DNA of 64,000 nucleotides. Origin: Escherichia coli (GTDB taxonomy: Bacteria > Pseudomonadota > Gammaproteobacteria > Enterobacterales > Enterobacteriaceae). Positions within the stretch are counted from its first letter, which is position 1. Every line of letters starts with the position of its first letter. The stretch lies in NCBI RefSeq assembly GCF_003019035.1, contig NZ_CP027447.1. The stretch is one strand, 5' to 3'. Below are positions 1-64,000 of the stretch, one piece after another. The position numbers and the translations under genes are program-made. The notes under the pieces were generated by a model. It had not been told where the DNA came from. It did not search any database and saw only the letters and a list, made by a program, of their open reading frames with translations.

Positions 1-2410
<2,410 letters not shown>

Positions 2411-2462
2411 TTATCCTTAAGAGTGTAATAATTTCCTCCAGCTATCGCACTGGAGGAAAAAA

Positions 2463-2780
2463 TCAGGCATGGAGCTCTTTTCTTAATGAAATAATTTCCC
2501 TGGCTAAATCCTGGCATAATATTGCATTCATCAAATGATCCTGTGCATGAACCAGAATTAAATTAACTTCTATTTTGCCACAGCCTTCATCCTGACTAAT
2601 TAACGCGGTCTGAATCTTATGCGCCTGAAGACAGGCGGATTCAGAACTGGCCATTAGCTGAGTTGCGCCCTGCCAGTCTTTTTGCCCGGCACAACGTATG
2701 GCTTCCATCGCATCAGAACGGGCCTGTCCTGCGTTGACCAGTAACTCCATAACAAGTTCTTCATCTGCAAACATCAACAT
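2463..2780 (-). CDS. PTS lactose/cellobiose-family EIIA component
   Basis: 105 aa; resembles ChbA/CelC (helical IIA with LVHAQDHLM segment); position in IIB-IIC-IIA operon. Confidence 0.8.
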   Translation of the reverse strand: MLMFADEELVMELLVNAGQARSDAMEAIRCAGQKDWQGATQLMASSESACLQAHKIQTALISQDEGCGKIEVNLILVHAQDHLMNAILCQDLAREIISLRKELHA

Positions 2781-2801
2781 CTCCTTCCTGTGTAAATGGC
2801 A

Positions 2802-4124
2802 TTATCCGTTAGTTGTTAAGTTATTGACCTTGTTGGCGGCAATAACAAAAGGTAAATAGATCATTGTCGCCACACCTAAACATAAAAAACCCACCAGTAA
2901 CGCCAGCCAGTTTCCCCCGGTTCCGAGGAAAGCAATTAAAGGTCCGGGCGTAGTCCAGGGCACGGCATAAGCAACCGGTGGAATAATTTCCATCGAAACA
3001 AAGAAGTAACCAATGGCACAGTTAACAATAGGAACCATAATAAACGGCACCATCATGATGGGGTTAAGTACAATAGGAAGGCCGAACATTATCGGTTCAT
3101 TGATATTGAAAATACCGGGGATAAATGACATTTTTGCCAGATCACGGTATTCCGCACGCTTAGAAGCGATAAAAATAGCCAACAATAACCCCAACGTCAT
3201 ACCTGAACCGCCGCAGTTGGCGAATGCATCATTAATAGAAGTCCAGGTAATCGGATATGGCGCGCCCCAGGTAGTACCGTGTTGAGCGGCCCAGGAGAGA
3301 TTCTCCAGATTAGCCTCAGAAAAAACGGTTTCTCGAATTGCCGACGTTGTATTAGGTCCGTGGATCCCCAGCACCCAGAGGAAATTACCCACAGCCCCCA
3401 GGATAATTACCGCAAAGATATTCGTTCCCATATGTTTGAGCGGCGTCTGGATTAATGTGTAAATGAGGTCGTTTAATCCTGCCGGGGATATCAGTGTCAG
3501 GCAATAATTAAGTGCGGAAAAGAACACCATGACAAAAAATATTGGCAATAAAACTTTAAATGAACGCGCTACCGCAGGAGGTACAGCTGCCGGCATCGTG
3601 ATGGTGATTTTGGGGTTTCGAGCTAAGCGACAAAATATTTCACTGGTGATCAGTGCAACGATAACAGCAACAAATAACCCCTGCGCGCCGAGATATTTGG
3701 TCGTCAGGAATGCTTGCCCATCTATCATCTGATATGGCGTATATACAATAAAAAATGCTCCTATTGCCGTTAATCCGCATAAAAGATCATCTTGCTCATA
3801 GCTAATCGCCATATTCCTGGCGACCAGGAAAGCAATCATAATTGACATGATATTTACAGAACCATTCATTACCGGAGTAAAAATAGCTTGTGCTTTTTCA
3901 AGGTTGGGGAAAACGCTGTTCAGATGCAGCAGCCCGGCAATAAAGCCGTCGGGCGATAATATGGCAAAGTTAATTAATATAATTAATGAGCTTGCCATGA
4001 TAATTGGAAACGTAAAAACGAATCCATCTCTCACCGCTGCAACATGTTTTTGTGAGTTTAACTTGATAGCAACTGGAACAAGAAAACGTTCCATTCCACG
4101 TTCGAATGAGGCCATTAATCCCAT
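2802..4124 (-). CDS. PTS lactose/cellobiose-family EIIC permease
   Basis: 440 aa polytopic membrane protein between IIB and IIA genes. Confidence 0.8.
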   Translation of the reverse strand: MGLMASFERGMERFLVPVAIKLNSQKHVAAVRDGFVFTFPIIMASSLIILINFAILSPDGFIAGLLHLNSVFPNLEKAQAIFTPVMNGSVNIMSIMIAFLVARNMAISYEQDDLLCGLTAIGAFFIVYTPYQMIDGQAFLTTKYLGAQGLFVAVIVALITSEIFCRLARNPKITITMPAAVPPAVARSFKVLLPIFFVMVFFSALNYCLTLISPAGLNDLIYTLIQTPLKHMGTNIFAVIILGAVGNFLWVLGIHGPNTTSAIRETVFSEANLENLSWAAQHGTTWGAPYPITWTSINDAFANCGGSGMTLGLLLAIFIASKRAEYRDLAKMSFIPGIFNINEPIMFGLPIVLNPIMMVPFIMVPIVNCAIGYFFVSMEIIPPVAYAVPWTTPGPLIAFLGTGGNWLALLVGFLCLGVATMIYLPFVIAANKVNNLTTNG

Positions 4125-4237
4125 TTTTTATACCTGTTGTTTTGGATATTTATACATCCCAATAAAGCATGTATGCCATATCCATTTTATGATGTGTGAA
4201 AAGTTAGTTCAGGTAATAGTTTAATAAAATTAGATTC

Positions 4238-4549
4238 TTACTGTTGCAGTAGTTTCATCGCAAATTCAAGAACTGCCTGTCCGTTCATGGTGCCATAGTC
4301 TTTCATCTCGATAACAGCTACAGGCATTTTCCCCTGTGCAACAGCTTCAATCTCTGGTTTCTGAAAGCGAACTTGCGGGCCAAGTAAAACAACGTCAACT
4401 TCGTTATTTTTAATTTTCCCTTTAGCCTCTGCAATCGCCAATGCGGAAATATTAACTTCAAGTGAAATAGCGTTAGCATGATCAATCATACGTTTAACCA
4501 GCATACTGGTTGACATGCCCGCAGCGCAAACTAACAATATCTTTTTCAT
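4238..4549 (-). CDS. PTS lactose/cellobiose-family EIIB component
   Basis: 103 aa; MKKILLVCAAGMSTSMLV phospho-cysteine loop typical of ChbB-type IIB. Confidence 0.8.
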   Translation of the reverse strand: MKKILLVCAAGMSTSMLVKRMIDHANAISLEVNISALAIAEAKGKIKNNEVDVVLLGPQVRFQKPEIEAVAQGKMPVAVIEMKDYGTMNGQAVLEFAMKLLQQ

Positions 4550-4747
4550 ATTTTCCCTTACTGGTATATAACAGATTACATTGTGTAAATATCATATCCC
4601 GCAGTAGCTATACGTCCTGGTACATTGATCACAGTAATACAGCACTAAAGTTGTTCAACATCAGGGTGATAATTAAACGACTCGGCCATAGGATAAACCA
4701 ATCAGGACTCAACTCCTTGTTTTCAATGGCTCTTAAAAGGTGCAAAA

Positions 4748-5446
4748 GTGATTTTTCAAAAGATTGCCCGCTTACTTAAATCCGAGATCAATGGCTATTC
4801 ATGGCATGTTGGTGATTTGTTGCCGTCAGAAGCTGAACTCGCTGTTCGTTATAATGTTTCGCGTAATACCCTGCGTAAGGCATTATCCTTGCTGGAAGGC
4901 GAAGGAATTATTCATAGAAAGCATGGTTCAGGAACATACATTCAAAAAAAGAATTTTGTTGCACACATTGATCACATGAACAGTTTCAGTGAAATTGCGC
5001 ATAAAAGCGGCAAAGAGGCAGGGAGTCAGATTATGAAATTTGAAGTGCAGGATGCTTCTCCCCCTATTGCGACTGAGCTGAATTTAGTGACTGGTGAGCA
5101 GGTTTATTACATAAAGAGACTGCGATTCATTGAGGATAATGCAGCACAATTAGAAGAAACGTGGATGTCAGTGGCACGTTTTCCTGATTTAACCGTAGCA
5201 CATATGCAAAAATCCAAATTTTCGTATATTGAGAACGAATGCGGGATCAAAATCATTGGCACCTTTGAAACTTTCTCCCCGACTTTTCCTACCCCAGAAA
5301 TCGCCAGTATTTTACGGATCAGCCCACGGGATCCCATACTTAAAATTCAGACCCAGGCTGTGGACAGTAACTCTATTCCGCTGGATTATTCGTTACTTTA
5401 CAGCAATATTTTCGAGTTCCAGGTAAAGTACTTTTTCCCGCGATAA
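4748..5446 (+). CDS. GntR/HutC-family transcriptional regulator (probable regulator of the divergent PTS operon)
   Basis: 232 aa; N-terminal GntR HTH (LPSEAELAVRYNVSRNTLRKALSLLEGEGII) with UTRA-like C-terminal domain; GTG start at 4748. Confidence 0.7.
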   Translation: MIFQKIARLLKSEINGYSWHVGDLLPSEAELAVRYNVSRNTLRKALSLLEGEGIIHRKHGSGTYIQKKNFVAHIDHMNSFSEIAHKSGKEAGSQIMKFEVQDASPPIATELNLVTGEQVYYIKRLRFIEDNAAQLEETWMSVARFPDLTVAHMQKSKFSYIENECGIKIIGTFETFSPTFPTPEIASILRISPRDPILKIQTQAVDSNSIPLDYSLLYSNIFEFQVKYFFPR

Positions 5447-5452
5447 AAGCAG

Positions 5453-5485
5453 ACGCACAGAGTGCTGGCATCACATTCTGTGCGT
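5453..5485. terminator. Hairpin between convergent GntR regulator gene and eamA
   Basis: acgcacagagtg ... cacattctgtgcgt inverted repeat located between the two convergent stop codons. Confidence 0.4.
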
Positions 5486-5490
5486 ATGGT

Positions 5491-6390
5491 TTAGCCTCTA
5501 ACCTTTACCGCTTTACGCCACCGCAAGCCAAATACATTGATATACAGCCCGGTCATAATGAGCACCGCACCGAAAAATTGTAGACCCGTTAAGCGTTCAT
5601 CCAACAATAGTGCCGCACTTGCCAGTCCTACTACGGGCACCAGTAACGATAACGGTGCAACCCGCCAGGTTTCATAGCGTCCCAGTAACGTCCCCCAGAT
5701 CCCATAACCAACAATTGTCGCCACAAACGCCAGATACATCAGAGACAAGATGGTGGTCATATCGATAGTAACCAGACTGTGAATCATGGTTGCGGAACCA
5801 TCGAGAATCAGCGAGGCAACAAAGAAGGGAATGATTGGGATTAATGCACTCCAGATTACCAGCGACATCACCGCCGGACGCGTTGCGTGCGACATGATCT
5901 TTTTATTGAAGATGTTGCCACACGCCCAACTAAATGCTGCCGCCAGGGTCAACATAAAGCCGAGCATCGCCACATGCTGACCGTTCAGACTATCTTCGAT
6001 TAACACCAGTACGCCAAAAATCGCTAAGGCGATCCCCGCCAATTGTTTGCCATGCAGTCGCTCACCGAAAGTAAACGCTCCAAGCACGATAGTAAAAAAC
6101 GCCTGTGCCTGTAACACCAGCGAAGCCAGTCCAGCAGGCATACCGAAGTTAATGGCACAAAAAAGAAAAGCAAACTGCGCAAAACTGATGGTTAATCCAT
6201 ACCCCAGCAGCAAATTCAGTGGTACTTTCGGTCGTGCGACAAAAAAGATAGCCGGAAAAGCAACCAGCATAAAGCGCAAACCGGCCAACATCAGCGGTGG
6301 CATGTTATGAAGCCCCACTTTGATGACCACAAAATTTAGCCCCCATACGACCACTACCAGTAGCGCCAACACCCCATCTTTTCGCGACAT
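5491..6390 (-). CDS. eamA: Cysteine/O-acetylserine exporter EamA (YdeD)
   Basis: ORF 5491..6411; protein from MSRKDGVLALLVVVVWGLNFVVIKVG matches my recollection of E. coli EamA (299 aa, DMT superfamily) almost residue for residue; start placed at the MSRKDG methionine. Confidence 0.9.
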   Translation of the reverse strand: MSRKDGVLALLVVVVWGLNFVVIKVGLHNMPPLMLAGLRFMLVAFPAIFFVARPKVPLNLLLGYGLTISFAQFAFLFCAINFGMPAGLASLVLQAQAFFTIVLGAFTFGERLHGKQLAGIALAIFGVLVLIEDSLNGQHVAMLGFMLTLAAAFSWACGNIFNKKIMSHATRPAVMSLVIWSALIPIIPFFVASLILDGSATMIHSLVTIDMTTILSLMYLAFVATIVGYGIWGTLLGRYETWRVAPLSLLVPVVGLASAALLLDERLTGLQFFGAVLIMTGLYINVFGLRWRKAVKVRG

Positions 6391-6584
6391 TCTACCGCCT
6401 CTGAATTTCATCTTTTGTAAGCAATCAACTTAGCTGAATTTACGTTTCTTTAACAGTTGATTCGTTAGTCGCCGATTACGACGGCATTAATGCGCAAATA
6501 AGTCGCTATACTTCGGATTTTTGCCATGCTATTTCTTTACATCTCTAAAACAAAACATAACGAAACGCACTGCCGGACAGACAA

Positions 6585-7772
6585 ATGAACTTATCCCTAC
6601 GACGCTCTACCAGCGCCCTTCTTGCCTCGTCGTTGTTATTAACCATCGGACGCGGCGCTACGCTGCCGTTTATGACCATTTACTTGAGTCGCCAGTACAG
6701 CCTGAGTGTCGATCTAATCGGTTATGCGATGACAATTGCGCTCACTATTGGCGTCGTTTTTAGCCTCGGTTTTGGTATCCTGGCGGATAAGTTCGACAAG
6801 AAACGCTATATGTTACTGGCAATTACCGCCTTCGCTAGCGGTTTTATTGCCATTCCTTTAGTGAATAACGTGACGCTGGTGGTGCTCTTTTTTGCCCTTA
6901 TTAACTGCGCCTACTCCGTTTTTGCTACCGTGCTGAAAGCCTGGTTTGCCGACAATCTTTCCTCCACCAGCAAAACGAAAATCTTCTCAATCAACTACAC
7001 CATGCTCAACATTGGCTGGACCATCGGTCCGCCGCTCGGCACGCTGTTGGTGATGCAGAGCATCAATCTGCCCTTTTGGCTGGCAGCTATCTGTTCCGCG
7101 TTTCCCATGCTTTTCATTCAAATTTGGGTAAAGCGCAGCGAGAAAATCATCGCCACGGAAACAGGCAGTGCCTGGTCGCCGAAAGTTTTATTACAAGATA
7201 AAGCACTGTTGTGGTTTACCTGCTCTGGTTTTCTGGCTTCCTTTGTTAGCGGCGCATTTGCTTCATGCATTTCACAATATGTGATGGTGATTGCTGATGG
7301 GGATTTTGCCGAAAAGGTGGTCGCGGTTGTTCTTCCGGTGAATGCCGCCATGGTAGTTACGTTGCAATATTCCGTGGGCCGCCGCCTTAACCCGGCTAAC
7401 ATCCGCGCGCTGATGACAGCAGGCACCCTCTGTTTCGTCATCGGTCTGGTTGGTTTTATTTTTTCCGGCAACAGCCTGCTAATGTGGGGTATGTCAGCTG
7501 CGGTATTTACTGTCGGTGAAATCATTTATGCGCCGGGCGAGTATATGTTGATTGACCATATTGCGCCGCCAGGAATGAAAGCCAGCTATTTTTCCGCCCA
7601 GTCTTTAGGCTGGCTTGGTGCTGCGATTAACCCATTAGTGAGTGGCATAGTACTTACCAGTCTGCCGCCTTTCTCGCTGTTTATCATCTTAGCGTTGGTG
7701 ATCGTTGCTGCGTGGGTGCTGATGTTAAAAGGAATTCGTGCAAGACCGTGGGGGCAGCCCGCGCTTTGTTGA
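6585..7772 (+). CDS. ydeE: MFS transporter YdeE
   Basis: 395 aa, 12-TM MFS protein; sequence matches recalled E. coli YdeE. Confidence 0.9.
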   Translation: MNLSLRRSTSALLASSLLLTIGRGATLPFMTIYLSRQYSLSVDLIGYAMTIALTIGVVFSLGFGILADKFDKKRYMLLAITAFASGFIAIPLVNNVTLVVLFFALINCAYSVFATVLKAWFADNLSSTSKTKIFSINYTMLNIGWTIGPPLGTLLVMQSINLPFWLAAICSAFPMLFIQIWVKRSEKIIATETGSAWSPKVLLQDKALLWFTCSGFLASFVSGAFASCISQYVMVIADGDFAEKVVAVVLPVNAAMVVTLQYSVGRRLNPANIRALMTAGTLCFVIGLVGFIFSGNSLLMWGMSAAVFTVGEIIYAPGEYMLIDHIAPPGMKASYFSAQSLGWLGAAINPLVSGIVLTSLPPFSLFIILALVIVAAWVLMLKGIRARPWGQPALC

Positions 7773-7898
7773 TTTAAGTCGAACACAATAAAAATTTAAT
7801 TCAGCCTTCGTTTAGGTTACCTCTGCTAATATCTTTCTCATTGAGATGAAAATTAAGGTAAGCGAGGAAACACACCACACCATAAACGGAGGCAAATA

Positions 7899-7994
7899 AT
7901 GCTGGGTAATATGAATGTTTTTATGGCCGTACTGGGAATAATTTTATTTTCTGGGTTTCTGGCCGCGTATTTCAGCCACAAATGGGATGACTAA
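7899..7994 (+). CDS. mgtS: Small membrane protein MgtS (YneM), 31 aa
   Basis: Hand-translated ATG at 7899 after ggag SD: MLGNMNVFMAVLGIILFSGFLAAYFSHKWDD, stop TAA 7992-7994. Below the size cut-off of the ORF track. Confidence 0.75.
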   Translation: MLGNMNVFMAVLGIILFSGFLAAYFSHKWDD

Positions 7995-8024
7995 TGAACG
8001 GAGATAATCCCTCACCTAACCGGC

Positions 8025-8060
8025 CCCTTGTTACAGTTGTGTACAAGGGGCCTGATTTTT
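8025..8060 (+). terminator. Rho-independent terminator downstream of mgtS
   Basis: ccccttgt ... acaagggg stem followed by cctgattttt. Confidence 0.55.
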
Positions 8061-8065
8061 ATGAC

Positions 8066-8172
8066 GGCGAAAAAAAACCGCCAGTAAACCGGCGGTGAAT
8101 GCTTGCATGGATAGATTTGTGTTTTGCTTTTACGCTAACAGGCATTTTCCTGCACTGATAACGGATCGTTGA
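8066..8172 (-). ncRNA. mgrR: Candidate PhoP-regulated sRNA MgrR
   Basis: Minus-strand terminator hairpin ccgccggtttactggcgg plus a run of eight T (plus coords about 8066-8096) roughly 100 nt downstream of a PhoP-box-like direct repeat; location between mgtS and dgcZ agrees with where MgrR is reported. Ends are approximate. Confidence 0.5.
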
Positions 8173-8199
8173 CACAGTAGCATCAGTTTTCTCAATGAA

Positions 8200-8220
8200 T
8201 GTTAAACGGAGCTTAAACTC
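8200..8220 (-). promoter_or_regulatory. PhoP box-like direct repeat (AGTTTA-n5-CGTTTA) for mgrR
   Basis: Minus strand reads GAGTTTAAGCTCCGTTTAAC; hexamer repeats spaced 11 bp apart, overlapping the 3' end of dgcZ. Confidence 0.45.
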
Positions 8221-9103
8221 GGTGAATCACGTTTTGTTCGTCAATAAACATACAGCGATTTCTTCCGGTTTGCTTACCCTCATACATTGCCCGGTCCGCT
8301 CTTCCAATGACCACATCCAGAGGCTCTTCAGGAAATGCGCGACTCACACCAGCAGTCACGGTAATGTTGATATGCCCTTCAGAATGTGTGATGGCATGGT
8401 TATCGACTAACTGGCAAATTCTGACACCTGCACGACATGCTTCTTCATCATTAGCCGCTTTGACAATAATGATAAATTCTTCGCCACCGTAGCGATAAAC
8501 CGTTTCGTAATCGCGCGTCCAACTGGCTAAGTAAGTTGCCAGGGTGCGTAATACTACATCGCCGATAAAATGCCCGTAGGTATCATTAACCAATTTAAAT
8601 CGGTCAATATCCAACAACATTAAATAAAGATTCAGAGGATCAGCGTTGCGTAACTGATGATCAAAGGATTCATCAAGAACCCGACGCCCCGGCAATCCCG
8701 TCAGAACATCCATATTGCTACGGATCGTCAGCAAATAAATTTTGTAATCGGTTAATGCCGCAGTAAAAGAAAGCAACCCTTCCTGAAAAGCGTCGAAATG
8801 CGCGTCCTGCCAGTGATTTTCAACAATAGCCAGCATTAATTCCCGACCACAGTTATGCATATGTTGATGGGCAGAATCCATTAGCCGAACGTAAGGTAAT
8901 TCATCGTTATCGAGTGGCCCCAGATGATCAATCCACCGACCAAACTGGCACAGTCCATAAGAATGGTTATCCGTTATTTCTGGCTTACTGGCATCTCTCG
9001 CGACCACGCTGTGAAACATACTTACCAGCCACTGGTAGTGGGCATCGATAGCCTTATTGAGATTTAACAAGATGGCATCAATTTCCGTTGTCTTCTTGAT
9101 CAT
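8213..9103 (-). CDS. dgcZ: Zinc-regulated diguanylate cyclase DgcZ (YdeH), CZB sensor plus GGDEF
   Basis: Sequence from MIKKTTEIDAILLNLNKAIDAHYQW matches recalled DgcZ; RYGGEEF active-site motif present; 296 aa from the MIKKTT start. Confidence 0.9.
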   Translation of the reverse strand: MIKKTTEIDAILLNLNKAIDAHYQWLVSMFHSVVARDASKPEITDNHSYGLCQFGRWIDHLGPLDNDELPYVRLMDSAHQHMHNCGRELMLAIVENHWQDAHFDAFQEGLLSFTAALTDYKIYLLTIRSNMDVLTGLPGRRVLDESFDHQLRNADPLNLYLMLLDIDRFKLVNDTYGHFIGDVVLRTLATYLASWTRDYETVYRYGGEEFIIIVKAANDEEACRAGVRICQLVDNHAITHSEGHINITVTAGVSRAFPEEPLDVVIGRADRAMYEGKQTGRNRCMFIDEQNVIHRV

Positions 9104-9357
9104 TGCCACTCCTTTTTCACAGTTCCTTGTGCGCGCTATTCTAACGGGAGAAAAGCAAAATTACGTCAATATTTTCATAGAAATCCGAAGTTATGAGTCA
9201 TCTCTGAGATAACATTGTGATTTGAAACAAAATCAGCAGATAAAAAAGTGTTTAATTCTGTAAATTAACCCTGCATTATCGCAATTAAAAGGATGACAAA
9301 TAACATAACCCAATAACCTAATGGCCCCGTAGTTCAGGCCATCAGGCTAATTTATTT

Positions 9358-9750
9358 TTATTTCTGCAAATGAGTGACCCGAACGACGGCCGGAGCGCTT
9401 TTCTTATCCAGACTTCCGCTAATGTTGATCATCTGGTCCGGCTGAACTTCTCGTCCATCAAAGACTGCCGCAGGAATAACAACATTAATTTCACCGCTCT
9501 TATCGCGAAAAACGTAACGGTCTTCTCCTTTGTGAGAAATCAAATTACCGCGCAGTGAAACCGAAGCGCCATCATGCATGGTTTTTGCGAAATCAACGGT
9601 CATTTTTTTTGCATCATCGGTTCCGCGATAGCCATCTTCTATTGCATGAGGCGGCGGTGGCGCTGCATCCTGTTTTAATCCGCCCTGGTCATCTGCCAAC
9701 GCATAAGGCATGACAAGAAAACTTGCTAATACAATGGCCTGAAATTTCAT
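9358..9750 (-). CDS. ydeI: Periplasmic OB-fold stress protein YdeI (YgiW/BOF family)
   Basis: 130 aa with signal peptide [19 protein letters not shown]; matches recalled YdeI. Confidence 0.9.
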
Positions 9751-9980
9751 ACTGACTCCTTAATTGCGTTTGGTTTGACTTATAAAGTCTGGTTGCTATT
9801 TTTATAATTGCCAAATAAGAATACTGCCAATTGTTATAAGGCATTTAAAATCAGGCTACTAACTGTCAAATATTCAGAGAATTTAACTCACTAAGGTTAA
9901 GAAGAAGATTAAAGAGTCTTAAACATATTTCAGAACAATCAGATTTATAAATTTGAAAATTATTATAACGGAAGAGTATA

Positions 9981-10070
9981 CAAAAAAAGTAATTTTGCTG
10001 GCGACTGCGAAACGGCATTCGCATTAGCGGTGAAGTTTGCCCTCGCCCAACTGCTGCAATTACTGCTATA
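9981..10070 (+). pseudogene. Possible 3' remnant of ydeJ (CinA C-terminal-domain-like) left after deletion
   Basis: In-frame plus-strand tail ...GDCETAFALAVKFALAQLLQLLL-stop with no start or upstream body; in K-12, as I recall, ydeJ (172 aa) sits between ydeI and dcp, but only about 360 bp separate them here. Confidence 0.3.
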
Positions 10071-10115
10071 ACGAGGCTGGTCTGGCGATAAATCCAGGCC
10101 AGCCATTGGTGGTGT

Positions 10116-12161
10116 TTATACGTTCAAGCCACGATGTTGCAGCATCGGCATAATCTGAGGTGCCTTACCGCGCCATTGTCGATACAGGCGTTCCAGATCT
10201 TCGCTGTTACCTCTGGAAAGAATCGCCTCGCGAAAACGCAGCCCATTTTCACGCGTTAATCCGCCCTGCTCAACAAACCACTGATAACCATCATCGGCCA
10301 ACATTTGCGTCCACAGATAAGCGTAATAACCCGCGGCATATCCGCCACCAAAAATATGGGCGAAATAACTGCTGCGATAGCGTGGCGGTATAGCGGGAAG
10401 ATCCATATTTTCCGCCACCAGCGCCCGCAATTCGAAATCATCGACATCCTGCATTGCTTCGTTTTCTTCCAGGCAATGCCAGCGCATATCGAGAAGTGCG
10501 GCGCTAAGCAGTTCGCTCATCTCATACCCTTTATTGAACAGGCTGGCATTACGCATTTTCTGTTGCAGTTCGTCAGGCATCGCTGCCCCGCTCTGATAAT
10601 GCCGGGCGTAGCGAGCGAATACCTGCGGATGCGTTGCCCAGTGTTCGTTGATTTGCGACGGAAATTCGACAAAATCACGCGGCGTGTTGGTGCCGGAAAG
10701 CGTGGCATAACGCTGGCAGGCAAACAGGCCGTGCAGCGTATGACCAAATTCATGGAATAAGGTTATTACATCATCCCAGAGTAACAACGCAGGCTCCCCA
10801 GCAGCGGGTTTCTGATAATTGCAGACGTTATAAATTACCGGGTGCGTTTCATTCAGCGTTGATTGCTCAACAAAATTGCCCATCCATGCGCCGCCGCTTT
10901 TTGAATCACGGGCGAAGAAATCACCGTAAAATAACGCCAGCCCCACGCCATTATGATCAAAAATTTCCCACACCCGAACGTCAGGATGGTAGACAGGAAT
11001 ATCAAAACGTTCGACAAACTTAATACCGAAGAGCTGATTCGCGGTCCAGAATACACCTTCATTCAACACCGTGTTTAATTCAAAATATGGCTTGAGCTGC
11101 GACTCATCGAGATCGAATTTCTCACGTCTTACCTGCTCGGCATAAAATGCCCAGTCCCACGGCTGCGCGCTAAACCCGCCCTGCTGCTTATCGATAACCG
11201 CCTGTATGGAGGCTAATTCATCGCTTGCACGTTGACGCGCCGCTGGAACAATTTCCCGCATAAAGTTGAGTGCTGCTTCAGGTGTTTTTGCCATCTGATC
11301 GGCGATTTTCCATGCGGCATAATGAGGAAAACCAAGTAATGTTGCCTGTTGTGCACGGATCTCCACCAGACGTTGAATGATAGCGCGGGTATCATTGGCA
11401 TCATTTTTTTCCGCTCGCGTCCAGCCCGCAATAAACAGTTTTTCACGCGTCGCACGATCGCGCAGTTCAGCAAGCGCTGGTTGCTGGGTGGTATTCAGCA
11501 GCGGAATCAGCCATTTGTTATCCAGACCTTTCTCGCGAGCCGCCTCTGCCGCCAGCGCAATCTCTTGCTCACTCATTCCTGCCAGCTGCGCGATATCGTT
11601 CACAACCAGACCGCCGGATTTATTTGCTGCCAGTAACCGCTGGTTAAACTGGCTGGTCAGGGTCGCAGCTTCTGTATTCAGTACTTTTAATTTTGCTTTA
11701 TCAGCTTGCTTAAGTTTGGCTCCGGCAAGGACAAAACGTTGATGAATCACCTCCACCAGGCGGATGGATTCACTATCAAGCCCCAGGGATTCACGGCGCT
11801 GCCAGACAGCATCTACCCGCGCGAATAATTCCCCGTTCAGATAGATATCATTCGCAAGTTCCGCCAGTTCAGCGGAAAACTGTTCATCAAGACGCTGTAA
11901 TTCATCATTGGTATGCGCCGCAGTCATCGCAAAAAAGACGCTGGTAACGCGGGTAAGTAATTCTCCGCTTTGTTCCAGTGCCAGAATAGTATTGTTGAAA
12001 TCAGGCGTTTGCGGGTTAAGCGCGATGGCAGTAATTTCTGCCCGCTTTTGCAGCATTCCCTCATCGAATGCCGGGCGATAGTGATGATTGGCAATTTGAT
12101 CAAAATGGGGAGCCAGATACGGCAGTGTGCTTTGCACAAGGAAAGGATTCATTGTTGTCAT
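10116..12161 (-). CDS. dcp: Dipeptidyl carboxypeptidase II (M3 family zinc peptidase)
   Basis: ORF 10116..12227; from MTTMNPFLVQSTLPYLAPHF the protein matches recalled Dcp (681 aa); HEFGH zinc motif present. Confidence 0.9.
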   Translation of the reverse strand: MTTMNPFLVQSTLPYLAPHFDQIANHHYRPAFDEGMLQKRAEITAIALNPQTPDFNNTILALEQSGELLTRVTSVFFAMTAAHTNDELQRLDEQFSAELAELANDIYLNGELFARVDAVWQRRESLGLDSESIRLVEVIHQRFVLAGAKLKQADKAKLKVLNTEAATLTSQFNQRLLAANKSGGLVVNDIAQLAGMSEQEIALAAEAAREKGLDNKWLIPLLNTTQQPALAELRDRATREKLFIAGWTRAEKNDANDTRAIIQRLVEIRAQQATLLGFPHYAAWKIADQMAKTPEAALNFMREIVPAARQRASDELASIQAVIDKQQGGFSAQPWDWAFYAEQVRREKFDLDESQLKPYFELNTVLNEGVFWTANQLFGIKFVERFDIPVYHPDVRVWEIFDHNGVGLALFYGDFFARDSKSGGAWMGNFVEQSTLNETHPVIYNVCNYQKPAAGEPALLLWDDVITLFHEFGHTLHGLFACQRYATLSGTNTPRDFVEFPSQINEHWATHPQVFARYARHYQSGAAMPDELQQKMRNASLFNKGYEMSELLSAALLDMRWHCLEENEAMQDVDDFELRALVAENMDLPAIPPRYRSSYFAHIFGGGYAAGYYAYLWTQMLADDGYQWFVEQGGLTRENGLRFREAILSRGNSEDLERLYRQWRGKAPQIMPMLQHRGLNV

Positions 12162-12297
12162 TTTCTTCTCCTGAACGCGAGGTGTTCCATAGCGTAGGCT
12201 TACTGATAACGGAGTGCAATCTTGCAAACCAGTATTACCCGCTCTTAAGCATCACGTGCTATGTTATTGACACACAAAAGCGTTGAGGAACAGTGAG

Positions 12298-13044
12298 ATG
12301 ATCGTTTTAGTAACTGGAGCAACGGCAGGTTTTGGTGAATGCATTACTCGTCGTTTTATTCAACAAGGGCATAAAGTTATCGCCACTGGCCGTCGCCAGG
12401 AGCGGTTGCAGGAGTTAAAAGACGAACTGGGAGATAATCTGTATATCGCCCAACTGGACGTTCGCAACCGCGCCGCTATTGAAGAGATGCTGGCCTCGCT
12501 CCCTGCCGAGTGGAGTAATATTGATATCCTGGTAAACAATGCCGGCCTGGCGTTGGGCATGGAGCCTGCGCATAAAGCCAGCATTGAAGACTGGGAAACG
12601 ATGATTGATACCAACAACAAAGGCCTGGTATATATGACGCGCGCCGTCTTACCGGGTATGGTTGAACGTAATCATGGTCATATTATTAACATTGGCTCAA
12701 CGGCAGGTAGCTGGCCGTATGCCGGTGGTAACGTTTACGGTGCGACGAAAGCGTTTGTTCGTCAGTTTAGCCTGAATCTGCGTACGGACCTGCATGGTAC
12801 GGCGGTGCGCGTCACCGACATCGAACCGGGTCTGGTGGGTGGCACCGAGTTTTCCAATGTCCGCTTTAAAGGCGATGACGGTAAAGCGGAAAAAACCTAT
12901 CAAAATACCGTTGCATTGACGCCAGAAGATGTCAGCGAAGCCGTCTGGTGGGTGTCAACGCTGCCTGCTCACGTCAATATCAATACCCTGGAAATGATGC
13001 CGGTTACCCAAAGCTATGCCGGACTGAATGTCCACCGTCAGTAA
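12298..13044 (+). CDS. ydfG: NADP-dependent 3-hydroxy acid dehydrogenase YdfG (SDR family)
   Basis: From MIVLVTGATAGFGECITRRF; glycine-rich NADP site and YxxxK catalytic motif; 248 aa. Confidence 0.9.
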   Translation: MIVLVTGATAGFGECITRRFIQQGHKVIATGRRQERLQELKDELGDNLYIAQLDVRNRAAIEEMLASLPAEWSNIDILVNNAGLALGMEPAHKASIEDWETMIDTNNKGLVYMTRAVLPGMVERNHGHIINIGSTAGSWPYAGGNVYGATKAFVRQFSLNLRTDLHGTAVRVTDIEPGLVGGTEFSNVRFKGDDGKAEKTYQNTVALTPEDVSEAVWWVSTLPAHVNINTLEMMPVTQSYAGLNVHRQ

Positions 13045-13132
13045 TTTTTATACCCGGCGTAACTGCCGGGTTATTGCTTGTCACAAAAAAGTGGTAGACT
13101 CATGCAGTTAACTCACTCACAAGCAAGAACGA

Positions 13133-13819
13133 ATGACCGTCGAAACGCAACTTAATCCCACACAGCCTGTCAATCAGCAGATTTATCGTATTCTTCGTCG
13201 CGACATTGTCCATTGCCTGATTGCTCCAGGCACACCGTTGTCGGAAAAAGAAGTTTCTGTTCGTTTCAATGTGTCACGCCAGCCAGTTCGTGAAGCCTTT
13301 ATTAAACTGGCGGAAAACGGCCTGATTCAAATTCGTCCGCAGCGTGGCAGCTACGTCAACAAAATTTCCATGGCCCAGGTGCGCAACGGCAGTTTTATCC
13401 GTCAGGCCATTGAGTGTGCGGTGGCGCGTCGGGCGGCGAGCATGATTACCGAAAGCCAGTGCTACCAACTGGAACAAAATCTTCACCAGCAACGCATTGC
13501 CATTGAGCGCAAGCAACTGGATGATTTTTTTGAACTTGATGACAACTTCCATCAACTCCTGACGCAGATTGCCGACTGTCAACTGGCGTGGGATACCATT
13601 GAGAACCTGAAAGCGACCGTTGATCGCGTGCGCTATATGAGTTTCGACCACGTTTCTCCACCAGAAATGCTGTTACGCCAGCATCTTGAGATTTTCTCTG
13701 CCCTGCAAAAACGTGATGGCGATGCGGTAGAACGTGCAATGACGCAACATTTGCAGGAAATCAGCGAATCCGTGCGCCAGATCCGCCAGGAAAACAGCGA
13801 CTGGTTTAGCGAAGAGTAA
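13133..13819 (+). CDS. rspR: GntR/FadR-family regulator RspR (YdfH)
   Basis: 228 aa; N-terminal GntR HTH and FCD-like C-terminus; matches recalled YdfH. Confidence 0.85.
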
Positions 13820-13996
13820 TTCATTTCCTCTCATCCCATCCGGGGTGAGAGTCTATTCGCCCCGCCTTATGGCTCATGCATGCATCAAAAAAGATGTGAG
13901 CTTGATCAAAAACAAAAAATATTTCACTCGACAGGAGTATTTATATTGCGCCCGTTACGTGGGCTTCGACTGTAAATCAGAAAGGAGAAAACACCT

Positions 13997-14200
13997 ATGA
14001 CGACCTACGATCGTAACCGTAACGCAATCACCACTGGCAGCCGTGTTATGGTTAGCGGCACCGGTCACACTGGCAAGATCCTGTCGATTGATACTGAAGG
14101 TCTGACCGCTGAGCAAATCCGCCGCGGAAAAACCGTAGTTGTTGAAGGTTGTGAAGAGAAACTGGCACCTCTGGACCTGATTCGTCTCGGCATGAACTAA
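13997..14200 (+). CDS. ydfZ: Small protein YdfZ (putative selenium-binding)
   Basis: 67 aa [32 protein letters not shown]...; strong SD aaaggagaaa upstream. Confidence 0.85.
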
Positions 14201-14207
14201 GCGTGTG

Positions 14208-14237
14208 AATGCCGCCGATGGCGGCATTGCTTTTTTT
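14208..14237 (+). terminator. Rho-independent terminator after ydfZ
   Basis: aatgccgcc gatg gcggcatt hairpin followed by seven T. Confidence 0.6.
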
Positions 14238-15696
14238 ACTTCACGGAATATTTCGCCACGGTCGCTTTCGCACCATGCGCTAATAAAGACAAGTACGCTT
14301 CCGTCACTTTTGCAGTAAACAAGCTATTGTCTGGCAAATCATCACCAAAGATCGCCTTAATCGCCAGCAATGACTGGACGCGCGCTTTCCCTTCGGCACT
14401 ACTTTGTACAGCCTTCTGAATAACAGGTAACAGTGGGTCACTGATTTCTATCGGATTTCCCTGTTCATCAACACCACCGACATAACGCATCCAACCTGCG
14501 ACGCCCAGCGCCAGCAGATCGAACTTGCTGTCATGCGCCAGATGCCAGCGAACAGAATCCAACATCCGCTGTGGCAATTTCTGGCTGCCATCCATCGCAA
14601 TCTGCCAGGTTCGATGACGTAGCGCCGGGTTGCTATAGCGTTCAATTAATCGGTTAGCGTAATCTTGCAAATCAACGCCCTGCACTTTCAGCGTCGGCGC
14701 TTGTTCCTGCAACATCAAGGCATACGCTGCATGACGATAATGTTCATCTTCCATGCAGTCATTAATGTGCTGATATCCGGCAAGATAACCCAGATACGCC
14801 AGGAATGAATGACTGCCGTTGAGCATGCGCAACTTCATCTCTTCATAAGGCAGCACATCACTAACCAGTTCGGCTCCCGCTTTTTCCCATTCCGGACGTC
14901 CGGCAACAAAGTTATCTTCTATTACCCACTGGCGGAAAGGTTCACAGGCAACGCCAGCAGGATCGCGCACACCGGTAAGTTGTTCGATTTTCGCCAGCGT
15001 ATCCTCTGTCACTGCGGGCACAATACGGTCCACCATTGTTGATGGGAAAGTCACGTTTTCTTCGATCCATTGTGCCAGTTTTACATCAACAGCTTGCGCG
15101 TAGGAAGTGACAACGTCACGCATAACATGACCGTTTTCTGGCATGTTGTCACATGACATGACGGTAAATGCGGGAAGTCCTGCCGCTTTACGGCGAGCCA
15201 GCGCCTCAACAATCACCCCTGTTGCAGTTTTCGGCTGGTGGGGATTTTGTAAGTCGGCAACGACCATCGGGTGATCGAGCATTAACTGTCCGGTCGCCGG
15301 AGAGTGGAAATACCCTTTTTCGGTGATTGTCAGAGAGACAATCGCGATTTGCGGTTCACACATCGCAGCCAACACGGTTTCTAAGCCATCAATCTGTACG
15401 TGCAAGGCTTTTTTAACGACGCCAACGACGCGAGCCGTCCACGCATCGGCCGACATTTCCGCAACGGTATAAAGATTATCTTGCTGTTGTAAATCGGCAA
15501 TTTGCTGTTCGCCGCCGATTAAATTGACCTCATAATATCCCCAGTCACTGAAATGTTCCGTAGCAAGAATATCGGCATACACACCCTGATGCGCACGGTG
15601 AAATGCACCAAAGCCTAAATGAACAATTCTTGGGGCCAGGTTATTACGATCATAAACAGGGAGCGTCGCTTTTGCTGATAACAAATTATTTCCCAT
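14236..15696 (-). CDS. ydfI: Mannitol/mannonate dehydrogenase-family oxidoreductase YdfI
   Basis: 486 aa; Rossmann N-terminus ([12 protein letters not shown]) typical of long-chain mannitol dehydrogenases; gene order matches K-12 ydfI. Confidence 0.8.
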
Positions 15697-15784
15697 AACA
15701 ATTCCTTAAATATAAATATGGCAAGCTACATGTTTTGTTATATGAATAAAAATCCCCTCTCCGGTAAGAGAAGGGATGGAGGAT

Positions 15785-17068
15785 TTAAAGACTTCTGGAA
15801 GGTTGCGCAGCTCTGACAACATGCGGTTGATCTTCCGCAGCGTCTTCCAGCGCACTTAAATCACGGTCTTTCACTTCTGGCATTTTCAGCGCAGAAATTA
15901 AACCAATCACTGAATATGCCATGATCATAATTGCGATCGGATACCAGGATTCCGTCATGGTGCAGAAAATACCCGCCAGGATAGGACCAAAACCGGAAGC
16001 GATAAGACCACCAATTTCTTTAGAAATGGCCATCCGGGTAAAGCGGTTTTTACAGCCGAACATTTCTGCCATGGTAATGTTTTCCAGAGCAAATAATCCA
16101 AGCACCGCACAGTTATGAATCACAATCAGTGCAACCATAATGGTGCTCGGGGCATAGCTTTTATCTACGATGATAGAAAGCATTGGCCATGCCAGCACAA
16201 TCGCAGAGGTATTCATAATAATATACGGGATCCGGCGACCAATTTTATCGGATAACCAACCAAGGAACGGAATGGTCATAAAGCCGAGAATCGAACTGAT
16301 CATCAATGCATCTGTTGGAATTGCTTTGTTAAACAATAACGTCTGCACTAAATAGCCTGCAAGGAAAGTCTGAATTAAACCTGAGTTACCAGCCTGACCA
16401 AAACGCAGCCCTGTTGCCAGCCAGAAGGATTTGCTCTGGAACATGCTACCAGCAGGTGCAGGTTTTGCTGTAGGTTGGTTGCTGTCGTTAACCTTCTCAA
16501 AGACCGGGCTTTCTTTCAGATTCATACGCAACCAGATAGCAAAGACCATCACGACAACGCTCGCCAGGAACGGTATACGCCATCCCCACGCCAACAGTTC
16601 CTCTTTACTGAGAATGAAGAACATAAAGGCCCAGATTGCCGTTGCGCTCAAGGTTCCGCAGTTAGTCCCCATAGCAACAAATGAGGAGATAATTCCGCGC
16701 TTACCTTTTGGCGCATATTCCGCCAGCATCGTACCGGCACCGGAAATTTCCGCGCCTGCCCCCAGCCCCTGAATAATACGCAGCGTCACCAGCAAAATTG
16801 GCGCAAACACACCAATTTGTGCATAGGTCGGCAGCACACCAATTAAGGTGGTACAGATCCCCATCATGGTGATGGTAATAAAGAGCACTTTTTTACGCCC
16901 TATTCTGTCGCCCATTTTGCCGAAAATAAATGCTCCGACAATACGTGCCACATAACCTGCACCATAGGTTCCCATTGCCAGAATTAACGCCATTGCCGTT
17001 GACGATTCAGGAAAAAATATTTCATGAAAAACTAACGCTGCGCCGAGCGAATATAACTGGAAATCCAT
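15785..17068 (-). pseudogene. ydfJ: MFS (metabolite:H+ symporter family) transporter YdfJ, 5'-truncated at the prophage junction
   Basis: 427 aa ORF begins MDFQLYSLGAALVFHEIFFP, which aligns to the conserved (E)WFDFxxYG segment at the start of TM1 in ProP/KgtP-type transporters, so roughly 25-45 N-terminal residues are missing; an in-frame stop lies two codons upstream and prophage DNA follows. Confidence 0.75.
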
Positions 17069-17671
17069 AATTCACAGGTGTTTTTTCCCATCCTGTGGTT
17101 TCCTTGGCGTTTTCTAGGTTTTTTCAGATAGTTGCATTTTTTAAAAAGCATCCTAAGTTCGATCTCAGTGTCTATCTGGGGCCTATTTCTGTCCCATATA
17201 TGCCCCAAAAAAACTCCCCAACAGATAAGTAGTTTTTTCATGGATTTATGCGTAAAATCAAGAACGGCTGGAAATCATTCAATACTCACACTATCGAAAA
17301 ATTTACCAGCCAACCGCAGCACGTTCTTGCATAAGGCGTGTCTGCGGTTTTTCAACTATTCAGATACATCACTCCCATCACATTCATTCCTCCGCATCAA
17401 AGGCATATAGGCTATATCACCTTGATATTTTTCTTTTTCAGATAAAAACTGTTATCTATGTATACTTTTAAACCCAATCCGTGTAGAGTCTCTGCATAAG
17501 ATAGTTTGCAGTTGCCGCTTCAGCTTGCGCCATAAACCGCCTGATTTTTGCTGCCACCTGTTAGCATTCCTGTATACCTGAAACGACAATGTTTATCTAC
17601 GAACTTTAAGAACACCCAAGATAAAAATTGTCAACTATATCATATATAACACATTACTAATTCGAGGCTAT

Positions 17672-17785
17672 ATGAACAGCATACTGATAATCACTTCTCT
17701 CCTTATCATATTCAGCATTTTTAGTCATGCCCTAATAAAATTAGGGATTGGCATATCCAATAACCCAGACAAAACCGATGTATAA
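17672..17785 (+). CDS. Hypothetical 37 aa hydrophobic peptide upstream of ydfK
   Basis: cgaggctat-ATG with good SD spacing; [37 protein letters not shown]; single predicted TM helix; AT-rich context just inside the prophage end. Confidence 0.35.
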
Positions 17786-17853
17786 GTCAACATATCCTGA
17801 ATCAGACATACAATATCGCAATGAAAATCAATAATATTTTAAGGAATATCTTC

Positions 17854-18087
17854 ATGAAATCAAAAGACACCCTAAAGTGGTTCCCTGCGCAGCTTCCTGA
17901 AGTAAGAATTATCCTAGGGGATGCTGTAGTGGAAGTAGCAAAACAGGGAAGACCTATCAATACCAGAACATTGCTTGATTACATTGAAGGAAACATAAAG
18001 AAAAAATCATGGCTGGATAACAAAGAATTATTACAAACAGCGATATCAGTTCTTAAAGACAACCAAAATTTAAATGGTAAAATGTAA
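17854..18087 (+). CDS. ydfK: Cold-shock-induced prophage protein YdfK (YnaE paralogue)
   Basis: ORF 17821..18087; from MKSKDTLKWFPAQLPEVRIILGD the 77 aa protein matches recalled YdfK. Confidence 0.8.
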   Translation: MKSKDTLKWFPAQLPEVRIILGDAVVEVAKQGRPINTRTLLDYIEGNIKKKSWLDNKELLQTAISVLKDNQNLNGKM

Positions 18088-18403
18088 TATAATAAACTTA
18101 CTTTTTTATCATTTTTCCACTTTAACAACATTTTGCTCCACTTTTCCACGACCAAACAACTTGAAATCTGGTTAAAATAACACGCAACACTATTCTTCTT
18201 CCTTGAGTCCGCCCGGAACTCGAAAAACAAACCGAGTTAAAGCCATTTCTCACAAAACCGATTTTGGGTCTCACCAAAATTACGGGGTTGCATACGCATT
18301 CGTTTATTTTCGAACGTGTACATACAAATATGCACAAAAATAATCAAAATTATTTTCTGAGATGCATTATGATATGAACACCAATTTCGTATAGAGTCTC
18401 ACT

Positions 18404-18994
18404 ATGTCTCGAATTTTTGCTTACTGTCGGATATCAACGCTGGATCAGACCATCGAAAATCAACGCCGGGAAATCGAAAGTGCAGGTTTTAAAATCAAAC
18501 CTCAGCAAATAATCGAAGAACACATTAGCGGCTCAGCAGCAACCAGTGAGCGTCCTGGTTTTAACCGGTTGCTTGCTCGCCTGAAATGTGGTGATCAATT
18601 GATTGTGACAAAACTGGATCGCCTTGGTTGTAATGCAATGGATATCAGGAAAACAGTGGAACAACTGACCGAAACAGGTATCAGAGTGCATTGCTTAGCA
18701 TTGGGGGGCATTGACCTGACCAGTCCAACAGGAAAAATGATGATGCACGTAATTTCAGCAGTCGCTGAATTTGAACGAGACCTTTTACTTGAACGCACTC
18801 ATTCCGGGATAGTAAGAGCCCGCGGCGCAGGGAAACGTTTTGGTCGACCACCTGTGTTAAATGAAGAACAGAAACAGGTGGTATTCGAACGAATTAAGTC
18901 AGGTGTAAGTATAAGTGCCATTGCCCGGGAATTCAAAACCTCGCGGCAAACCATTTTAAGAGCCAAAGCAAAACTTCAGACACCTGATATATAA
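18404..18994 (+). CDS. pinQ: Serine recombinase / DNA invertase Pin (Gin/Hin/Cin family)
   Basis: 196 aa; N-terminal catalytic serine motif YCRISTLDQ and C-terminal HTH; matches recalled PinQ/PinE. Confidence 0.9.
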
Positions 18995-19094
18995 AAAATA
19001 ATCTCGGTGTGAGATGCTTTACGTCTTCCAAGCCCCCTTCCTTGCCGTAAATGGAAAGATACATCTAATTATAGAATTTATATGTTTTACCCTA

Positions 19095-19210
19095 CGGCAG
19101 TGCTGGCCATTCAATATCCTGTGCAGTTGACGTATCAACACGGTTCAGCAATACCCGATACTTTTTCCATGCTTCCAGCAACGAGGTTTCTTCCTCCGTT
19201 GCATATACAG
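19095..19210 (-). pseudogene. 3' remnant of a tail fibre assembly gene (Tfa C-terminal domain only)
   Basis: Minus-strand frame encodes ...[36 protein letters not shown]-stop, close to the conserved Tfa C-terminus (lambda Tfa ...[33 protein letters not shown]), but the upstream part of the ORF ([12 protein letters not shown]...) is unrelated and overlaps the next gene. Confidence 0.6.
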
Positions 19211-19221
19211 CCCACCTTTTT

Positions 19222-19515
19222 TCACCCACGATTAACCAACAGCCAGACCAGCAGACACGCCACCACCGGCACAGCAAAATCCATCAGGCTTGCCACATCC
19301 CACGCGCGCGGATCAAAACCGCCCCACCACGGCATATTCATTCGCTTGCCATGCCCGAACATTTCAATCCAGCGATATTCTGCCTGGGTATGTTCACGCG
19401 CAATGAAGAACGTACAACCGGCTATCGCTCCGTAAGCCCAGTTTCCGGTAAAAAGACCAACCAGTATCTGCGCAGCCACAGCACAAAGTGCATGAAGTAA
19501 GGGGCTTATATCCAT
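19222..19515 (-). CDS. Hypothetical small membrane protein (about three TM segments) downstream of the tail fibre gene
   Basis: 97 aa; [39 protein letters not shown]... and C-terminal [13 protein letters not shown] hydrophobic segments; follows stf and the 92 aa ORF on the same strand with short spacers. Confidence 0.5.
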
Positions 19516-19527
19516 TATTTCCTCCTT

Positions 19528-19806
19528 TCAGCTCCATTCCCGAAGCGGTGTTTCCAGCTCCACGACATAATCAGAGAATACAGAAACATCAAACAAGTCA
19601 TCAAGAATGCGAATGTTGACAAAATAACCGTTATTCCGGATACAGACAGGTTCTCCCTCTTCAGTTACCCCTGTTTCTGTGTAGGTGAAACCAATTTCAT
19701 CGACTAACAGTTTATTCTGGAGGTCTTCATCTTCCTCCCAGTCAAGAGATGACAGGAAGGATTTAAACTCTCTGTTACCAGGAAATTTCAAAGTTAAATC
19801 TTTCAT
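19528..19806 (-). CDS. Hypothetical acidic small protein, translationally coupled to the tail fibre gene (possible fibre chaperone)
   Basis: 92 aa; start overlaps the stf stop (ATGA overlap at 19803-19806); acidic, no Tfa-like motifs. Confidence 0.5.
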   Translation of the reverse strand: MKDLTLKFPGNREFKSFLSSLDWEEDEDLQNKLLVDEIGFTYTETGVTEEGEPVCIRNNGYFVNIRILDDLFDVSVFSDYVVELETPLREWS

Positions 19807-21833
19807 ACTGCCTCCTTGATTTGCCTGTCATTTAATTCTTTAAACCAGACTCTGAAATTTCTGATGTGTCCAAACAAATGACGCGTTCCTGCTGCGGTCT
19901 GCCCACCAAACCGGTACGATGTTGCTGTAACTCCAAATATTTTACCATTAAGGTTTGTTGTATAATTACCATTGCATATTGCATTTACTGATAAATCAGA
20001 TTTAGCTCTCACACCCACAATGAACCTTTCTCCATCTGAGGAAATTTGTGGCTGAACCATTCCTACGTTGGCGCTTATCTTTCCTGTTGAAACAAACCCC
20101 AGCGATAAATAATTATCATCAATACTGTGCCCTCCAACATCAAATATCCTTGGCGCAACATTGGGCGGTGTACTCCAGTTCCTCCTTACTTCGCACAATA
20201 CTGTAAAAGGCCGTGTTGACAGGTTATTCGCCGAGGGGATAGTAACCACATCACTTGCGCGTGTTGTTGGCATTGTAGTTACAATAAATGACGATGCCGT
20301 ATTGCCCAGTTCAATTTGCGGCGTCGTCATGGTTAATGTTGAGTCATCATAGAATGGCTCATTACTTATTTTATTTGTCATATAAAAAGCACAGTTAACG
20401 GTATCAATGTCCGTATTAGCTGTATAAGTGGCCTCATAGTAGGTCCACTCGCCCTGTTGTTCAGCTTTGGCTGTTATAAGGGATGTATTACCGCTTACTG
20501 TTGCGATCCGGGTATCCAGATCAAGATAAGAGTCAGCAGAGAATGTATCTGTTCCACCAATAATAACTGAAACTCTTAACCTGCATCGTGCTTTAGCGCC
20601 TTTAACCCGGCACGAAAAAGTGAAACATTCACCACTTGCCAGCGGGAATCTGTCTGCTGCAACCACACCATGCACAGTATAGCCACCTGTTGTTCCCACT
20701 ATACTTTCCGTGGGTGTCACCGTGGCATAATTGAACCCCTGTTTATCAGTGCCAAATGTTTTATTCAGTGCGGAATGAACAGTCCATGAGTCTGGTTTAT
20801 TTGAGTTCCTCAGATAATTTGTCCTCTGTCCTTCAATCAATAAGCCATCGCGCTCAAATCGCGGTTCGTCAACTTCAGCAAGCTTGAGTTGGCCGGACTT
20901 ATTAATATACGTTGCTGTTGAAGCACGTTTAAACTTAACAATCTTGTCGCCTGGCATTGTTATTTCATCGTCACCAATAACAATCTTTTTATAAGATGGC
21001 GAAAAACCCGTAATCATATCCAGCGAATCGTTAAACGGTATCCACACATCAGGCAGCGGCGGCACTATATTCGCATAGGGCTCTGCAGTCACTTCCGCTG
21101 CGGCTTCTGCGCGGTCTGCCGCCTTTTCAGCTCGTGTCGCTGCCGACAGAGCCTCATCCTTTTTCTGCCCGGCCTTTGTTGCGTCTGCTGCGGCCTCCCG
21201 CGCTTTTGTGGTGGCGACTCCGGCATTTTCAGCGGCTGACTCTGCATTACGGCGGGAAGCCTCTTCACTGTCTGCGGAGGCTTCTTCTGACGCACGGGCA
21301 TTTGTCTCTGAACGTTCTGCCGCTGTTGCTGCGTTTTGTGCGGCTGTTTTTGAAGAAGCTGCCGCTTTCGCGCTGTTACCTGCATTCGTCTCTGATGTTT
21401 TCGCCGCGTTCCTGGACGATGCCGCTGCTGTTTCTGATTTCTTTGCTGCCGCTGCGCTCTGAGAGGCGGCTTCAGCGTTGCGTGCTGCTTCTTCCACCAT
21501 TGCCTCAAAACGACGCAATGCCTCCGGCATGACATCATCTTCCGTCATGGCACCGAGAAAATCATTCAGCGTACCAGGTCTGGAACCTTCATAGACGGTA
21601 ATGGTTCCGGCATGTGAAGGCGGAAAACCTTCAACCAGCAGGGTGACGCTGTACTGGCCATACTCGACATCCATGCTGTAACGCCCGGCTTCATCCGGAT
21701 TTTCAGAGGCTACCGTGTTCACCAGTACCGTGGTGCTGTTACGCTTTGCCTTCAGTTGAATAGTGCAGTTCTGTATTGGTTTTCCCGCACCATCTTTCAG
21801 CACACCTGAGATTTTTACTGCTGCCATATCCAC
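19803..21833 (-). CDS. stf: Side tail fibre protein (Stf-like): lambda-type N-terminal anchor and Ala-rich shaft, divergent C-terminal receptor-binding region
   Basis: 676 aa; N-terminus M(DM)AAVKISGVLKDGAGKPIQNCTIQLKA... resembles lambda Stf; long Ala/Ser/Glu-rich repeat region (aa 120-240); C-terminal ~430 aa unlike what I recall for lambda Stf. Confidence 0.8.
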   Translation of the reverse strand: MDMAAVKISGVLKDGAGKPIQNCTIQLKAKRNSTTVLVNTVASENPDEAGRYSMDVEYGQYSVTLLVEGFPPSHAGTITVYEGSRPGTLNDFLGAMTEDDVMPEALRRFEAMVEEAARNAEAASQSAAAAKKSETAAASSRNAAKTSETNAGNSAKAAASSKTAAQNAATAAERSETNARASEEASADSEEASRRNAESAAENAGVATTKAREAAADATKAGQKKDEALSAATRAEKAADRAEAAAEVTAEPYANIVPPLPDVWIPFNDSLDMITGFSPSYKKIVIGDDEITMPGDKIVKFKRASTATYINKSGQLKLAEVDEPRFERDGLLIEGQRTNYLRNSNKPDSWTVHSALNKTFGTDKQGFNYATVTPTESIVGTTGGYTVHGVVAADRFPLASGECFTFSCRVKGAKARCRLRVSVIIGGTDTFSADSYLDLDTRIATVSGNTSLITAKAEQQGEWTYYEATYTANTDIDTVNCAFYMTNKISNEPFYDDSTLTMTTPQIELGNTASSFIVTTMPTTRASDVVTIPSANNLSTRPFTVLCEVRRNWSTPPNVAPRIFDVGGHSIDDNYLSLGFVSTGKISANVGMVQPQISSDGERFIVGVRAKSDLSVNAICNGNYTTNLNGKIFGVTATSYRFGGQTAAGTRHLFGHIRNFRVWFKELNDRQIKEAV

Positions 21834-21835
21834 TC

Positions 21836-21866
21836 CACAAAAAAGCCCGCCTGAACCGGCGGGCTG
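21836..21866 (-). terminator. Rho-independent terminator downstream of lom
   Basis: Minus strand agcccgccggttcaggcgggct hairpin followed by a T-run. Confidence 0.5.
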
Positions 21867-21891
21867 TCATAACACTGTGTTACCTGGCTAA

Positions 21892-22491
21892 TCAGAATTT
21901 ATAACCGACACCCACGATGAAACCGTCAGTGCGCCAGTCACCACTGCCGGAACCTTCATAAGCAAGGTCAATGGCCACGGATTCGGTCGGGTTAAACTGC
22001 ACGCCAGCCCCCCACGCCAGAGACGTGTTGCTGTGGCGACCGTCATCACTTCCGGTCAGCACATCGTGCGTTTTCCCCTTGTTGTCAGTTACGCGGAGAT
22101 AATCCCCGGAGAAGGTCGACACACGGCTGTAAGCCATACCCGCCATCGCATACGCGCTGAACCATTCATTCACGCGCACAGACGGCCCCGCCATCACGCT
22201 GAACCAGCGGTTACGCACGGAATCTTCATGCCAGCGGGTATCGCTGTAATGCGTTTTTTGCTCATCTTTGGCATTGGCATAACTGAATGACGTCACCAGC
22301 CCCAGCGTGTCCGTAAACTCATAACGGTATTTCACGTTAATCCCGTTCAGATCATCGCTGCCGGGAACGTTCGTCGAGGCATGAAGATACCCCGCGCTCA
22401 GCGTGGACTGATGTTCAGACGCCCATGCAGGCGCACCGGATACGGCCAGACAAATGGCTACGGACAAAATGGCGGCATAAAGTTTACGCAT
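21892..22491 (-). CDS. lom: Outer membrane protein Lom (Ail/Lom/PagC family)
   Basis: 199 aa with signal peptide; beta-barrel ending GVGYKF as in lambda Lom. Confidence 0.9.
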   Translation of the reverse strand: MRKLYAAILSVAICLAVSGAPAWASEHQSTLSAGYLHASTNVPGSDDLNGINVKYRYEFTDTLGLVTSFSYANAKDEQKTHYSDTRWHEDSVRNRWFSVMAGPSVRVNEWFSAYAMAGMAYSRVSTFSGDYLRVTDNKGKTHDVLTGSDDGRHSNTSLAWGAGVQFNPTESVAIDLAYEGSGSGDWRTDGFIVGVGYKF

Positions 22492-22557
22492 AATTACCTC
22501 TCGCTTTTCTGCAATAAAAAAGGCGTCATTTCTGACGCCCGTTATGGGTTATAAAAT

Positions 22558-25500
22558 TCAGCTGATACTGATGCCTGCGGTGGCTTTCTTCATCACCACA
22601 ACCAGCAAATCGCTGATACTTGCTGTGGGATACCAGTCATTTACCAGCCATGCTGACACCGAAAACTCCAGCGTCATGTGGCCGTGACCAGCTGGCATAT
22701 CAATAACGCCACTGTAAATCAGCGTATTATCCAGCGCGGTACGGTTATAAATTTCAGCACCGTTTTTCCGCACTATCAGACGGCATGAGGAGTAAATATC
22801 AGTATGCTCTCTCTCATGTTTAGCACCGCTGAATGCCACCGCCGGAATAACAATCTGCCGGTCAAACGGCTGATCGTCATAAATCCTGACGGTAATGGTC
22901 CCTGATGGCCACCGCTCCGGTGCCCGGGAGTCCCGCGGGAAAGCCTTACCCACTGTTTTGACAATATCGCCTTCAATCTGGTTGGCTGACAGTTTCCCTT
23001 TAATCTGACAGTTCTCATTTATCGTAACGTTGTTGAGCGTCCCGGCGTTCGCATTCACACTGCCACTGATATCCGCATTTTTCGCCGTCAGTCGCCCGTC
23101 CGGTGTCAGGGAAAATGCCGGAGGATTACCGCCGCTGGTAATGGTGGGAGCCGTCAGATATTTCAGGAACACGTCATTCATGAATATCTGATCGCCCTGA
23201 CCAACAAACATCGGCTTTGTGTTGCCATTCGCAGGATTAATCATCGCAATCCTGTCTGCCGCCAGCAGCACCTGACTCTGCATGCCGTCGGGGGTGTTCT
23301 CAATACCGGCACCGATACCCGCAATATAAAGGCGTCCGTCCTGCATCTGCTGCAGCTTCACTGCCCACATGCTGTTCAGGTTATTATTTGTATCAACCTG
23401 AACCTTCTGTATCTGCTGGATCGCTGCACTCTGGTCTTCCAGTTTCTTATTGACGGTCTGTGTTATTTCATTGCTGACATCCGTTATGGACGTCCTGATT
23501 TCAGTCAGGTCAGGCGCAAGCTGACCGTTATCAATCTGCGTCCACAGCTCCTGAGCCAGATGGGTTTTCCCTATCTCGCCTTTGAAAAAATCCAGATAGC
23601 CGGATGCATCATCACTCGGCTGACCAACAGCCTCCACGAATGCCGATTTGCCAACGGTGTTCACACTGCGAACATAAAAATAATAATCATGGCCCGGTTT
23701 GATATTGATACTGGCGGCTATCCAGTACAGCGCCGTACCAAGATAACGCGCGCTGGTTTCAACCTGCCTGATATCAGCAATCCGTTTTTCCGAGAACCAG
23801 AACTCAAACTGTACCGTCGGATCATAAACCGCAAGATGCGGCGTGGCGGTTATCTGAAAATAGCCCGGCGTCAGCTCAATCCGCGACGGCGCTGCCGGTG
23901 CGGCAATCCGGAACGATACCGACGCCGGATCGCCCTGCTGCCCCCACGCATTTACTGCCCGGACTGTCAGCCTGTAGTTCCCCAGAGCCAGTTGTGTGAA
24001 GCGGTAAGTGGTTTCCGTCGTCCGGGCCGTGCTGACCAGCCGCTCACTGCCGTCATCCGCTGCCACGGTCAGGCGAAGCAGGAAGCTCACGCCCTTCACC
24101 ACCTTCGGTGTGTCCCATCGCGCCAGCACCTGATATTCCCCGCTGTCTGCAGTGACTTCTGCGGTCAGGTGCTGCACTGCTGGCGGCGTGACACCATTCA
24201 CCGTGCCGCTCTGGTCACCGTCAAAGTGCGCCCCGTTATCCACGATGGCTTCTTTCTCCGGTACATGCTGCACGGCAGTGATGGCATACGTACCGTCATC
24301 GTTCTCACGGATACTCACACAGCGGAACAGACGCTGGCGCAGCGTCGGCAGCTTCAGCCCCCATACGCTGTATTCAGCAACACCGTCAGGAACACGGCTC
24401 ACTTTTACCTTCACGCCGTCGGTGACGGACTGAACCTCCACGCTGACCGGATTGCCACTTCCGTCAACCAGGCTTATCAGCGTGGTACCGGAGGATGGCA
24501 GCGTGATTTCACGGTCGAGCGTCAGCGTCCGGGTCTGGCTGTTCACCGCCAGCACGCGACCACCGATGCTGATACCGGCATAGTCATCATCACAGATTTC
24601 AATGACATCGCCCGGTACATGGCGAAGCCCTTCTGCGCCCACGCTGAAGTCCACGGTCTGCGTTTCCAGCAGTTCCGTTTTAATCAGCCACAGCCCGGCG
24701 CGGTGCGCCTGCCCCCGGCTGGTACAGCCAAAAGCATCCATCTTCGTGACGTTACGACCGTAACGGGCAATGGCCTGCGTGTCCTCCACAAGCTCTGTTG
24801 CCGTTTCCCAGCCGTTATCCGGGTCAATCCAGTTCACTTCAACGGCATTATGGCGGTCCTTCAGGGCGCTGAAGCTGTAGCGGAACGGCGCGCCATCATC
24901 CGGCATCACCACATTACTGCGGTTATAGGTCCACACCTTATCCGACGGTCGGTCCTGCACGAACGTCAGCGTCTGCCCGTTCCATACCGGCATACAGCGC
25001 ATCGCCGAGCAGAAATCACTGAGCACATCCCACGCCTTGCGCTGTGTGGTCAGGTACGCATTACAGGTAATGCGCGGCTCCGTGCCGCCAAAGCCGTCCG
25101 GCACCGACTGGTCGCAGTACTGGCCGATGACATACAGCGCCCATTTATCCACATCCGCCGCACCAAGACGTTTCCCCATGCCGTAGCGCGGATGGGTCAG
25201 CATATCCCACAGACACCAGGCCATGTTGTTGCTGTATGCTGGCTTAAACGTTCCGTCCCAGATACCGCTGTATTGCCGCGTCAGCGGGTTATAGTTCGAC
25301 GGCACCTGCAGAATACGCCCGCGCAGATGATAATTACGGCTCACCTGCTGGCTGCCGAACTGCTCCGAGTCCACCTGCACGCCGACCAGTGCCGTGTTCG
25401 GGTAGCACTGTTTCACATCGATGATTTCGGTGTATGACGACCAGAGCGTTTTGTTCTGCAGCTGGTCTGTAGTGCTGTCCGGCGTCATCCTGCGCATCCG

Positions 25501-26037
25501 GATACTGAACGGGCGCGGCGGCAGGTTACCCACCACCACCGAGGCCAGATACTGTGAGGTGGTTTTGCCTTTAATGGTGATGTCTTTTTCCGTCACCCAG
25601 CCACCGTTACGTTGTATCTGAACCAGCAGGCGGACTTCCGACGGATTCCGGTCACCCTTTGAGGTGGTTTCCACCAGTGCCTGCACACCAAAGGTAAAGC
25701 GCAGACGGTCGATATTTGCAGACGTGATGGTGCGGGTTATCGGCGTGTCGTATTTCACTTCCGTACCCAGCACCGTCTCGGAGCCGGAGGATTCAAAACC
25801 CTCCGGCGGTGTCTGCTCCTGCTCACCGGCCCGGAACACCACCGTGACACCGGCGATGTTGGTATTCCCTTCGCTATCCAGCACCGGCGTACTGTTCAGC
25901 AGCACGCTTTTTAATCCATCCACCGGACCTTCAATCGGCCCTTCGCTGATGGCATCGATCACACTCAGTAACTGCGTGGATTTCAGGTTGTCCTTCGCTT
26001 CGCGCGGGGTATGCCCCTTACTGCTGCCTTTACCCAT
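22558..26037 (-). CDS. J: Tail tip / host specificity protein J
   Basis: ORF 22558..26082; from [33 protein letters not shown] the N-terminal two thirds match recalled lambda J; C-terminal ~300 aa diverge from my recollection of lambda J. Confidence 0.9.
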
Positions 26038-26097
26038 TCCTAACGCTCCATAAACGACAAAACCGCCCGGAGGCGGTTTCACATAAAATATTTTGCA

Positions 26098-26769
26098 TCA
26101 GCGACCAATCACCACAACCTGACCACCATCCCCTTCGTCTGCCGTGCTGATTTCCTGAGAAACCACACGTGACCCCACGCGCATTTTCCCGTACAGAACA
26201 GGCAGAACATTGCCCTGGGCAACCATGTTATCCAGTGAGGAGAAATAGGTGTTCTGCTTACCGTTATCCGTTGTCTGTGTACGGGGAGTTCTGGCTTTCG
26301 GTGCCAGCATCTGCGCCACACCACCAAGTACCATACTGGCACCGAGAGAAAACAGGATACCGGTCATACCACCGGCCCCAATGGCTGCCCCCCATGCTGC
26401 AAGGGTGGCTCCGGCAGTAAAGAATGATCCGGCAATGGCGGCAGCCCCCAGAACAATCTGGAATACGCCCCCTGACTTAGCCCCGGCGACTCTGGGAACA
26501 ATATGAATCACAGCGCCGTCAGGCAGAGTCTCATGTAACTGCGCCGTTAACCCGGACGTGCTGACGTCCCGCCCGGCAATCCGTACCTGATACCAGCCGT
26601 TGCTCAGTTTCTGACGAAACGCCGGGAGCTGTGTGGCCAGTGCGCGGATAGCTTCAGCCCCCGTTTTCACACGAAGGTCGATGCGGCGGCCAAATCGTTG
26701 TAAATCCCCGTAAAGGCAGATGCGCGCCATGCCCGGTGACGCCAGAGGGAGTGTGTGCGTCGCTGCCAT
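26098..26769 (-). CDS. I: Tail assembly protein I
   Basis: 223 aa; matches recalled lambda I (MAATHTLPLASPGMARICLYGDLQRFG...). Confidence 0.9.
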   Translation of the reverse strand: MAATHTLPLASPGMARICLYGDLQRFGRRIDLRVKTGAEAIRALATQLPAFRQKLSNGWYQVRIAGRDVSTSGLTAQLHETLPDGAVIHIVPRVAGAKSGGVFQIVLGAAAIAGSFFTAGATLAAWGAAIGAGGMTGILFSLGASMVLGGVAQMLAPKARTPRTQTTDNGKQNTYFSSLDNMVAQGNVLPVLYGKMRVGSRVVSQEISTADEGDGGQVVVIGR

Positions 26770-27410
26770 TTGTCGGTATACCTCTCTCGTTTGCTCAGTT
26801 GTTCAGGAATATGGTGCAGCAGCTCGCCATCACCACAGTAAATGGCGGCATGATTCGGCACCGATGAACCAAAACAGCACAGCAGCACATCGCCCGGTTG
26901 TGCTGATGACAACGGCACCTGATACAGCCCTGTGGCCTCCAGATTATCCAGATAGAGATTCTGACCGTGACGCCACCAGTCATCCTCGCGATGAAAATCC
27001 GGCATCTCAATCCCCGCCAGATGATAAGCATCCCGGAACAGCGTGTAACAGTCCGTCACCCCGTGTTCAAAGCGCCGCCCGGTGAGATGCGGCACACAGC
27101 GGAACTTATGAATCGTCCCCCGGCAGACCAGCCACCACGGCAAATCACTCTGCACCTGCAGCCGCCGGTCAGCCTCACTCAGCCAGGGCAGACCACCGGG
27201 GTGGCTGTGGACCAGCGCCACAATCTCACCCTGCATTTCTGCCTGCAGCCAGTCTTCCGGCGACATACGGAAATACGCCTCCGGCTCACCGGAGATATTC
27301 ACGCAGGGGAAATATCTTTCCCCCTCCGGTGTGCTTACCACGAAGCCGCACGACTCCGCTGGCGCACATCGCCGGGCGTGCGCCAGAATCGCTGATTCTG
27401 TCTGTGTCAT
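26667..27410 (-). CDS. K: Tail assembly protein K (JAMM/MPN plus NlpC/P60 domains)
   Basis: Overlaps I as in lambda; HSHPGG JAMM motif; matches recalled lambda K. Confidence 0.9.
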   Translation of the reverse strand: MTQTESAILAHARRCAPAESCGFVVSTPEGERYFPCVNISGEPEAYFRMSPEDWLQAEMQGEIVALVHSHPGGLPWLSEADRRLQVQSDLPWWLVCRGTIHKFRCVPHLTGRRFEHGVTDCYTLFRDAYHLAGIEMPDFHREDDWWRHGQNLYLDNLEATGLYQVPLSSAQPGDVLLCCFGSSVPNHAAIYCGDGELLHHIPEQLSKRERYTDKWQRRTHSLWRHRAWRASAFTGIYNDLAAASTFV

Positions 27411-27415
27411 GGGAT

Positions 27416-28114
27416 TTACTGCGAAAGTTTGTTAATGGAAAGGAAGCCGCCAAAGTTGCCGACGTTATTGCGGAACTTACAACCGCTCAGGCATTTGCTG
27501 CATTTATCCTTCGTGATATCGGACGTTGGCTGGTCATATTCATCCGCGACAGCCGGACCGCTATAACCGCACTCGTCACCGCGATAGGTCCAGGTGCAGG
27601 TGTTGGCCAGCATGATACGTCCCGGAAAAACAGCGCCATCCGTTTCCGTCGGCGTGGACAGTACAAAGGAGGCACTCACCGCGCTCAGTTCGCTGCACTG
27701 CTCAATGCGCCAGCGGCTGATCACCTCCTGCTCCGGATCGGCGTAACTGTTTCCGTTGACGAAGTTCACCGCATCCAGAAAACGGGCGTAAACCTTACGC
27801 CGGACCACCGTTCCGCCGACCAGACTCTGCATATCTTCCGCCATCCCGGTGACCATACCGTACAGGTTAGAAACCGTCAGCGTGGGGCGCGTACTGGTGC
27901 CTTTGCCATTCAGTTCAAAACCGCTCCCCTGAATGGGATACGGCTGATACTGTCGCCCCTGCCAGGTGACCGGCTCACCTTTTTCGTTCTGCTCATTACA
28001 GAAAAAATAACGTTCTCCACCGACCTCTGTCAGGTCGATTTCCCAGAGCACCACGCTGGCCGACTGCTCCGCACGGGTGCATTCATTCAGTGTTTCCTGC
28101 CGGATATCCTGCAT
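27416..28114 (-). CDS. L: Tail tip protein L
   Basis: 232 aa; matches recalled lambda L. Confidence 0.9.
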   Translation of the reverse strand: MQDIRQETLNECTRAEQSASVVLWEIDLTEVGGERYFFCNEQNEKGEPVTWQGRQYQPYPIQGSGFELNGKGTSTRPTLTVSNLYGMVTGMAEDMQSLVGGTVVRRKVYARFLDAVNFVNGNSYADPEQEVISRWRIEQCSELSAVSASFVLSTPTETDGAVFPGRIMLANTCTWTYRGDECGYSGPAVADEYDQPTSDITKDKCSKCLSGCKFRNNVGNFGGFLSINKLSQ

Positions 28115-28443
28115 CAGTTCACCACCTGTTCAAACTCTGCGCTGAACTCAACACGCAGCATACTGACCCGCGACGACCATTTTGCGCAGGTCACCTTTAT
28201 CTGCCGCCACTCATAAGGCGGCGTCCACAGAAAGGCTTTCCAGCCCCCGTGCTCTTCCAGAAACGACTCCAGTACCGTGGCCTCCTCACGGGGGACAGAA
28301 AGCGTCACGCTGTACGTTTTCAGGTTGGCATTCAGCCCGGCAGGCGCTCGCTGGGAATAGCCATCACCAAAGCGCACCTTTCTTACAGAAGGGGCCGAAG
28401 CCACATCCATACCGGGTTTCACTTTCCAGCGGAAGGTTTTCAT
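28114..28443 (-). CDS. M: Tail tip protein M
   Basis: 109 aa; matches recalled lambda M. Confidence 0.9.
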   Translation of the reverse strand: MKTFRWKVKPGMDVASAPSVRKVRFGDGYSQRAPAGLNANLKTYSVTLSVPREEATVLESFLEEHGGWKAFLWTPPYEWRQIKVTCAKWSSRVSMLRVEFSAEFEQVVN

Positions 28444-31019
28444 CGTCCACCTCCGGAGAACAGGCCACCATCACGCATCTGTGTCTGAATTTCATCACGG
28501 GCACCCTTGCGGGCCATGTCATACACCGCCTTCAGAGCAGCCGGACCTATCTGCCCGTTCGTGCCGTCGTTGTTAATCACCACATGGTTATTCTGCTCAA
28601 ACGTCCCGGACGCCTGCGACCGGCTGTCAGCCAGACTGCCCGGTGTACCGACATAACCACCGGTGGCATAGCCGCGCATCAGCCGGTAGAGATTCCCCAC
28701 GCCAATCCGGCTGGTTGCCTCCTTCGTGAAGACAAATTCACCACGGTGAACAATCCCCGCTGGCTCATATTTGCCGCCGGTTCCCGTAAATCCTCCGGTT
28801 GCAAAATGGAATTTCGCCGCAGCGGCCTGAATGGCTGTACCGCCTGATGCGGATGCGCCGCCACCAACAGCCCCGCCAATGGCGCTGCCGATACTCCCGA
28901 CAATCCCCACCATTGCCTGCTTAAGCAGAATTTCTGTCATCATGGACAGCACGGAACGGGTGAAGCTGCGCCAGTTCTGCTCACTGCCGGTCAGCATCGC
29001 TGCCATATTCTGTGCAATACCATCAAAGGTCTGCGTGGCTGCACTTTTTACCTGCGACATACTGTCCGTGGCGCTCTCTTCCCACTCACTCCAGCCGGAC
29101 TTCAGGCCTGCCATCCAGCTCCCGCGAAGCTGGTCTTCAGCCGCCCAGGTCTTTTTCTGCTCTGACATGACGTTATTCAGCGCCAGCGGATTATCGCCAT
29201 ACTGTTCCTTCAGGCGCTGTTCCGTGGCTTCCCGTTCTGCCTGCCGGTCAGTCAGCCCCCGGCTTTTCGCATCAATGGCGGCCCGTTTTGCCCGTTGCTG
29301 CTGTGCGAATTTATCCGCCTGCTGCGCCAGCGCGTTCAGGCGCTCCTGATACGTAACCTTGTCGCCAAGTGCAGCCAGCTGGCGTTTGTACTCCAGCGTC
29401 TCATCTTTATGCGCCAGCAGGGATTTCTCCTGTGCAGACAGCTGGCGACGTTGCGCCGCCTCCTCCAGTACCGCGAACTGACTCTCCGCCTTCCACAAAT
29501 CCCGGCGCTGCTGGCTGATTTTCTCATTTGCTCCGGCATGCTTCTCCAGCGTCCGGAGTTCTGCCTGAAGCGTCAGCAGGGCAGCATGAGCACTGTCTTC
29601 CTGTCGATCGCCTGCAGACACTTTCACGCCGGACTGCTTCGGCTTTTTCAGCGTCGCTTCATAATCCTTTTTCGCTGCCGCCATCAGCGTGTTGTAATCT
29701 GCCTGCAGGATTTTCCCGTCTTTCAGTGCCTTATTCAGTTCTTCCTGACGGGCGGTATATTTCTCCAGCGGCGTCTGCAGGCGTTCGTAAGCCTTCTGCG
29801 CCTCTTCGGTATATTTCAGCCGTGATGCCTCAGACTCGGCCCAGTCCTTTGCTGCCATCTCTCTGGCCTTTTCAAGATCGGCCTGCAACGTGGCGGCTGA
29901 AAGCCCAAGTTGCGCATTCGCTCTGTCCTCCCATGCTCCCCGGAGATTGGCAAGAAATGCGGATGTTTTACCGCGCCGGTGGCTCCGGCTCTGATACCAC
30001 TGCCATTTTTTGTCCGCCTCATCAAAAGCCTTTTCTGCTTTCTCCAGCATTTCCCGGGCAGTGTCCGGGCGACCAATATCCAGCACCGAATCCCACATGG
30101 ATTTGAATGCCCGTGCTGTCCTGTCTGCCCAGGTCTCCAGCGTGCCCATGTTCTCTTTCAGGCGGCGGGTCTGGTCATCAAACCCTTTCGTTGCGGCCTC
30201 GTTCGCCGCCTGCAATGCCCCGGCTTCATCTCCGGAACGCTGCAACTGAGCAACATACGCAATCTGCTCCGCCGTCACGTTATGGAACTGACGTGCCATC
30301 GCTGTCAGTCCCGACGTCGGGTCTGTGGTCAGCTTCCCGAAGGCTTCAGCGACCTTGTCCACCTCCACGCCGGATGCAGAGGAGAAACGCGCCACACTCT
30401 GGCTGATCGCCTCAAACTGCTCACCACCACGCACACCGGCATTCACCAGCGCCGTCAGTGACTCGCTGGTCTGGTTAAACGTCAGCCCTGCCGCCTGCCC
30501 GGCTCTGGACAGGGCCAGAATACGATCTGCCGTCAGTCCCGCCTGATTGCCGGAAAGGACCAGCGTTTTGTTGAAATCGGACAGGGTTGAGTTGCCCTGA
30601 TACCAGGCATACGCCAGCGCACCGGTCGCCACCGCCAGCGAGGTGGCCCCCACCATCGGCAGGGTGATCGCACCGGCAAGCCCCCTGAACATGGGGATCA
30701 TCCCGCCGAAGGAGTCCTTAACCTGACCACCCTGTTGCAGCAGGATCAGCCACGGACTTTGCCCGCCTGCAAGCTGCGTGGCCACGTCGGTGAACTGTGC
30801 AGGCAGCATACGCATGGCGGCTTTGTACTGCCCGACGGAAATCCCCGCTTTCTGTGCAGCCAGCGCCTGTCGGCTCAGCGACTGTTCAACGACTGCCGCT
30901 GTTTTTTTCGCATCACTTTCCGTACCGGAAAAATGACGCCTGACTCTGGCCATCTGCTCGTCAAATCTGGCCGCATCCAGACTCAAATCAACGACCAGAT
31001 CGCCTACCGGTTCAGCCAT
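28440..31019 (-). CDS. H: Tail tape measure protein H
   Basis: 859 aa; matches recalled lambda H. Confidence 0.9.
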   Translation of the reverse strand: MAEPVGDLVVDLSLDAARFDEQMARVRRHFSGTESDAKKTAAVVEQSLSRQALAAQKAGISVGQYKAAMRMLPAQFTDVATQLAGGQSPWLILLQQGGQVKDSFGGMIPMFRGLAGAITLPMVGATSLAVATGALAYAWYQGNSTLSDFNKTLVLSGNQAGLTADRILALSRAGQAAGLTFNQTSESLTALVNAGVRGGEQFEAISQSVARFSSASGVEVDKVAEAFGKLTTDPTSGLTAMARQFHNVTAEQIAYVAQLQRSGDEAGALQAANEAATKGFDDQTRRLKENMGTLETWADRTARAFKSMWDSVLDIGRPDTAREMLEKAEKAFDEADKKWQWYQSRSHRRGKTSAFLANLRGAWEDRANAQLGLSAATLQADLEKAREMAAKDWAESEASRLKYTEEAQKAYERLQTPLEKYTARQEELNKALKDGKILQADYNTLMAAAKKDYEATLKKPKQSGVKVSAGDRQEDSAHAALLTLQAELRTLEKHAGANEKISQQRRDLWKAESQFAVLEEAAQRRQLSAQEKSLLAHKDETLEYKRQLAALGDKVTYQERLNALAQQADKFAQQQRAKRAAIDAKSRGLTDRQAEREATEQRLKEQYGDNPLALNNVMSEQKKTWAAEDQLRGSWMAGLKSGWSEWEESATDSMSQVKSAATQTFDGIAQNMAAMLTGSEQNWRSFTRSVLSMMTEILLKQAMVGIVGSIGSAIGGAVGGGASASGGTAIQAAAAKFHFATGGFTGTGGKYEPAGIVHRGEFVFTKEATSRIGVGNLYRLMRGYATGGYVGTPGSLADSRSQASGTFEQNNHVVINNDGTNGQIGPAALKAVYDMARKGARDEIQTQMRDGGLFSGGGR

Positions 31020-31446
31020 ACCGGACTCCTCCCGCGATCCCTTCTGATACTGTCATCAGCATTACGTCATCCTCCGTCATGTCCGCCACATCCGGGGAAG
31101 CGGGGATAACTTCATTCCCGTCCGGGCCAAAACGAACGCCTCCGGCAAGCCCTGCCGCTTTCTGCATCAGCACATCATCTTCAGGCTCTTCGTCAGCCTC
31201 GCGCCGGTTCAGCAGACTGAAATCCAGCGGATGCATATCCGGATCGCTGAAAAACAGGCTGAGCACGGTGTACGTCAGCCCGGAAAAGTGCATATCCAGC
31301 AGAACATCATGAAAATAATGGGTACTGTAAAAGCGGTGCCAGTCGGCATACTCCGTGGATGACATCCCGGCAAGCATGGCGCGCCAGTCGGGTCGCCCCA
31401 TCTCACGCGCCAGTTTCAGGGCAAAACTCAGCTCACCGTCGAACAC
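31012..31446 (-). CDS. T: T portion of the G-T tail assembly chaperone (expressed by -1 frameshift from G)
   Basis: ORF in the -1 frame begins at the slippery site at the end of G; matches recalled lambda T. Confidence 0.8.
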   Translation of the reverse strand: MFDGELSFALKLAREMGRPDWRAMLAGMSSTEYADWHRFYSTHYFHDVLLDMHFSGLTYTVLSLFFSDPDMHPLDFSLLNRREADEEPEDDVLMQKAAGLAGGVRFGPDGNEVIPASPDVADMTEDDVMLMTVSEGIAGGVRYG

Positions 31447-31850
31447 TTTCCCGCAGAAACAGGCTCTGCAGGCCCGGCGTCCTCTGCCTGTTCAGGAGCA
31501 TCATTCACCACAAACTCAGACATACCGGACAGCCGGTACACCACGTTTTCAGCATGAGAAATTGCCTCTGTGGGCCAGGTGGTAAGCACTTCCTGCTCAA
31601 TCTGTTTAACGGCTTCATTCATGGACGGCATCTGCGTCTTCTGCGGATGGTTATGCCACAGGGACATCGCCACCAGAAACGCGCCGGTTCTGATGGCGTC
31701 TTCCACAGTAAACTTCCGGTTGCTGTCTGACTCCGCCTGTTCTGCCTGCCGTTTCATCAGGGCGAGATGCTCAATGCGCTGCAGGGCTGACAGTTCAGAA
31801 AGCGTGACGGTCACACCGTTATGTTCAAATGATTCGGTTTTCAGGAACAT
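31428..31850 (-). CDS. G: Tail assembly chaperone G
   Basis: 140 aa; matches recalled lambda G. Confidence 0.9.
   Translation of the reverse strand: MFLKTESFEHNGVTVTLSELSALQRIEHLALMKRQAEQAESDSNRKFTVEDAIRTGAFLVAMSLWHNHPQKTQMPSMNEAVKQIEQEVLTTWPTEAISHAENVVYRLSGMSEFVVNDAPEQAEDAGPAEPVSAGKCSTVS
31446..31452 (-). promoter_or_regulatory. Programmed -1 ribosomal frameshift slippery heptamer G GGA AAG (G to G-T)
   Basis: Minus strand reads ...TCT GCG GGA AAG TGT TCG... in the G frame; same heptamer as the lambda G-T frameshift site. Confidence 0.75.
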
Positions 31851-31865
31851 CGCTGACTCTCCGGA

Positions 31866-32606
31866 TTAACTGGCGGTGACGGTAATTTCTGCAACCGCAG
31901 CAAACTCACCATTACCGGATACAACCGGAATGTTGACCTTGCCTGCAGCAACGCCGTTCACGGTGATGGTCATACCACTGACCGACACGGTGGCTTTTGT
32001 TTTATCCGCAGACACCGCACGAAAGCTCTTGTCGGTTACACCCTCCGGCTGGAAGGCCACGGTCAGCGTGGTGCTCTGCCCTTTCACCACCGAGGTGCTG
32101 GCAGGCGTCACGGTCATGCCGGTTGCCGCTGTTACCGTGCTGCGATCTTCTGCCATCGACGGACGTCCCACATTGGTGACTTTCACCGTGCGGGTGATCA
32201 CTTCCTTCGCCGTCACCGCCTTACCGATACTGCTGACCCAGCCACGGAACACATCGACCGTGCCGTTCGGGAAGCGGATTTTATAGGCACGGGTATCGCC
32301 TTCATTAAACCACGCCAGCAGCGCCTGCTGCCCCTGCTCTCCGGGCATCCACGCCAGCGTGAAGCTGGTATCTCCGGCAGATTTCTGCCCCTGCCCGGTC
32401 GCAGTCCAGTCTGCATCTTCATCATCGAGATAGCTGTCGTCATAGGACTCAGCGGTCAGTTCGCCGGGCGTCAGGTCTTTAACTTTTGCCAGACGCGACC
32501 AGTCAACGTCTGAAAGCGGATTCGCATAAGGGTCACCGCTCCCCTTATAAACCCACAGGGTGGTCCCGGCCCCTTTCACCGGCATTGTAGGATTTGGTAC
32601 AGGCAT
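31866..32606 (-). CDS. V: Major tail tube protein V
   Basis: ORF 31866..32636; from [22 protein letters not shown] matches recalled lambda V, including the C-terminal Ig-like domain. Confidence 0.9.
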
Positions 32607-32613
32607 AGCGTCC

Positions 32614-33009
32614 TCACATTTCATAGGTAATGACATAAGTCAGATCGGCTGAACTCCACAGGCCCGCATCATCGTCGCGCCGGTAGTCATAGCCGCTGGC
32701 CACCATACTGGTGATCAAATCTGACAGTGCCGGGATATCGCTCATCACCGGATAAATCCGGGACTCCATCCACGCATCCAGCTCTGAATCCGGCACCTGA
32801 GCAGGCAGGAAAACTTCGATATGCAGCTCCGCCTGCCAGGTATCGCTGTCCAGCTCTTCGCCCGTGTATTCAGCGCCGGTGAGATAAACGGCAACTGCCG
32901 GAAAATCCGCCTCATCAAAAACAGCGGGGCGACCATCAAAAAACGTCGCCCCGGTGTCATGCTTCTCCAGTGCATCCAGTACGGCTGCACGGAGTTCAGT
33001 ATGTTTCAT
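32614..33009 (-). CDS. U: Tail terminator protein U
   Basis: 131 aa; matches recalled lambda U. Confidence 0.9.
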
Positions 33010-33584
33010 CGCTTTATTACCATCCTCAGTTGATGCTGCAGCGCATAGCCCAGCTCTTTCGGAAGACGTTCACGCCGTATCCGCTCAATATTTTGTTTAA
33101 ACGCCGTGGTCAGCGGCACCGCCATCGGGATTTTCACCACATCAATGGGGTAACGGTTTTTCCCGGCCACACGCTGCATGACATGCCACCGGCCATTTTT
33201 CAGTTGCTGAATAAACGCGCCGGGAATACGACGGTTACCCACCACAAGCACGCTGCCGCCACCTTTCAGGGATGAACGCTGCCCCTTTTTACGACGCCTG
33301 CGGCGCGAAAGGACAACCCGCGCATTACCCAGCTTGATTACGGGCAAATCCCCCCGGTTAACTTTGATTCTGGCCTGCGGATTTTTGACCGTGGCCCTTT
33401 TCAGCCTGGCCCTTTCCTTTACCAGTTTCCGGCGTACCTTTGTCTCACGGGCAACCTGTGACGCCGACTGCGATATCGCGGATGAAGCAACGCGGTTAAT
33501 GGCCATTGCGGCGGCACCAGGCACCGCCGTTTTGCTGATACGGCTGAGGTTTTCAACGGCCTGCTCAAGACCTTTTATGGCCAT
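33006..33584 (-). CDS. Z: Tail completion protein Z
   Basis: 192 aa; matches recalled lambda Z. Confidence 0.9.
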   Translation of the reverse strand: MAIKGLEQAVENLSRISKTAVPGAAAMAINRVASSAISQSASQVARETKVRRKLVKERARLKRATVKNPQARIKVNRGDLPVIKLGNARVVLSRRRRRKKGQRSSLKGGGSVLVVGNRRIPGAFIQQLKNGRWHVMQRVAGKNRYPIDVVKIPMAVPLTTAFKQNIERIRRERLPKELGYALQHQLRMVIKR

Positions 33585-33595
33585 ACATCCCCCTT

Positions 33596-33949
33596 TCAGC
33601 GGCGACGGTTAACGGCAGGCGGTACGCCCCGTCCAAGCCAGAGATGACAACTTCCGCCATCATCCGGCGAAACCCGATCTACCCAGAAATTTTCCTCACC
33701 GATGGTCAGCGTGTCTCCACGCCGCAGCTGCCGCACCTCATCAGTCCGGACAAACAGGGACGGGCTGGAGCCTTCAACACGCACGCCCTGTCCGGCATAG
33801 CTGATATTTTCAGGATCATCAAAAACACCACGTATCACAGCACCGGACTGCTCACCGGATGTCATGGTGGCTGACGTTCCCATGTACCCGCGTATCGTTT
33901 CATCGGCGCGGGCAATGGCAGCATCGAACAGGTTATCGAAATCAGCCAC
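33596..33949 (-). CDS. FII: Head-tail connector protein FII
   Basis: 117 aa; matches recalled lambda FII. Confidence 0.9.
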   Translation of the reverse strand: MADFDNLFDAAIARADETIRGYMGTSATMTSGEQSGAVIRGVFDDPENISYAGQGVRVEGSSPSLFVRTDEVRQLRRGDTLTIGEENFWVDRVSPDDGGSCHLWLGRGVPPAVNRRR

Positions 33950-33960
33950 AGCGCCTCCCG

Positions 33961-34356
33961 TTATTGCATTCTGGCCAGGCCGCGCTCTGTCATTTCAGCT
34001 GCCACACCGGCAGAGACACGGAACGCCGTTCCCGGCAGCACAAATGCCACAGCCTCATCCCGCGTGGCGTGAAGTGCATCAGTATGCAGCGTCACCAGTG
34101 CCACAACCGTGACCAGATCAGCCGTATCAGTCACGGTATCCGGCTGCGCTGATACCACCTCATTTTCATGTCCGGTCAGCGCATTTTCCGGGCTGACAGA
34201 TGTGTCCTGACCAGCAGCGTCATCCGTGTCATCAAGCTCCTCTTCCAGCTCTGCCACACGGAGTGCCAGTTCTTCTTTCGTCCCCGTCAGGCTGACATCA
34301 CGGTTCAGTTGCTCACCCAGCACCTGAAGACGGGCAATCAGTTCATCTTTCGTCAT
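33961..34356 (-). CDS. FI: DNA packaging protein FI
   Basis: ORF 33961..34395; from MTKDELIARLQVLGEQLNRDVSLTG matches recalled lambda FI. Confidence 0.85.
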   Translation of the reverse strand: MTKDELIARLQVLGEQLNRDVSLTGTKEELALRVAELEEELDDTDDAAGQDTSVSPENALTGHENEVVSAQPDTVTDTADLVTVVALVTLHTDALHATRDEAVAFVLPGTAFRVSAGVAAEMTERGLARMQ

Positions 34357-34397
34357 GGACTCCTCCACAGAGAGAAAATGGCCCCGAAGGGCCATGA

Positions 34398-35423
34398 TTA
34401 CGCCAGTTGTACGGACACGAACGCATCAGGGTCAGCCAGCAGCATCAGCGGTGCTGACTGAATCATGGTGAACTCACGCGCCGGATCGCCGGTGGTCACC
34501 CAGTTTTTCGGGTAGCGGGCAGAGGCGTTAATACCTTCGCGCTGTGCGTCCGCATCCTGAATGCAGCCATAGGTGCGCAGACCGCGTGCCTGAGTGTTCC
34601 CCAGCACCATCGTGTTGTCCGGCAGGAAGTTCTTTTTGACGTCGTTTTCCACGTACTGTCCGGAATACACGACGATCGCCGTATCGCCATACATCCCCTT
34701 ATAGGACACCGCTTCGCCCAGGTCTTTTACCGCTGTCTCCAGCTCGGAATTAGAGCCGCGACGGGTATCCAGCTTCTCCTTGACGGCTTTGAAGGAACGG
34801 AACAGCGCCCAGCCTTTCGGATCAAACACGATGATATTCACCACACCGCTGGCGTTCAGCGCGTAGGCTTCGATATCGTCGGTCGGGTCATACGTGGACT
34901 TGTCACGCTTGCTCCACTCCGTACCGCCGGACTGCGTGATGTTGTTCGCCACACTGCGGCCCATATCCACTTCAACCGGATCGAAGGCTTCACCGGTCAT
35001 GGTATATTTGCCCTTAAGCACGGCAGAAACGGCCTGCATCTCTTCGACCTGAGCAATGGCCAGCTCTTCGTCTCGCATGTTCTGCAGGATGATGCGACGG
35101 CGGCGGTAAGCCGGGTCCGCCAGATTCTGTGGATCTTCATCCGGCAGGCGACGCAGGGTCATCTGCGGATTCACCTCATGCTTAGGCTTGACATATCCCG
35201 GTGTAAATTCAGAGGTGGAGCCGCCACGGGAGCGGATAACCTCACCGGAAACAATCGGCGAAACGTACAGCGCCATGTTTACCAGTCCCGGAATTTGTGA
35301 GAGATAGACTTTCTCCGTGGTGAAGGGATAGCTCTCACGGAAAAAGAGACGCAGAAACAGCGGATCAAACTTAAATTTCTTCTCATTTGCCGCCAGCAGC
35401 TGGGCGGTTGTGTACATCGACAT
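34398..35423 (-). CDS. E: Major capsid protein E
   Basis: ORF 34398..35450; from MSMYTTAQLLAANE matches recalled lambda E. Confidence 0.9.
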   Translation of the reverse strand: MSMYTTAQLLAANEKKFKFDPLFLRLFFRESYPFTTEKVYLSQIPGLVNMALYVSPIVSGEVIRSRGGSTSEFTPGYVKPKHEVNPQMTLRRLPDEDPQNLADPAYRRRRIILQNMRDEELAIAQVEEMQAVSAVLKGKYTMTGEAFDPVEVDMGRSVANNITQSGGTEWSKRDKSTYDPTDDIEAYALNASGVVNIIVFDPKGWALFRSFKAVKEKLDTRRGSNSELETAVKDLGEAVSYKGMYGDTAIVVYSGQYVENDVKKNFLPDNTMVLGNTQARGLRTYGCIQDADAQREGINASARYPKNWVTTGDPAREFTMIQSAPLMLLADPDAFVSVQLA

Positions 35424-35478
35424 AAAAAAATCCCGTAAAAAAAGCCGCACAGGCGGCCTTTAGTGATGAAGGGTAAGG

Positions 35479-35811
35479 TTAAACGATGCTGATTGCCGTT
35501 CCGGCAAACGCGGTCCGTTTTTTCGTCTCGTCGCTGGCAGCCTCCGGCCAGAGCACATCCTCATAACGGAACGTGCCGGACTTGTAGAACGTCAGCGTGG
35601 TGCTGGTCTGGTCAGCAGCAACCGTCAGAATGCCAACGGCAGCACCGTCGGTGGTGCCATCCCACACAACCAGCTTACGGGTGGAGGTGTCCAGCATCAG
35701 CGGGGTCATTGCAGGCGCTTTCGCACTCAATCCGCCGGGCGCGGTTGCGGTATGAGCCGGGTCACTGTTGCCCAGCGGCTGGTAATGGGTAAAGGTTTCT
35801 TTGCTCGTCAT
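35479..35811 (-). CDS. D: Head decoration protein D
   Basis: ORF 35479..35817; from [12 protein letters not shown] matches recalled lambda D. Confidence 0.9.
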
Positions 35812-35820
35812 AAACATCCC

Positions 35821-37120
35821 TTACACTGGTGTGTTCAGCAAATCGTTAACGGCATCAGATGCCGGGTTACCTGCAGCCAGCGGTGCCGGTGCCCCCTGCA
35901 TCAGACGATCCAGCGCAGTGTCACTGCGCGCCTGTGCACTCTGTGGTGCTGCGGCCAGAATGCGGCGGGCCGTTTCCACGGTCATACCGGGGGTTTCTGC
36001 CAGCACGCGGGCCTGTTCTTCGCGTCCGTGAGCTTCCTCACAGTTGAGGATCCCCATAATGCGGCTGTTTTCTGCCGCAACCGCAGCGGTGATCTGCGCG
36101 TTCACGTCCGGCTGCGCCGCGCTGGCGTTTTCGCCCTCCGTCGCTTGCACCACGTCAGTAACATCAGCCTGCGAAGCAGTGGCTGAAACAGTTGTTGATT
36201 GAGTCTCTTTGGTCATTCGCCCTCCTGAGAGACGGGATTTACGTGCATCCAGTGCATCACGCATAACGGTGATCGCATCGGTGCTGTTGACAAGTTCATC
36301 AGCCAGTCCGGCATCAATGGCCTCCTGACCGCTGTACACTGCAGCCTCGGTATCCAGCACAGCCTGCACGGACAGGCCGGTATATGCCGACACCTTCTGC
36401 GCAAACATCCGGCGGGTTGCGTCCATCCGGGACTGCAGTGTCTCCCGGACGTCATCCGGAAGATGGCTGTAGGGGTTGCCATCCACCTTATGGCTGCCGC
36501 TGTAAATCAGCGTGATTTCCACACCCTGTTTCTCCAGCGCAGCACCGTAATTACTGTGAGCCATCATGACGCCGATGGAGCCTGTCCGGGCGGTCTGCGT
36601 GACCAGACGCCGGGAGGCGGCACTGGCAAGCAACTGACCTGCACTGCAGTTCATGTCGTTGGCAAGCGCCCATACCGGTTTTATGTCACGCACACGGGCG
36701 ATGATGTCAGCGCAGTCAAATGCCCCCGCCACCATCCCGCCGGGCGTGTCCATATCGAGCAGAATGCCGTCCACCATCGGGTCGCTGGCAGCCTGTTGCA
36801 GACGGGCGATAATGCCGTTGTAACCGGTCATCCCCGAATACGGCTGCAGCGCTCGCGTCCGACTAACCAGCGTGCCGGACACCGGCAGCACGGCGATGCC
36901 GTTCATGACCTGATAACTGCGGGCCTGTCGTGGTCCGTCATCATCAACGGATAACGCCAGCGCCGCGGGTGCCTCTCCGGCAGTCAGGCTGTCGCCGGAT
37001 ACCGCATCCGTCAGGCGGCTGATCCCAAGCTGGCCTGCAAGCGCACAAAAGAAAACCCGCGCATAGGCGGGTTCAAGCATCAGCGGCTCATTAAAGGCCA
37101 TACTGGCAATATGCGGGAGA

Positions 37121-37140
<20 letters not shown>
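35821..37140 (-). CDS. C: Head maturation protease C (ClpP/S49-like) with nested in-frame scaffold protein Nu3
   Basis: ORF track extends to 37275, but GTG at 37140 preceded by aggagaag gives VTAELRNLPHIASMAFNEP, matching the recalled lambda C start. Confidence 0.85.
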
Positions 37141-40821
<3,681 letters not shown>

Positions 40822-40847
<26 letters not shown>

Positions 40848-41367
40848 TCAGCAACCCCGGTATCAGTTCATCCAGCGCGGCTGCTTTGTTCATGGCTTTG
40901 ATGATATCCCGTTTCAGGAAATCAACATGTCGGTTTTCCAGTTCCGGAAAACGCCGCTGCACCGACAGGGGAATCCCGTCGAGAATACTGGCAATTTCAC
41001 CTGCGATCCGCGACAACACGAAAGTACAGAATGCGGTTTCCACCACTTCAGCGGAGTCTCTGGCATTCTTCAGTTCCTGTGCGTCGGCCTGCGCACGCGT
41101 AAGTCGATGGCGTTCGTACTCAATAGTCCCTGGCTGGAGATCTGCCTCGCTGGCCTGCCGCAGTTCTTCAACCTCCCGGCGCAGCTTTTCGTTCTCAATT
41201 TCAGCATCCCTTTCGGCATACCATTTTATAACGGCGGCAGAGTCATAAAGCACCTCATTACCCTTGCCACCGCCTCGCAGAACGGGCATTCCCTGTTCCT
41301 GCCAGTTCTGAATGGTACGGATACTCGCACCGAAAATGTCAGCCAGCTGCTTTTTGTTGACTTCCAT
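40822..41367 (-). CDS. Nu1: Terminase small subunit Nu1
   Basis: 181 aa; matches recalled lambda Nu1. Confidence 0.9.
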
Positions 41368-41369
41368 TG

Positions 41370-41600
41370 CTCATTCCACGGACAAAAACAGAGAAAGGAA
41401 ACGACAGAGGCCAAAAAGCTCGCTTTCAGCACCTGTCGTTTCCTTTCTTTTCAGGGGGTATTTTAAATAAAAACATTAAGTTACGACGAAGAAGAACGGA
41501 AACACCTTAAACCGGAAAATTTTCATAAATAGCGAAAACCCGCGAGGTCGCCGCCCCGTAACCTGTCGGATCACCGGAAAGGACCCGTAAAGTGATAATG
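41370..41600. other. Lambda-type cos region (cosB, cosN at 41545-41556, cosQ)
   Basis: Plus strand carries aggtcgccgccc (reverse complement of the lambda 12-nt cohesive end GGGCGGCGACCT) flanked by sequence I recognise as the joined lambda left and right ends. Confidence 0.85.
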
Positions 41601-41755
41601 ATTATCATCTACATATCACAACGTGCGTGGAGGCCATCAAACCACGTCAAATAATCAATTATGACGCAGGTATCGTATTAATTGATCTGCATCAACTTAA
41701 CGTAAAAACAACTTCAGACAATACAAATCAGCGACACTGAATACGGGGCAACCTC

Positions 41756-41989
41756 ATGTCAACGAAGAACAGAACCCGCAGAACAACAACCCGCAACATC
41801 CGCTTTCCTAACCAAATGATTGAACAAATTAACATCGCTCTTGAGCAAAAAGGGTCCGGGAATTTCTCAGCCTGGGTCATTGAAGCCTGCCGCCGGAGAC
41901 TGTGCTCAGAAAAAAGAGTTTCTTCTGAAGCAAACAAAGAAAAGAGTGACATTACTGAATTGCTCAGAAAACAGGTCAGACCAGATTGA
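41756..41989 (+). CDS. Hypothetical ribbon-helix-helix (Arc/CopG-like) protein in the lambda right-end region
   Basis: 77 aa; TRNIRFPNQMIEQINIALEQKGSGNFSAWVIEACRRRL fits the RHH beta-strand/helix pattern. Confidence 0.5.
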   Translation: MSTKNRTRRTTTRNIRFPNQMIEQINIALEQKGSGNFSAWVIEACRRRLCSEKRVSSEANKEKSDITELLRKQVRPD

Positions 41990-42046
41990 AGCAATTTAGA
42001 TAATCGTGCAGACTACGCCCCCTCATATCACATGGAAGGTTTATCT

Positions 42047-42457
42047 ATGGATCAGGTAGTCATTTTTAAACAAATATTTGATAAAGTTCGAAACGATTTA
42101 AACTATCAATGGTTTTATTCTGAGCTAAAACGTCACAATGTCTCACATTACATTTACTATTTAGCCACAGAGAATGTTCATATTGTATTAAAAAATGATA
42201 ATACAGTGTTATTAAAGGGCCTAAAAAACATTGTGTCTGTCAAATTTTCAAAGGATAGGCATCTTATAGAAACGACCTCTAATAAGCTGAAATCCAGAGA
42301 GATCACATTTCAGGAATACAGAAGAAACCTTGCTAAAGCAGGAGTTTTTCGGTGGGTTACAAATATCCACGAACAAAAAAGATATTACTATACCTTTGAT
42401 AATTCATTACTATTTACTGAAAGCATCCAGAAAACTACACAGATCTTACCACGCTAA
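42047..42457 (+). CDS. ydfO: Prophage protein YdfO (DUF1398 family)
   Basis: ORF 42032..42457; from [27 protein letters not shown] matches recalled YdfO (136 aa). Confidence 0.7.
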
Positions 42458-42608
42458 ACCATAACGTCCGGCTTCTCTCACTCCTGAGCCGGACTGCATT
42501 GGTTTAATAAAAACCATCAACAATTGTGATTTAGATATTCGGAACCATTCAAATATAACAAAACCCCGTAAAAACGAGGTTTATGGATAAATTTTATTAT
42601 TGAATACA

Positions 42609-42782
42609 TCAGATTAAATTAATCTTGACATCATAGCTTTCAAGACCCGTCATTTTTTCCCGTGCGGTAAACTGAATACTGGTAACTTCTTTCCCGGTCT
42701 TTTTCTTAAGTTCAATAATTTTTTTTGTTATATATTCAGAAATATCTGCTTCTGCTTTTGTTTTTAAGTTTTCAATATTCAT
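42609..42782 (-). CDS. gnsB: GnsB-like small protein (Gns family)
   Basis: Hand-translated 57 aa: MNIENLKTKAEADISEYITKKIIELKKKTGKEVTSIQFTAREKMTGLESYDVKINLI; below the ORF-track cut-off. Confidence 0.7.
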   Translation of the reverse strand: MNIENLKTKAEADISEYITKKIIELKKKTGKEVTSIQFTAREKMTGLESYDVKINLI

Positions 42783-42953
42783 CATTTCCTCTTTTAGTCT
42801 GTTATGACTTTCCAGTTACACAGTAAGTCGATTATATGGTGCAAACGTGTAAAAGATAAGATGAAACATCGCAATAATCAACATACGATAGTCTAAATTT
42901 TACACAAACAGACAAAGAGAATTTTCCTGAATTATCAATGCAATAGCATCAAA

Positions 42954-43184
42954 TCAACTCAAGAGACTTATTGCTGCTTCCAGAATTTCTTCTGAAGTAA
43001 CATGTCGATCCGCGGCTACATAAATGACTTTATGATCTCCGGTCAGAGATGGAAACCCTGCGGCCATTACAGTAAGGTGTGTTTTTTCGCCATTTGGATA
43101 TTCACGCATGATGGTGTTAACTCCAGTCATCGCTGGCACTACCACTGCTGGTTCAGAGTTAAAAAAAACTATGATTTTTTTCAT
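42954..43184 (-). CDS. Hypothetical protein (ynfN-like position between gnsB and cspI)
   Basis: ORF 42954..43226; probable start MKKIIVFFNSEPAVVVPAMTG...; 76 aa; no recognisable motif. Confidence 0.4.
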   Translation of the reverse strand: MKKIIVFFNSEPAVVVPAMTGVNTIMREYPNGEKTHLTVMAAGFPSLTGDHKVIYVAADRHVTSEEILEAAISLLS

Positions 43185-43455
43185 GATGTTACCGTAGTAT
43201 GTGAGTATCCATCGAATAGACACCAAGCAAAAAAGCTCCCGAAGGAGCCTTCATTTTCACTTTTTTAAATCCAACGACAGACGGCTGGCATTTAAGTATT
43301 GTGAAATATTATCAAATGTAATCATCATTGATTTACAAAAGATACATTTTGCCCCGAAAGGATTCATGTCAGAAACATCAAAAGATGATGTTCTATACTG
43401 GGAACCATGACAACACGGGCATCTAAAGTGAATATGGTTTGTAATATTGTCTACC

Positions 43456-43668
43456 TCAAAGCGCCACTACATGAACAGCGGCAGGACCTTTAGGTCCGTT
43501 CTCAATACCAAATTCAACTTCCTGATTCTCAGTTAATGTTTTGAAATCGTTGCTCTGAATTGCTGAGAAATGGACAAACACATCTTTGCTGCCATCTTTC
43601 GGCGTGATGAAACCAAAACCTTTTTCAGGGTTAAACCATTTCACTAAACCAGTCATTTTGTTAGACAT
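43456..43668 (-). CDS. cspI: Cold shock protein CspI
   Basis: 70 aa CspA-family protein with RNP motifs KGFGFI and VFVHF; matches recalled CspI. Confidence 0.85.
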
Positions 43669-44030
43669 AATTATTACCTTTTGAAGAAATTAGCCCTTGG
43701 GCAGAATGGTCCGAAAAAAAATATCAGAGAGAAAAACCAACAAGGAAATCTCAAGAGGTACAAATAATAAAATTATAACAATGACTGCTTCAGATAAATT
43801 TGTAACAAACCAGAACACCATTAACGCATGATTAACCACCCATAGCAAGGATTACTTTTGTAAAGAAAAACACAGCAATGAAAGAATAGCTTTATTTATT
43901 AATAAAACGTGTCATTCTGATTAAGACCTTTTATCTTACCCTTAAGATTTCAGGAATTTTGGCTCATGGAAGAGTCCTTTTTATTTAAATTTTACATTCC
44001 GCGATGTAAATGTTCCGATTTAATATTACC

Positions 44031-45054
<1,024 letters not shown>

Positions 45055-45058
<4 letters not shown>

Positions 45059-45366
45059 AGATATTTATGATGAGGACGCTCGTGCTTATTGGCAGGATTT
45101 TCAATCTTAAAGGAGTACTGATGCTGCAGATAAGACTCAACTTTTTCTGACAATTTTTCTGCTACTTCCAGGAAGACTTGCCGGACGCTCCTTCTGGCTG
45201 CTGCCTCATAAAACTCCAGCGCAGCTCCTTCAACACGGTCCATGGCGACATCCAGGTCAAAAATTTCACCGTCAAAGCGTTCTTTGTCCTGTAAGGCTAC
45301 AGTTACCGTAACTTTATTCTCAAAATTACGGACTCCTTTCACAACCAGTTCATAGTCTTGAGTCAT
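45055..45366 (-). CDS. ydfR: Prophage protein YdfR (DUF1327)
   Basis: 103 aa; matches recalled YdfR; sits between holin and endolysin genes. Confidence 0.8.
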
Positions 45367-45370
45367 TGGA

Positions 45371-45586
45371 TTACTCTCCTCTCGCAGCCTTACGCCTGTC
45401 TTCTTTAATCTTGAAATAAAGATTTGTCAGATACGTCAGCAGGCCAAAAACCAGGCTACCCAGCACACCGATTGCAGCCCACTGTGACGGAGTTACTTTA
45501 TCGAGTAACTGCAATGCCCAGAAACCAGCATTACCCGCCGATGTGCCATAGGCAACACCTGTTGTTAACTTATCCATTGATTTCAT
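45371..45586 (-). CDS. essQ: Pinholin (S21-like class II holin) EssQ
   Basis: ORF 45371..45661; from [28 protein letters not shown] the 71 aa protein resembles the phage 21 pinholin. Confidence 0.8.
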
Positions 45587-45805
45587 ATCCTCACCCCGAT
45601 GTACACGGATGGTGCAATATGTTTGAAAAGATCGGAGTCTACGGGGTAGTTTTGACAGCACACGTTGTTCTCAACGGCGCTAAAAAAACATACACATTAA
45701 AAATGCGGGTAATTATTTTGAAAGAAAGTCATATATAAAATAATAATACGAGAAATGTTTTCATATTTAGTGTACTGTATACGGCCATTTATACAGGAAA
45801 AGCCT

Positions 45806-45976
45806 ATGTCAGAACGTAAAAACTCAAAATCACGCCGTAATTATCTCGTTAAATGTTCCTGCCCAAACTGCACCCAAGAGTCAGAACACAGTTTTTCAAG
45901 AGTACAAAAAGGTGCCCTTTTGATCTGCCCTCATTGCAACAAAGTATTCCAGACAAATCTTAAAGCTGTAGCCTGA
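45806..45976 (+). CDS. Hypothetical zinc-ribbon small protein
   Basis: ORF 45755..45976; probable start MSERKNSKSRRNYLVKCSCPNCTQESEHSFSRVQKGALLICPHCNKVF; CxCxxC...CxxC motif. Confidence 0.45.
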   Translation: MSERKNSKSRRNYLVKCSCPNCTQESEHSFSRVQKGALLICPHCNKVFQTNLKAVA

Positions 45977-46025
45977 TTGATTTTATTAGTAACAAGTATT
46001 TTTTATATTTTAATAATATATTTAA

Positions 46026-46052
46026 AGCAGATAATAAAAAACCCGCCTGAGC
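46026..46052 (-). terminator. Rho-independent terminator downstream of cspB
   Basis: Minus strand aacccgctcaggcgggtt hairpin followed by a T-run. Confidence 0.5.
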
Positions 46053-46339
46053 GGGTTTGAGATTGTGGTGCTTTTTGTGGGAGTCATCCACTTACGCACT
46101 TTGTTTTGCCATGCCAGCAGTTAGCTTCTGCTGTAAAACTATTCATGCAGCAAACCTGCACTTCACCACAATGGTTAGCATACTTTTCCTGATTAAGATT
46201 TTGCCAAATATGCTAGCCATTGTTTCATGTATTGGACCTCCTTACTTTTTATTAAAGAGATCCAATATTCACTACTCTGTCCGTATCTCTACTCAGGCAT
46301 CAGCCTTCTTCGTTATCGTATACAGACGAGCGATGAATT

Positions 46340-46555
46340 TTAATCAGTAATGATGACATTTGCTGCTGCAGGACCTTTAGCACCACTCTCTATAGAGAAG
46401 GTAACCTTTTGACCTTCAAATAAGGTTCGATAATTATCATTCTGAATCGCAGAAAAATGCACAAACACATCTTTACTACCATCAACAGGAGAAATAAAGC
46501 CGAAACCTTTATCAGCGTTAAACCATTTTACTAAACCAGTCATTTTATTTGACAT
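46340..46555 (-). CDS. cspB: Cold shock protein CspB
   Basis: 71 aa CspA-family protein; matches recalled CspB. Confidence 0.85.
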
Positions 46556-46855
46556 TCTACATTCCTTAACTTGAGCCTTTCGGCATAAATGGTTTGCATA
46601 ACAGAAACGACTTCGTACTTAATTGGAGAGACTCAAAGAAGGAATAAGTGAATAACACCTGAAATGAGAACTGCTTTAGTAAACTACTTCGTATATCGTC
46701 TGTTCTTCAAACCGACGCAATCATTAACGCATAGTTGAACATATGAAGCAATGTTTATTTTAGACATCCAGCCATCTTCAACCCCATCAAAAAACTATAG
46801 CTTTCTTCAGGAACGTGTGTATAGTGCGCCAAGTTATCAGTATTAAGGAATTTTT

Positions 46856-47068
46856 TTGTCCCGTAAAATGACAGGAATTGTCAAAACCTTTGACGGCAAA
46901 AGCGGCAAGGGTCTTATCACCCCATCCGATGGTCGTATCGATGTCCAGCTTCATGTTTCAGCGCTCAATCTCCGCGATGCAGAAGAAATTACCACCGGAT
47001 TACGCGTGGAATTTTGCCGGATAAATGGTCTGCGTGGCCCTTCAGCTGCCAATGTTTACCTTTCATGA
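46856..47068 (+). CDS. cspF: Cold shock-like protein CspF
   Basis: 70 aa; [27 protein letters not shown]...; the CspF/CspH type lacking the canonical RNP1 motif. Confidence 0.85.
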
Positions 47069-47362
47069 GCTATATTAAAGCTTTAATTTCAGGCCCCATC
47101 GGATCACACATGGAGAGTTTTTATGAATAACCCCGTCTGTCTTGATGACTGGTTGATTGGCTTTAAAAGCTTATGCTGTACTTTGGCCGTAATAGCTCTG
47201 CTAATAATATAATAAGCAGACTCATTGTGTTTAGGGACATTGTACTGGAAGAAAACATTTTAAACATCAGGCAAATAACCAAGTCACCAGCTAAATAATA
47301 AGTTAACAGACATGAGTCCCGGGATGAGATTCAACATTACCATTGCCCCATTTAAAGCACAA

Positions 47363-47489
47363 AACCCGCTCATCAGCGGGTTTTCTACTTTTTCTTAACG
47401 TCGGGTATACAAAGCCCATCGTTGAAAAAATTTTATCCATATTTTTTGAAAAATGCAAACATCATGTCGCCATCTTCAGCAAAAATCAT
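47363..47489 (-). promoter_or_regulatory. Candidate late promoter / qut / tR' terminator region downstream of Q
   Basis: Position analogous to lambda PR'-qut-tR'; minus-strand hairpin aaacccgctgatgagcggg with a T-run at about 47363-47392. Confidence 0.3.
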
Positions 47490-48242
47490 TTATCTCGTCA
47501 CCTTCCTCAATTGCGCTTCCGCGTATGCTTCTTCCTGCCAGCACTTTGTTACCAGTTTACCAATGACGTCCGCATACCCCTTATACCACTGATAATCGGT
47601 CAGGTCTGGTACCAGCTTCTGGACATGACGTCGTGCCAGCGTGGTCGGTAAACGACTAAACCGGTTTCCATTACAACGCCCACAAATCTTATATACCGGT
47701 ACGCCATGAAACCGGGTTCTTTTTTCATCCAGAACAATCCCTTTACCCTTACACCCTCTGCACGCTGTGCTGGCTTCGCCCTTACCATGGCAATGCTGAC
47801 ATAGTTCCTTCACCCATTCTTCCTTGATTACAGATTCCCCGCGTCTGTAGTGTTTCACCACTTCGCGCAATACATTATAAAATCCCGTACCTGAACAATG
47901 CTCACAGCGAGCCTTACTTGCCGCAGACCTGGAGTAATCAGCAAAGGCAAAACTCACGAGGTAAGGAATAATCTGTAACCGGATTTCTTCACTCAATTTG
48001 TTCAATGTCGGGTTATCCAGTGCCATCGCGTAATTTAGCAGGCCTTCAATCGCAAACTGAGGGTCCTGAACACCAACTTTTGCCAGAAATAAGGCCAACC
48101 CAAGTGGTGCTTTCGACTGCACCATCCCCTGCGCTGCCATTACATCCGTAATTGTTAAACAACCGGTGCCTGTCGCTGGAGCGTCATCGCTCAATTTTGG
48201 AGATTTTGGGGAGTAATATTTTGGTAAGGCTTCAAGGTTCAT
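47490..48242 (-). CDS. quuQ: Late gene antiterminator Q (QuuQ)
   Basis: ORF 47490..48272; from MNLEALPKYYSPKSPKLS the 250 aa protein matches recalled QuuQ; multiple CxxC zinc motifs. Confidence 0.85.
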   Translation of the reverse strand: MNLEALPKYYSPKSPKLSDDAPATGTGCLTITDVMAAQGMVQSKAPLGLALFLAKVGVQDPQFAIEGLLNYAMALDNPTLNKLSEEIRLQIIPYLVSFAFADYSRSAASKARCEHCSGTGFYNVLREVVKHYRRGESVIKEEWVKELCQHCHGKGEASTACRGCKGKGIVLDEKRTRFHGVPVYKICGRCNGNRFSRLPTTLARRHVQKLVPDLTDYQWYKGYADVIGKLVTKCWQEEAYAEAQLRKVTR

Positions 48243-48255
48243 GCTCGTTCTCCAC

Positions 48256-49344
48256 TTACGCCAGTACGCCAATTGTCAGCGCGCGATCGATAAAACGAAA
48301 TATCAGCTCCAGTTGGGAGCCATACTTATCTTCAAATGCCACTGTATCCGTATGCAGCTCGTTGTGATGCTTTCTGCACAAAGGCAACACAAAGAGATCA
48401 TGTGCTTTTGTTCCCATTCCGCCCTGCCCGTGACCAATCAGATGATGCGGATCGTCGGCTGGCATACCGCAGCAAGCACACGGCTGTGTCTTAACCCAAC
48501 GTGTGTATTTCTCCTTAACCCAGCGGCGACGTTTAGGCAGCTTCATGAAAGATTCCGGAGACTCTGGATCAACGGTGATGCTTACCACCGTCTTTTCCTG
48601 TGGTGATTTTTGTTGCTGGTGGGCGTAAGGCAACGGTGCAAGATTTTTTGTGCGTTGTTTCAATATGCTGGTGGCGGTCTGCTCTCCCGGTACGATGTCG
48701 CTTTCGCGGTACACCGAGCAGATTTTTTCCGCTGGTAATCCCAGCGAACGACGCGATACAGCCTCAGGTAGTGCATCCACCACCTGATTGCAGACCGCCC
48801 ACCAGGATAATTCAGCCAAAGATAATTCCCGCTCCTGCGTACCGCTTATTGCGTGACGGATGACGTCAATCACCCATGCTGTCAGATTTTGTTGAGCAAG
48901 CAGCTCCAGTGATTCCGATGTCTGGTCACGCAGTTGGTTGTCGCAGTGCCAGCACAACACCATTGCGCCGGTACCATAACGGTGAATGACTGTTTCAGTG
49001 TGATGGTAATCGCCATTAGGCCACTGGCAGGATGTAACATGACGTAATAGCCAGTCAGACAATGCGCCAACGCCGCCAGCAGCACGAATCACCCGTTCGT
49101 TACTAAAAAACGGCAGCAATGTTTTGTCTTCCGCCAGCGGCTGGCGAACGGCAGGAACGACTCCGGATGGCAGATTACGCATGCTTTTTGGTTCCGGTTC
49201 CACCAGCACTCGAGGATTATGAAATATCTGTATGGATTCACGGCCCGGCTTAAGGACCACCAGCCCAAGCTCAGGCACCAGAACAGGTCTAAGTAATACC
49301 CGCACGTTACCTCCAGATCCGTTGCTGGAAAGTGCGGGACGCAC
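48256..49344 (-). CDS. ydfU: Prophage protein YdfU (DUF968)
   Basis: 362 aa ORF; C-terminal CACCGMPADDPHHLIGHGQGGMGTKAHD cysteine/histidine cluster; start uncertain (overlaps the upstream 92 aa ORF). Confidence 0.7.
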   Translation of the reverse strand: MRPALSSNGSGGNVRVLLRPVLVPELGLVVLKPGRESIQIFHNPRVLVEPEPKSMRNLPSGVVPAVRQPLAEDKTLLPFFSNERVIRAAGGVGALSDWLLRHVTSCQWPNGDYHHTETVIHRYGTGAMVLCWHCDNQLRDQTSESLELLAQQNLTAWVIDVIRHAISGTQERELSLAELSWWAVCNQVVDALPEAVSRRSLGLPAEKICSVYRESDIVPGEQTATSILKQRTKNLAPLPYAHQQQKSPQEKTVVSITVDPESPESFMKLPKRRRWVKEKYTRWVKTQPCACCGMPADDPHHLIGHGQGGMGTKAHDLFVLPLCRKHHNELHTDTVAFEDKYGSQLELIFRFIDRALTIGVLA

Positions 49345-49585
49345 GTGGTGGGCGTTCGGAATAAGGCAGCCTGACAGAGATTATCCAGTGCCGATAGTCG
49401 AGACTGAGAGCTTTCTTAACCTCGAACCCGCGCCTGCGGTAAGAATGAATCAGCCATTCGGCCTGTTCTGCAGTGCATGGAGGGTGCTGGAACCATTCAG
49501 ACTTGAATGCGTGAGAATACCGCCCGTGCGTGCAGGCAAGAACGGGCGAATTATCAGAATTGTAATATTTTGCGTTGCGTGCCAT
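49307..49585 (-). CDS. Hypothetical protein overlapping the 5' end of ydfU
   Basis: 92 aa ORF in a different frame overlapping the first 13 codons of the ydfU ORF; could be a genuine small gene or the out-of-frame N-terminus of a longer DUF968 protein. Confidence 0.3.
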   Translation of the reverse strand: MARNAKYYNSDNSPVLACTHGRYSHAFKSEWFQHPPCTAEQAEWLIHSYRRRGFEVKKALSLDYRHWIISVRLPYSERPPRASRTFQQRIWR

Positions 49586-49651
49586 CGGTTTTCTCCGGTG
49601 GCACGGTGTTACTCAGCGGGAGTTCAGCCCCGCGCAAGATTGTAGATGAGT

Positions 49652-49903
49652 TTATTCTCCTGAAAAAGCAGAAAAGCCAGCTTTTATTCCGATCTCTTTC
49701 AATGCCTGTAATGAAGTGACAAACTCACCTTCGCGCAAGATAAATCCGTCCGTGACCCGAGCATCCACAAAATTAATTAACGCAGCCCCATTCTTTCGCA
49801 AACACATAATGCGGTAATGACTAACAAGATTTCCATTTTCAACGCACACAGCATAGAGGCCATCTTCACAAAAAATTTTACGCAGTTCTTCGATGTTCAT
49901 CAT
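49652..49903 (-). CDS. rem: Rem-like prophage protein (83 aa)
   Basis: 83 aa ORF located between ydfU and hokD, the position and length I recall for K-12 rem; assignment by position and length only. Confidence 0.45.
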   Translation of the reverse strand: MMNIEELRKIFCEDGLYAVCVENGNLVSHYRIMCLRKNGAALINFVDARVTDGFILREGEFVTSLQALKEIGIKAGFSAFSGE

Positions 49904-50019
49904 CAGAATCCTTCCGGATAATTAGCTCTCCCCTTTAAGGGACCATCCCTCTTATCCCTGCGCGCTACTTAAGTATTTTTGATTCTATTCCGGCACCGTC
50001 CAGAACTTCAAACGCGTTG

Positions 50020-50050
50020 AAAATAAAAACAAAAACCCGCCGAAGCGGGT
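50020..50050 (-). terminator. Rho-independent terminator after the relB-relE-hokD operon
   Basis: Minus strand acccgcttcggcgggt hairpin followed by tttttgtttttatttt. Confidence 0.5.
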
Positions 50051-50119
50051 TAAGTGCGGGTGCGTTGAGGATGCCTGCCACATCAGAGGTGGCGAGGGAT
50101 TTCTCCCCCGCCGGGTCTC

Positions 50120-50275
50120 TTACTCCTCAGGTTCGTAAGCTGTGAAGACAGCGACCTCCGTCTGGCCGGTTCGGATTCGTACCTCGCAGAGGTCTTTCCT
50201 CGTTACCAGTGCCGTCACTATGACGGTTAAACAGATGACGATCAGGGCGATTAACATCGCCTTTTGCTGCTTCAT
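50120..50275 (-). CDS. hokD: Hok-family type I toxin HokD (RelF)
   Basis: Hand-translated 51 aa: MKQQKAMLIALIVICLTVIVTALVTRKDLCEVRIRTGQTEVAVFTAYEPEE; absent from the ORF track because it is shorter than 60 aa. Confidence 0.85.
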   Translation of the reverse strand: MKQQKAMLIALIVICLTVIVTALVTRKDLCEVRIRTGQTEVAVFTAYEPEE

Positions 50276-50346
50276 AGCCTGCTTCTCCTGTCAACGCAAA
50301 GCAGAAGTGTCACCTTCGGTGCGAAACAGAGATGTCATGCTTTGGT

Positions 50347-50634
50347 TCAGAGAATGCGTTTGACCGCCTCGCTATATACTTCCGAGCGTTCTCTTTTCCC
50401 AACAGAAATCACGAAAACGACAACTTTCTCGTCTATAACCTGGTATACAAGGCGATAGCCTGAAGACCGGAGCTTAATCTTGTAACAATCAGGCATACCA
50501 CGGAGCTTGTTTGCTTCAATCCGGGGTGACTCAAGTACTTCAACCAGCTTCTTTTTCAACTGTTCACGTACCGTCGAGCCCAGCTTTCGCCATTCCTTTA
50601 GTGCCCGCTCGTCAAAATCCAGAAAATACGCCAT
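50347..50634 (-). CDS. relE: Type II toxin RelE (mRNA interferase)
   Basis: 95 aa; matches recalled RelE. Confidence 0.9.
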   Translation of the reverse strand: MAYFLDFDERALKEWRKLGSTVREQLKKKLVEVLESPRIEANKLRGMPDCYKIKLRSSGYRLVYQVIDEKVVVFVISVGKRERSEVYSEAVKRIL

Positions 50635-50873
50635 CAGAGTTCATCCAGCGTCACACGTACTGGCTTAGGATTACGAAGCCGTTCTTTCACTATCTCCACA
50701 AGTTCAGCATCTTCATCACTCAGGAGTGTCTGTTTGAACGGCAAGCGTTCATTGTCAGCGATATACTCGAGCATGAGACGAAGCGCTTCAGAAGGAGTTA
50801 CACCCATTTTTTCAAGCGCGGCGTAAGAACGCGCTTTAAGTTCATCGTCAATACGCAGGTTAATGCTACCCAT
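50634..50873 (-). CDS. relB: Type II antitoxin RelB
   Basis: 79 aa; matches recalled RelB; stop overlaps the relE start. Confidence 0.9.
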   Translation of the reverse strand: MGSINLRIDDELKARSYAALEKMGVTPSEALRLMLEYIADNERLPFKQTLLSDEDAELVEIVKERLRNPKPVRVTLDEL

Positions 50874-50879
50874 GTCTTA

Positions 50880-50915
50880 CACCTCTTGTAATTACAAATG
50901 TCATTACAAGTATCG
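50880..50915 (-). promoter_or_regulatory. relBE promoter/operator (relO-like inverted repeats)
   Basis: cttgtaattacaaatgtcattacaag immediately upstream of relB contains the palindromic TTGTAAT/ATTACAA half-sites. Confidence 0.55.
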
Positions 50916-51203
50916 CACTACAACATGCTTAGGGCAAGTCACGAAGGAAGTCAGAAAGTAGTCGTAAGAACGGTGATCACTGTCCGCTTTGTGCCAGGAG
51001 CAGCCATTGCTAAGTCCATCCTGTATTGTGCAGGTCAGCTCGTTTTTAAAGAGTCCGGCCATCATCTTACTGGTACAGACACCATATACTTTGTGACGGT
51101 CAGGCTACATATGCACAACTCAACTTATTCATCTATTTTTTGCTTTAGCATGTCAGTGTTGCTTTCTCGTCGGCGGGTGAGCGGTGACCTGACCTGTCGA
51201 TAA
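50898..51203 (+). CDS. ydfV: Hypothetical protein (ydfV-like position)
   Basis: 101 aa ORF divergent from relB; assignment by position and length only; start overlaps the relO region, so the real start may be internal. Confidence 0.35.
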   Translation: MSLQVSHYNMLRASHEGSQKVVVRTVITVRFVPGAAIAKSILYCAGQLVFKESGHHLTGTDTIYFVTVRLHMHNSTYSSIFCFSMSVLLSRRRVSGDLTCR

Positions 51204-51405
51204 AGGAACGTAACACGTTTTATGCAACACCCGCATGCGGCAGAAAATTATTGCCGAACGTTTACCCCTGTCAACAAGCTTTACTTTCTGAGGCGCGCCA
51301 GCCCGCGAGGAAAACAATCTGAACATCAAACAATTAATGACACAAGAAATACGATTAAAGATTTTTTTGTGCATGCCGATAGTGCTTTTTTAAAAGGAGA
51401 AATCT

Positions 51406-51738
51406 ATGTCTGTCACAATTCAGGGAAATACCTCAACCGTTATTTCAAACAACTCCGCCCCGGAAGGAACATCAGAAATAGCCAAAATCACAAGACAAAT
51501 TCAGGTGCTGACTGAAAAGCTTGGGAAAATCTCATCGGAAGAGGGGATGACGACACAGCAGAAAAAAGAAATGGCTGCATTGGTACAGAAGCAAATTGAA
51601 AGCCTCTGGGCTCAACTGGAGCAGTTGTTAAGGCAGCAGGCAGAGAAAAAGAATGAAGACGCGACAGTTCAGCCTGATAAAAAAGAAGAGAAAAAAGACG
51701 ATACAAATACCGCTGGCACCATTGATATTTACGTCTAA
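51406..51738 (+). CDS. flxA: FlxA (FliA-regulated prophage protein)
   Basis: 110 aa; MSVTIQGNTSTVISNNSAPEGTSEIAKITRQIQVLTEKLGK... matches recalled FlxA. Confidence 0.85.
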   Translation: MSVTIQGNTSTVISNNSAPEGTSEIAKITRQIQVLTEKLGKISSEEGMTTQQKKEMAALVQKQIESLWAQLEQLLRQQAEKKNEDATVQPDKKEEKKDDTNTAGTIDIYV

Positions 51739-51752
51739 GTGACAGCCGTATT

Positions 51753-51776
51753 GTGGCCCTCATCGGGCCACTTTTC
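51753..51776 (+). terminator. Rho-independent terminator after flxA
   Basis: gtggccc tcatc gggccac hairpin followed by ttttcg. Confidence 0.5.
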
Positions 51777-51825
51777 GCCATCAGCCTTTTCTTTAAAGAC
51801 ATATTATCTTTGTATCATTTCTGAT

Positions 51826-53674
51826 AGTTAACATTACAAGATATAAGTAATGGACGCACTCCCAATTAGTCTATTTAAATCGCCACGAGTTTAACTGACA
51901 ACCCATGATCAATTATGAATTGCAACTATTTCTGTAGTCACTTTTGTGGGGACAGTCCACAAAACTGCCAACTTCCGCTTCTTGCTCTTAGCGGACATTA
52001 GCATAGGCTATTTACCATAACGCCTCATTACGCGCACCGCCCAGACTGACTCAGCGCGTTTCTGGCATATCCCCGGTAAAACAAGTAACAAACCACCCGA
52101 AAATGAACACCAGAAACGCGACTTAAGAATCTACCCTATGAATGGATATGCACTCAACCGAATCGATCTTGGTTTCAATCTTTTTTATCGGGATCAGGCT
52201 TCTTTTTAGGTAACTTCGGGGGCTTAACTTGCTGATGACTTTGCGTTCGGCGCGTAAGCCAGGGATGGTCAGCTTTAGGTTTAACATAGTATTTTGAGCG
52301 TAAATCAATACGGGCATTATCCACTCGTTCATGGACACTCTTTTCATCATCCAGTGGTATAGGCTCCGGGCCATCAACATACTTTTCCCAGCCCAGCGCT
52401 TTCCCGTCATACAGAACGTTAATTTCACCGTCAAAGTTCTCGCATACAGTAACAACCGAATGCCTAAGTCGATATCCCCGGCCCTCACTGCGTACCTGAA
52501 ACGCACTGCTTTTGTACTGGAAAGTGAGATTTTTAGACAGAACGCGCTTCGCCTGTAGGCTGAAGATATAACCCAGTTCCTCTTCAGAATGGTGCACATC
52601 AAGATGAGCATTATCAGTAGTACGAGGCGACGTAGCGAACCGGTTGTTATAGGCTTCAATAAAGGTCGGCAACCATGCATTTGCTGTTTCAATATCACTG
52701 ATATTCTGAAGCCGCATTTCTTTGACCAGCCTGTCCTGTAGTGTCTGATTGGCGCGCTCTACCCGCCCTTTTGCCTGCGGGCTGTTGGCATGGATTGGCT
52801 CGATGCCCAGTGTCTTTATCGCACGAGTGAACTGGGTCAGCTCACCTTCCCGCTCTGGGTTATTTACCCTGAATATACTGTGTCTATCAGAGTAGAGAGC
52901 GAGCGGTACGCCATGATCATTAAGGTAACCCCGGAGGGTTTCCATGTAAGCCCGGGTTGTTTCAGCAGGCACAAAACGCAACGCCATCAACGCACTGGTG
53001 GCATCATCAATGAAAACGATCAGTGTACATCTGGGGCCTCGATTTTCAAACCAGTCATGAGGTGAGCCATCAATCTGGATCAGTTCACCGTAAGATGGTC
53101 GTCGCATGCGGCGTTGATATATACGGGCAATTTTACGACGGCGTTCACGCCATAACCCCTCTTCTATCATCCACTTTCTGAGAGTTTCAACGGATAAAGA
53201 TAAACCGTGTATCTCGCGCAATTTTTCGCACGCAAACGTAGGTCCAAAATCAGCGTAACGGCCTTTGAGGAGTGAAATTACTGTTGCTCTGAATTCAGTA
53301 GAAAAGGAATTATTAGGACGCTTTCCACGTCGGTGGGAAACCAGACCAGAAGGCCCTTCATTTCTATACCGTTGCACCAGACGTTTAACCTGCCGAATAG
53401 AAATGCCAATGCGTGCCGCAGCTTGTTCCTGAATAATCTGAAGTCGGTGGAGTTCCTTATGACTCATCGTAACAGTCTCTTTGATCATGAAAAATCCCCC
53501 AGAGAATTGTCTGGGGACATTTTAGAATGGTTCAAAGGGGACATTACAGCTTGGTGTTAACAATAGCCTGCTTCTCCGTGCCTTTCGGCACGTAAGAGGC
53601 TAACCTACATGTGTCTAGCATGAAATTGGCCTCAGATTAATGTTAAGCGTCTTGCAGGACGCGTAATGTTAACT
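51826..53674. mobile_element. Insertion sequence (family uncertain, IS481/ISNCY-like); boundaries tentative
   Basis: Single 437 aa DDE transposase ORF flanked by a 12-bp perfect inverted repeat agttaacattac (51826-51837) / gtaatgttaact (53663-53674); no clear target-site duplication seen. Confidence 0.35.
52175..53488 (-). CDS. DDE transposase with N-terminal HTH and rve-type integrase core
   Basis: 437 aa; HTH near N-terminus (IGISIRQVKRLVQRY); catalytic-triad candidates in IQIDGS, YSDRHSIF and KGRVERANQTL. Confidence 0.8.
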   Translation of the reverse strand: MIKETVTMSHKELHRLQIIQEQAAARIGISIRQVKRLVQRYRNEGPSGLVSHRRGKRPNNSFSTEFRATVISLLKGRYADFGPTFACEKLREIHGLSLSVETLRKWMIEEGLWRERRRKIARIYQRRMRRPSYGELIQIDGSPHDWFENRGPRCTLIVFIDDATSALMALRFVPAETTRAYMETLRGYLNDHGVPLALYSDRHSIFRVNNPEREGELTQFTRAIKTLGIEPIHANSPQAKGRVERANQTLQDRLVKEMRLQNISDIETANAWLPTFIEAYNNRFATSPRTTDNAHLDVHHSEEELGYIFSLQAKRVLSKNLTFQYKSSAFQVRSEGRGYRLRHSVVTVCENFDGEINVLYDGKALGWEKYVDGPEPIPLDDEKSVHERVDNARIDLRSKYYVKPKADHPWLTRRTQSHQQVKPPKLPKKKPDPDKKD

Positions 53675-53822
53675 GGGGCTTTTCTCTATCTGCCGTTGGT
53701 GTCCATGCCCGAGGCAGATAGCCTCAAGCACCCGCAGTCATTCTACTTAACTAAGATTTCCCCGCAAACCGTTTTTGTCCAGCACAGTAAATATCCAACT
53801 AAACCAATGGAGTTCGCTGTAT

Positions 53823-54041
53823 TTACCGCCAGTATTCAATGCACATGACCGCCATGAACACCCCTAAAAAAAGGGCATTTATATATCCAAATATTAATAT
53901 CAAAACATCAACTTTTTCCATATACCTTGCTGTGAAGATGATGGGCATACATGATGCGAACAACCAGAACGCAACAAACAAAAACTGCAATGCGTTTTTC
54001 ATTATTCCTCCTACAATCAATGTGCAATTACATTTAAACAC
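53823..54041 (-). CDS. Hypothetical small membrane protein (two predicted TM helices)
   Basis: 72 aa ORF (likely start MKNALQFLFVAFWLFASCMPIIF...); AT-rich codon usage unlike the flanking phage genes. Confidence 0.4.
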   Translation of the reverse strand: MFKCNCTLIVGGIMKNALQFLFVAFWLFASCMPIIFTARYMEKVDVLILIFGYINALFLGVFMAVMCIEYWR

Positions 54042-54433
54042 ACCTCAATTTGGCCGGACATATAAATATCTAAACCAGAAAAAATCACTTACATAGCGTT
54101 ACAAACTCTTTAGTCTAAAGGTTCATCGTAAAACATTCCCCATACTTATCAGTCCGTTCCGCGCCAGGTAGCTCATTGCCTTATCTGGCAACCTGTAATC
54201 AGGTTTCCGCTTTTTCAGTTGGCTGGTCGTTTAACCGACATAGTTAATCCATTAATCTAGTTGCCGGATGTTGGTGGATTTTCGCGTTTTAGTTGTTCAT
54301 AAAAGTGCACAGCTTTAACCAGTTCTTCTGATGTAACTGGGACTGGTGAGGCAGTGAATAAGGCCTGAATTTGATAGTTCGGCCTGTCGTTACAATCCTC
54401 TTTTTTCGGTACATATTTCCAGTCACCAGACCA

Positions 54434-54892
54434 CTACTTCCCCTGAAAGTCCGTAACGCCTTTTTTCACGTAGCGATATCGCCATGCCACTGGTTTTGCT
54501 TGCCCCGCCGTTTCATGCCCTTCCTGATAATTAATCTCGCTCATTCATCGCCCCACTCATCACAATATGCTTCGACCGGAGTTTTTCCCGCTTCATAGTC
54601 ATCACGCTAGGATTCGACATCAGCAGCACTTCCACCGCGTAACTCACCATAGTCCATTAATAGTTCATCCCGCTCTTCAAAACTGATGTTATATTTAGCT
54701 GAACAAAAATCAGCCACTTTGTTCTTCCTCATCGTCTTTTATTTCGTGGTATGAGTAATTGCAGTAGTTAAAGAAAATTTCTTATGCTCCGTCATGAATT
54801 TCCTCAGGTGTTGCGTCATCGTCCACTTCGAATACATCCTCAAAATCTCCACCAGCTATTCCCGTTTCAATAATAATTTTGAACTTTCGCAT
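54434..54892 (-). other. Cluster of tiny overlapping ORFs (23-41 aa) in shifting frames; probably decayed gene(s)
   Basis: Hand translation gives 36, 41, 23 and 36 aa ORFs at 54782-54892, 54607-54732, 54531-54602 and 54434-54544; an alternative frame across the second gap reads protein-like DDYEAGKTPVEAYCDEWGDE; SD sequences are weak. Confidence 0.3.
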
Positions 54893-55154
54893 TTCACTAC
54901 CGCCCTTTCGGGCGGCCTCCTGATGTTCTGAGGGTGCAGAAATCCATCCGGTTAAGGATTAAATTTTATTTACAGAACTGAATTTAATTATTCAGATATA
55001 CGTATCTGTAGCCTTACGAATCTACTCACTGGATGCCTCTTTCATAAAAATAATCCAGTGGGTTTTATCGTTTTTTCCCTGTTCGTTGACAGATAACAGG
55101 TTTTCTGTCTGTCAGTGCCAGAATCTGGCTTACCGGTATTTGCGTTTCATTCCA

Positions 55155-55511
55155 TTAAAAAATCAGAACGCCGTGCGGCCTCAACACCCGAAAGGCTTCT
55201 TTAAATCTCTGTCGCGAATCATCACGCCAGGCATCTTTATTCAGCCGTCCATATTTCTTTCCCATCCAGGCGTTATCACCAACACTCTCAAGATGCGGAG
55301 GGTCTAATACAACCATCGAAAAAGATGCGTCTGCAAATGATAATGCACGAAAATCTGCGATAATGTCAGGGCTGATAATCAAGCGTCTCCCATTGCGTAA
55401 TGTGTATCCTTCTTTTCTGATATCGCTGAATATCGCCCGTTCGTCAGACTTATCGAACCAGAACATGCGGCTGCCACAGCACATATCAAGAATGGTTGCC
55501 GGTGCACTCAC
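55155..55511 (-). CDS. SAM-dependent methyltransferase-like protein (motif I and DPPH motif IV), possibly truncated
   Basis: 118 aa; ILDMCCGSR resembles SAM-binding motif I and VVLDPPH resembles the D/N-PP-Y/F/H motif IV of amino-methyltransferases; too short for a complete DNA MTase. Confidence 0.45.
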   Translation of the reverse strand: MSAPATILDMCCGSRMFWFDKSDERAIFSDIRKEGYTLRNGRRLIISPDIIADFRALSFADASFSMVVLDPPHLESVGDNAWMGKKYGRLNKDAWRDDSRQRFKEAFRVLRPHGVLIF

Positions 55512-55930
55512 TGCGCCACGTCCTGAAAATTACCCTGATAGAAAGCCAGTATGCGCTGCATAACTTCGCTCTTCCGGCACTCGCGACAGATTATGTTTAG
55601 GCGACTGTCGTAGCGACGTATTTCTCCGTCAGGTGATGACCAGATAAGGTCCGGATCAACCACAGCAGGTTTCTTCACCTTTGCCCTCGAGAGTTTTTTG
55701 CGGGCGTTTTGCCAGTCCTTACGCGCCTGTTCAGAGGGGAATAACCCGTAGCCGGAGTTGTATACATCGCCACTGGCTACCAGCTCTCTGGCAAGAACGC
55801 TCATCAGATATCTAGTCGCACCTGTTTTAGCTTCCAGTTGCCGTAACGTCTCACGGCCGCTCTGGCGCACGAGTTCCACCACCTGCCATTTAATTTTTTC
55901 CCGCTCTTCTTGTGTAAAAACTTTTGCCAC
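55508..55930 (-). CDS. Hypothetical protein (early-region, possible DNA-binding)
   Basis: 140 aa; basic; CRECR near C-terminus; stop overlaps the start of the methyltransferase-like ORF. Confidence 0.5.
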   Translation of the reverse strand: MAKVFTQEEREKIKWQVVELVRQSGRETLRQLEAKTGATRYLMSVLARELVASGDVYNSGYGLFPSEQARKDWQNARKKLSRAKVKKPAVVDPDLIWSSPDGEIRRYDSRLNIICRECRKSEVMQRILAFYQGNFQDVAQ

Positions 55931-55970
55931 AAGTCCCCCTTAAAATTACCTCATGACCTGAAATCAACAC

Positions 55971-56990
55971 TTATCCTCTGAAACCAGGCGGAATTTCTGT
56001 ATCCGGTTCAGAAATATGATTAACACAACGCTGTACAGGTGAACGTCCCAGGCGGATGACCAGTTCGTCCCATTTTTCGCGGAGCTTTGACGGGCTCATG
56101 ATGTTTTTTACCCAGAATGGATCTCGCTGAACCCGACCAAACATTTCGCAAATTTGTCTGTGGCTTCTGCCATCCAGCATCCGCATTGTGCGCACGTCAT
56201 TGGCCCAGGCAGTCCAGTTAGGCTCTTTTGGTCGCATGATCTCGCCATCATCACTGGCTGCCTGTTCGTAGAGACCCACGATCCGCCCCCAGATCCACTG
56301 CGCACACGCCAAATCCTCCCTGCTACCCCACTGGCGTTTTTTCGCACTAAACACAACCGCGTCGGAGTTCCGGGTTAAAAAATCCTGTTCAGTCGTCTGC
56401 GGGTCCGGTTGCGAAGCTTCCGGACGAAAAGTGTTTTTATTCTCTGTAGTAATCTCTGTTGTATTCTCTGTAAGATCATCAGGCCATTTTGACCCGATGA
56501 CATTGGGTCGTTTTGAACCAATGGAGCGTTTCATTTTGACCTCTTCCATCGTGTCATTTTGACCTGATGGAGCGGCGCATTTTGAACCGATGGATTCGCT
56601 CAATTTGCCACCATCTAAAAGCTCGCTCCCATAGTTGATCGTGTAGAAATTGGTCATATCGCGCTTTGATTTATTGAGCTTTTCACAACGCAAAAGCCCC
56701 AGCGTTTTCAGACTTGCAAACGCGCGCTTTAACGTTGACTCTGACCAGAATGGGAACTGTTCCAGCCATTGTTCCGTTGTGTTATAAATCCAGCGAACAC
56801 CATCACATTCCATGCCGGAGTTGGTATCTCTCAACCAGTAGTGCAGTTGTTGCAAAACAATGGCTTCGTTTAAGCCAATTTTCATTGCCAGCTGCGTGTT
56901 TATAACCAGTGGGCGTTCAGCAAAAAGAAGGCTCATAATTCCATCCAGCTTTTTGTTGGTATTGCTGTCGATACGCAAGTTTGAAAGCAA
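55971..56990 (-). CDS. Putative replication initiation protein (replisome-organiser-like)
   Basis: 339 aa ORF in the position of lambda O, downstream of the cro-like dicC; N-terminal winged-helix-like segment; start may be the internal MSLLFAERPLV. Confidence 0.45.
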   Translation of the reverse strand: MLSNLRIDSNTNKKLDGIMSLLFAERPLVINTQLAMKIGLNEAIVLQQLHYWLRDTNSGMECDGVRWIYNTTEQWLEQFPFWSESTLKRAFASLKTLGLLRCEKLNKSKRDMTNFYTINYGSELLDGGKLSESIGSKCAAPSGQNDTMEEVKMKRSIGSKRPNVIGSKWPDDLTENTTEITTENKNTFRPEASQPDPQTTEQDFLTRNSDAVVFSAKKRQWGSREDLACAQWIWGRIVGLYEQAASDDGEIMRPKEPNWTAWANDVRTMRMLDGRSHRQICEMFGRVQRDPFWVKNIMSPSKLREKWDELVIRLGRSPVQRCVNHISEPDTEIPPGFRG

Positions 56991-57438
56991 TTGCTTTTTC
57001 TATAAGTTCGTCAGTTTCACGATCCACTACGGCAGGATCAGCAAAAAGCAGTCCGGACTCCACCACATCGCCATATTCTTTGTTTAACCCGGCGATCATG
57101 CACGTGATGCTTTTTCCGTCAGTAATTTCACGATACAACCTGAAATCATTAATCCGGATAGCCTCCATAATTGCAGGCACTAGCGCCGTGAACTTTTCAC
57201 GCTTATCCCTGGTGTCGATAGCCTTCCAGCGTTCAAATATCTTCACTCGATTAACGCCAAGCGCTCGCTGATCAATCGCGCCACCTTCATATGTGACACG
57301 CTGAACATCGATGTTCGGGCGCTCTTTCAAAGCCCAGAATGCTTCAGTGATTAATATCGTCGCCTGCTCCTGTGTCATTCCTGGTCGACATATCCAGGCA
57401 TCCAGAGCCTCACGAGCCTGTTCAGGAGTGATTTTCAT
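56917..57438 (-). CDS. Hypothetical protein directly downstream of dicC
   Basis: 173 aa ORF overlapping the dicC stop and the next ORF; no motif recognised. Confidence 0.45.
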   Translation of the reverse strand: MKITPEQAREALDAWICRPGMTQEQATILITEAFWALKERPNIDVQRVTYEGGAIDQRALGVNRVKIFERWKAIDTRDKREKFTALVPAIMEAIRINDFRLYREITDGKSITCMIAGLNKEYGDVVESGLLFADPAVVDRETDELIEKAIAFKLAYRQQYQQKAGWNYEPSFC

Positions 57439-57652
57439 TGTTCAACCGCCCCGCCCGCTTCGTCTTACGATATTCATCATAAACTTTGGGATCATACTGA
57501 AGCTCCCCGCCAGATGCCTCCTGTAGACGCATCGCGCGACCTTCGGGAACTAAATCCCCTTTCCAGCTATAAAGCGAAGCCAAACGAATACCTGCTGCTT
57601 GTGCAAGTTTTGTTTTTGAACCGAAATACAAAAGAGCGTCAGTTTTAAGCAT
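57422..57652 (-). CDS. dicC: Cro-like regulator DicC
   Basis: 76 aa; matches recalled DicC. Confidence 0.85.
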   Translation of the reverse strand: MLKTDALLYFGSKTKLAQAAGIRLASLYSWKGDLVPEGRAMRLQEASGGELQYDPKVYDEYRKTKRAGRLNNENHS

Positions 57653-57735
57653 TTAAAACACCTTTATTGTTAGTCATAACTAACAAGATAGATGTTAACA
57701 AAAACATAGTCAATACGATTTAGCATTAGCTAACT
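57653..57735. promoter_or_regulatory. Divergent dicA/dicC promoter-operator region
   Basis: Palindromes tgttagtcataactaaca and ttagcattagctaa in the 83-bp intergenic region. Confidence 0.5.
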
Positions 57736-58143
57736 ATGGAAACAAAAAATTTAACTATCGGCGAACGCATCAGGTATCGTCGGAAAAACCTCAAACACAC
57801 CCAAAGGTCTCTTGCTAAAGCCCTGAAAATCTCCCATGTGTCTGTATCACAATGGGAACGGGGTGATAGTGAACCTACAGGGAAGAACCTTTTTGCCCTC
57901 AGCAAAGTATTGCAATGCTCACCAACATGGATTCTATTTGGCGATGAAGACAAGCAACCAACACCACCTGTTGAGAAGCCAGTTGCCTTATCCCCCAAAG
58001 AACTAGAGCTCCTTGAGCTGTTTAATGCACTGCCAGAATCAGAACAGGATACCCAGCTCGCCGAAATGCGAGCTCGAGTAAAAAACTTCAATAAACTCTT
58101 TGAAGAATTACTAAAAGCCCGTCAGCGGACAAATAAAAGATAA
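57736..58143 (+). CDS. dicA: HTH-XRE repressor DicA
   Basis: 135 aa; matches recalled DicA. Confidence 0.9.
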   Translation: METKNLTIGERIRYRRKNLKHTQRSLAKALKISHVSVSQWERGDSEPTGKNLFALSKVLQCSPTWILFGDEDKQPTPPVEKPVALSPKELELLELFNALPESEQDTQLAEMRARVKNFNKLFEELLKARQRTNKR

Positions 58144-58309
58144 CATCATCAATGAGTTATCTTTTACCACATCAATTATGTTAGCTATAGCATACAAAAT
58201 CACTTGACCGATATGTTAGTCATGGCTAATCTTGTTTGCATCAACACACCGCACGGTGTTCTCAGCAAACAGTTCCGCTACCCCAGCGTTAAGGGGAAAT
58301 GAGGTCAGC

Positions 58310-58465
58310 ATGGATACTATCGATCTTGGCAACAACGAATCTCTGGTGTACGGCGTGTTTCCAAACCAGGACGGCACGTTCACCGCAATGACGTATACCA
58401 AAAGCAAAACGTTTAAAACCGAAAATGGTGCCCGTCGCTGGCTGGAAAGAAACTCAGGTGAGTGA
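58310..58465 (+). CDS. ydfA: Small protein YdfA
   Basis: ORF 58232..58465; from MDTIDLGNNESLVYGVFPNQDG the 51 aa protein matches recalled YdfA. Confidence 0.75.
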   Translation: MDTIDLGNNESLVYGVFPNQDGTFTAMTYTKSKTFKTENGARRWLERNSGE

Positions 58466-58466
58466 T

Positions 58467-58595
58467 ATGGATTTCGACACAATCATGGAAAAGGCTTACG
58501 AAGAATACTTCGAAGGCCTTGCCGAAGGCGAAGAAGCTCTCAGCTTCAGTGAGTTTAAACAGGCGCTTTCCAGTTCGGCAAAATCTAACGGCTGA
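58467..58595 (+). CDS. ydfB: Small protein YdfB
   Basis: Hand-translated 42 aa: MDFDTIMEKAYEEYFEGLAEGEEALSFSEFKQALSSSAKSNG. Confidence 0.7.
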   Translation: MDFDTIMEKAYEEYFEGLAEGEEALSFSEFKQALSSSAKSNG

Positions 58596-58624
58596 TAAGC
58601 GAAACAGCACCGCGAGGAATCAGT

Positions 58625-58843
58625 ATGCAGAAACGAGAACCCGTCATCATCGCGCCAGACTATACCGATGATGAACTTTATGAGTGGATGCGCCAGAAAA
58701 TTAATGCAGCGCAGGATCTGAAATGGGCTAATGAAGCCAGGGCTAAGCAGGCTGAAAATCTGTCCGCTCTGGAGCAGGATATCACCAATCTGGAAAAAGC
58801 AGCGGCATTAAGCATTGCCAGAATGATTACATACCCGCGTTAG
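58625..58843 (+). CDS. ydfC: Small protein YdfC
   Basis: 72 aa; matches recalled YdfC. Confidence 0.8.
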   Translation: MQKREPVIIAPDYTDDELYEWMRQKINAAQDLKWANEARAKQAENLSALEQDITNLEKAAALSIARMITYPR

Positions 58844-59183
58844 TAGCTAATCAACAAAGCTAAGGTTAGTAATTAAGGAGTTCTCCACGGGTGAGGTGGA
58901 GTGCGTGCGCCGGACACGGGTGCGCATCCGGAACTGACAGTTTACTGAAAGGATATTTCCCTGAAAAGTCAGACCATAACGCGAAAGCGCACGGCGAGGT
59001 AGCTGGTTCATAGATAGCCTGTCGTTAAATTTTCGTCGACCGTGCGCTTCCGGTTGTGGCAACCCGCGAAATGGCGCGGCGGTAAGTATGGCGGGGTTAT
59101 TCCTTCCCCGTTGAGGACACCGGGTTGTCAGGTTGACCATACGCTTAAGTGACAACCCCGCTGCAACGCCCTCTGTTATCAAT

Positions 59184-59236
59184 TTTCTGGTGACGTTTGG
59201 CGGTATCAGTTTTACTCCGTGACTGCTCTGCCGCCC
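59184..59236 (+). ncRNA. dicF: DicF small RNA (ftsZ-targeting antisense sRNA)
   Basis: tttctggtgacgtttggcggtatcagttttactccgtgactgctctgccgccc followed by ttttt matches the 53-nt DicF sequence I recall. Confidence 0.85.
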
Positions 59237-59410
59237 TTTTTAAAGTGAATTTTGTGATGTGGTGAATGCGGCTGAGCGCACGCGGAACAGTTAAAACCAA
59301 AAACAGTGTTATGGGTGGATTCTCTGTATCCGGCGTTAATTGTTAACTGGTTAACGTCACCTGGAGGCACCAGGCACTGCATCACAAAATTCATTGTTGA
59401 GGACGCGATA

Positions 59411-59599
59411 ATGAAAACGTTATTACCAAACGTTAATACGTCTGAAGGTTGTTTTGAAATTGGTGTCACTATCAGTAACCCAGTATTTACTGAAGATGCC
59501 ATTAACAAGAGAAAACAAGAACGGGAGCTATTAAATAAAATATGCATTGTTTCAATGCTGGCTCGTTTACGTCTGATGCCAAAAGGATGTGCACAATGA
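59411..59599 (+). CDS. dicB: Cell division inhibitor DicB
   Basis: ORF 59306..59599; from MKTLLPNVNTSEGCFEIGVTISNP the 62 aa protein matches recalled DicB. Confidence 0.9.
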   Translation: MKTLLPNVNTSEGCFEIGVTISNPVFTEDAINKRKQERELLNKICIVSMLARLRLMPKGCAQ

Positions 59600-59787
59600 A
59601 TTCAGCATTTGTGCTTGTTCTGACAGTTTTTCTTGTTTCCGGAGAGCCAGTTGATATTGCAGTCAGTGTTCACAGGACAATGCAGGAGTGTATGACTGCA
59701 GCAACCGAACAGAAAATTCCCGGTAACTGTTACCCGGTCGATAAAGTTATTCACCAGGATAATATCGAAATCCCGGCAGGTCTTTAA
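59596..59787 (+). CDS. ydfD: YdfD (small membrane protein of the dicB operon)
   Basis: ORF 59542..59787; start MNSAFVLVLTVFLVSGEP overlaps the dicB stop (ATGA); 63 aa. Confidence 0.8.
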   Translation: MNSAFVLVLTVFLVSGEPVDIAVSVHRTMQECMTAATEQKIPGNCYPVDKVIHQDNIEIPAGL

Positions 59788-59879
59788 AACAGTTCCGTAA
59801 TAAATATCCGGTTTCATTCTTATATGCCAGCAATGGCAGGGATTTGTTCATCCTTAAATCTGTCATGAGGTTAAAACAA

Positions 59880-62351
59880 ATGAGTAAAGTCTTTATTTGC
59901 GCCGCTATTCCTGACGAACTGGCAACAAGGGAAGAAGGCGCTGTGGCTGTAGCCACAGCCATTGAAGCTGGCGACGAACGCCGTGCTCGAGCAAAATTTC
60001 ACTGGCAATTCCTGGAACATTATCCGGCTGCTCAGGACTGCGCTTATAAATTTATTGTCTGCGAGGATAAACCTGGCATACCCCGCCCTGCCCTCGATTC
60101 ATGGGATGCTGAATATATGCAGGAAAACCGCTGGGATGAGGAGTCTGCTTCTTTTGTCCCGGTTGAGACTGAATCCGATCCGATGAACGTCACTTTTGAC
60201 AAGCTGGCCCCTGAAGTACAGAACGCTGTCATGGTTAAGTTCGACACATGTGAAAACATCACCGTTGATATGGTTATTAGCGCACAGGAATTGTTGCAGG
60301 AAGACATGGCAACATTCGACGGACATATCGTTGAAGCGTTGATGAAAATGCCAGAAGTTAACGCCATGTATCCGGAGCTTAAGTTGCACGCCATTGGGTG
60401 GGTTAAGCATAAATGTATTCCTGGTGCTAAATGGCCCGAAATTCAGGCAGAGATGCGCATCTGGAAAAAACGTCGCGAAGGTGAACGCAAGGAAACCGGA
60501 AAATACACGTCTGTTGTTGATCTCGCCCGCGCCAGAGCCAATCAACAGTACACTGAAAATTCAACAGGAAAAATCAGCCCGGTCATTGCTGCCATTCATC
60601 GCGAATACAAGCAGACATGGAAAACACTGGATGACGAACTGGCCTACGCTCTCTGGCCTAGTGATGTGGATGCCGGAAACATTGACGGCAGCATCCATCG
60701 CTGGGCAAAAAAAGAAGTTATCGACAACGACCGCGAAGACTGGAAGCGTATCTCGGCATCAATGCGCAAACAGCCTGATGCCCTTCGCTACGACCGCCAA
60801 ACTATTTTTGGCCTTGTCCGTGAGCGTCCGATCGACATTCACAAAGATCCCGTAGCACTGAACAAATATATCTGCGAATACCTGACGACAAAGGGCGTGT
60901 TTGAGAATGAAGAAACAGACCTGGGCACTGTTGATGTTCTCCAGTCATCAGAAACACAAACTGATGCAGTGGAAACTGAGGTATCTGATATCCCAAAAAA
61001 TGAAACCGCGCCGGAAGCTGAACCATCTGTAGAGCGTGAGGGGCCGTTCTATTTCCTCTTCGCAGATAAGGACGGAGAAAAATACGGTCGCGCAAACAAA
61101 CTCTCTGGTCTGGATAAGGCACTGGCTGCTGGCGCCACTGAAATCACAAAAGAAGAATATTTTGCCCGAAAAAATGGCACATACACGGGCTTACCGCAAA
61201 ATGTAGATACCGCTGAAGATTCAGAACAACCAGAGCCGATAAAAGTTACCGCTGACGAAGTAAACAAAATTATGCAGGCAGCCAATATCAGCCAGCCTGA
61301 CGCCGATAAGTTGCTTGCTGCATCACGTGGTGAATTTGTTGAAGGGATTAGTGACCCGAATGATCCGAAATGGGTTAAGGGGCTCCAGACCCGCGATTCT
61401 GTGAACCAGAACCAGCATGAATCGGAACGGAACTACCAAAAAGCGGAACAAAACAGTCCAAATGCGTTACAAAACGAGCCAGAAACGAAACAGCCTGAAC
61501 CAGTAGCGCAACAGGAAGTGGAAAAAGTCTGCACCGCCTGCGGTCAGACCGGCGGCGGCAACTGCCCTGATTGTGGCGCGGTGATGGGCGACGCAACATA
61601 CCAAGAAACATTCGATGAAGAGTATCAGGTTGAAGTTCAGGAAGATGATCCGGAGGAAATGGAAGGCGCTGAACATCCACACAAGGAGAACACTGGCGGC
61701 AATCAGCATCACAATAGCGATAATGAAACTGGCGAGACGGCAGATCACCCAATTAAGGTGAACGGTCATCACGAAATCACATCCACCAGCAGGACGTGTG
61801 ACCATCTAATGATCGACCTTGAAACCATGGGAAAAAATCCTGATGCCCCGATCATCTCAATAGGTGCAATATTTTTCGATCCGCAAACCGGAGATATGGG
61901 ACCGGAATTTAGTAAGACTATCGATCTGGAAACTGCTGGCGGAGTCATTGATCGGGACACCATTAAATGGTGGCTTAAGCAATCACGCGAAGCGCAATCT
62001 GCCATTATGACCGATGAAATCCCGTTAGATGATGCACTGTTACAATTGCGAGAATTTATCGACGAAAACTCCGGTGAATTTTTTGTTCAGGTTTGGGGAA
62101 ATGGAGCCAACTTCGACAACACGATTTTGCGCCGTTCATACGAACGGCAGGGGATCCCCTGCCCGTGGCGTTACTACAACGATCGCGATGTACGCACAAT
62201 CGTTGAGCTGGGGAAAGCCATAGACTTCGATGCCAGAACGGCTATTCCATTCGAAGGTGAGCGCCATAATGCACTTGATGACGCCCGTTACCAGGCAAAA
62301 TACGTTTCAGTTATCTGGCAAAAACTGATCCCGAGTCAGGCTGATTCTTAA
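59880..62351 (+). CDS. ydfE: YdfE-like large early protein with central zinc ribbon and C-terminal DEDDh 3'-5' exonuclease domain
   Basis: ORF 59844..62351; N-terminus MSKVFICAAIPDELATREEG as recalled for K-12 YdfE; CTACGQTGGGNCPDCG zinc ribbon; C-terminal MIDLETMG / WGNGANFDNTIL / HNALDDARY fit DnaQ-like Exo I, II and III motifs. Confidence 0.7.
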   Translation: MSKVFICAAIPDELATREEGAVAVATAIEAGDERRARAKFHWQFLEHYPAAQDCAYKFIVCEDKPGIPRPALDSWDAEYMQENRWDEESASFVPVETESDPMNVTFDKLAPEVQNAVMVKFDTCENITVDMVISAQELLQEDMATFDGHIVEALMKMPEVNAMYPELKLHAIGWVKHKCIPGAKWPEIQAEMRIWKKRREGERKETGKYTSVVDLARARANQQYTENSTGKISPVIAAIHREYKQTWKTLDDELAYALWPSDVDAGNIDGSIHRWAKKEVIDNDREDWKRISASMRKQPDALRYDRQTIFGLVRERPIDIHKDPVALNKYICEYLTTKGVFENEETDLGTVDVLQSSETQTDAVETEVSDIPKNETAPEAEPSVEREGPFYFLFADKDGEKYGRANKLSGLDKALAAGATEITKEEYFARKNGTYTGLPQNVDTAEDSEQPEPIKVTADEVNKIMQAANISQPDADKLLAASRGEFVEGISDPNDPKWVKGLQTRDSVNQNQHESERNYQKAEQNSPNALQNEPETKQPEPVAQQEVEKVCTACGQTGGGNCPDCGAVMGDATYQETFDEEYQVEVQEDDPEEMEGAEHPHKENTGGNQHHNSDNETGETADHPIKVNGHHEITSTSRTCDHLMIDLETMGKNPDAPIISIGAIFFDPQTGDMGPEFSKTIDLETAGGVIDRDTIKWWLKQSREAQSAIMTDEIPLDDALLQLREFIDENSGEFFVQVWGNGANFDNTILRRSYERQGIPCPWRYYNDRDVRTIVELGKAIDFDARTAIPFEGERHNALDDARYQAKYVSVIWQKLIPSQADS

Positions 62352-62423
62352 TGTTCAACTGTCGCCGGTTGTGACTGGTATTCTGCAACCGGCGCTCGTC
62401 TGATGTAAGAGATAAAGAAATCG

Positions 62424-62675
62424 ATGAGCGAAGTAATCATGATTGTCTCTCCCGGCAAATGGGTATCCGAAGAGCAGTTAATTGCGCTGAAAGGAATAAA
62501 AAAAGGTACGTTAAAAAAGGCCCGGGAAAAATCGTTTATGGAAGGAAGGGAATATAAGCATGTCGCTCATGACGGTATGCCATGGGATAACAGTCCATGC
62601 TTTTACAACCTGGAAGAAATTGATCGCTGGATTGAGCGCCAGGCATCAGCGAGACCAAGACGTCATCTTACTTGA
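62424..62675 (+). CDS. Putative excisionase / small DNA-binding protein
   Basis: 83 aa basic protein immediately upstream of the integrase gene; no strong motif. Confidence 0.4.
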   Translation: MSEVIMIVSPGKWVSEEQLIALKGIKKGTLKKAREKSFMEGREYKHVAHDGMPWDNSPCFYNLEEIDRWIERQASARPRRHLT

Positions 62676-62694
62676 CTAAAAGCCACACTAACTA

Positions 62695-63990
62695 ATGAGA
62701 GAAGTTGAAATGAAATATCCGACAGGCGTGGAAAACCATGGAGGGAAATTACGTATCTGGTTTGTTTATAAAGACGTAAGAGTCAGGGAAAATCTGGGGG
62801 TTCCTGACACAGCAAAAAACAGGCGCGTTGCAGGTGAACTACGCTCCTCTGTTTGTTACGCAATAAAAACTGGTGTTTTCGACTATGCAAAACAGTTTCC
62901 CTCCTCACGCTATCTGGAAAAATTTGGTGAGGCCCGACAAGATTTAACCATAAAAGAACTGGCTGAAAAATTTCTGGCACTGAAAGAAACTGAAGTCGCC
63001 AAAACATCACTCAACACATACCGTGCCGTCATCAAAAATATCCTGAGCATAATCGGTGAAAAAAATCTTGCCTCATCGATTAATAAAGAAAAATTACTGG
63101 AGGTTCGTAAAGAGTTACTGACTGGATACCAGATCCCCAAAAGTAACTATATTGTTACACAACCAGGGAGATCGGCTGTAACTGTAAATAATTACATGAC
63201 AAATCTTAACGCCGTGTTCCAGTTTGGTGTTGATAACGGTTACCTGGCAGATAATCCGTTTAAGGGGATCTCGCCATTAAAGGAATCAAGAACCATTCCG
63301 GATCCTCTTTCGCGGGAAGAATTTATCCGTCTTATCGATGCGTGCAGAAATCAGCAAGCAAAAAATTTATGGTGTGTTTCTGTTTATACTGGAGTTCGCC
63401 CTGGTGAGCTGTGTGCACTTGGATGGGAGGACATAGATCTGAAAAATGGAACAATGATGATCAGGAGAAATTTAGCAAAAGACCGTTTCACGGTACCAAA
63501 AACACAGGCGGGAACCAATCGGGTCATTCATCTTATTAAGCCAGCAATCGACGCTCTCCGGAGTCAGATGACATTAACGAGACTGAGCAAAGAGCATATC
63601 ATTGATGTTCACCTCAGAGAGTATGGCAGAACAGAAAAACAAAAATGCACCTTTGTTTTTCAACCTGAAGTGTCAGCGAGAGTAAAAAATTATGGTGACC
63701 ATTTTACCGTTGACTCAATAAGGCAGATGTGGGACGCAGCGATAAAACGTGCCGGACTCCGCCATCGAAAATCATATCAGTCGAGACATACTTATGCCTG
63801 CTGGTCGCTGACAGCTGGTGCTAACCCGGCATTTATAGCAAACCAGATGGGCCATGCAGATGCGCAAATGGTATTTCAGGTATACGGAAAATGGATGTCT
63901 GAAAACAATAATGCACAGGTAGCTTTGTTAAATACACAGTTAAGCGAGTTTGCCCCAACCATGCCCCATAACGAAGCAATGAAAAATTAA
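62695..63990 (+). CDS. Tyrosine site-specific integrase (lambda Int family)
   Basis: 431 aa; C-terminal catalytic region with the conserved arginine, the HxxR box and the tyrosine nucleophile (RHTYACWSLTAGANPAFIANQMGHADAQMVFQVYGKWM); true start may be the internal MKYPTGVENHGG. Confidence 0.85.
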   Translation: MREVEMKYPTGVENHGGKLRIWFVYKDVRVRENLGVPDTAKNRRVAGELRSSVCYAIKTGVFDYAKQFPSSRYLEKFGEARQDLTIKELAEKFLALKETEVAKTSLNTYRAVIKNILSIIGEKNLASSINKEKLLEVRKELLTGYQIPKSNYIVTQPGRSAVTVNNYMTNLNAVFQFGVDNGYLADNPFKGISPLKESRTIPDPLSREEFIRLIDACRNQQAKNLWCVSVYTGVRPGELCALGWEDIDLKNGTMMIRRNLAKDRFTVPKTQAGTNRVIHLIKPAIDALRSQMTLTRLSKEHIIDVHLREYGRTEKQKCTFVFQPEVSARVKNYGDHFTVDSIRQMWDAAIKRAGLRHRKSYQSRHTYACWSLTAGANPAFIANQMGHADAQMVFQVYGKWMSENNNAQVALLNTQLSEFAPTMPHNEAMKN

Positions 63991-64000
63991 TTTAATATTT

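Follow-up and report, generated by a model that had tools for sequence, protein, structure and literature searches.

Which genes and control elements occupy positions 7899-8220 of the window, a stretch of 64,000 nt from Escherichia coli (contig NZ_CP027447.1), and which of the repeated elements next to the dgcZ stop codon would serve as the PhoP box of the small RNA encoded there? The original prediction, made from the letters of the DNA, had placed an intact 31-codon mgtS in this interval and, on the opposite strand, a PhoP-activated MgrR RNA whose box overlaps the end of dgcZ. We consider it very likely (probability about 0.93) that the interval is the known low-Mg2+, PhoP-controlled mgtS-mgtT / mgrR locus of E. 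coli, which consists of two convergent transcription units. The four genes mgtS, mgtT, mgrR and dgcZ are all already known and are present both in the reference annotation and in the literature, and no observation speaks against their identities. Over the 500 nt compared, the window differs from K-12 MG1655 by six substitutions and by no insertion or deletion; therefore, a constant offset of 1,614,747 suffices to carry the K-12 RefSeq annotation over, and the order and spacing of the four genes are the same as in that annotation. On the plus strand, ydeE ends at 7772 (mapped by the offset), mgtS (formerly yneM) extends from 7899 to 7994, and mgtT (b4775), identified as an ORF and from the RefSeq annotation, extends from 7994 to 8098. 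On the minus strand, mgrR (b4698, K-12 1622817-1622914) maps by the offset to a 98-nt non-coding RNA at 8070-8167, and dgcZ (formerly ydeH), which encodes a zinc-regulated diguanylate cyclase, extends over 8213-9103 with its TAA stop codon at 8215-8213. The dgcZ assignment is based on the ORF, the annotation and the NCBIfam equivalog NF007380, which the product matches over residues 1-296 of 296 with 518.8 bits (cut-off 256). The region from 7780 to 8260 is 100% identical to many complete E. coli genomes and is ordinary E. coli chromosome, and the locus was found in 5416 of 5426 complete genomes of the species. In the automatic record with an exact match to the window, mgtS, mgtT and dgcZ are listed and mgrR is missing, which bears out the original warning that genes here are easily missed by ORF-based annotation. 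The same gap is found in most automatically annotated E. coli records, in which mgtS, mgtT and dgcZ are listed; thus, a covariance-model pass is needed to annotate mgrR.

Comparison loci were collected by scanning genome contigs with an exact 19-mer of the MgrR seed, which returned 11 loci, and a Phytobacter locus and one further Citrobacter locus were added through members of the MgtS cluster. The exact 19-mer scan returned no Salmonella locus, and Salmonella is covered here only by the table of Sittka et al. 2008. One hit (L012), on a MAG labelled as coming from outside the Enterobacteriaceae, looks like a chance match to the 19-mer. Another (L003, SMXE01000224.1) is labelled 'MAG: Caldithrix sp.', and its ydeE is 98% identical, its mgtS and mgtT are 100% identical and its mgrR is as in E. 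coli, on a contig that ends just upstream of mgrR. Contamination of the metagenome bin with E. coli DNA almost certainly accounts for this contig.

On the plus strand, the ORF at 7899-7994 encodes the 31-residue MLGNMNVFMAVLGIILFSGFLAAYFSHKWDD, which is identical to MGTS_ECOLI at 31 of 31 residues and matches the NCBIfam equivalog NF033842 (small_MgtS) over residues 1-31 of 31 with 80.6 bits against a cut-off of 35, so the ORF is intact as originally described. Compared with the known MgtS (YneM; NF033842 / Pfam PF22865) there is no difference in the protein, and the gene carries a single synonymous change relative to K-12, at 7955. MgtS is an inner-membrane protein that guards the Mg2+ importer MgtA from degradation and acts on PitA. 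Its transcription has been published as PhoQ/PhoP-dependent, and mgtS and mgtT have been described as one operon that depends on PhoQP and is induced when Mg2+ is low. Upstream of the gene, a predicted PhoP box, AATTCA-GCCTT-CGTTTA, lies at 7798-7814 (+), and the -10 hexamer TAATAT follows after 12 nt at 7827-7832 (+). The upstream half-site AATTCA is weak and the downstream half-site CGTTTA is strong. In an alignment of 10 loci, the pattern xxTTxA-N5-(C/T)GTTTA is conserved, the distance to the -10 element is fixed at 12 nt, and a TAnnAT-type hexamer stands in the same column in most of the loci; the mgtS start site is a prediction from this sequence arrangement. This box and -10 element (7798-7832) had been overlooked in the original prediction. 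As for the neighbourhood of the two transcription units, mgrR and mgtS are about 6 kb apart in Klebsiella michiganensis (L011) and thus are not always neighbours, and mgtS was not found in the shorter loci of K. oxytoca and C. amalonaticus S646 (L005 and L007).

The second plus-strand gene, mgtT, which had also been overlooked, encodes 34 residues and starts with an ATG that shares bases with the stop codon of mgtS (TAATG). The mgtT stretch does not differ from K-12, and the product had no match among the NCBIfam models. An intrinsic terminator of mgtS lies at 8022-8060 (+), consisting of a 13-pair hairpin (8022-8052) followed by GAUUUUUAU. It was identified from the fold (-25.3 kcal/mol, z = -3.69), the alignment and the Rfam structure line, which pairs the same bases, and its hairpin arms are conserved across genera. 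Since this terminator sits inside the mgtT ORF, full translation of mgtT is possible only from read-through transcripts. In the Klebsiella michiganensis and Phytobacter loci (L011 and L014), the frame equivalent to mgtT meets a stop at codon 9 and the terminator hairpin is kept. Judging from the aligned sequences, conservation of mgtT seems confined to Escherichia and Citrobacter, and part of this apparent conservation may be due to the hairpin arms. Over its final 29 nt, mgtT runs antisense to the terminator of MgrR.

On the minus strand, the Rfam family RF01407 matches 8201-7988 with 281.9 bits (gathering score 55, E = 1.8e-64) over model positions 1-214, a strongly positive outcome for the covariance-model check that had been proposed for MgrR. 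No Rfam family is named MgrR; RF01407 is titled "STnc560 Hfq binding RNA", and since the annotated K-12 mgrR falls inside the match, STnc560 and MgrR are the same gene. The model is 214 nt long, more than twice the length of the RNA, and spans the core promoter, the sRNA, the mgtS terminator and the last mgtS codons; its match coordinates are therefore not usable as gene ends. The MgrR sRNA that had been suggested on this strand is thus borne out by the Rfam match together with the K-12 annotation, and the guessed transcript of about 8066-8172 falls within 5 nt of the mapped 8070-8167. Compared with K-12 MgrR (b4698; Moon & Gottesman 2009), the gene occupies the same position between mgtS/mgtT and dgcZ and has the same 98-nt length, seed, terminator and promoter, so that the window carries an allele of it. 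The sole difference in the RNA is at nucleotide 4 (8164), a C in place of the K-12 U, which in the predicted fold is unpaired and located just outside the 5' stem. In Salmonella, STnc560 is an RNA of about 90 nt, enriched 29-fold with Hfq and convergent with the yneM ORF (Sittka et al. 2008). The STnc560/STnc570 pair is flanked there by ydeI and ydeE, and the table of that study lists no dgcZ beside it, in contrast to the arrangement in the window.

The 98-nt RNA from G8167 to 8070 folds with -25.9 kcal/mol (z = -2.89). In this fold, a 5' stem-loop (nt 5-35, 8163-8133) is followed by a single-stranded A-rich stretch (nt 36-54), by the unpaired seed UAUCCAUGCAAGCA (nt 55-68, 8113-8100) and by a terminator hairpin (nt 72-91, 8096-8077) with a U8 tail (T8 in the DNA, ending at 8070). 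The terminator stem has eight pairs, of which six are G-C, and corresponds to the strong minus-strand terminator that had been noticed roughly 100 nt downstream of the repeat; between 7700 and 8400, two terminator-like sites were found against 0.6 expected. We aligned MgrR from 12 sequences (the window, K-12, two other Escherichia, five Citrobacter, two Klebsiella and one Phytobacter). In this alignment, 93.4% of the pair cells are paired and six pairs show compensatory double changes. In 500 column shuffles, neither the pairing nor the covariation score of the real alignment was attained once, and the pairing falls to 26-48% when the partners are slid by 1-3 columns. The seed is invariant in all 12 sequences, within an invariant block of 17 nt, AATCTATCCATGCAAGC, and its position agrees with the published numbering of the pairing region, U55-A68 (Kwiatkowska et al. 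2018). The best core duplex of MgrR with the start region of K-12 eptB uses nt 55-68 and lies across the eptB start codon. The energy of this duplex (-17.6 kcal/mol) is no better than that of shuffles, 144 of 1000 of which were equal or better, so only the position of the duplex is informative. The sequence also suggests the traits of a class II Hfq sRNA, namely a Rho-independent terminator with a U-tail and an A-rich, ARN-like region, as this class and motif were described by Kwiatkowska et al. 2018. According to published work, MgrR acts with Hfq to repress eptB, ygdQ, pitA and, in EPEC, several virulence mRNAs; the repression of eptB alters LPS modification, and deletion of mgrR results in about tenfold higher resistance to polymyxin B.

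These results bear directly on whether the repeat and the hairpin could be chance features of an intergenic spacer that holds no RNA gene. Nothing speaks for such a reading except the statistics of the motif by itself, which are weak. An exact GTTTA-N6-GTTTA occurs once in the 64-kb window against 0.14 expected, and shuffling produced one or more in 14 cases out of 100. With up to two mismatches allowed, KGTTTA-N5-KGTTTA has 20 matches against 16.9 expected in the window, which is chance frequency; therefore, the PhoP motif carries little weight by itself, and the argument depends on where it stands. The best degenerate match to the PhoP consensus, with one mismatch, is GGTTTACTGGCGGTTTT at 8074-8090 (-), where it falls on the MgrR terminator (loop and 3' arm), which shows how low the specificity of the motif is on its own. 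The reading of chance features is refuted by the Rfam match (E = 1.8e-64), the covariation, the invariant 17-nt seed block and the curated annotation, and we give it practically no credence.

The mgrR promoter was compared across 12 loci from Escherichia, Citrobacter, Klebsiella and Phytobacter. In the window, the -10 hexamer TACTGT (8179-8174, -) is followed by 6 nt (GTCAAC) and by the annotated +1 G at 8167. The predicted PhoP box that is conserved upstream of it, CGTTTA-ACATT-CATTGA, lies in direct orientation at 8208-8192 (-). In 12 of 12 loci from the four genera, CGTTTA-N5-CATTG(A/G) is followed after exactly 12 nt by TAnnnT, with 6-7 nt from there to the inferred start. Zwir et al. 2012 described an architecture I, in which one direct PhoP box stands 12 nt upstream of the -10 element (mgtA, phoP, slyB, pmrD), and an architecture III, in which 21-23 nt separate the box from the -10 element (rstA, ompX). 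The mgrR and mgtS promoters both fit the architecture I geometry and, like the promoters of that group, have no recognisable -35 element. They differ from the group in that each of their boxes has one good half-site (CGTTTA) and a degenerate partner (CATTGA at mgrR, AATTCA at mgtS), and mgrR differs further by an extra in-phase half-site upstream, in Escherichia. A sigma-70 consensus scan of 7700-8400 found no promoter; this null result does not count against the two promoters, since activator-dependent promoters without a -35 element are expected to escape such a scan. An alternative -10 element of mgrR, AAAACT (8190-8185), which would place the start at about 8178 and give a 109-nt RNA, was rejected: conservation of this hexamer does not extend beyond Escherichia, and a +1 at 8167 agrees with the 98-nt numbering of both the annotation and the published work. 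Transcriptional fusions of mgrR and of yneM (mgtS) fall when PhoP synthesis is repressed, and both genes have been described as directly PhoP-activated; this published PhoP dependence supports the activation of MgrR by PhoP that had been proposed for this locus.

The PhoP box named in the original prediction is a different pair of half-sites. The direct repeat AGTTTA-AGCTC-CGTTTA is indeed present at 8219-8203 (-) and does overlap the end of dgcZ, whose TAA (8215-8213) lies inside it; however, the conserved box is one half-site downstream, and it begins 4 nt beyond the stop codon, so that the two do not overlap. The two pairs share CGTTTA, and AGTTTA (8219-8214, -) forms a third in-phase half-site that overlaps the dgcZ codons GTT-TAA. 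Against the consensus (T/G)GTTTA-N5-(T/G)GTTTA, the conserved box agrees at 5/6 and 3/6 positions, and the overlapping pair at 5/6 and 5/6. If AGTTTA-N5-CGTTTA were the functional mgrR box of E. coli, either alone or together with the proximal pair, the box would stand two helical turns upstream of the -10 element and the binding of PhoP would overlap the end of dgcZ. This arrangement draws support from the exact repeat, the only one in 64 kb, from its two perfect GTTTA cores as opposed to a CATTGA that agrees at only 3/6 positions, from its distance of 23 nt to TACTGT, which is within the architecture III range and equals that at rstA and ompX, and from the conservation of AGTTTA in E. coli and E. 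whittamii. Nevertheless, AGTTTA is missing from all eight of the Citrobacter, Klebsiella and Phytobacter loci, in which the rest of the promoter is exactly kept. Among the four Escherichia loci it is intact in three (the window, K-12 and E. whittamii) and reads AGTTTT in the fourth (L004). Moreover, in the Escherichia loci dgcZ ends at this position, so the bases are constrained anyway as the Val and stop codons of dgcZ, and the chance frequency of the motif with mismatches allowed weakens the appeal to its rarity. We therefore regard this arrangement as unlikely. CGTTTA-N5-CATTGA is most probably the ancestral, functional mgrR PhoP box, as its conservation across the aligned loci suggests, and AGTTTA would be an Escherichia-specific extra, possibly a fortuitous one. 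The comparison across genera thus fixes the conserved pair of half-sites, which is useful for the design of promoter mutants and for PhoP-site scans. It is a distinctly doubtful further idea that the Val-stop codons of dgcZ give the Escherichia mgrR promoter a third half-site and, with it, a second, better-matching register one helical turn upstream (8219-8203). If this were true, PhoP could bind in either register or cooperatively over three half-sites, the Mg2+ threshold of MgrR induction could be shifted relative to other enterobacteria, and bound PhoP could block dgcZ read-through into mgrR. In the fourth Escherichia locus (L004, strain SCPM-O-B-8794), the dgcZ stop codon TAA is changed to TTA, and the ORF is seven codons longer (LAPFNIH), reading across the conserved PhoP box until it meets the TGA within the CATTGA half-site. 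In Citrobacter CP056473, a dgcZ homologue is also located upstream, with about 35 nt between its stop codon and the box.

The closeness of dgcZ also raises the question of whether Escherichia MgrR could mainly be a 3'UTR-derived RNA, released by processing or termination of read-through dgcZ mRNA. No terminator-like site was found on the minus strand from the dgcZ stop (8213) to the MgrR terminator, so dgcZ transcripts should run through mgrR. Such transcripts probably extend across mgrR and its promoter as far as the MgrR terminator, with the MgrR sequence contained in their 3'UTR. As the main source of MgrR, however, they are very improbable: the module of box, -10 element and +1 is conserved in species without an upstream dgcZ, published fusions that carry the promoter region only up to +10 are PhoP-responsive, and the annotated 5' end lies at the expected distance from the -10 element.

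Taken with the literature on the PhoQ/PhoP system, the preferred reading, a PhoP-controlled locus of two convergent units, suggests the following scheme. Its PhoP dependence, Hfq dependence and MgrR targets are taken from published work, and the gene identities, the MgrR structure with its covariation, the invariant seed and the conserved promoter geometry are observed in the sequences compared here. Low Mg2+, sensed by PhoQ, would lead to the phosphorylation of PhoP, as described in the literature. As the conserved geometry suggests, phosphorylated PhoP would then bind the direct-repeat box in place of a -35 element at both promoters, at 7798-7814 with the -10 element at 7827-7832 on the mgtS side and at 8208-8192 with the -10 element at 8179-8174 and +1 at 8167 on the mgrR side, and recruit RNA polymerase. 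The plus-strand mRNA would yield MgtS, which stabilises MgtA and acts on PitA, and would also carry the overlapping small ORF mgtT. On the opposite strand, the Hfq-dependent MgrR would pair through its seed (nt 55-68) with the eptB, ygdQ and pitA mRNAs and repress them, and this repression would change LPS modification and the handling of phosphate and Mg2+.

Elsewhere in the window, the Rfam search also matched two cspA-type thermoregulator leaders, a sok-type antitoxin RNA and DicF, at 43429-43814 (-), 46324-46716 (-), 53562-53733 (-) and 59185-59236 (+). Taken together, these four matches point to a Qin-like cryptic prophage in the window's second half.

Follow-up and report, generated by a model that had tools for sequence, protein, structure and literature searches.

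The DNA analysed here, a 64,000-nucleotide stretch of Escherichia coli contig NZ_CP027447.1 (the window), almost certainly carries between ydeI and dcp a dead 80-nt stub of ydeJ that was left by a single ancient 475-bp deletion and is now carried by about a third of the E. coli genomes sequenced. A single deletion would have stripped this CinA/PncC-domain gene of its ribosome-binding region and start codon and of the first 146 of its 172 codons, and that event appears to predate the diversification of phylogroups D, F and B2 and of the O78:H4 lineage; in B2 a later, nested 506-bp deletion would then have removed most of ydeI and of the spacer. The stub would persist as neutral DNA beside a hairpin that probably ends dcp transcription, and the expected consequence is plain loss of YdeJ/RdsA, whose sole reported phenotype is a modest supercoiling effect in Salmonella. 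The feature itself is already known, in that RefSeq/PGAP marks the stub as an incomplete pseudogene (HHJ43_RS24375 in strain SCU-301), and it is a case of ordinary reductive evolution; that annotation comes without breakpoints, polarity or population context. The present analysis supplies all three, with the breakpoints at exact positions and with allele frequencies, and in addition the single origin and the nested B2 deletion.

Organization of the ydeI-dcp region

The gap between ydeI and dcp is 365 bp in the window (9751-10115), as against 837 bp in K-12 MG1655, where the spacer contains the 519-bp ydeJ gene (b1537, + strand). A sequence-only reading of this region had proposed that ydeJ is deleted except for a 3' remnant, that about 360 bp of AT-rich DNA remain, and that K-12 has a full ydeJ at this place. 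It had staked its case on a longer spacer in K-12 and on a tail resembling YdeJ, and both are found; GC content is 27% in the left 241 bp of the window spacer and 49% over the window as a whole. The features of the region are as follows.

6585-7772, + strand: ydeE, followed in gene order by mgtS and mgtT
between mgtS/mgtT and ydeI, - strand: dgcZ
9358-9750, - strand: ydeI, BOF/OB-fold periplasmic stress protein, intact, 130 aa (ORF; annotated in the identical strain SCU-301)
9446-9951: segment kept in the window and removed in B2 by the nested 506-bp deletion (alignment with FDAARGOS_1293; stub annotations)
9751-9991: retained part of the ancestral divergent ydeI-ydeJ spacer, carrying the ydeI promoter region and candidate ydeJ promoters
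9992-9993: deletion junction (pairwise alignments and junction string comparison)
9992-10071, + strand: ydeJ 3' remnant, 2 nt plus 25 codons (FAGDCETAFALAVKFALAQLLQLLL) plus TAA, without start codon or RBS (nucleotide homology; PGAP pseudogene)
10075-10104: hairpin with an 11-bp stem (GGCTGGTCTGG / CCAGGCCAGCC) between the convergent ydeJ and dcp stop codons
10116-12161, - strand: dcp, peptidyl-dipeptidase Dcp, intact, 681 aa (ORF and annotation)
beyond dcp, + strand: ydfG, then rspR/ydfH (+)

The two flanking genes are close to their K-12 counterparts (384 of 393 nt identical for ydeI, 97.7% nucleotide identity for dcp). The retained spacer, 9751-9991, aligns to positions 4499-4737 of the K-12 locus (L001) at about 90% identity, less than the 97.7% of the flanking genes. 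Over positions 9300-10300 the window matches the SCU-301 chromosome at 100% identity, with every other complete genome below 99%; we note that the ydeI-dcp region of the window is unusually divergent in this sense, other carriers of the same deletion being 97-98% identical.

The deletion and its junction

Pairwise alignment of the window with K-12 gives one clean gap of 475 columns. The missing 475 bp correspond to K-12 L001 4738-5212, that is, to the 36 bp before the ydeJ GTG start codon (4774) and the first 439 of its 519 nt, and with them the first 146 codons of the 172-codon gene are gone. The sequence-only reading had suggested alignment to K-12 ydeJ and its flanks as the way to map the deletion ends; that alignment places both, and reveals in addition the loss of sequence upstream of the start. 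At the joint in the window ACAAAAAAAGTAA is fused to TTTTGCTGG, between positions 9992 and 9993, with a microhomology of a single nucleotide, A9992, which could derive from either side. Both breakpoints were taken from pairwise alignments and direct string comparison, and not from a MAFFT multiple alignment of the whole spacer, which aligned the stub to the wrong side of the gap. No direct or inverted repeats or IS scars are present at the K-12 breakpoints (4738 and 5212), and neither filler nor a mobile-element scar was found at the junction. Because there is only this 1-nt microhomology and no repeat or mobile-element scar, the lack of homology points to illegitimate (non-homologous) end-joining or replication slippage as the putative joining mechanism, judged from extant sequences.

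The ydeJ stub

The 80-nt stub is identical to the 3' end of K-12 ydeJ (L001 5213-5292) at 75 of 80 nucleotides and keeps the same frame and stop codon, and its peptide matches K-12 YdeJ residues 148-172 at 22 of 25 amino acids. It also occupies the place expected of ydeJ/rdsA, divergent from ydeI and convergent with dcp, and is thus the orthologous 3' end of b1537. The start codon, 146 codons and 36-bp leader that are present in K-12 are all absent from the window, so no protein can be made from its ydeJ; the window has no start codon, RBS or productive ORF for this gene. An intact functional homologue is present at the same locus in relatives and outgroups, as expected for a pseudogene of the deletion type. 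The in-frame tail of 30 codons reported by the sequence-only reading (ending in KKSNFAGDCETAFALAVKFALAQLLQLLL and a stop) was read exactly, but only its last 25 codons and the stop derive from ydeJ; the residues KKSN and those before them are former ydeI-ydeJ spacer, in a frame that is open back to a TAA at 9910-9912. There is no in-frame ATG, GTG or TTG between that TAA and the remnant, and the ORF list of the window has no ORF of at least 25 aa ending at 10071, which agrees with the earlier statement that a start and upstream body are missing.

K-12 YdeJ consists of a single CinA domain (PF02464 over residues 19-171 of 172), so the stub must be the tail of a CinA domain cut by the deletion. 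The suggested likeness to the C-terminus of CinA-domain proteins holds in this sense, by way of the full-length K-12 protein; the 25-aa stub itself gives no match in a Pfam search and does not contain the full-length CinA domain (about 155 profile positions) of a ydeJ/rdsA orthologue (NF002972; PF02464). Since the stub is too short for a Pfam match, the evidence for its identity is nucleotide homology and synteny, not domain recognition. It differs from K-12 at 6.2% of sites, compared with 2.3% for dcp and ydeI, a comparison that involves too few sites for statistics; three of the changes are non-synonymous and two synonymous, and further lineage-specific ones occur. PGAP describes HHJ43_RS24375 in SCU-301 as [quoted passage not shown] (equivalent to 9991-10071), and corresponding pseudogene entries exist in IAI39, SCU-313, APEC E14033 and the B2 strains Nissle 1917 and FDAARGOS_1293. 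The stub encodes nothing and is an ordinary pseudogene, which presumably persists as neutral DNA.

The retained spacer and the hairpin

The left 241 bp of the spacer still serve ydeI. Two promoter-like sites on the + strand, 9775-9802 and 9824-9851, correspond to sites in K-12 and are consensus matches only; the promoter scan gave three matches where 1.3 were expected, a weak signal. In K-12 the regulator RcdA binds the ydeI-ydeJ spacer (PMC3535384; the footprint is given there as "data not shown"), and the published RcdA box, TTGTnnACA, has no exact match in either the K-12 or the window spacer.

For the hairpin at 10075-10104 the folding energy is -23.3 kcal/mol when read from the + strand and -18.2 kcal/mol from the - strand, and K-12 has the same hairpin as a 10-nt perfect inverted repeat (I12). 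It has no T-run on either strand, was not called in the terminator scan, and thus lacks the combination of stem-loop and T-run of an intrinsic (Rho-independent) terminator. It is probably a shared transcription stop or RNA-stabilising element that ends or stabilises the dcp transcript, and this putative role may be why the deletions stop short of it.

It could be argued that the stub is not inert, and that transcription from the retained ydeJ promoter now runs across the remnant as far as the hairpin, yielding a short non-coding RNA or a micro-peptide. The candidate sigma-70 sites just described survive upstream of the junction, a strong hairpin lies 3' of the stub, and in Salmonella the ydeJ promoter is active and responds to supercoiling (PMC7387798). 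The weakness of those consensus matches speaks against such a product, as do the lack of any Rfam match (scan of 9300-10300, E<=1), the missing in-frame upstream start codon and the accumulation of lineage-specific changes in the stub, some of them non-synonymous. In addition, B2 strains have deleted all of the candidate promoters and still keep the stub and the hairpin, so that retention of these two is independent of any such transcript. We therefore consider an active stub very improbable and a functional role for it unlikely; neutral DNA remains the preferred reading.

Loss of ydeJ, not gain

The order ydeI (BOF, -), ydeJ (CinA, +), dcp (M3 peptidase, -), ydfG, GntR regulator is found in an E. 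fergusonii-type locus, in a divergent Escherichia lineage (87% protein identity) and in Salmonella enterica. Because these outgroups keep ydeI–ydeJ–dcp, the short form is a derived loss. They were found by protein search and contig look-ups, and the protein search also shows YdeJ orthologues to be widespread in Enterobacteriaceae. A contig scan with K-12 YdeJ was dominated by the generic CinA motif AESCTGG and had no Escherichia or Salmonella loci among the matches listed; the four useful Enterobacteriaceae loci among those matches provided the contexts in Enterobacter and Lelliottia, where ydeI adjoins a ydeJ homologue. Between K-12 and the 87%-identity Escherichia lineage the dN/dS of ydeJ is 0.09, a value that indicates purifying selection and hence a gene that is functional where it is kept. 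We note that an additional gene, for a 60-aa KGG-domain protein, separates ydeJ from dcp in Salmonella enterica (L093/L094 4631-4813), and that none is present there in Escherichia.

Frequency and the nested deletion in B2

Comparison across the species, also proposed by the sequence-only reading, shows the deletion to be inherited in about a third of 5426 complete E. coli genomes. The deleted 475-bp segment is present in 3618 of the 5426, the junction-bearing sequence is covered to at least 80% in 1790, the window-type contiguous allele occurs in 770, and the segment 9446-9951 is absent from 1055. In terms of alleles, about 67% have an intact ydeJ, about 14% are of the window type, about 19% carry a double deletion and less than 1% are of other types; these counts are BLAST coverage summaries from a clinically biased set of complete genomes and are approximate, uncertain by a few tens of genomes. 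IAI39, SMS-3-5 and CE10 carry the window allele. Among the strains examined, ydeJ is intact in those of phylogroups A, B1 and E, and deleted in those of D, F and B2.

The B2-type strains seen (FDAARGOS_1293, Nissle 1917 and ST131) have the same ydeJ junction and stub as the window and in addition the nested 506-bp deletion, which takes about 100 N-terminal ydeI codons and most of the spacer and leaves the last 29 ydeI codons and 40 bp of spacer. In these strains ydeI is therefore destroyed, whereas it is intact in the window, and stubs of both ydeI and ydeJ are annotated in FDAARGOS_1293 and Nissle 1917. By inspection of the alignment, the ends of the nested deletion share a 2-nt microhomology. 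This deletion sits on the first junction and so must have come later. About 19% of complete E. coli genomes are thus without both ydeI and ydeJ.

A single old event

The ydeJ junction is base-for-base identical in six strains: the window (F/ST967), IAI39, SCU-313 (D/ST69), APEC E14033 (O78:H4), Nissle 1917 and FDAARGOS_1293; IAI39 is generally placed in phylogroup F and Nissle 1917 in B2. The assignments of SCU-301 (phylogroup F, ST967) and SCU-313 (phylogroup D, ST69) are published (PMC11251922). On both sides of the junction its carriers have derived substitutions in common (GTAA, GCATTCGCA and AAG), none of which occurs in K-12, O157:H7 or the outgroup. The identical junction and shared substitutions in F, D, O78:H4 and B2 strains argue for a single old event. 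Among the six junction strains dcp divergence reaches 2.5%, no less than the divergence of any of them from K-12, and the deletion should therefore date from roughly the time of the deepest splits in the species. From the handful of typed strains and the local dcp/dgcZ distances we infer that it has been inherited vertically; recombination might also have spread it, especially into phylogroup D.

Three other accounts of the length difference have to be weighed against a single inherited deletion. The gap is not an assembly or sequencing artefact of one genome, a possibility that is ruled out by the same junction in about 1790 independently assembled complete genomes, IAI39, SMS-3-5, CE10 and Nissle 1917 among them. 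An ancestral short form, into which K-12-like strains would have received ydeJ through an insertion of 475 bp, has nothing in its favour beyond the bare difference in length. The breakpoint falls inside a domain whose C-terminus the stub continues in frame, a full ydeJ stands in the same place and orientation in three outgroup lineages, Salmonella among them, and the gene is under purifying selection (dN/dS 0.09, above). Outgroup synteny rules this candidate out, and we give it practically no weight. A deletion hotspot, at which the same-looking deletion arose independently several times across phylogroups, could draw on the nested B2 deletion at the same locus, on about 18 genomes that lack both the ydeJ body and the standard junction, and on partial or split matches in H24 (NZ_CP027459.1), H60 (NZ_CP091691.1) and H70 (NZ_CP074769.1). 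Against it stand the identity of the junction in F, D, O78:H4 and B2 strains, the shared derived substitutions that flank the junction, and a microhomology of just one nucleotide to guide recurrence; recurrent deletion is for these reasons very improbable, and a single deletion is the account we retain. In NZ_CP027459.1, NZ_CP091691.1 and NZ_CP074769.1 the matches are split or end within ydeJ or ydeI, and these genomes and the group of about 18 probably represent independent insertions or deletions.

What was lost

YdeJ belongs to the CinA/PncC fold family that it shares with PncC (YgaD), the active NMN deamidase. K-12 YdeJ matches TIGR00199, but scores 145.6 bits, below the PncC equivalog cut-off of 212 bits, and it has been described as a single-domain PncC paralogue without NMN-deamidase activity that has changes in its catalytic blocks, Y58F and N60D (PMC3855486). 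The Salmonella ydeJ orthologue has been renamed rdsA; its promoter responds inversely to negative supercoiling, supercoiling is higher in a mutant from which the gene is deleted, and the biochemical activity of RdsA is not established (PMC7387798). In the literature searched we found no phenotype for E. coli ydeJ. The NCBIfam equivalog NF002972, which K-12 YdeJ matches with 329 bits, names the protein "2-oxo-tetronate isomerase"; a published table assigns EC 5.3.1.35, for that activity, to b2739, an unrelated gene (PMC12506659), and our literature search found no paper linking YdeJ to it. The name attached to NF002972 may therefore be wrong, an error that would have been copied into thousands of records.

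YdeJ/RdsA and YdeI are evidently dispensable in large, successful E. coli lineages, which bears on any attempt to carry over to pathogenic E. coli the supercoiling phenotype of RdsA in Salmonella, or the regulation of ydeI and ydeJ in K-12, such as that by RcdA. A stronger proposal is that the stepwise erosion of the locus was not neutral, with ydeJ/rdsA lost in a D/F/G/B2 ancestor and ydeI then in B2; a weaker variant has the surviving supercoiling-sensitive promoter producing, in D/F strains, a novel short transcript of the stub. If true, the loss of RdsA, and later of the envelope-stress protein YdeI, could have shaped the physiology of lineages rich in extra-intestinal pathogens. We regard these readings as unlikely. 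As an old fixed gene loss the ydeJ deletion marks a deep split within E. coli, and the nested deletion is diagnostic for those B2 strains that were examined. Each of the two junctions could be used as a simple marker of lineage.

Two further polymorphisms lie nearby. A two-gene block with a rhodanese-like gene and the regulator gene ftrA is present between ydeE and mgtS in IAI39, O157:H7 and the divergent Escherichia lineage (L086 68-1532, L088 31-1492 and L091 282-1746; the equivalent site in the window is 7773-7898), and is missing from the window, K-12, SCU-313, APEC E14033 and the B2 strains. The block lies 2 kb away, and its presence or absence follows a distribution different from that of the ydeJ deletion. 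The mgtT gene is annotated as frameshifted in both B2 genomes examined (L003 1695-1800 and L087 2156-2261) and is intact in the window (equivalent 7994-8098) and in SCU-301.

Follow-up and report, generated by a model that had tools for sequence, protein, structure and literature searches.

The stretch of Escherichia coli DNA analysed here (64,000 nt; the window) contains an open reading frame for the transporter YdfJ that begins exactly where phage DNA ends. This raises the question of whether the frame has its native start or is the broken end of a gene interrupted by a prophage and, if the latter, what is left of the transporter. On its host side, the window holds the E. coli chromosomal genes dcp, ydfG, rspR, ydfZ and ydfI, after which comes the ORF in question, ydfJ' (positions 15785-17068, minus strand). 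It comprises the 3' part of an MHS-family MFS transporter gene (codons 29-455 and the stop). Read from the internal Met29, the ORF in the window starts with MDFQLYSLGAAL and has a product of 427 aa. All 1284 of its 1284 nt are the same as in the matching part of the intact allele from the prophage-free locus L002.

Direct reading of the junction on the minus strand gives CAC CTG TGA ATT ATG GAT TTC, in which the segment TGA ATT ATG spans positions 17074-17066. The TGA (17072-17074, minus strand) belongs to the phage arm, is in frame and lies two codons 5' of the ATG, as stated in the original prediction, which was made from the letters of the window; its presence excludes a phage-YdfJ fusion protein. 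The same prediction described the ~700 bp upstream of the ORF as AT-rich phage DNA. This description is correct in composition, as GC content is 31-41% between about 17000 and 18350 compared with 43-53% inside ydfJ, but not in length, since the AT-rich stretch extends over about 1.3 kb. According to the annotation of near-identical genomes, it carries ynfT, ydfK and pinQ. A mechanically called ORF of 69 aa (17032-17241, minus strand) also crosses the junction, running in another frame from the phage arm through the attachment core into ydfJ'. It is probably a meaningless chimera of host and phage sequences made by integration. Translational coupling of ydfJ' through this chimeric ORF was considered and rejected, because the ORF is out of frame and stops 37 nt 3' of the ATG.

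The intact gene was examined in L002 (NZ_CM142671.1), where ydfJ is 1368 bp long and encodes 455 aa. This protein begins with MTIEKHERSTKDLVKAAVSGWLGTALEF and continues as MDFQLYS..., thus having 28 N-terminal residues more than the product of the window ORF. Orthologues in Citrobacter, Enterobacter, Lelliottia, Leclercia, Superficieibacter and others are 454-460 aa long and cover 97-100% of the 455-aa query; a native start at MDFQLYS, the outcome that would have spoken against a truncation, is therefore absent. In an exhaustive search using cluster representatives, distant MHS relatives (30-40% identity) were found to align from query residues 7-20 on. Because orthologues and distant relatives both align across them, the 28 missing residues are, on the alignment evidence, part of the conserved family core, and a strain-specific extension is ruled out.

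Together with the 5' stub and the five-way attachment site alignment described below, the 455-aa L002 locus and the orthologue lengths refute the reading in which the 427-aa form is native, and the 455-aa form found elsewhere results from an over-extended annotation or represents another allele. That reading is suggested by the older K-12 annotation and by the current K-12 RefSeq record, which keeps b1543 as a CDS of 427 aa and not as a pseudogene. It would have to accommodate conservation of the 28 upstream codons across genera and among distant MHS relatives, the phage attP arm with its in-frame stop that precedes the ORF in the window, and the presence of the missing codons at the other end of the prophage. 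We assign it a negligible probability. In three related genomes the corresponding gene carries the PGAP label [quoted passage not shown]. Start calls differ among gene callers, and clusters of 427 aa and of 398 aa both exist.

The missing 5' part was expected to lie beyond the integrase and outside the window, and this is indeed where it was located, only 28 nt past the window end. The genome closest to the window is that of GF131 (NZ_CP172134.1), with 99.9% identity over window positions 15000-39999. The last 200 bases of the window are found in it exactly, and its integrase body has a SNP. In GF131, a second copy of the attachment core occupies window-equivalent positions 64028-64038, starting 28 nt past the end of the window, and it is followed by the ydfJ 5' stub and then by rspB and rspA. 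The stub encodes MTIEKHERSTKDLVKAAVSGWLGTALEFMDF, after which the phage arm contributes the five residues KSHAC before a stop is reached. Strains cq9 and 26561 have this arrangement at the integrase end as well, and the 5' fragment is present in genomes whose integrase end is 100% identical to that of the window over 2.5 kb. The core is therefore present in identical form at both junctions, at 17060-17070 in the window and at the equivalent of 64028-64038 in GF131 and cq9, the flanks of which match the window.

To delimit the core, five sequences were aligned: the empty attB, the window junction, an integrase-side junction and two free-phage attP sites. The integrase-side junction was taken from a genome whose integrase end is 100% identical to that of the window over 2.5 kb. 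The alignment displays the classical four-way att pattern, in which an 11-bp core, GAAATCCATAA, is common to attB, attP and both junctions. There is a single copy of it in the window, at 17060-17070, which holds the ATG of Met29, the codon of Asp30 and two bases of the Phe31 codon, while positions 17071-17100 consist of phage arm only. The original prediction had guessed the core at 17069-17100, which is off by about 10 nt; the actual core overlaps the first three codons of the ORF.

The core was joined to 400 nt of flanking sequence from the integrase side and to another 400 nt from the phage arm in the window, which gave a reconstructed attP of 811 nt. Four free phages, PhiR42_1 (from ECOR13), mEp460_ev081, HannyBb and Tritos, contain this sequence contiguously at 100% coverage, with an identity of 98.8-99.9%. 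The two prophage ends are thus joined at the core in the free phage. The order exo-xis-int-attP-ydfK-pin is the same in all four, and their integrase, attP core and both arms match the window. Unlike the integrated element in the window, these four are replicating or packaged genomes, and the likeness covers the int-attP region. Directly past the core, an inverted repeat CACAGG(N13)CCTGTG was noticed at 17072-17098 (plus strand), which folds modestly better than shuffled sequences (z = -2.2). In free phage genomes, the repeat closely follows int on the other side of attP, a placement comparable to that of lambda sib/tI.

Annotation of near-identical genomes, Pfam matches and the free-phage attP delimit a lambdoid prophage of the Qin/mEp460 type, which fills the window from 17071 to 64000 and continues to about 64027. 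Its total length is about 47 kb, and the free phage genomes measure 45-49 kb. Genes of the prophage are ynfT, ydfK, pinQ, tail-fibre, tail, head and lysis genes, relBE, an immunity region, exonuclease, xis and int; integrase, exonuclease and invertase were identified by Pfam. The tyrosine integrase and the excisionase are located at one end of the prophage, and both are intact in the window. The integrase (62695-63990, plus strand; PGAP start at window-equivalent 62710) is composed of Arm DNA-binding and Phage_integrase domains and ends 10 bases before the window does. The excisionase (62424-62675, plus strand) corresponds to the excisionase family protein WP_000005552.1 annotated at the equivalent position.

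A closely related known case is K-12 ydfJ (b1543) with the cryptic prophage Qin (Kim), which has host gene, breakpoint and 11-bp core in common with the window. The K-12 feature "cryptic prophage Qin" begins at the first base of GAAATCCATAA, and the right-arm genes ynfT, ydfK and pinQ, as well as the truncation by 28 codons, are also shared (PMC6379469). K-12 Qin is a remnant of 20.5 kb, the annotated features of which include neither an intact integrase nor virion genes, whereas the element in the window is roughly 47 kb long and has tail, head and lysis genes, xis and int, in addition to an ISNCY insertion. The window prophage hence looks like a near-complete relative of K-12 Qin.

Three further features of the prophage can be mentioned. 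The ORF at 52175-53488 (minus strand, 437 aa) matches an ISNCY-family transposase model with 456 bits (cut-off 250) and has the appearance of an IS inserted into the early/immunity region; no clear terminal inverted repeats were detected around it. A relE/relB toxin-antitoxin pair lies at 50347-50873 (minus strand), and comparison of translations with annotation indicates that K-12 Qin has one too. A serine invertase of the pinQ type (18404-18994, plus strand; Resolvase and HTH_7 domains) adjoins the tail-fibre genes, a neighbourhood suggestive of an invertible tail-fibre segment.

The consequences for the transporter were assessed at the level of profile, family alignment and model. Residue 2 of the ORF (Asp) falls at position 40 of the 500-position NCBIfam ProP profile, and the intact protein aligns to this profile from its residue 12. 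Alignment of 90 family sequences defines the TM1 motif as G23 (89/90), E27 (87/90), [W/Y/F]28, [Y/M/F]29, D30 (86/90) and F31 (80/90). Placement of the ORF start at the E-W-F-D-F motif of TM1, as originally proposed, agrees with these results, the start being at motif position 29 with G23 and E27 absent. Position 29 is Met in only eight of the 90 sequences, so that having a start codon at the junction is peculiar to the YdfJ clade.

A search for a solved structure of a close YdfJ relative returned only distant MFS matches (phosphate transporters and SV2A; E about 1e-5), and TM1 was therefore placed with the aid of AlphaFold2, which modelled intact YdfJ with a mean pLDDT of 93.8 and a pTM of 0.91. 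In the model, helix 1 comprises residues 10-45. With 28 codons gone, the predicted protein has no cytoplasmic tail, and of the 36 helix-1 residues 19 are lost, leaving a remnant of 17 residues (29-45) headed by Met-Asp. The transporter thus lacks its N-terminus and the first part of TM1, in line with the original proposal. Like the MHS transporters ProP, ShiA and those similar to KgtP, intact YdfJ matches TIGR00883 and has the TM1 motif G-x3-E-x-x-D-F, and its model is rich in helices, consistent with a 12-helix MFS protein; the copy in the window differs from these transporters in the absence of the first half of TM1. The window copy reaches 453.5 bits against TIGR00883 (profile positions 7-400), compared with 462.9 bits (positions 1-400) for the intact allele. 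The truncated copy is consequently above the family cut-off of 443.45, but does not have a complete TM1 with G-x3-E-[WYF]-[YMF]-D-F. YdfJ itself is referred to here as a putative sugar-acid transporter.

Expression of the gene has to be viewed in the context of its neighbours. In L002, a gap of 57 bp separates the rspB stop from the ydfJ start, and rspA is on the far side of rspB. A consensus scan of this native gap revealed no promoter-like or terminator-like motif; although a weak negative, this would agree with ydfJ being transcribed together with rspAB. The rspA promoter is repressed by RspR, and in K-12 rspR and rspAB lie on opposite sides of Qin (PMC8249747). In the prophage arm of the window, promoter-like sites on the ydfJ strand were absent within about 770 bp upstream of the ORF, the nearest matches being at that distance or farther away, which is likewise a weak negative of a consensus scan, and no Shine-Dalgarno-like sequence was observed in the 12 nt before the ATG (CACCTGTGAATT). 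We infer that expression of ydfJ' would be lost. In an RNA-seq study, ydfJ was among the genes responding to DicC overexpression, and therefore some transcript exists. Literature searches, within the collection covered, yielded no usable functional data on YdfJ or its truncated product. They also yielded neither a usable link of L-gulonate or mannonate to rspA, rspB, ydfI and ydfJ nor data on ydfI-ydfJ co-occurrence.

We explain the locus by integration of a Qin/mEp460-type prophage in ydfJ, with junctions and truncation as reconstructed above and with a useful product most likely absent, and we put the probability of this explanation at roughly 93%. A temperate lambdoid phage of this type would have entered the chromosomal ydfJ by means of its own tyrosine integrase, recombining at the 11-bp core within ydfJ codons 28-31. 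Of the two resulting pieces, the 427 codons of the 3' part would remain at the junction distal to int (15785-17068 in the window), while a 5' stub of 31 codons, comprised of 28 unique codons and the duplicated core, would be left at the int-proximal junction, adjoining rspB-rspA. The 3' piece would read as an ORF only through the chance occurrence of Met29 at the junction, and it would be cut off from the rspA-rspB side, where the RspR-repressed rspA promoter sits. Because of this separation, and because half of TM1 is lost together with Gly23 and Glu27, the product, devoid of the tail and of 19 of the 36 helix-1 residues, would most likely neither be made in useful amounts nor form a working transporter. 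While the insertion junctions, the att core, the extent of truncation and the structural loss are demonstrated, the loss of ydfJ' function is the most likely consequence suggested by them, and the original wording "probably non-functional" is reasonable. With both xis and int intact, ydfJ would be expected to be restored in full by precise excision.

Occupation of this site is common. A probe of 401 bp centred on the intact junction was used to survey 5426 complete E. coli genomes. The intact ydfJ-rspB junction is contiguous in 2007 of them, and in most others the probe splits into two half-matches with the break at the core; the uninterrupted junction is thus missing in about 62% of complete genomes. 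The ydfJ'-ynfT-ydfK junction of the window type was detected in 1985 genomes, and other phage arms are present at the same breakpoint, for example in SE11 and O157 strains. Qin has been reported in 48% of 638 strains surveyed, and a 2019 review states that it removes the ydfJ promoter and 28 codons (PMC6379469). According to the genome papers of E. coli W and SE11, Qin or a lambda-like prophage is inserted at ydfJ or at ydfJ-rspB (PMC3032704, PMC2608844). The insertion of Qin in ydfJ and the truncation by 28 codons are accordingly published and present in standard annotation, and nothing in them is new. With regard to annotation, the 427-aa "YdfJ" of most E. coli genomes is a fragment truncated by a prophage, the native protein having 455 aa. 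Furthermore, a putative sugar-acid cluster rspA-rspB-ydfJ(-ydfI) is split in most sequenced strains, K-12 included, which bears on studies of rsp genes and RspR done in K-12.

Disrupted alleles do not show signs of decay. Nine alleles were compared over the retained 427 codons, five of them disrupted (window, L001, L003, L004, L007) and four intact (L002, L011-L013). Pairwise dN/dS was 0.00-0.03 for every pair and no higher for disrupted alleles than between intact ones, in a small sample with shared ancestry in which divergence may predate the insertions. No frameshift or stop was found in any of the nine. Between K-12 and SE11, ydfJ' differs at 12 nucleotides and at no amino acid. Such low dN/dS values would also be expected if integrations were recent or recurrent and if disrupted alleles recombined with intact ones. 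The other possibility is that truncated YdfJ, or ydfJ as a reversible target, is still under selection, either through a useful 427-aa product or through frequent excision and re-integration of Qin-type phages, toggling a sugar-acid uptake module formed by rspAB-ydfJ. We regard this as unlikely; if true, continued selection would explain why disrupted alleles remain undecayed despite interruption of the junction in about 62% of genomes.

The first of these two forms assumes that a fortuitous promoter in the prophage arm, together with Met29, yields a 427-aa product which still transports, so that the insertion rewires regulation. An intact ORF with an ATG exactly at the junction, the undecayed disrupted alleles, the TIGR00883 score above cut-off, the CDS status in K-12 RefSeq and the transcript shifts on DicC induction are all compatible with it. 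The product would, however, have to work without 19 of the 36 TM1 residues and without G23 and E27, and with its N-terminus and Asp30 placed inside the membrane. Its expression would require a promoter more distant than about 770 bp and translation without a Shine-Dalgarno-like sequence, and gene callers are split on its start, as the 427-aa and 398-aa clusters illustrate. A working product of this kind is, in our estimation, quite improbable.

In the second form, the prophage would serve as a reversible switch ("active lysogeny"), with Int/Xis excision restoring ydfJ and rejoining it to rspAB under some condition. Position of the core inside the coding sequence means that precise excision regenerates attB and the intact gene, and int and xis are intact in the window; the occupation of the site in about 62% of complete genomes, with no decay of the gene, can be accommodated as well. 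Nevertheless, no evidence of condition-dependent excision was found, Qin of K-12 is fixed and devoid of int function, and integration of lambdoid elements into coding genes with duplication of the core is common in cases that have no switch role, such as icd and ttcA (PMC6379469). We thus judge a switch to be very improbable, and prefer simple disruption of ydfJ by the prophage.

The two cases just cited can be compared with the insertion in ydfJ. As in the window, e14 in icd and Rac in ttcA combine a tyrosine integrase with a short core that lies in a host ORF and is duplicated (PMC6379469). Element e14 carries a replacement 3' end, by which icd stays functional, and Rac alters only the N-terminus of TtcA (PMC6379469). 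In contrast, the phage arm in the window supplies a stop codon and no replacement 5' end.

In addition, a terminator-like hairpin with an 11-bp stem and a U run was observed directly 3' of the ydfJ stop (15747-15777, minus strand; -16.4 kcal/mol, z = -3.48), and the same hairpin is present in the prophage-free L002 locus. Downstream of it, ydfI (14236-15696, minus strand) is intact and encodes a dehydrogenase of the fructuronate reductase family (NF011611, 653.8 bits, cutoff 603). Because of the strong hairpin after the ydfJ stop, ydfI is probably not simply co-transcribed with ydfJ and may be transcribed alone.

Follow-up and report, generated by a model that had tools for sequence, protein, structure and literature searches.

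Most of the characterised small membrane proteins of Escherichia coli bind to a larger membrane protein and modulate it. In the temperate phage HK97, the superinfection-exclusion protein gp15 is a membrane protein encoded by a moron. Small hydrophobic helices which are present in multiple copies and are found in prophages are also known among the type I toxins (Hok, Ldr, Ibs, TisB and ZorO, and PepG1 of Staphylococcus), and in these properties they are similar to YnfT, the 37-aa protein which is the subject of this study. The described counterpart of YnfT is YnaM, which is encoded in the Rac prophage of E. coli K-12. The two 37-aa proteins are identical and have the same accession (WP_120795384.1), and the gene context is also the same (ynaM - ynaE/ydfK - pin - tfa). 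The two loci differ in their att sites, since ynaM is located at attR of Rac, next to uspF/ttcC, while ynfT is located at attL of Qin, inside ydfJ.

The ORF analysed here belongs to a window of 64 kb, by which we mean the whole stretch of E. coli DNA that was analysed (64,000 nt). It is essentially certain that this ORF is the known prophage gene ynfT, the Qin-type copy of the YnaM/YnfT small-protein gene. Thus, the gene is not novel: it was found in 2016 by ribosome profiling, confirmed in 2018 by tagging, and is now annotated routinely. The explanation as a whole, comprising the identity of the gene, its translation, the selection acting on it and a putative role in the membrane, is in our opinion very probable, while its individual parts differ in strength and are discussed separately below.

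Identity, translation and conservation of ynfT

According to the original prediction, the 37-aa ORF on the plus strand was unannotated. The ORF is indeed present and its sequence is exactly as given there, but the gene had not escaped annotation: it is ynfT in RefSeq, it is covered by Pfam and NCBIfam models, it has a UniProt entry via the identical YnaM, and VanOrsdel et al. 2018 include it among the detected small proteins of their Table 1. Using megablast, the region 17400-18100 was detected in 2,808 of the 5,426 complete E. coli genomes, where it coincides with two RefSeq features, "ynfT: YnaM/YnfT family protein" as well as "ydfK: cold shock protein YdfK". The ORF corresponds to the CDS ynfT with the accession given above both in a K-12-like genome and in strain E2865, the latter being 100% identical to the window, and the RefSeq gene order is truncated ydfJ - ynfT - ydfK - pinQ - tfaQ - tail-fibre genes. 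The ynfT product is matched along its entire length (residues 1-37 of 37) by the Pfam family PF23676 "YnaM" with 96.2 bits (cut-off 27) and is also recognised by NCBIfam NF041477 with 63.9 bits (cut-off 35). Its exact sequence is found in a cluster named "Protein YnaM", which contains the UniProt entry YNAM_ECOLI. The coordinates of the features considered in this work are summarised in Table 1.

Table 1. Features of the ynfT locus and of other parts of the 64-kb window, with the evidence on which each of them is based.
Feature	Position in the window	Strand	Basis
STnc560	7988-8201	-	Rfam, above gathering score
Approximate prophage/chromosome junction (attL)	17057-17068		Start of mEp460 homology, end of truncated ydfJ
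Intrinsic terminator, hairpin and U-run (UUUUU)	17312-17354	+	Fold of -20.7 kcal/mol, z -4.03
Candidate promoter TTCAGA-18-TATACT	17437-17466	+	Consensus scan; published gSELEX peaks nearby
53 bp upstream of ynfT which align with the Salmonella phage cassette, containing AGATAAAAATTGTC	17619-17671	+	blastn block, alignment, motif search
Shine-Dalgarno core GAGG	17664-17667	+	Sequence, duplex energy, kept in the Salmonella phage copy
ynfT CDS, 37 aa (stop codon included in the coordinates)	17672-17785	+	ORF list, RefSeq, Pfam/NCBIfam, dN/dS, TetRP, SPA
ydfK, 77 aa, "cold shock protein YdfK"	17854-18087	+	RefSeq, TetRP start, dN/dS 0.079, co-occurrence
pinQ, serine invertase, downstream of the cassette	18404-18994	+	ORF list, RefSeq
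cspA thermoregulators	43429-43814, 46324-46716	-	Rfam, above gathering score, at prophage csp genes
sok antitoxin	53562-53733	-	Rfam, above gathering score
DicF	59185-59236	+	Rfam, above gathering score

The names in use may mislead a search for the gene. VanOrsdel et al. 2018 (PMC6001520) give the name ynfQ in their Table 1 to the ORF located between ydfJ and ydfK, while a 2024 publication about uncharacterised "y" genes of E. coli (PMC11551758) names the gene at 1632890 ynfT. This publication and RefSeq both place ynfQ elsewhere in Qin.

Translation of ynfT in E. coli K-12 has been shown by published TetRP and SPA data. Nakahigashi et al. 2016 (PMC4909307), who applied tetracycline ribosome profiling (TetRP), list in their supplement the novel sORF P_ECK1536_1537_1630914 at 1630914-1631027 (U00096.2), the 37-aa sequence of which equals that of ynfT, so that a start site at the ynfT start codon is on record. 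The Rac twin is listed in the same supplement at 1432430-1432317. In the work of VanOrsdel et al. 2018 (PMC6001520), a chromosomal SPA tag was attached to the ORF 1632890-1633003, the sequence of which is identical to that of YnfT, and the protein was detected. Weaver et al. 2019 observed YnaM-SPA at a higher level than the majority of newly found small proteins, and reported the start codon of YnaM to be without a peak under retapamulin or Onc112.

The latter result may be seen in the light of the duplication in Rac and Qin. In the K-12-like genome, the block shared by the two prophages has a length of 2,561 bp (window 17310-19870) and an identity of 99.0%, and it comprises ynfT/ynaM, ydfK/ynaE, pin and tfa. 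The ORFs of ynaM and ynfT differ by three nucleotides, all of them synonymous, and across 17620-17694, start codon included, the two copies are identical. Since the copies are nearly identical, short-read methods (Ribo-seq, RNA-seq, variant calling) miss signals in this region or assign them to the wrong copy. Initiation footprints in particular would map to both Rac and Qin and may be discarded, which could explain the missing peak under retapamulin or Onc112. Variant calling is a further case: in phage-resistant derivatives of MG1655, "mutations" were listed in ydfK (1633223) and pinQ (1633629) (PMC12844343), which fall exactly on differences between the Rac and Qin paralogues (window 18005 and 18411). 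Because of this coincidence we rejected the changes in ydfK as functional evidence; judged from the sequences, the changes look like mis-mapping or gene conversion rather than like selected mutations.

The start codon of the 37-aa ORF is ATG, and it is preceded by the GAGG core at a distance of 4 nt. The Shine-Dalgarno (SD) sequence had been described as well spaced and strong. The strength was overstated, since the energy of pairing with the 3' end of the 16S rRNA (-5.9 kcal/mol) is ordinary among real genes: it is in the top 9.6% among all 2,378 ATGs in the window, while 41% of the long-ORF starts have an SD which is as strong or stronger. The ribosome-binding site is adequate, not strong, and it is typical of genuine gene starts. 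Folding of the mRNA leaves the SD unpaired in both the MFE and the centroid prediction.

In Salmonella phage 118970_sal3, a 37-aa homologue of YnfT is encoded at 5054-5167 and is followed by a ydfK homologue. At the nucleotide level the two ynfT copies are 81% identical, with 14 synonymous and 8 non-synonymous differences; 14 of the 22 differences are at third codon positions, and dN/dS is 0.092, which is similar to the value for ydfK (0.079). As a sequence-based estimate, this ratio shows that strong purifying selection acts on the YnfT protein sequence, and related phages and prophages have retained the reading frame. Since occupancy of the start codon by ribosomes has been published as well, neither of the two conditions which would have refuted the original prediction applies. 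In the Salmonella phage copy, the GAGG core and its distance of 4 nt to the ATG are also kept, while the flanks differ. A perfect 7-bp hairpin within ynfT (CCCTAAT-AAA-ATTAGGG, 17730-17746) was dismissed, since the Salmonella copy does not have it.

It was also considered whether the AT-rich DNA could have given rise to this frame by chance, without a gene being present, because shuffling of the region often produces ORFs as long as this one. Among the shuffles of the 785-bp intergenic stretch 17069-17853, 77% contain an ORF that starts with ATG and has 37 codons or more, and therefore the length of the ynfT ORF alone is uninformative. However, the excess of third-position differences to the Salmonella phage copy, the conservation of the SD, and the published start peak in ribosome profiling together with the immunoblot detection speak against a chance frame, and this reading, to which we assign virtually no probability, was already refuted by the published data on translation. 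Because ynfT is conserved and because translation data were published, we accept it as a real gene.

YnfT was shown to be confined to prophages and phages of E. coli and Salmonella. An exhaustive HMMER scan of 1.84 billion representative proteins yielded four matches, all of them at least 81% identical, and a cluster look-up yielded one E. coli group with 164 members and one Salmonella group with 41 members. Since the family is tiny (four representatives), the comparative evidence rests essentially on two lineages. Across 15 YnfT variants, K23, the region of the GIG motif and the tail SNNPDKTD show little or no variation. A DNA search revealed eleven E. coli phage records with the ynfT-ydfK cassette. 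When YnfT was compared with phages by tblastn, only the C-terminal 15 residues were aligned, because the hydrophobic part of the protein is masked as low complexity.

The ynfT-ydfK cassette and its expression signals

The homology between the window and the intact temperate phage mEp460 begins at 17057, and the truncated ydfJ ORF ends at 17068. The start of ynfT is approximately 615 bp inside the prophage edge, and 68 bp separate its end from ydfK. The location of the ORF in AT-rich DNA (34-36% GC) at a prophage edge and next to ydfK was thus described correctly in the original prediction. In mEp460 the order is xis - int - attP - ynfT - ydfK - pin - tfa - stf - lom, and the ynfT-ydfK cassette belongs to the accessory region of mEp460-like phages, with attP on one side and the tail-fibre invertase on the other. 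In 118970_sal3, in which the tail module differs and pin is absent, the homology is limited to window 17619-18091, which comprises the 53 bp preceding ynfT, the gene itself and the whole of ydfK. Since the homology to the Salmonella phage covers just these two genes, ynfT and ydfK move as one unit. In E. coli, ynfT was detected at 3,383 places in 2,803 genomes and ydfK at 3,370 places in 2,802 genomes, and ynfT is present in one to three copies per genome in approximately half of the complete E. coli genomes.

Strain ET474, in which the match ends at 17489, was considered as a marker of the att junction and rejected, because the break is due to an IS1-associated deletion inside the prophage. 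In this strain IS1 follows right after the position equivalent to 17489 of the window, and ynfT-ydfK-pin and a part of the tail-fibre gene are missing. Therefore, loss of ynfT-ydfK-pin is possible without obvious harm.

Upstream of ynfT, a strong intrinsic terminator was detected exactly where the block common to Rac and Qin begins on its left side (17310). It was missed by a simple terminator scan and was revealed by folding with a z score. The terminator is located approximately 255 bp past the att core, and in mEp460 it follows int on the same strand at a distance of approximately 290 bp, a position which presumably resembles that of the sib/tI retroregulator of lambda. A sub-threshold match to the Rfam family CssrB on the minus strand (17315-17452; 25.3 bits, threshold 76) is carried by the terminator hairpin.

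Because the terminator blocks plus-strand transcription coming from upstream, expression of ynfT in a lysogen needs a promoter within 17355-17671. A candidate promoter in this interval is given in Table 1. Further, peaks obtained in vitro with RNA polymerase by gSELEX were published at 1630638-1630740 (U00096.2); with the offset of 1976 derived from the TetRP coordinates, they convert to approximately 17396-17498 of the window and thus map between the terminator and the ynfT ORF. The number of promoter-like matches in the AT-rich stretch is not above chance (7, versus 5.8 +/- 2.5 in shuffles). A second promoter-like site is located between ynfT and ydfK (17787-17814), and a scan of the sequence between the two genes (17786-17853) revealed no terminator. 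In our literature search, no table of transcription start sites covering ynfT was found.

Three copies of the 14-nt motif AGATAAAAAYTGTY are present in the 64-kb window, at 17440-17453 (+), 17585-17598 (-) and 17619-17632 (+), all within 193 bp in the region upstream of ynfT. The first copy overlaps the promoter-like site, and the third one is within the 53 bp which are shared with the Salmonella phage copy. The motif could be an operator for some regulator.

The partner gene ydfK deserves a closer look. Its longest ORF, with ATG at 17821 and 88 aa, corresponds to the older annotated start. By TetRP the start was moved by +33 nt to 17854 (PMC4909307), and RefSeq uses the resulting form of 77 aa. 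A cluster of Fur boxes was predicted at 1631071 in U00096.2 (PMC2189734), which is approximately position 17829 of the window; since the real start of ydfK is at 17854, this cluster is located upstream of the gene and not within it. Both ydfK and ynaE were reported as induced in the cold and in late stationary phase. The AlphaFold model of YdfK, built from an alignment of 15 sequences, has a pLDDT of 77.7 and has one clear neighbour in the PDB, E. coli YmgB/AriR (2OXL_A; TM 0.67/0.81, rmsd 2.0 A, probability 1.00, E 0.05), every other match having an E value of 2 or worse. At the sequence level no match of YdfK to the PDB was found. On the basis of the model, YdfK may be a Hha/YmgB-like small regulator rather than a protein of the Csp type.

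Homologues of ydfK with 55-64% identity were found in Enterobacter, Limnobaculum and E. coli without ynfT, and therefore YdfK does not need YnfT. Upstream of these diverged homologues, at a distance of approximately 120-160 bp, the gene ynfU is transcribed divergently. This partner of the diverged ydfK homologues belongs to PF23499 and encodes a small zinc-ribbon protein. Several of the diverged homologues adjoin a gene for a GH94 glycosyl hydrolase of 2,860 aa or a phage lysis cassette.

Proposed role of YnfT and alternative readings

The original prediction of a single TM-like segment in the 37-aa peptide is supported by two analyses. The Kyte-Doolittle hydropathy, calculated in a 19-residue window, has its maximum of 2.52 at residues 4-22, and the AlphaFold model consists of one helix comprising residues 2-29, with pLDDT values of 93-94 over the first 20 residues. 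The predicted hydrophobic helix is followed by the polar, conserved tail SNNPDKTD, and the C-terminal tail is modelled at low confidence.

We propose that the lysogen would produce YnfT from an own promoter located between the terminator and the ATG, and that ynfT is probably co-transcribed with ydfK. The peptide would be a small protein which crosses the inner membrane once, where it may bind and modulate a larger membrane protein, either a protein of the host or the entry machinery of an incoming phage. Modulation of a larger membrane protein would correspond to a function in lysogenic conversion ("moron" function). This mechanism, in which an inner-membrane peptide is made from the prophage, probably together with YdfK, and binds another membrane protein, is a tentative proposal which we regard as quite possible and still short of probable.

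Toxins, regulators and exclusion factors had been named in the original prediction as frequent roles of such peptides. A specific version of the small-membrane-protein explanation is that YnfT is a superinfection-exclusion or anti-phage factor, the helix of which blocks DNA entry or triggers abortive infection. This would fit to the location of ynfT in an accessory region of temperate phages, between attP and the tail-fibre genes, to its retention in approximately half of the complete E. coli genomes, and to the fact that YnfT is made in cells whose prophages are all defective. However, neither YnfT nor YdfK had a match in PADLOC-DB 2.0 at E values up to 1, PHROG 35882 is without an assigned function, and no phenotype was reported for YnfT; in addition, the constant partner YdfK is a soluble helical, cold-shock-linked protein and not a known defence component. 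We consider a role in exclusion unlikely.

Alternatively, YnfT could be the toxin of a type I toxin-antitoxin pair, which damages the membrane and is silenced by an antisense or divergent small RNA. In favour of this are the small size and the hydrophobicity of YnfT, its location in prophages, its copy number of up to three per genome and a weak match to the PepG1 model (E 0.055), and a promoter-like site on the minus strand (17863-17836) could give rise to an antisense transcript. However, the match to PepG1 (NF041589), which is the sole match to a toxin model, reaches 13.1 bits while the cut-off is 70. Further, no Rfam family overlaps the ynfT ORF at E values up to 10, although the sok antitoxin of the same prophage was cleanly detected, and a scan of the minus strand revealed no terminator-like site; a novel kind of antitoxin RNA could, however, escape such sequence-based searches. 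Neither strand folds better than its shuffles (z -0.84 for the mRNA and z -0.38 for the antisense strand), and the SD is unpaired. Finally, the chromosomally tagged protein accumulates to a fairly high level in ordinary LB cultures, although it has to be considered that a C-terminal tag could blunt the toxicity. Thus, YnfT is unlike the type I toxins in that no antitoxin RNA was found, the SD is exposed, the model score is far below the cut-off and the protein accumulates in normal growth. In the literature, we found no published test of YnfT toxicity on overexpression. Altogether, a type I toxin seems very unlikely.

It can also be imagined that not the product but the act of its translation is important, ynfT being a leader ORF which sets the expression of ydfK, for example in cold shock. 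The short distance to ydfK on the same strand, without a terminator found in between, the reported induction of ydfK/ynaE in the cold and in late stationary phase, and the RefSeq name "cold shock protein" are in line with such a role. On the other hand, the amino-acid sequence of YnfT is constrained (omega 0.092), notably in the C-terminal tail, the tagged peptide is stable and abundant, and homologues of ydfK occur without ynfT. No attenuator or significant structure was detected, the putative long 5' UTR having a z score of -0.11, and the ynfT locus contains no cspA-type thermoregulator, cold box or upstream box: Rfam RF01766 (cspA thermoregulator) had no match at 17300-17860 and two clear matches elsewhere in the window, and cold-box and upstream-box motifs are absent at the ynfT locus and present at the csp genes of the prophage. 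The cspA matches, as well as those to STnc560, sok and DicF, are expected for a Qin-type prophage and served as positive controls. We regard a leader function as very improbable. In summary, the toxin and the leader-peptide readings are both disfavoured because the searches revealed neither an antisense RNA nor an attenuator, nor a fold which would conceal the ribosome-binding site.

In a bolder version of the proposed membrane role, YnfT and YdfK would be a functional pair, in which the helix tethers YdfK, antagonises it or acts as a sensor for it, or else YnfT alone would be a new exclusion factor or toxin. The idea of a pair is based on the movement of the cassette between unrelated phage backbones and on the near-perfect co-occurrence of the two genes in E. 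coli. Such a pair would re-tune host gene expression or envelope properties in lysogens, either in the cold or late in stationary phase. It is tempting to speculate in this direction, but the chances of this version being correct are slim.

Comparison with known small membrane proteins

As a discovery ynfT matters little, since the gene is already known. The residual interest lies in the function of this very common, conserved and well-expressed prophage peptide of 37 aa, located beside the cold-induced gene ydfK. AcrZ, MgtS, MgrB and SgrT have much in common with YnfT: they are shorter than 50 aa, contain one hydrophobic helix and a short polar tail, and were detected with the help of the SPA tag. 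YnfT differs from these four proteins in that there is no sequence similarity, and in that it is phage-borne, occurs in E. coli and Salmonella, and is outside of a host regulon with a known signal. With gp15 of HK97, the likeness is in general features. Like gp15, YnfT is a small membrane protein (by prediction in the case of YnfT), it is encoded in a non-essential region of lambdoid phages, and it is expressed from the prophage; unlike gp15, it is always paired with ydfK.

Follow-up and report, generated by a model that had tools for sequence, protein, structure and literature searches.

The DNA between lom and pinQ in this E. coli prophage (NZ_CP027447.1) carries a widespread phage 21-type side-fibre cassette, the three pieces of which evolve separately. 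The prophage is lambdoid, of the Qin type and full-length, and the region forms the right-hand end of its late operon; the genes there run J, lom, stf, and stf stands at the end of the operon, as is found for lambdoid Stf. The cassette is very common among E. coli prophages and not peculiar to one locus. As a whole, a phage 21-type cassette of three pieces with the roles proposed below is the best explanation of the region, to which a probability of about 0.45 is given.

Positions are those of the window, the whole stretch of 64,000 nucleotides that was analysed. Four features on the minus strand, stf, a 92-aa acidic ORF, a 97-aa membrane ORF and a 3' stump of tfa, are followed by the convergent pinQ (Table 1). 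All of the features proposed in a preceding sequence-only reading of this DNA were found in place on the minus strand. For stf, PGAP gives a protein of 674 aa with an ATG start at 21827 and labels it 'prophage tail fiber N-terminal domain-containing protein'. The hairpin that separates lom from stf is also annotated in phage 21. The Stf, 92-aa and 97-aa proteins each match PHROG families (E = 1e-39 to 1e-298), the 97-aa ORF has 577 homologue clusters at 90% identity and 339 at 50% identity, and its dN/dS over 50 E. coli alleles is 0.13; because of these three lines of evidence, the three genes are not chance ORFs. The 97-aa gene in particular is real and under selection, as is seen from its dN/dS, its 339 clusters and an AlphaFold2 pLDDT of 97.

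Table 1. Features of the side-fibre cassette and its surroundings, in window coordinates
Feature	Coordinates	Strand	Remarks
stf, side tail fibre gene	19803..21833	-	676 aa from GTG start; PHROG 1419, PHROG 3279
Stf N-terminal virion-attachment domain, aa 5-134, lambda-like	21432..21821	-	Pfam PF08400, E = 7.8e-67
Stf Ala-rich shaft, aa 135-262	21048..21431	-	weak match to lambda shaft
Stf non-lambda receptor-binding tip, aa 263-676	19806..21047	-	PHROG 1419 + 5939
GTA head-spike-fibre-like domain inside Stf tip, aa 332-526	20256..20840	-	NCBIfam NF048003
92-aa acidic ORF	19528..19806	-	PHROG 1361, E = 4e-39
Sharp left boundary of conserved 97-aa module, incl. GGAGG ribosome-binding site	19516..19528	-	DNA homology
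97-aa small inner-membrane protein (predicted), UniProt 'Ybl63'	19222..19515	-	PHROG 1443, E = 2.4e-58
tfa 3' stump, 36 codons + stop	19092..19202	-	PHROG tail fibre assembly families
pinQ DNA invertase, context	18404..18994	+	PHROG 125; pinQ in PGAP
Terminator-like hairpin between lom and stf	21844..21865	-	eight-pair stem, seven G-C pairs, then T run

Stf was found to be a mosaic fibre, with an anchor and shaft of lambda type and a tip of foreign origin. Identity to lambda orf-401 is 73% over residues 5-161, residues 5-97 match the structure of the lambda Stf N-terminus (PDB 9e7m, E = 5.8e-49), and residues 137-243 match the lambda Ala-rich shaft weakly. Beyond about residue 243 no match to lambda was found, in agreement with the earlier claims that the fibre is mosaic and that some 430 aa at its C-terminus are non-lambda. 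PHROG 1419 covers residues 197-676 (E = 6e-298) and PHROG 3279 covers the N-terminus. At the DNA level, the left homology arm common to other prophages (22000..21298, 93% identity in most related loci) ends within the shaft, at about 21298-21358. Tips in related loci are 31-57% identical to this one, or 97-100% identical where the same allele is present. The most variable part is a core at about 19914-20815, which is also the sole part lacking DNA homology relative to phage 21.

The tip contains a domain known from the head spike fibre of the Rhodobacter capsulatus GTA, and residues 332-526 match it above the curated cut-off (E = 3.5e-18, 66.8 bits against a cut-off of 36). In the GTA this domain is found on a capsid spike, whereas here it is placed on a tail fibre shaft. 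The domain is presumed to bind carbohydrate, and the tip also gives a weak match to Pfam CBM_4_9. The tip would be expected to bind a surface glycan, such as LPS, O-antigen or capsule.

The closest known counterpart is phage 21 (OL657228, CPT_21_22 to CPT_21_24), which has the same order of Stf, 92-aa gene overlapping the stf stop, 97-aa gene and tfa stump. Its 97-aa protein (CPT_21_24, labelled 'putative membrane protein') is 100% identical to the one described here, and the 92-aa protein and the shaft are 91% and 99% identical, respectively. The two loci differ in the tip core, which is only 41-44% identical, and in the tfa stump, which in phage 21 is 20 codons long and is followed by a sitABCD insert in place of pin. 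An identical 3.5 kb was found at the Rac prophage site in E. coli B and C. Lambda Stf (orf-401/orf-314) and Tfa resemble this locus in the N-terminal domain, in the presence of an Ala-rich shaft and in the last 36 tfa codons (92% identity); however, the receptor-binding tip is unrelated, a functional Tfa is missing here, and two unrelated small genes stand in its place. More distant relatives are found in T1-like tonn (gp58-60) and T5-like IrisVonRoten (bas32_0022-0024), in which the tips are homologous (30-47% identity) and a 92-aa homologue (47-49% identity) overlaps the fibre gene stop as it does here. In contrast, these phages have other N-terminal anchors and a second fibre gene after the 92-aa gene, and they contain neither the 97-aa gene nor the tfa stump. 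The lateral tail fibres of T1- and T5-like phages are thought to bind O-antigen (PMC8594841).

In both temperate and virulent phages, the 92-aa protein goes with fibre tips of this class. Its family, PHROG 1361, was found in 143 phage records, and a tail fibre gene abuts it in every case. Of 80 E. coli prophage loci from IMG/VR, 79 have a gene of this type, and the pairing of a tip homologous to PHROG 1419/5939 with an overlapping PHROG 1361 gene, as observed here, recurs in those 79 loci as well as in T1- and T5-like phages. The protein does not co-vary perfectly with the tip, since phage 21 combines its 91% identical 92-aa protein with an adjoining tip of low identity. The ATG of the ORF overlaps the stf stop (ATGA) and an AGGAGG lies just upstream. 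The protein is acidic (pI 4.08, with 21 D+E against 8 K+R) and is modelled by AlphaFold2 in a beta-alpha-alpha-beta-beta fold with a pLDDT of 91.

Two roles can be weighed for this protein. It may replace Tfa as the folding helper of the tip or as a distal adaptor, although neither sequence nor fold similarity was found to the fibre chaperones Tfa, gp38, gp57A or the S74 domain. Alternatively, it could be a structural adaptor of the virion, with no folding function, through which a second and distal fibre is docked and the fibre becomes branched, in which case it would be a leftover here, the second fibre gene being missing. A second fibre gene does directly follow the 92-aa gene in 58 of the 80 prophage loci and in T1- and T5-like phages, the proteins encoded there have a common conserved N-terminal stretch of about 40 aa, and a BASEL record names a 92-aa homologue 'tail fiber protein'. 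This docking role is a reasonable though tentative proposal, held at rather less than even odds, because the 92-aa gene is intact and conserved in 21 of the 80 loci without a second fibre gene, and also in the viable phage 21, and because its translational coupling to stf is typical of fibre chaperones.

The 97-aa gene behaves differently, and was found to be an independently mobile accessory gene that is placed after the last receptor-binding gene. Of 5426 complete E. coli genomes, 1908 carry it. Across the 80 IMG/VR prophage loci its product is 92-100% identical, whereas tips range from 31 to 100% and 92-aa proteins from 45 to 100%; even beside tips of 31-50% identity the 97-aa protein stays at 92-100%. 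The 92-aa gene directly precedes it in 21 of these loci, and in 58 another fibre gene lies between the two. Whatever stands upstream, DNA homology to otherwise unrelated modules, including that of the P22-like phage Gally, resumes at 19526-19528. Homologues were found after a P22-like tailspike, after P2-like fibre or Tfa genes, after a J-like protein in Comamonas and after an Mtd-like protein of a diversity-generating retroelement. In a set of 89 diverse loci, 80 of which are environmental, pectate-lyase-like spikes precede the gene in 54. The proposal that the two small ORFs travel with this tip as a unit was therefore not borne out: the 92-aa protein follows the tip class and the 97-aa protein is near-invariant beside differing tips. 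The sequence-only reading had itself named such a lack of joint conservation of the small ORFs with the tip as telling against its proposal. Among coliphages, full-length copies of the 97-aa gene were seen only in lambdoid and P22-like phages, and one virulent phage holds a decayed copy; the gene thus appears biased toward temperate phages.

The near-invariant block on the right of the cassette starts 12 nt before the 97-aa ATG and continues into the tfa stump. No full-length Tfa chaperone gene follows stf, and only the last 36 tfa codons are left, as had been noted from the sequence. These match residues 156-191 of lambda Tfa at 33 of 36 positions and are annotated by PGAP as a partial tail fibre assembly pseudogene. 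Collinearity with K-12 Qin extends from ydfG across pinQ into the final 112 nt of tfaQ and breaks off at 19203, which places a recombination junction exactly at the edge of the stump and supports the earlier suggestion that the stump marks one. The junction cannot be read as a local or recent replacement, however, since it is common to phage 21 and to dozens of E. coli prophages whose tips are quite unlike one another; the 97-aa ORF is followed by the stump 22 nt later in these, as in most related loci. Sequence comparison indicates that the junction between the 97-aa gene and the stump is old and common to many prophages. An old illegitimate event may have joined the tip, 92-aa and 97-aa genes to the last 36 tfa codons, after which tips could have been shuffled between prophages by homologous recombination through two conserved arms, the lambda-type Stf anchor and shaft on the left and the tfa stump on the right. 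The stump would now serve as a recombination arm and not as a gene. A quite different origin was considered, in which the stump is the relic of a Pin-invertible segment (Mu G or e14 P type) and the cassette is one orientation of a host-range switch. The serine invertase gene pinQ does lie 97 nt from the stump in convergent orientation, but the inverted repeats of at least 16 nt flanking the region did not go beyond weak pairs of the kind expected by chance, a search of the module for a gix/pix-like core gave none, and stf, tfa and a convergent pin without a second inverted fibre set are also the arrangement in K-12 Qin. Such an origin is hardly credible.

Predictions for the 97-aa protein point to a compact inner-membrane protein. 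The ORF begins 12 nt past the 92-aa stop behind a GGAGG site, and the two small ORFs lie close together but do not overlap. AlphaFold2 gives helices at residues 4-23, 26-53 and 74-96 (pLDDT 97), with a two-residue turn between helices 1 and 2. Helices 1 and 3 are strongly hydrophobic, whereas the middle one is marginal even in its hydrophobic part (25-39), and TMHMM gives 2 TMDs in the GenBank record of phage 21. The three transmembrane segments originally proposed therefore hold as three helices, with the middle one doubtful as a membrane span. R40, E41 and W72 are invariant. H8 and Q16, which lie inside helix 1, are conserved, and this argues against a cleaved signal peptide. Nor was a lipobox found: the [LVI][ASTVI][GAS]C motif is absent, and C11, which is preceded by H-A-L, is not conserved. 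Segment 40-73 carries a mean of 5.3 K+R, against 0.24 at the N-terminus and 0.33 at the C-terminus.

From AlphaFold2, hydropathy and charge bias, on which the topology and inner-membrane placement rest, the protein would be made with the late genes and inserted into the inner membrane with its N-terminus in and its C-terminus out. The H8/R40/E41/Q44/E46/R58/W72 cluster would then lie at the cytoplasmic face, and all of the conserved polar residues are predicted to be on that face, a placement that speaks against the masking of a receptor. Only the two-residue turn and the last one to three residues are predicted to lie outside the cytoplasmic side. A literature search by accession and name found no experiment on this Stf, the 92-aa protein or the 97-aa protein.

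The leading guess, which is offered tentatively and on odds that fall short of even, is that the 97-aa protein protects the carrier cell from further phage attack from inside the inner membrane; this would keep the wider form of the earlier suggestion, that of an exclusion or immunity factor. It may block genome entry in the manner of SieA, or disturb lipid-linked glycan synthesis; it would neither mask an outer-membrane receptor nor be matched to this tip. SieA of P22 blocks DNA injection; it is small, lies in the inner membrane and has three predicted TM segments (PMC10883804). It is the nearest functional analogue for exclusion, being likewise a small inner-membrane protein of a temperate phage; however, it is 162-164 aa long, no sequence relationship to the 97-aa protein was detected, and it is encoded in the immI region and not after a receptor-binding gene; it is also a prophage-expressed protein with specificity for P22-like phages. 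A PADLOC search at E <= 1 gave no match to a defence or exclusion family, and the PHROGs matched are families of unknown function, with no exclusion family among them. Because the 97-aa module has no conserved promoter and a terminator-like hairpin precedes stf, expression in the lysogen, which exclusion needs, is not evident. The strong conservation of the protein across Proteobacteria also weighs against exclusion, being unusual for exclusion proteins.

The sequence-only reading had proposed instead a receptor-masking exclusion factor; cognate to the tip, it would be comparable to Llp of T5 or Cor of phi80 and T1. The genes for Llp and Cor adjoin receptor-binding protein genes, and the 97-aa gene directly follows such genes. 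Llp and Cor are outer-membrane lipoproteins with a signal peptide and lipobox, each matched to one receptor, whereas the 97-aa protein is predicted to reside in the inner membrane, has no lipobox, and exposes almost nothing to the periplasm in its predicted topology. Its identity stays at 92-100% where that of the tip falls to 31-50%, so that the two do not co-vary, and it follows unrelated spikes and fibres. Receptor masking is therefore judged very improbable.

The main rival to exclusion at the inner membrane is a lysis function, as a holin, antiholin or lysis-timing factor, and this is considered unlikely but not by far. The position of the gene would then reflect an order of structural genes followed by the lysis cassette, and the lambdoid copy would be a displaced or second holin-like gene. 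There is precedent for small membrane proteins encoded right after a receptor-binding gene and away from the endolysin: the holin gene 17.5 of T7 follows fibre gene 17, and the holin gene t of T4 follows gene 38. The 97-aa protein is small, with two to three hydrophobic helices, and in many environmental phages its gene comes immediately before small TM proteins and endolysin, which likens these homologues to the T7 and T4 cases. Within the four genes downstream, an endolysin-like gene is found in 26 of the 89 loci of the diverse set, and small TM proteins, including a PHROG 2359 holin, in 39 (loci L095 and L100 are examples). A Comamonas prophage has the order 97-aa homologue, TM protein, TM protein, PHROG 3108 protein. 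In Aeromonas phage 62AhydR11PP the homologue follows an endolysin-like PHROG 3108 gene and a TM-protein gene, with no fibre gene identified among the unannotated upstream neighbours, a gene order that suggests lysis rather than exclusion. On the other hand, the endolysin proximity seen in those 26 loci was not found in E. coli, P22-like or P2-like phages, and where the lysis cassette is elsewhere, as in lambdoid, P22-like and P2-like phages, the 97-aa gene stays with the receptor-binding genes. The environmental cassettes already hold separate holin-like genes, and the lambdoid phages that carry the gene come with an S-type holin of their own (essD in the present case). No Pfam or PHROGs holin family was matched, the C-terminus ends in just 'VNRG' in place of a charged tail, and no dual-start motif is present; a cytoplasmic polar motif as strongly conserved as this one is not typical of holins, and the copy in a virulent phage is decayed.

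A distinctly less probable function lies in lysogenic conversion, with the protein as a small enzyme or an inhibitor in the pathways of O-antigen, capsule, ECA or lipid A, where it would act on lipid-linked precursors of the envelope; seroconverting phages likewise encode small membrane proteins behind their tailspike genes. The neighbouring receptor-binding proteins are of glycan-binding or glycan-cleaving types (pectate-lyase-like spikes, GTA-spike-fibre-like tips and a P22-type tailspike), the invariant H/R/E/Q/E/R/W cluster at the cytoplasmic interface resembles a binding or catalytic site, and a host target that is itself conserved would agree with the conservation of the protein across Proteobacteria. 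In Aeromonas, two genes for lipid A acyltransferases are found close to one chromosomal homologue, though this single context is possibly a coincidence. Similarity to any known glycan-modifying family is lacking, and so is a promoter of the gene's own for expression in the lysogen.

A broader proposal can be made for the 97-aa protein ('Ybl63'/PHROG 1443), which, while speculative and somewhat unlikely, is worth stating. It may be the founder of an undescribed and very widespread class of phage accessory proteins, with three helices in the inner membrane and a cytoplasm-facing H/RE/QAE/R/W site, which would provide either broad, receptor-independent exclusion or envelope glycan rewiring by a mechanism unlike those of Llp/Cor, Imm, SieA and gp15. 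Genes of such a class would stand behind those for receptor-binding proteins in siphoviruses, podoviruses, myoviruses and DGR phages throughout the Proteobacteria.

All of the cassette features described in the sequence-only reading are present at their window coordinates on the minus strand. That description was accurate, and the interpretation attached to it was partly right, with part of its evolutionary and functional reading failing. Stf begins with the Pfam 'prophage tail fibre N-terminal' domain (residues 5-134), shares 73% identity with lambda orf-401 over residues 5-161, and matches the solved lambda Stf N-terminus (9e7m) over residues 5-97. No similarity to lambda is found past the Ala-rich shaft. 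The non-lambda part belongs to the family PHROG 1419/5939, and the NCBIfam GTA head-spike-fibre domain was detected at residues 332-526 with a score over the curated cut-off. The 92-aa protein (PHROG 1361) is acidic (pI 4.08), and the tfa stump is identical to lambda Tfa residues 156-191 at 33 of 36 positions; PGAP labels it a truncated tail fibre assembly pseudogene. The hairpin and T run between lom and stf imply that stf and both small ORFs need antiterminated late transcription. The same hairpin and T run are also annotated in the phage 21 record.

Features of the cassette and its surroundings in the window
Feature	Coordinates	Strand	Remarks
stf	19803-21833	minus	676 aa from GTG; PGAP start two codons later, 674 aa
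92-aa ORF	19528-19806	minus	ATG overlaps stf stop (ATGA); AGGAGG 5 nt upstream
97-aa ORF	19222-19515	minus	start 12 nt past 92-aa stop; GGAGG ahead
tfa stump	19092-19202	minus	36 codons plus stop
pinQ	18404-18994	+	invertase gene, convergent with fibre genes
hairpin then T run	21844-21865	minus	G+C-rich, between lom and stf

The cassette is carried by a full-length lambdoid prophage at the Qin site (window about 17300-62200), which extends from ydfK/pinQ to int/xis adjoining rspB. The gene order, taken from the annotation of the near-identical prophage of E. coli GF131, begins with int and xis (beside rspB), the Q-like ydfT, and the lysis genes essD, ydfR, rrrQ, and rzpQ. These are followed by terminase, head and tail genes, J, lom, stf, the 92-aa ORF, the 97-aa ORF, and the tfa stump, past which lie pinQ, ydfK, and then a truncated ydfJ. 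GF131 matches the late half (16947-47058) at 99.8% identity, and the early half at just about 95% and patchily, so this prophage is a mosaic. Its lysis system is of the pinholin/SAR-endolysin type (essD/rrrQ), as is that of phage 21, and the 97-aa gene may conceivably be linked to systems of this type. The cryptic prophage Qin of K-12 is a remnant of such an element. K-12 MG1655 is collinear with window 13001-19203 at 98.5% identity, through ydfG and pinQ and into the last 112 nt of tfaQ; as this homology ends at 19203, the right-hand junction of the cassette is exactly defined. pinQ is an intact serine invertase gene and an 'orphan', like its counterparts in K-12 Qin and Rac. Inverted repeats and gix/pix-like cores were sought around the module and pinQ and none were found; a Pin-invertible fibre segment was ruled out because crossover-site inverted repeats are absent near pinQ.

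Comparison with 80 E. coli prophage loci from IMG/VR revealed that the cassette is mosaic and that its parts behave independently. Identity across these loci is 92-100% for the 97-aa protein, 31-100% for the tip, and 45-100% for the 92-aa protein. Of the 80 loci, 79 have a 92-type gene, counting a diverged 89-aa form, but it immediately precedes the 97-aa gene in 21 loci alone; the remaining 58 have a second fibre gene of 0.7 or 1.0-1.1 kb in between. The left-hand DNA homology of related loci stops within the shaft (about 21298-21358), a weak island of homology marks the beginning of the tip (about 21086-20790), and homology restarts sharply at 19526-19528, 12 nt upstream of the 97-aa ATG, regardless of the upstream gene. 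It had been proposed that the two small ORFs and the tip form one unit; however, the 92-aa gene follows the class of the tip, whereas the 97-aa gene is near-invariant beside varied tips. The usefulness of this result is that the parts of the cassette can now be distinguished. The mosaic boundary at 19516-19528 is very sharp: from there on, fibre or spike modules that are otherwise unrelated share homology, including that of the P22-like phage Gally.

The right-hand side of the cassette tells of an old event. In most loci that reach that far the stump lies 22 nt past the 97-aa gene; a few have it at a distance of about 1 kb or more on the downstream side. The recurrence of the 22-nt spacing across loci indicates that the junction arose in one old event and has since spread; it is old and shared, not a local breakpoint. 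Synonymous divergence is threefold higher among stump alleles than in the 97-aa gene (0.46 vs 0.15), which fits an origin of the stump alleles in intact tfa genes, the stump serving as right-hand homology arm. Judged from these sequences, the divergence of the stump probably reflects repeated recombinational import of this kind. The stump has a dN/dS of 0.18 among 24 alleles of the prophage loci, with a stop codon in one of the 24, and a residual role for it is conceivable. Fusion of the 97-aa protein to the stump by frameshift is doubtful: the two are in different frames, and an open overlap of 25 codons is what chance alone may give.

The cassette adds one more copy to a known, abundant kind with existing database entries, phage 21 among them. 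The gene order of phage 21 is the same as in the window; its 97-aa protein is 100% identical, its 92-aa protein 91%, and its tip 41-44%, and its record names the 97-aa gene 'putative membrane protein'. In phage 21 (locus L003, 5314-6243) the stump is shortened to 20 codons and abuts an insert of the iron/manganese transporter genes sitABCD, a cargo gene set at the stump junction. E. coli B REL606 and E. coli C both contain an identical 3.5 kb (pin to stf) in their Rac prophages. Furthermore, a 307-nt segment with the 97-aa gene is present in 1908 of 5426 complete E. coli genomes (about a third), with 3936 copies in total (per genome, median 2 and maximum 7).

Members of the 92-aa family occur in 143 phage records, each time directly beside a tail fibre gene, and their carriers include virulent T1-like, Queuovirinae, and T5-like phages. 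Phages tonn and IrisVonRoten have a further fibre gene after the 92-aa gene and lack the 97-aa gene. The tip and 92-aa pair thus moves between temperate and virulent coliphages, which makes it the unit to transplant for host-range engineering. From its domain family, and from BASEL work on homologous lateral fibres (PMC8594841), the tip is predicted to bind a surface glycan. The 92-aa protein would be a helper of the tip. The chances that it is a chaperone are evenly balanced, and a distal adaptor is a tentative second reading. The 92-aa ORF had no significant match in Pfam or NCBIfam, and its homologue is not mentioned in the papers on the branched fibres LtfA/LtfB of phage DT57C. Second fibre genes follow the 92-aa gene in 58 of the 80 prophage loci and in T1- and T5-like phages (for example L006, 4292-5329; prophage locus L020, 5307-5990; tonn, L007, 4292-4966). 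They are of PHROG 4563 or encode a 227-aa protein whose C-terminus resembles, by eye, an S74 intramolecular chaperone. The 345-aa second fibre of L006 and tonn gp60 have a conserved N-terminal stretch of about 40 aa in common, which suggests, at the level of sequence, a docking module for branched fibres.

The 97-aa family comprises 577 clusters at 90% identity and 339 at 50%, and source names among the homologues listed are 'hypothetical' or 'Ybl63' throughout. The window protein had no significant match in Pfam or NCBIfam, the listed homologues carry no precomputed Pfam domains, and the PADLOC defence-system search gave no match for any of the three proteins. No literature was found on the protein accession, 'Ybl63', or phage 21/sitABCD/side tail fibre. 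Residues R40, E41, and W72 are invariant, and H8, Q44, A45, E46, R58, and P83 reach 90% conservation or more. The dN/dS of 0.13 among E. coli alleles shows that the gene is under purifying selection and therefore functional in the lambdoid setting.

The AlphaFold2 model (pLDDT 97) contains helices at residues 4-23, 26-53, and 74-96; fold searches with it gave no PDB match and, in AFDB50, its own family alone. Hydrophobicity is clear for helices 1 and 3 and marginal for the hydrophobic stretch of helix 2 (25-39). A two-residue turn joins helices 1 and 2 as a hairpin, which places the N-terminus and segment 40-73 on the same side of the membrane. Segment 40-73 carries a mean of about 5.3 K+R, compared to 0.2-0.3 for either end, and by the positive-inside rule it would be cytoplasmic. 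This topology would put the conserved polar cluster at the cytoplasmic interface, with nearly nothing in the periplasm. The phage 21 record gives this protein a SignalP signal peptide and two TMDs (TMHMM); a cleaved signal peptide is disfavoured because H8, Q16, G24, and G29, which lie in helix 1 and the turn, are conserved and the helix packs confidently.

The conserved place of the 97-aa gene is after receptor-binding genes. Its upstream neighbour is a tailspike in Gally, a Tfa-like gene in Halomonas phiHAP-1, an 875-aa fibre in an Aeromonas P2/HP1-like prophage, a 2520-aa J-like protein in a Comamonas prophage, and baseplate J/I-like genes in a Caldimonas prophage. In a Pigmentiphaga humi prophage (L190, 5896-8353) it is preceded by a putative Mtd-like receptor-binding gene and followed by the avd and reverse-transcriptase genes of a diversity-generating retroelement, these neighbours being identified by sequence reading. 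IMG/VR queries with single distant homologues yielded zero to two loci each, and an alignment of the GRExAQAE subfamily was productive; a genome contig scan with the exact motif GREHAQAE gave seven loci, three being prophage tail regions and the other four fragments or partial matches. In a diverse set of 89 loci (80 of them environmental viral contigs), analyzed with our own ORF calls and clustering, the gene directly upstream mostly codes for a large fibre or spike. In 54 of the 89, a pectate-lyase-like cluster (PF12708) occurs up to three genes upstream. Up to four genes downstream, an endolysin-like gene was found in 26 and small TM proteins, including a PHROG 2359 holin, in 39. In Aeromonas phage 62AhydR11PP the gene comes after an endolysin-like and TM-protein pair, with no annotated upstream gene identified as a fibre, and in one Aeromonas chromosome it is outside any recognisable prophage. 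In cultured coliphages, full-length copies were found in lambdoid and P22-like phages alone. The virulent coliphage HC6 (L098, 3465-3620) has a decayed, frame-broken copy directly after the tailspike gene, which suggests that virulent phages acquire receptor-binding modules from temperate ones and lose the membrane gene afterwards.

Taken with its predicted topology, the 97-aa protein would act at the inner membrane from the cytoplasmic side. The sequence-only reading had put it forward as a candidate exclusion or immunity factor, pointing to the classic gene position of receptor-masking proteins. Masking of the Llp/Cor type is disfavoured, since the protein varies independently of the receptor-binding protein, has no lipobox, and exposes nearly nothing outside the cytoplasmic side. 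Exclusion at the inner membrane, including a block of entry, is the main reading, with a probability of roughly 0.35. P22 SieA, which has three predicted TMDs and blocks injection at the inner membrane (PMC10883804), offers a precedent for exclusion or conversion, and the leaning of the gene toward temperate phages also favours them. The lack of a conserved promoter, the terminator ahead of stf, and conservation unusually broad for exclusion proteins speak against it.

A lysis-related role is less likely and is the main rival. Lysis genes recur near the 97-aa gene in environmental phages, and T7 and T4, in which holin genes are placed directly after fibre genes, offer precedents; however, the gene remains with receptor-binding genes wherever the lysis cassette sits elsewhere, and separate holin candidates are already there. 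Modification of a glycan or lipid carrier is more doubtful still, and the remaining probability falls to some other role. If the protein is an exclusion, conversion, or lysis factor, thousands of 'hypothetical proteins' would be annotated together, with a possible bearing on phage therapy and E. coli typing. The 92-aa and above all the 97-aa families are widespread, conserved, and tractable by simple experiments. The small ORFs of the cassette have no relation to the Tai tail-assembly-interference systems, whose genes occupy another place, upstream of those for packaging.

A further observation concerns PHROG 3108 ('unknown function'), which has a lytic transglycosylase-like GLQESR...FxQFE motif. 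It was found beside TM proteins and a 97-aa homologue in both the Comamonas prophage (L089, 6300-7521) and Aeromonas phage 62AhydR11PP (L097, 2499-3496). Its recurrence and its motif indicate that it is probably an endolysin family lacking annotation.

Follow-up and report, generated by a model that had tools for sequence, protein, structure and literature searches.

Which outer-membrane receptor does a lambdoid phage use when the end of its host-specificity protein J does not resemble that of lambda? Exchangeable C-terminal receptor modules of J are a textbook case of lambdoid mosaicism, and the J gene in the 64,000-nucleotide stretch of Escherichia coli DNA analyzed here (the window) poses this question. 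The first-pass annotation, made from the letters alone, had proposed that the first ~800 residues follow lambda J, that the remainder is unlike it, and that the phage therefore recognizes a receptor other than LamB. In our assessment, E. coli GF131 carries a full-length, Qin-like lambdoid prophage, and J is quite likely its OmpC-binding mosaic tail tip. What is directly observed is how the sequence is built, to which class it belongs, where its mosaic breakpoints lie and how prevalent the class is; the choice of porin is argued from likeness to an engineered J whose receptor is known.

An intact J gene in a lambdoid prophage at the Qin locus

An intact minus-strand open reading frame at 22558-26082, counted from an upstream GTG, encloses the J gene (Table 1). 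The RefSeq start is the ATG at 26037 (MGKGSSKGH...), and the 1159-residue product ends in ...[15 protein letters not shown]. J proteins consist of a hub (Phage-tail_3), an FNIII-A domain, two Ig/FNIII domains, a tail-tip fiber and a C-terminal Ig-like receptor-binding domain (RBD), and the window protein carries the full set of J-family Pfam domains, all above their curated cut-offs. RefSeq annotation of the identical locus, compared with lambda, gives the operon order H-M-L-K-I-J followed by lom and stf, with J and all adjoining tail genes annotated as intact. The protein is a full member of the J family despite its divergent end. A 625-residue open reading frame also lies antisense within J (23560-25437, plus strand); the codon composition of J most likely accounts for it, and nothing points to a gene.

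Table 1. Features of the J locus, with positions in the window and, where applicable, in the J protein.
Feature	Window position	Strand	J residues	Basis
J gene (tail tip attachment / host specificity protein; RefSeq WP_047664591)	22558..26037	-	1159 aa + stop	ORF list, translation, RefSeq annotation
Segment 1, lambda-like hub and FNIII/Ig domains	23623..26037	-	1-805	aa identity, DNA identity
Segment 2, non-lambda alpha-helical shaft and upper central straight fiber	23176..23622	-	806-954	aa and DNA identity
28 residues extra versus lambda, alpha-helical shaft	23440..23532	-	836-856 and 860-866	MAFFT
Segment 3, conserved lower central straight fiber	22990..23175	-	955-1016	aa identity to comparators
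Segment 4, RBD of the 1A2 / VT1-Sakai / PhiR55_1 class	22561..22989	-	1017-1159	aa identity, Pfam, PDB matches
PF24801			86-207	Pfam match
PF13550			330-496	Pfam match
PF24421			610-714	Pfam match
PF24489			716-818	Pfam match
PF09327, tail-tip fiber domain			872-1000	Pfam match
PF12421 (Ig_GpJ_C), receptor-binding domain	22561-22953	-	1029-1159	Pfam E = 3e-37
Terminator-like hairpin and T-run directly after the J stop	22521..22540	-		
lom (Ail/Lom outer-membrane protein), between J and stf	21892..22491	-		Pfam PF06316 E = 7e-125; annotation
Second terminator-like hairpin, after lom	21865-21844	-		
stf side tail fiber, lambda-like N-terminus, non-lambda distal part	19803..21827	-		sequence comparison

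Over the 10 kb around J, the window matches the chromosome of E. coli GF131 (NZ_CP172134; chicken meat, Switzerland) at 100% identity. J lies within a lambdoid prophage of ~45 kb at the Qin locus, flanked by a truncated ydfJ and by rspB, at about 17.1-62.2 kb of the window. By annotation, the prophage encodes an integrase, an excisionase, repressor/cro, Q, lysis, terminase, portal and capsid proteins and a complete lambda-type tail operon. Whereas Qin in K-12 is a remnant, the prophage of the window retains a complete head, tail, lysis, regulatory and integration set, and it seems to be a full-length relative of the element whose decay produced K-12 Qin.

This setting bears on whether there is a receptor to be found at all. 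Were J a relic in a defective prophage, with no working tail tip, the receptor question would be moot, and both the locus, which is defective in K-12, and the pseudogenes within the prophage (the tail-fiber-assembly fragment, a truncated methyltransferase and ydfB) lend some weight to such a view. We nevertheless regard it as rather unlikely, given that J is an uninterrupted frame of 1159 residues with an RBD identical to that of a viable phage, that the adjoining head, tail, lysis, integrase, repressor and Q genes carry no pseudogene flags, and that the J of Stx1 prophage VT1-Sakai, by contrast, is visibly frameshifted. A J belonging to a full-length prophage remains the preferred reading.

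The genes downstream of J are themselves mosaic in character. The lom gene is bracketed by the two terminator-like hairpins (21844-22540, minus strand), a moron-like arrangement. Stf matches lambda Stf over its N-terminal ~157 residues (73% identity), and its distal part has nothing in common with the lambda protein, in agreement with an earlier remark that the side fiber had been swapped. The last 425 residues of Stf are 98.8% identical to those of the 1H12 and Lambda_ev phages and ~72% identical to the JenP2 and Es2 fibers, and there is a weak, sub-threshold match to a carbohydrate-binding module (PF02018). Phage 1H12 has no lom between J and stf and carries an A8-like RBD; compared with it, the window looks, from the alignments, like the product of an exchange of an RBD-plus-lom cassette. 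Downstream of stf, positions 18404-19515 hold two hypothetical open reading frames (92 and 97 residues), a tail-fiber-assembly pseudogene fragment and a pinQ invertase, which together look like the remains of an invertible tail-fiber switching region in which a complete alternative fiber end is no longer flanked.

Segments of J and their divergence from lambda

Overall, the window J is 84% identical to lambda J by BLASTP (NC_001416, P03749; 1132 residues, ending ...KKQALGISVV), an average that conceals abrupt changes along the protein. These were resolved in a MAFFT alignment of J from lambda, PhiR55_1, 1H12, lambda-h434, Stx2a_WGPS6 and VT1-Sakai. Segment 1 is 98% identical at the amino-acid level to lambda, PhiR55_1, 1H12 and lambda-h434, and 76% identical to WGPS6; DNA identity to lambda runs at 91-100% as far as window position ~23608 and falls below 70% from ~23607. 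In the domain nomenclature of PMC11101478, the lambda structure paper from which the terms alpha-helical shaft, beta-prism central straight fiber and Ig-like RBD are taken, the region beyond this step comprises all three of these elements.

Segment 2 is 52-57% identical to lambda and 434, both of which carry a different, shorter version of it, as compared with 97-100% to PhiR55_1, 1H12 and WGPS6 and 91-99% to VT1-Sakai. Relative to lambda, residues 806-870 are 57% identical with 28 residues more, and residues 871-954 are 52% identical. The DNA of residues 811-990, spanning the shaft and upper fiber in common with WGPS6, is 99-100% identical to that phage. The extra shaft stretch opens with a break at G838/P842, after which hydrophobic residues recur at 844, 847, 851, 854, 858, 862 and 866 in an amphipathic 3-4 pattern that includes a stutter; no single heptad register spans the whole stretch, and the 28 additional residues would be compatible with added helical turns.

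Segment 3 is a 62-residue island that is 87% identical to lambda and 85-90% identical to all comparators. It contains residue 992 (lambda residue 964), the junction of the published gpJ chimeras discussed below. Toward its end, the DNA of residues 991-1020 is only ~80% identical to PhiR55_1, 1H12, lambda, WGPS6 and VT1-Sakai, and the protein encoded by this tract matches A8 gpJ. Segment 4 is 99% identical to PhiR55_1, 97% to VT1-Sakai, 67% to 1H12, 45% to 434 and 43% to both WGPS6 and lambda. It differs from the LamB-specific lambda type in protein (43%) and in DNA (~50-68% identity), from the A8 type (67% to 1H12; 54 of the last 168 residues differ from A8) and from the 434 type (43-45% identity with 12 gap positions).

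The sharp steps in the identity profile mark recombination joints and not drift. Judged by these alignments, the J gene is a fine-scale recombinant of segments common to 1H12, WGPS6, A8-like and PhiR55_1/VT1-Sakai phages. Several of the initial claims fare well against this anatomy: the ~800 lambda-like residues correspond to residues 1-805, the C-termini of both J proteins had been given correctly (...ALGISVV for lambda and ...[15 protein letters not shown] for the window), and alignment with lambda J and with the J proteins of phages of known receptor gives a C-terminus that is not essentially identical to lambda's. The divergent part had been placed in ~300 residues at 22558-23500; the divergence is real, but it begins at ~23622 (residue 806) and extends over ~354 residues. 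The description of this part as unlike canonical lambda J goes too far: the unlikeness is not uniform, the two proteins being homologous throughout, with the same Pfam domains, the same fold and order of domains, and the conserved 62-residue island.

Among solved structures, the C-terminal 353 residues of J find their best match in an entry named 'A8 gpJ 713' (PDB 9wca/9wcb, E = 8e-126). Next come the structures of lambda J, free and LamB-bound (8xcj, 8xck, 8iyk). A literature search for a paper on the A8 gpJ structure (9wca) found none. Lambda J has the same domain order and gene neighborhood as the window; the shaft of the window protein is the longer, by 28 residues, its upper fiber and RBD differ to the extent given above, and lambda binds LamB.

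One of the close natural relatives is the J of PhiR55_1 (PV340571; Laub lab temperate phage panel), an isolated plaque-forming phage propagated on E. coli C. This J is also 1159 residues long, is 98-99% identical over most segments and 90% identical over residues 955-1016, and over the Pfam RBD it is identical to the window at every residue. Six amino-acid differences fall in residues 993-1025, and DNA identity over residues 991-1020 is only ~81%. PhiR55_1 shares the J-lom-stf gene order of the window, with a different Stf (2358 nt) and a tape measure protein of a different clade. A Nature 2026 paper counts PhiR55_1 among the phages that SNIPE protects against modestly and independently of ManYZ.

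The receptor-binding domain and its likeness to OmpC-dependent chimeras

A direct link between this class of RBD and a receptor comes from engineered lambda particles. Brödel et al. (Nature 2024, PMC11338833) swapped natural C-termini into lambda gpJ after residue 964, and two of the resulting chimeras, 1A2 and A8, deliver DNA into lamB-deleted cells in an OmpC-dependent manner, 1A2 having been selected on lamB-deleted cells. The 1A2 protein uses the OmpC of EDL933 and not that of K-12 (MG1655), whereas A8 uses both; jointly, the two cover 21 of 23 OmpC variants (PMC11338833). A later preprint (10.1101/2025.02.28.640725) confirmed the use of O157 OmpC by 1A2 and targeted O157 strains.

The sequence of 1A2 is available as DNA in the supplement of PMC11338833, here in an OCR copy with lost bases in which 6 of 168 codons are unreadable. 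Plain tblastn gave broken fragments of low identity, and proteins were instead aligned to the 1A2 and A8 DNA by frameshift-tolerant dynamic programming. Aligned in this way, the 168 swapped residues of 1A2 equal the C-terminus of VT1-Sakai (Sp15) J save for 3 positions in garbled stretches, the donor C-terminus of 1A2 being equal to that of this Stx1 prophage protein. The VT1-Sakai J gene itself (AP000400, 1971-5443) is annotated as two overlapping truncated open reading frames and is thus frameshifted; it still has the C-terminal sequence used in the functional chimera.

Compared with 1A2, the window J shows 10 real differences in the 168 swapped residues (~94% identity). Six of these lie in the lower fiber, at 993, 998, 1011-1013 and 1025, where the window (residues 993-1025) is A8-like and not 1A2-like; over residues 992-1029 its lower fiber is identical to that of A8 gpJ (9wca/9wcb) save for one residue. 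The remaining four fall in the 131-residue Pfam RBD, which is 97% identical: I1052, R1076, D1134 and S1157 of the window are V, K, N and T in 1A2 (I1052V, R1076K, D1134N, S1157T). Both proteins belong to the same RBD class and share the C-terminal motif ...[12 protein letters not shown](S/T)IS. Because the region sufficient to target OmpC in the chimera is ~94% identical to 1A2, and the RBD 97% identical, OmpC rather than LamB is most likely the receptor of the window J. The receptor was determined by experiment for 1A2, and for the window J it is predicted from likeness in sequence. The suggestion of a receptor other than LamB is accordingly supported, with an RBD at 43% identity to lambda's that falls in the class of an OmpC-dependent chimera.

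Other phages help to place this class. OmpC is also the receptor of A8 gpJ (PMC11338833), which, unlike 1A2, accepts the K-12 protein. The J proteins of 1H12, Lambda_ev and ev017 are A8-related, and 1H12 has its shaft, fiber and Stf in common with the window; its RBD has indels in the variable loops. For J of the 434 type (lambda h434, Stx2a_WGPS6, phi330), OmpC use has been reported (PMC12502783); with different loop lengths, the 434-type RBD forms a separate class that uses the same porin. Two candidate comparators were rejected: phi330 and WGPS6, for which OmpC use is shown experimentally, are not direct homologues, having a 434-type RBD that is only 43% identical, and phage 21 is not natively OmpC-specific, its native receptor being LamB and its OmpC use evolving by mutation (PMC11336670).

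It is conceivable that the few substitutions relative to 1A2 have shifted the specificity of the RBD away from OmpC and toward a different outer-membrane protein, such as OmpF or some other trimeric porin. The four RBD differences could have such an effect, since as few as one to four substitutions in J can add or change porin use in lambda and phage 21 (PMC11336670), and R1076K and D1134N lie within stretches that are hypervariable in the class. All four changes are conservative, however, in a domain 97% identical to the tested 1A2, and the A8 class uses OmpC even at only 67% identity; we judge this reading improbable. That the C-terminus is merely a drifted lambda-type domain which still uses LamB is already disfavored and scarcely credible: its fold and domain order do match lambda J, but the RBD is far from lambda's, the 1A2 chimera of the same class came from selection on cells deleted for lamB and needs OmpC, and the identity profile shows sharp recombination breakpoints in place of gradual drift.

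In the reading that we prefer, with OmpC as the probable receptor, the tail tip unites four parts: a lambda-type hub and FNIII region (residues 1-805), a widespread non-lambda shaft and upper beta-prism fiber (806-954) that is 28 residues longer than in lambda, a universally conserved lower fiber (955-1016) and an Ig-like C-terminal RBD of the 1A2/VT1-Sakai/PhiR55_1 class (1017-1159). How such a tip is triggered most likely follows the lambda J-LamB structures, in which the RBD inserts four bottom loops into the porin (PMC11101478). By this analogy, the distal loops of the trimeric RBD would dock into trimeric OmpC instead of LamB, docking would spread the bases of the RBDs as in lambda, and the resulting twist would pass up the beta-prism and the helical shaft to open the tail tip and allow DNA ejection. 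The 1A2 chimera carries the lambda shaft, in contrast to the longer natural shaft of the window, through which the signal would have to be relayed here.

Prevalence and variation of the class

This class of RBD is common. With a 432-nt RBD query, megablast matches occur in 3,498 of 5,426 complete E. coli genomes, often in several copies per genome, and 1,714 records match at 95% identity or more. The equivalent piece of lambda finds matches in 98 of the 5,426, all at 99% or above; the five records listed among them are all laboratory strains. An RBD at least 95% identical is also present in 54 phage records, including Stx-converting and PPompW prophages of O157. The window RBD class is the mainstream natural form, and the lambda RBD is rare in sequenced E. 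coli. The J variant was seen correctly by the first-pass annotation, but it is already known, characterized and very common.

Variation within the class, derived from a homologue set of mostly short J fragments, is concentrated at residues 1075-1081, 1118-1121 and 1131-1136. These stretches coincide by position with the indel-rich parts of the between-class alignment, and from their placement they are probably the receptor-contact loops. Two of the four RBD differences from 1A2, R1076K and D1134N, fall in two of the variable stretches, and it is for this reason possible, though we offer it tentatively, that the allele found in the window and PhiR55_1 recognizes a different set of OmpC alleles than 1A2 does, and that the class forms a series of natural alleles that follows the diversity of OmpC in E. 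coli. The ompC gene of the GF131 host was sought at two loci by K-12 synteny; the searches landed among yeh/yoh genes and then in the ompX/dps region, and ompC was not found at either. In the same chromosome (NZ_CP172134, 1.46-1.61 Mb), the yoh/yeh region (~2.2 Mb in K-12) lies less than ~70 kb from ybhF-rhlE-dinG-ompX (~0.85 Mb in K-12), which indicates that the GF131 chromosome carries a large rearrangement relative to K-12.

The RBD module of the window has thus already been characterized and put to use in engineered lambda particles, as gpJ 1A2. It is the class of the RBD, and not overall similarity of J, that predicts the receptor, and annotation of this prophage should read probable OmpC user. 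Because the lambda RBD is found in 98 of 5,426 genomes as against 3,498 for the OmpC-type class, 'canonical' lambda serves poorly as a reference for prophages in nature.
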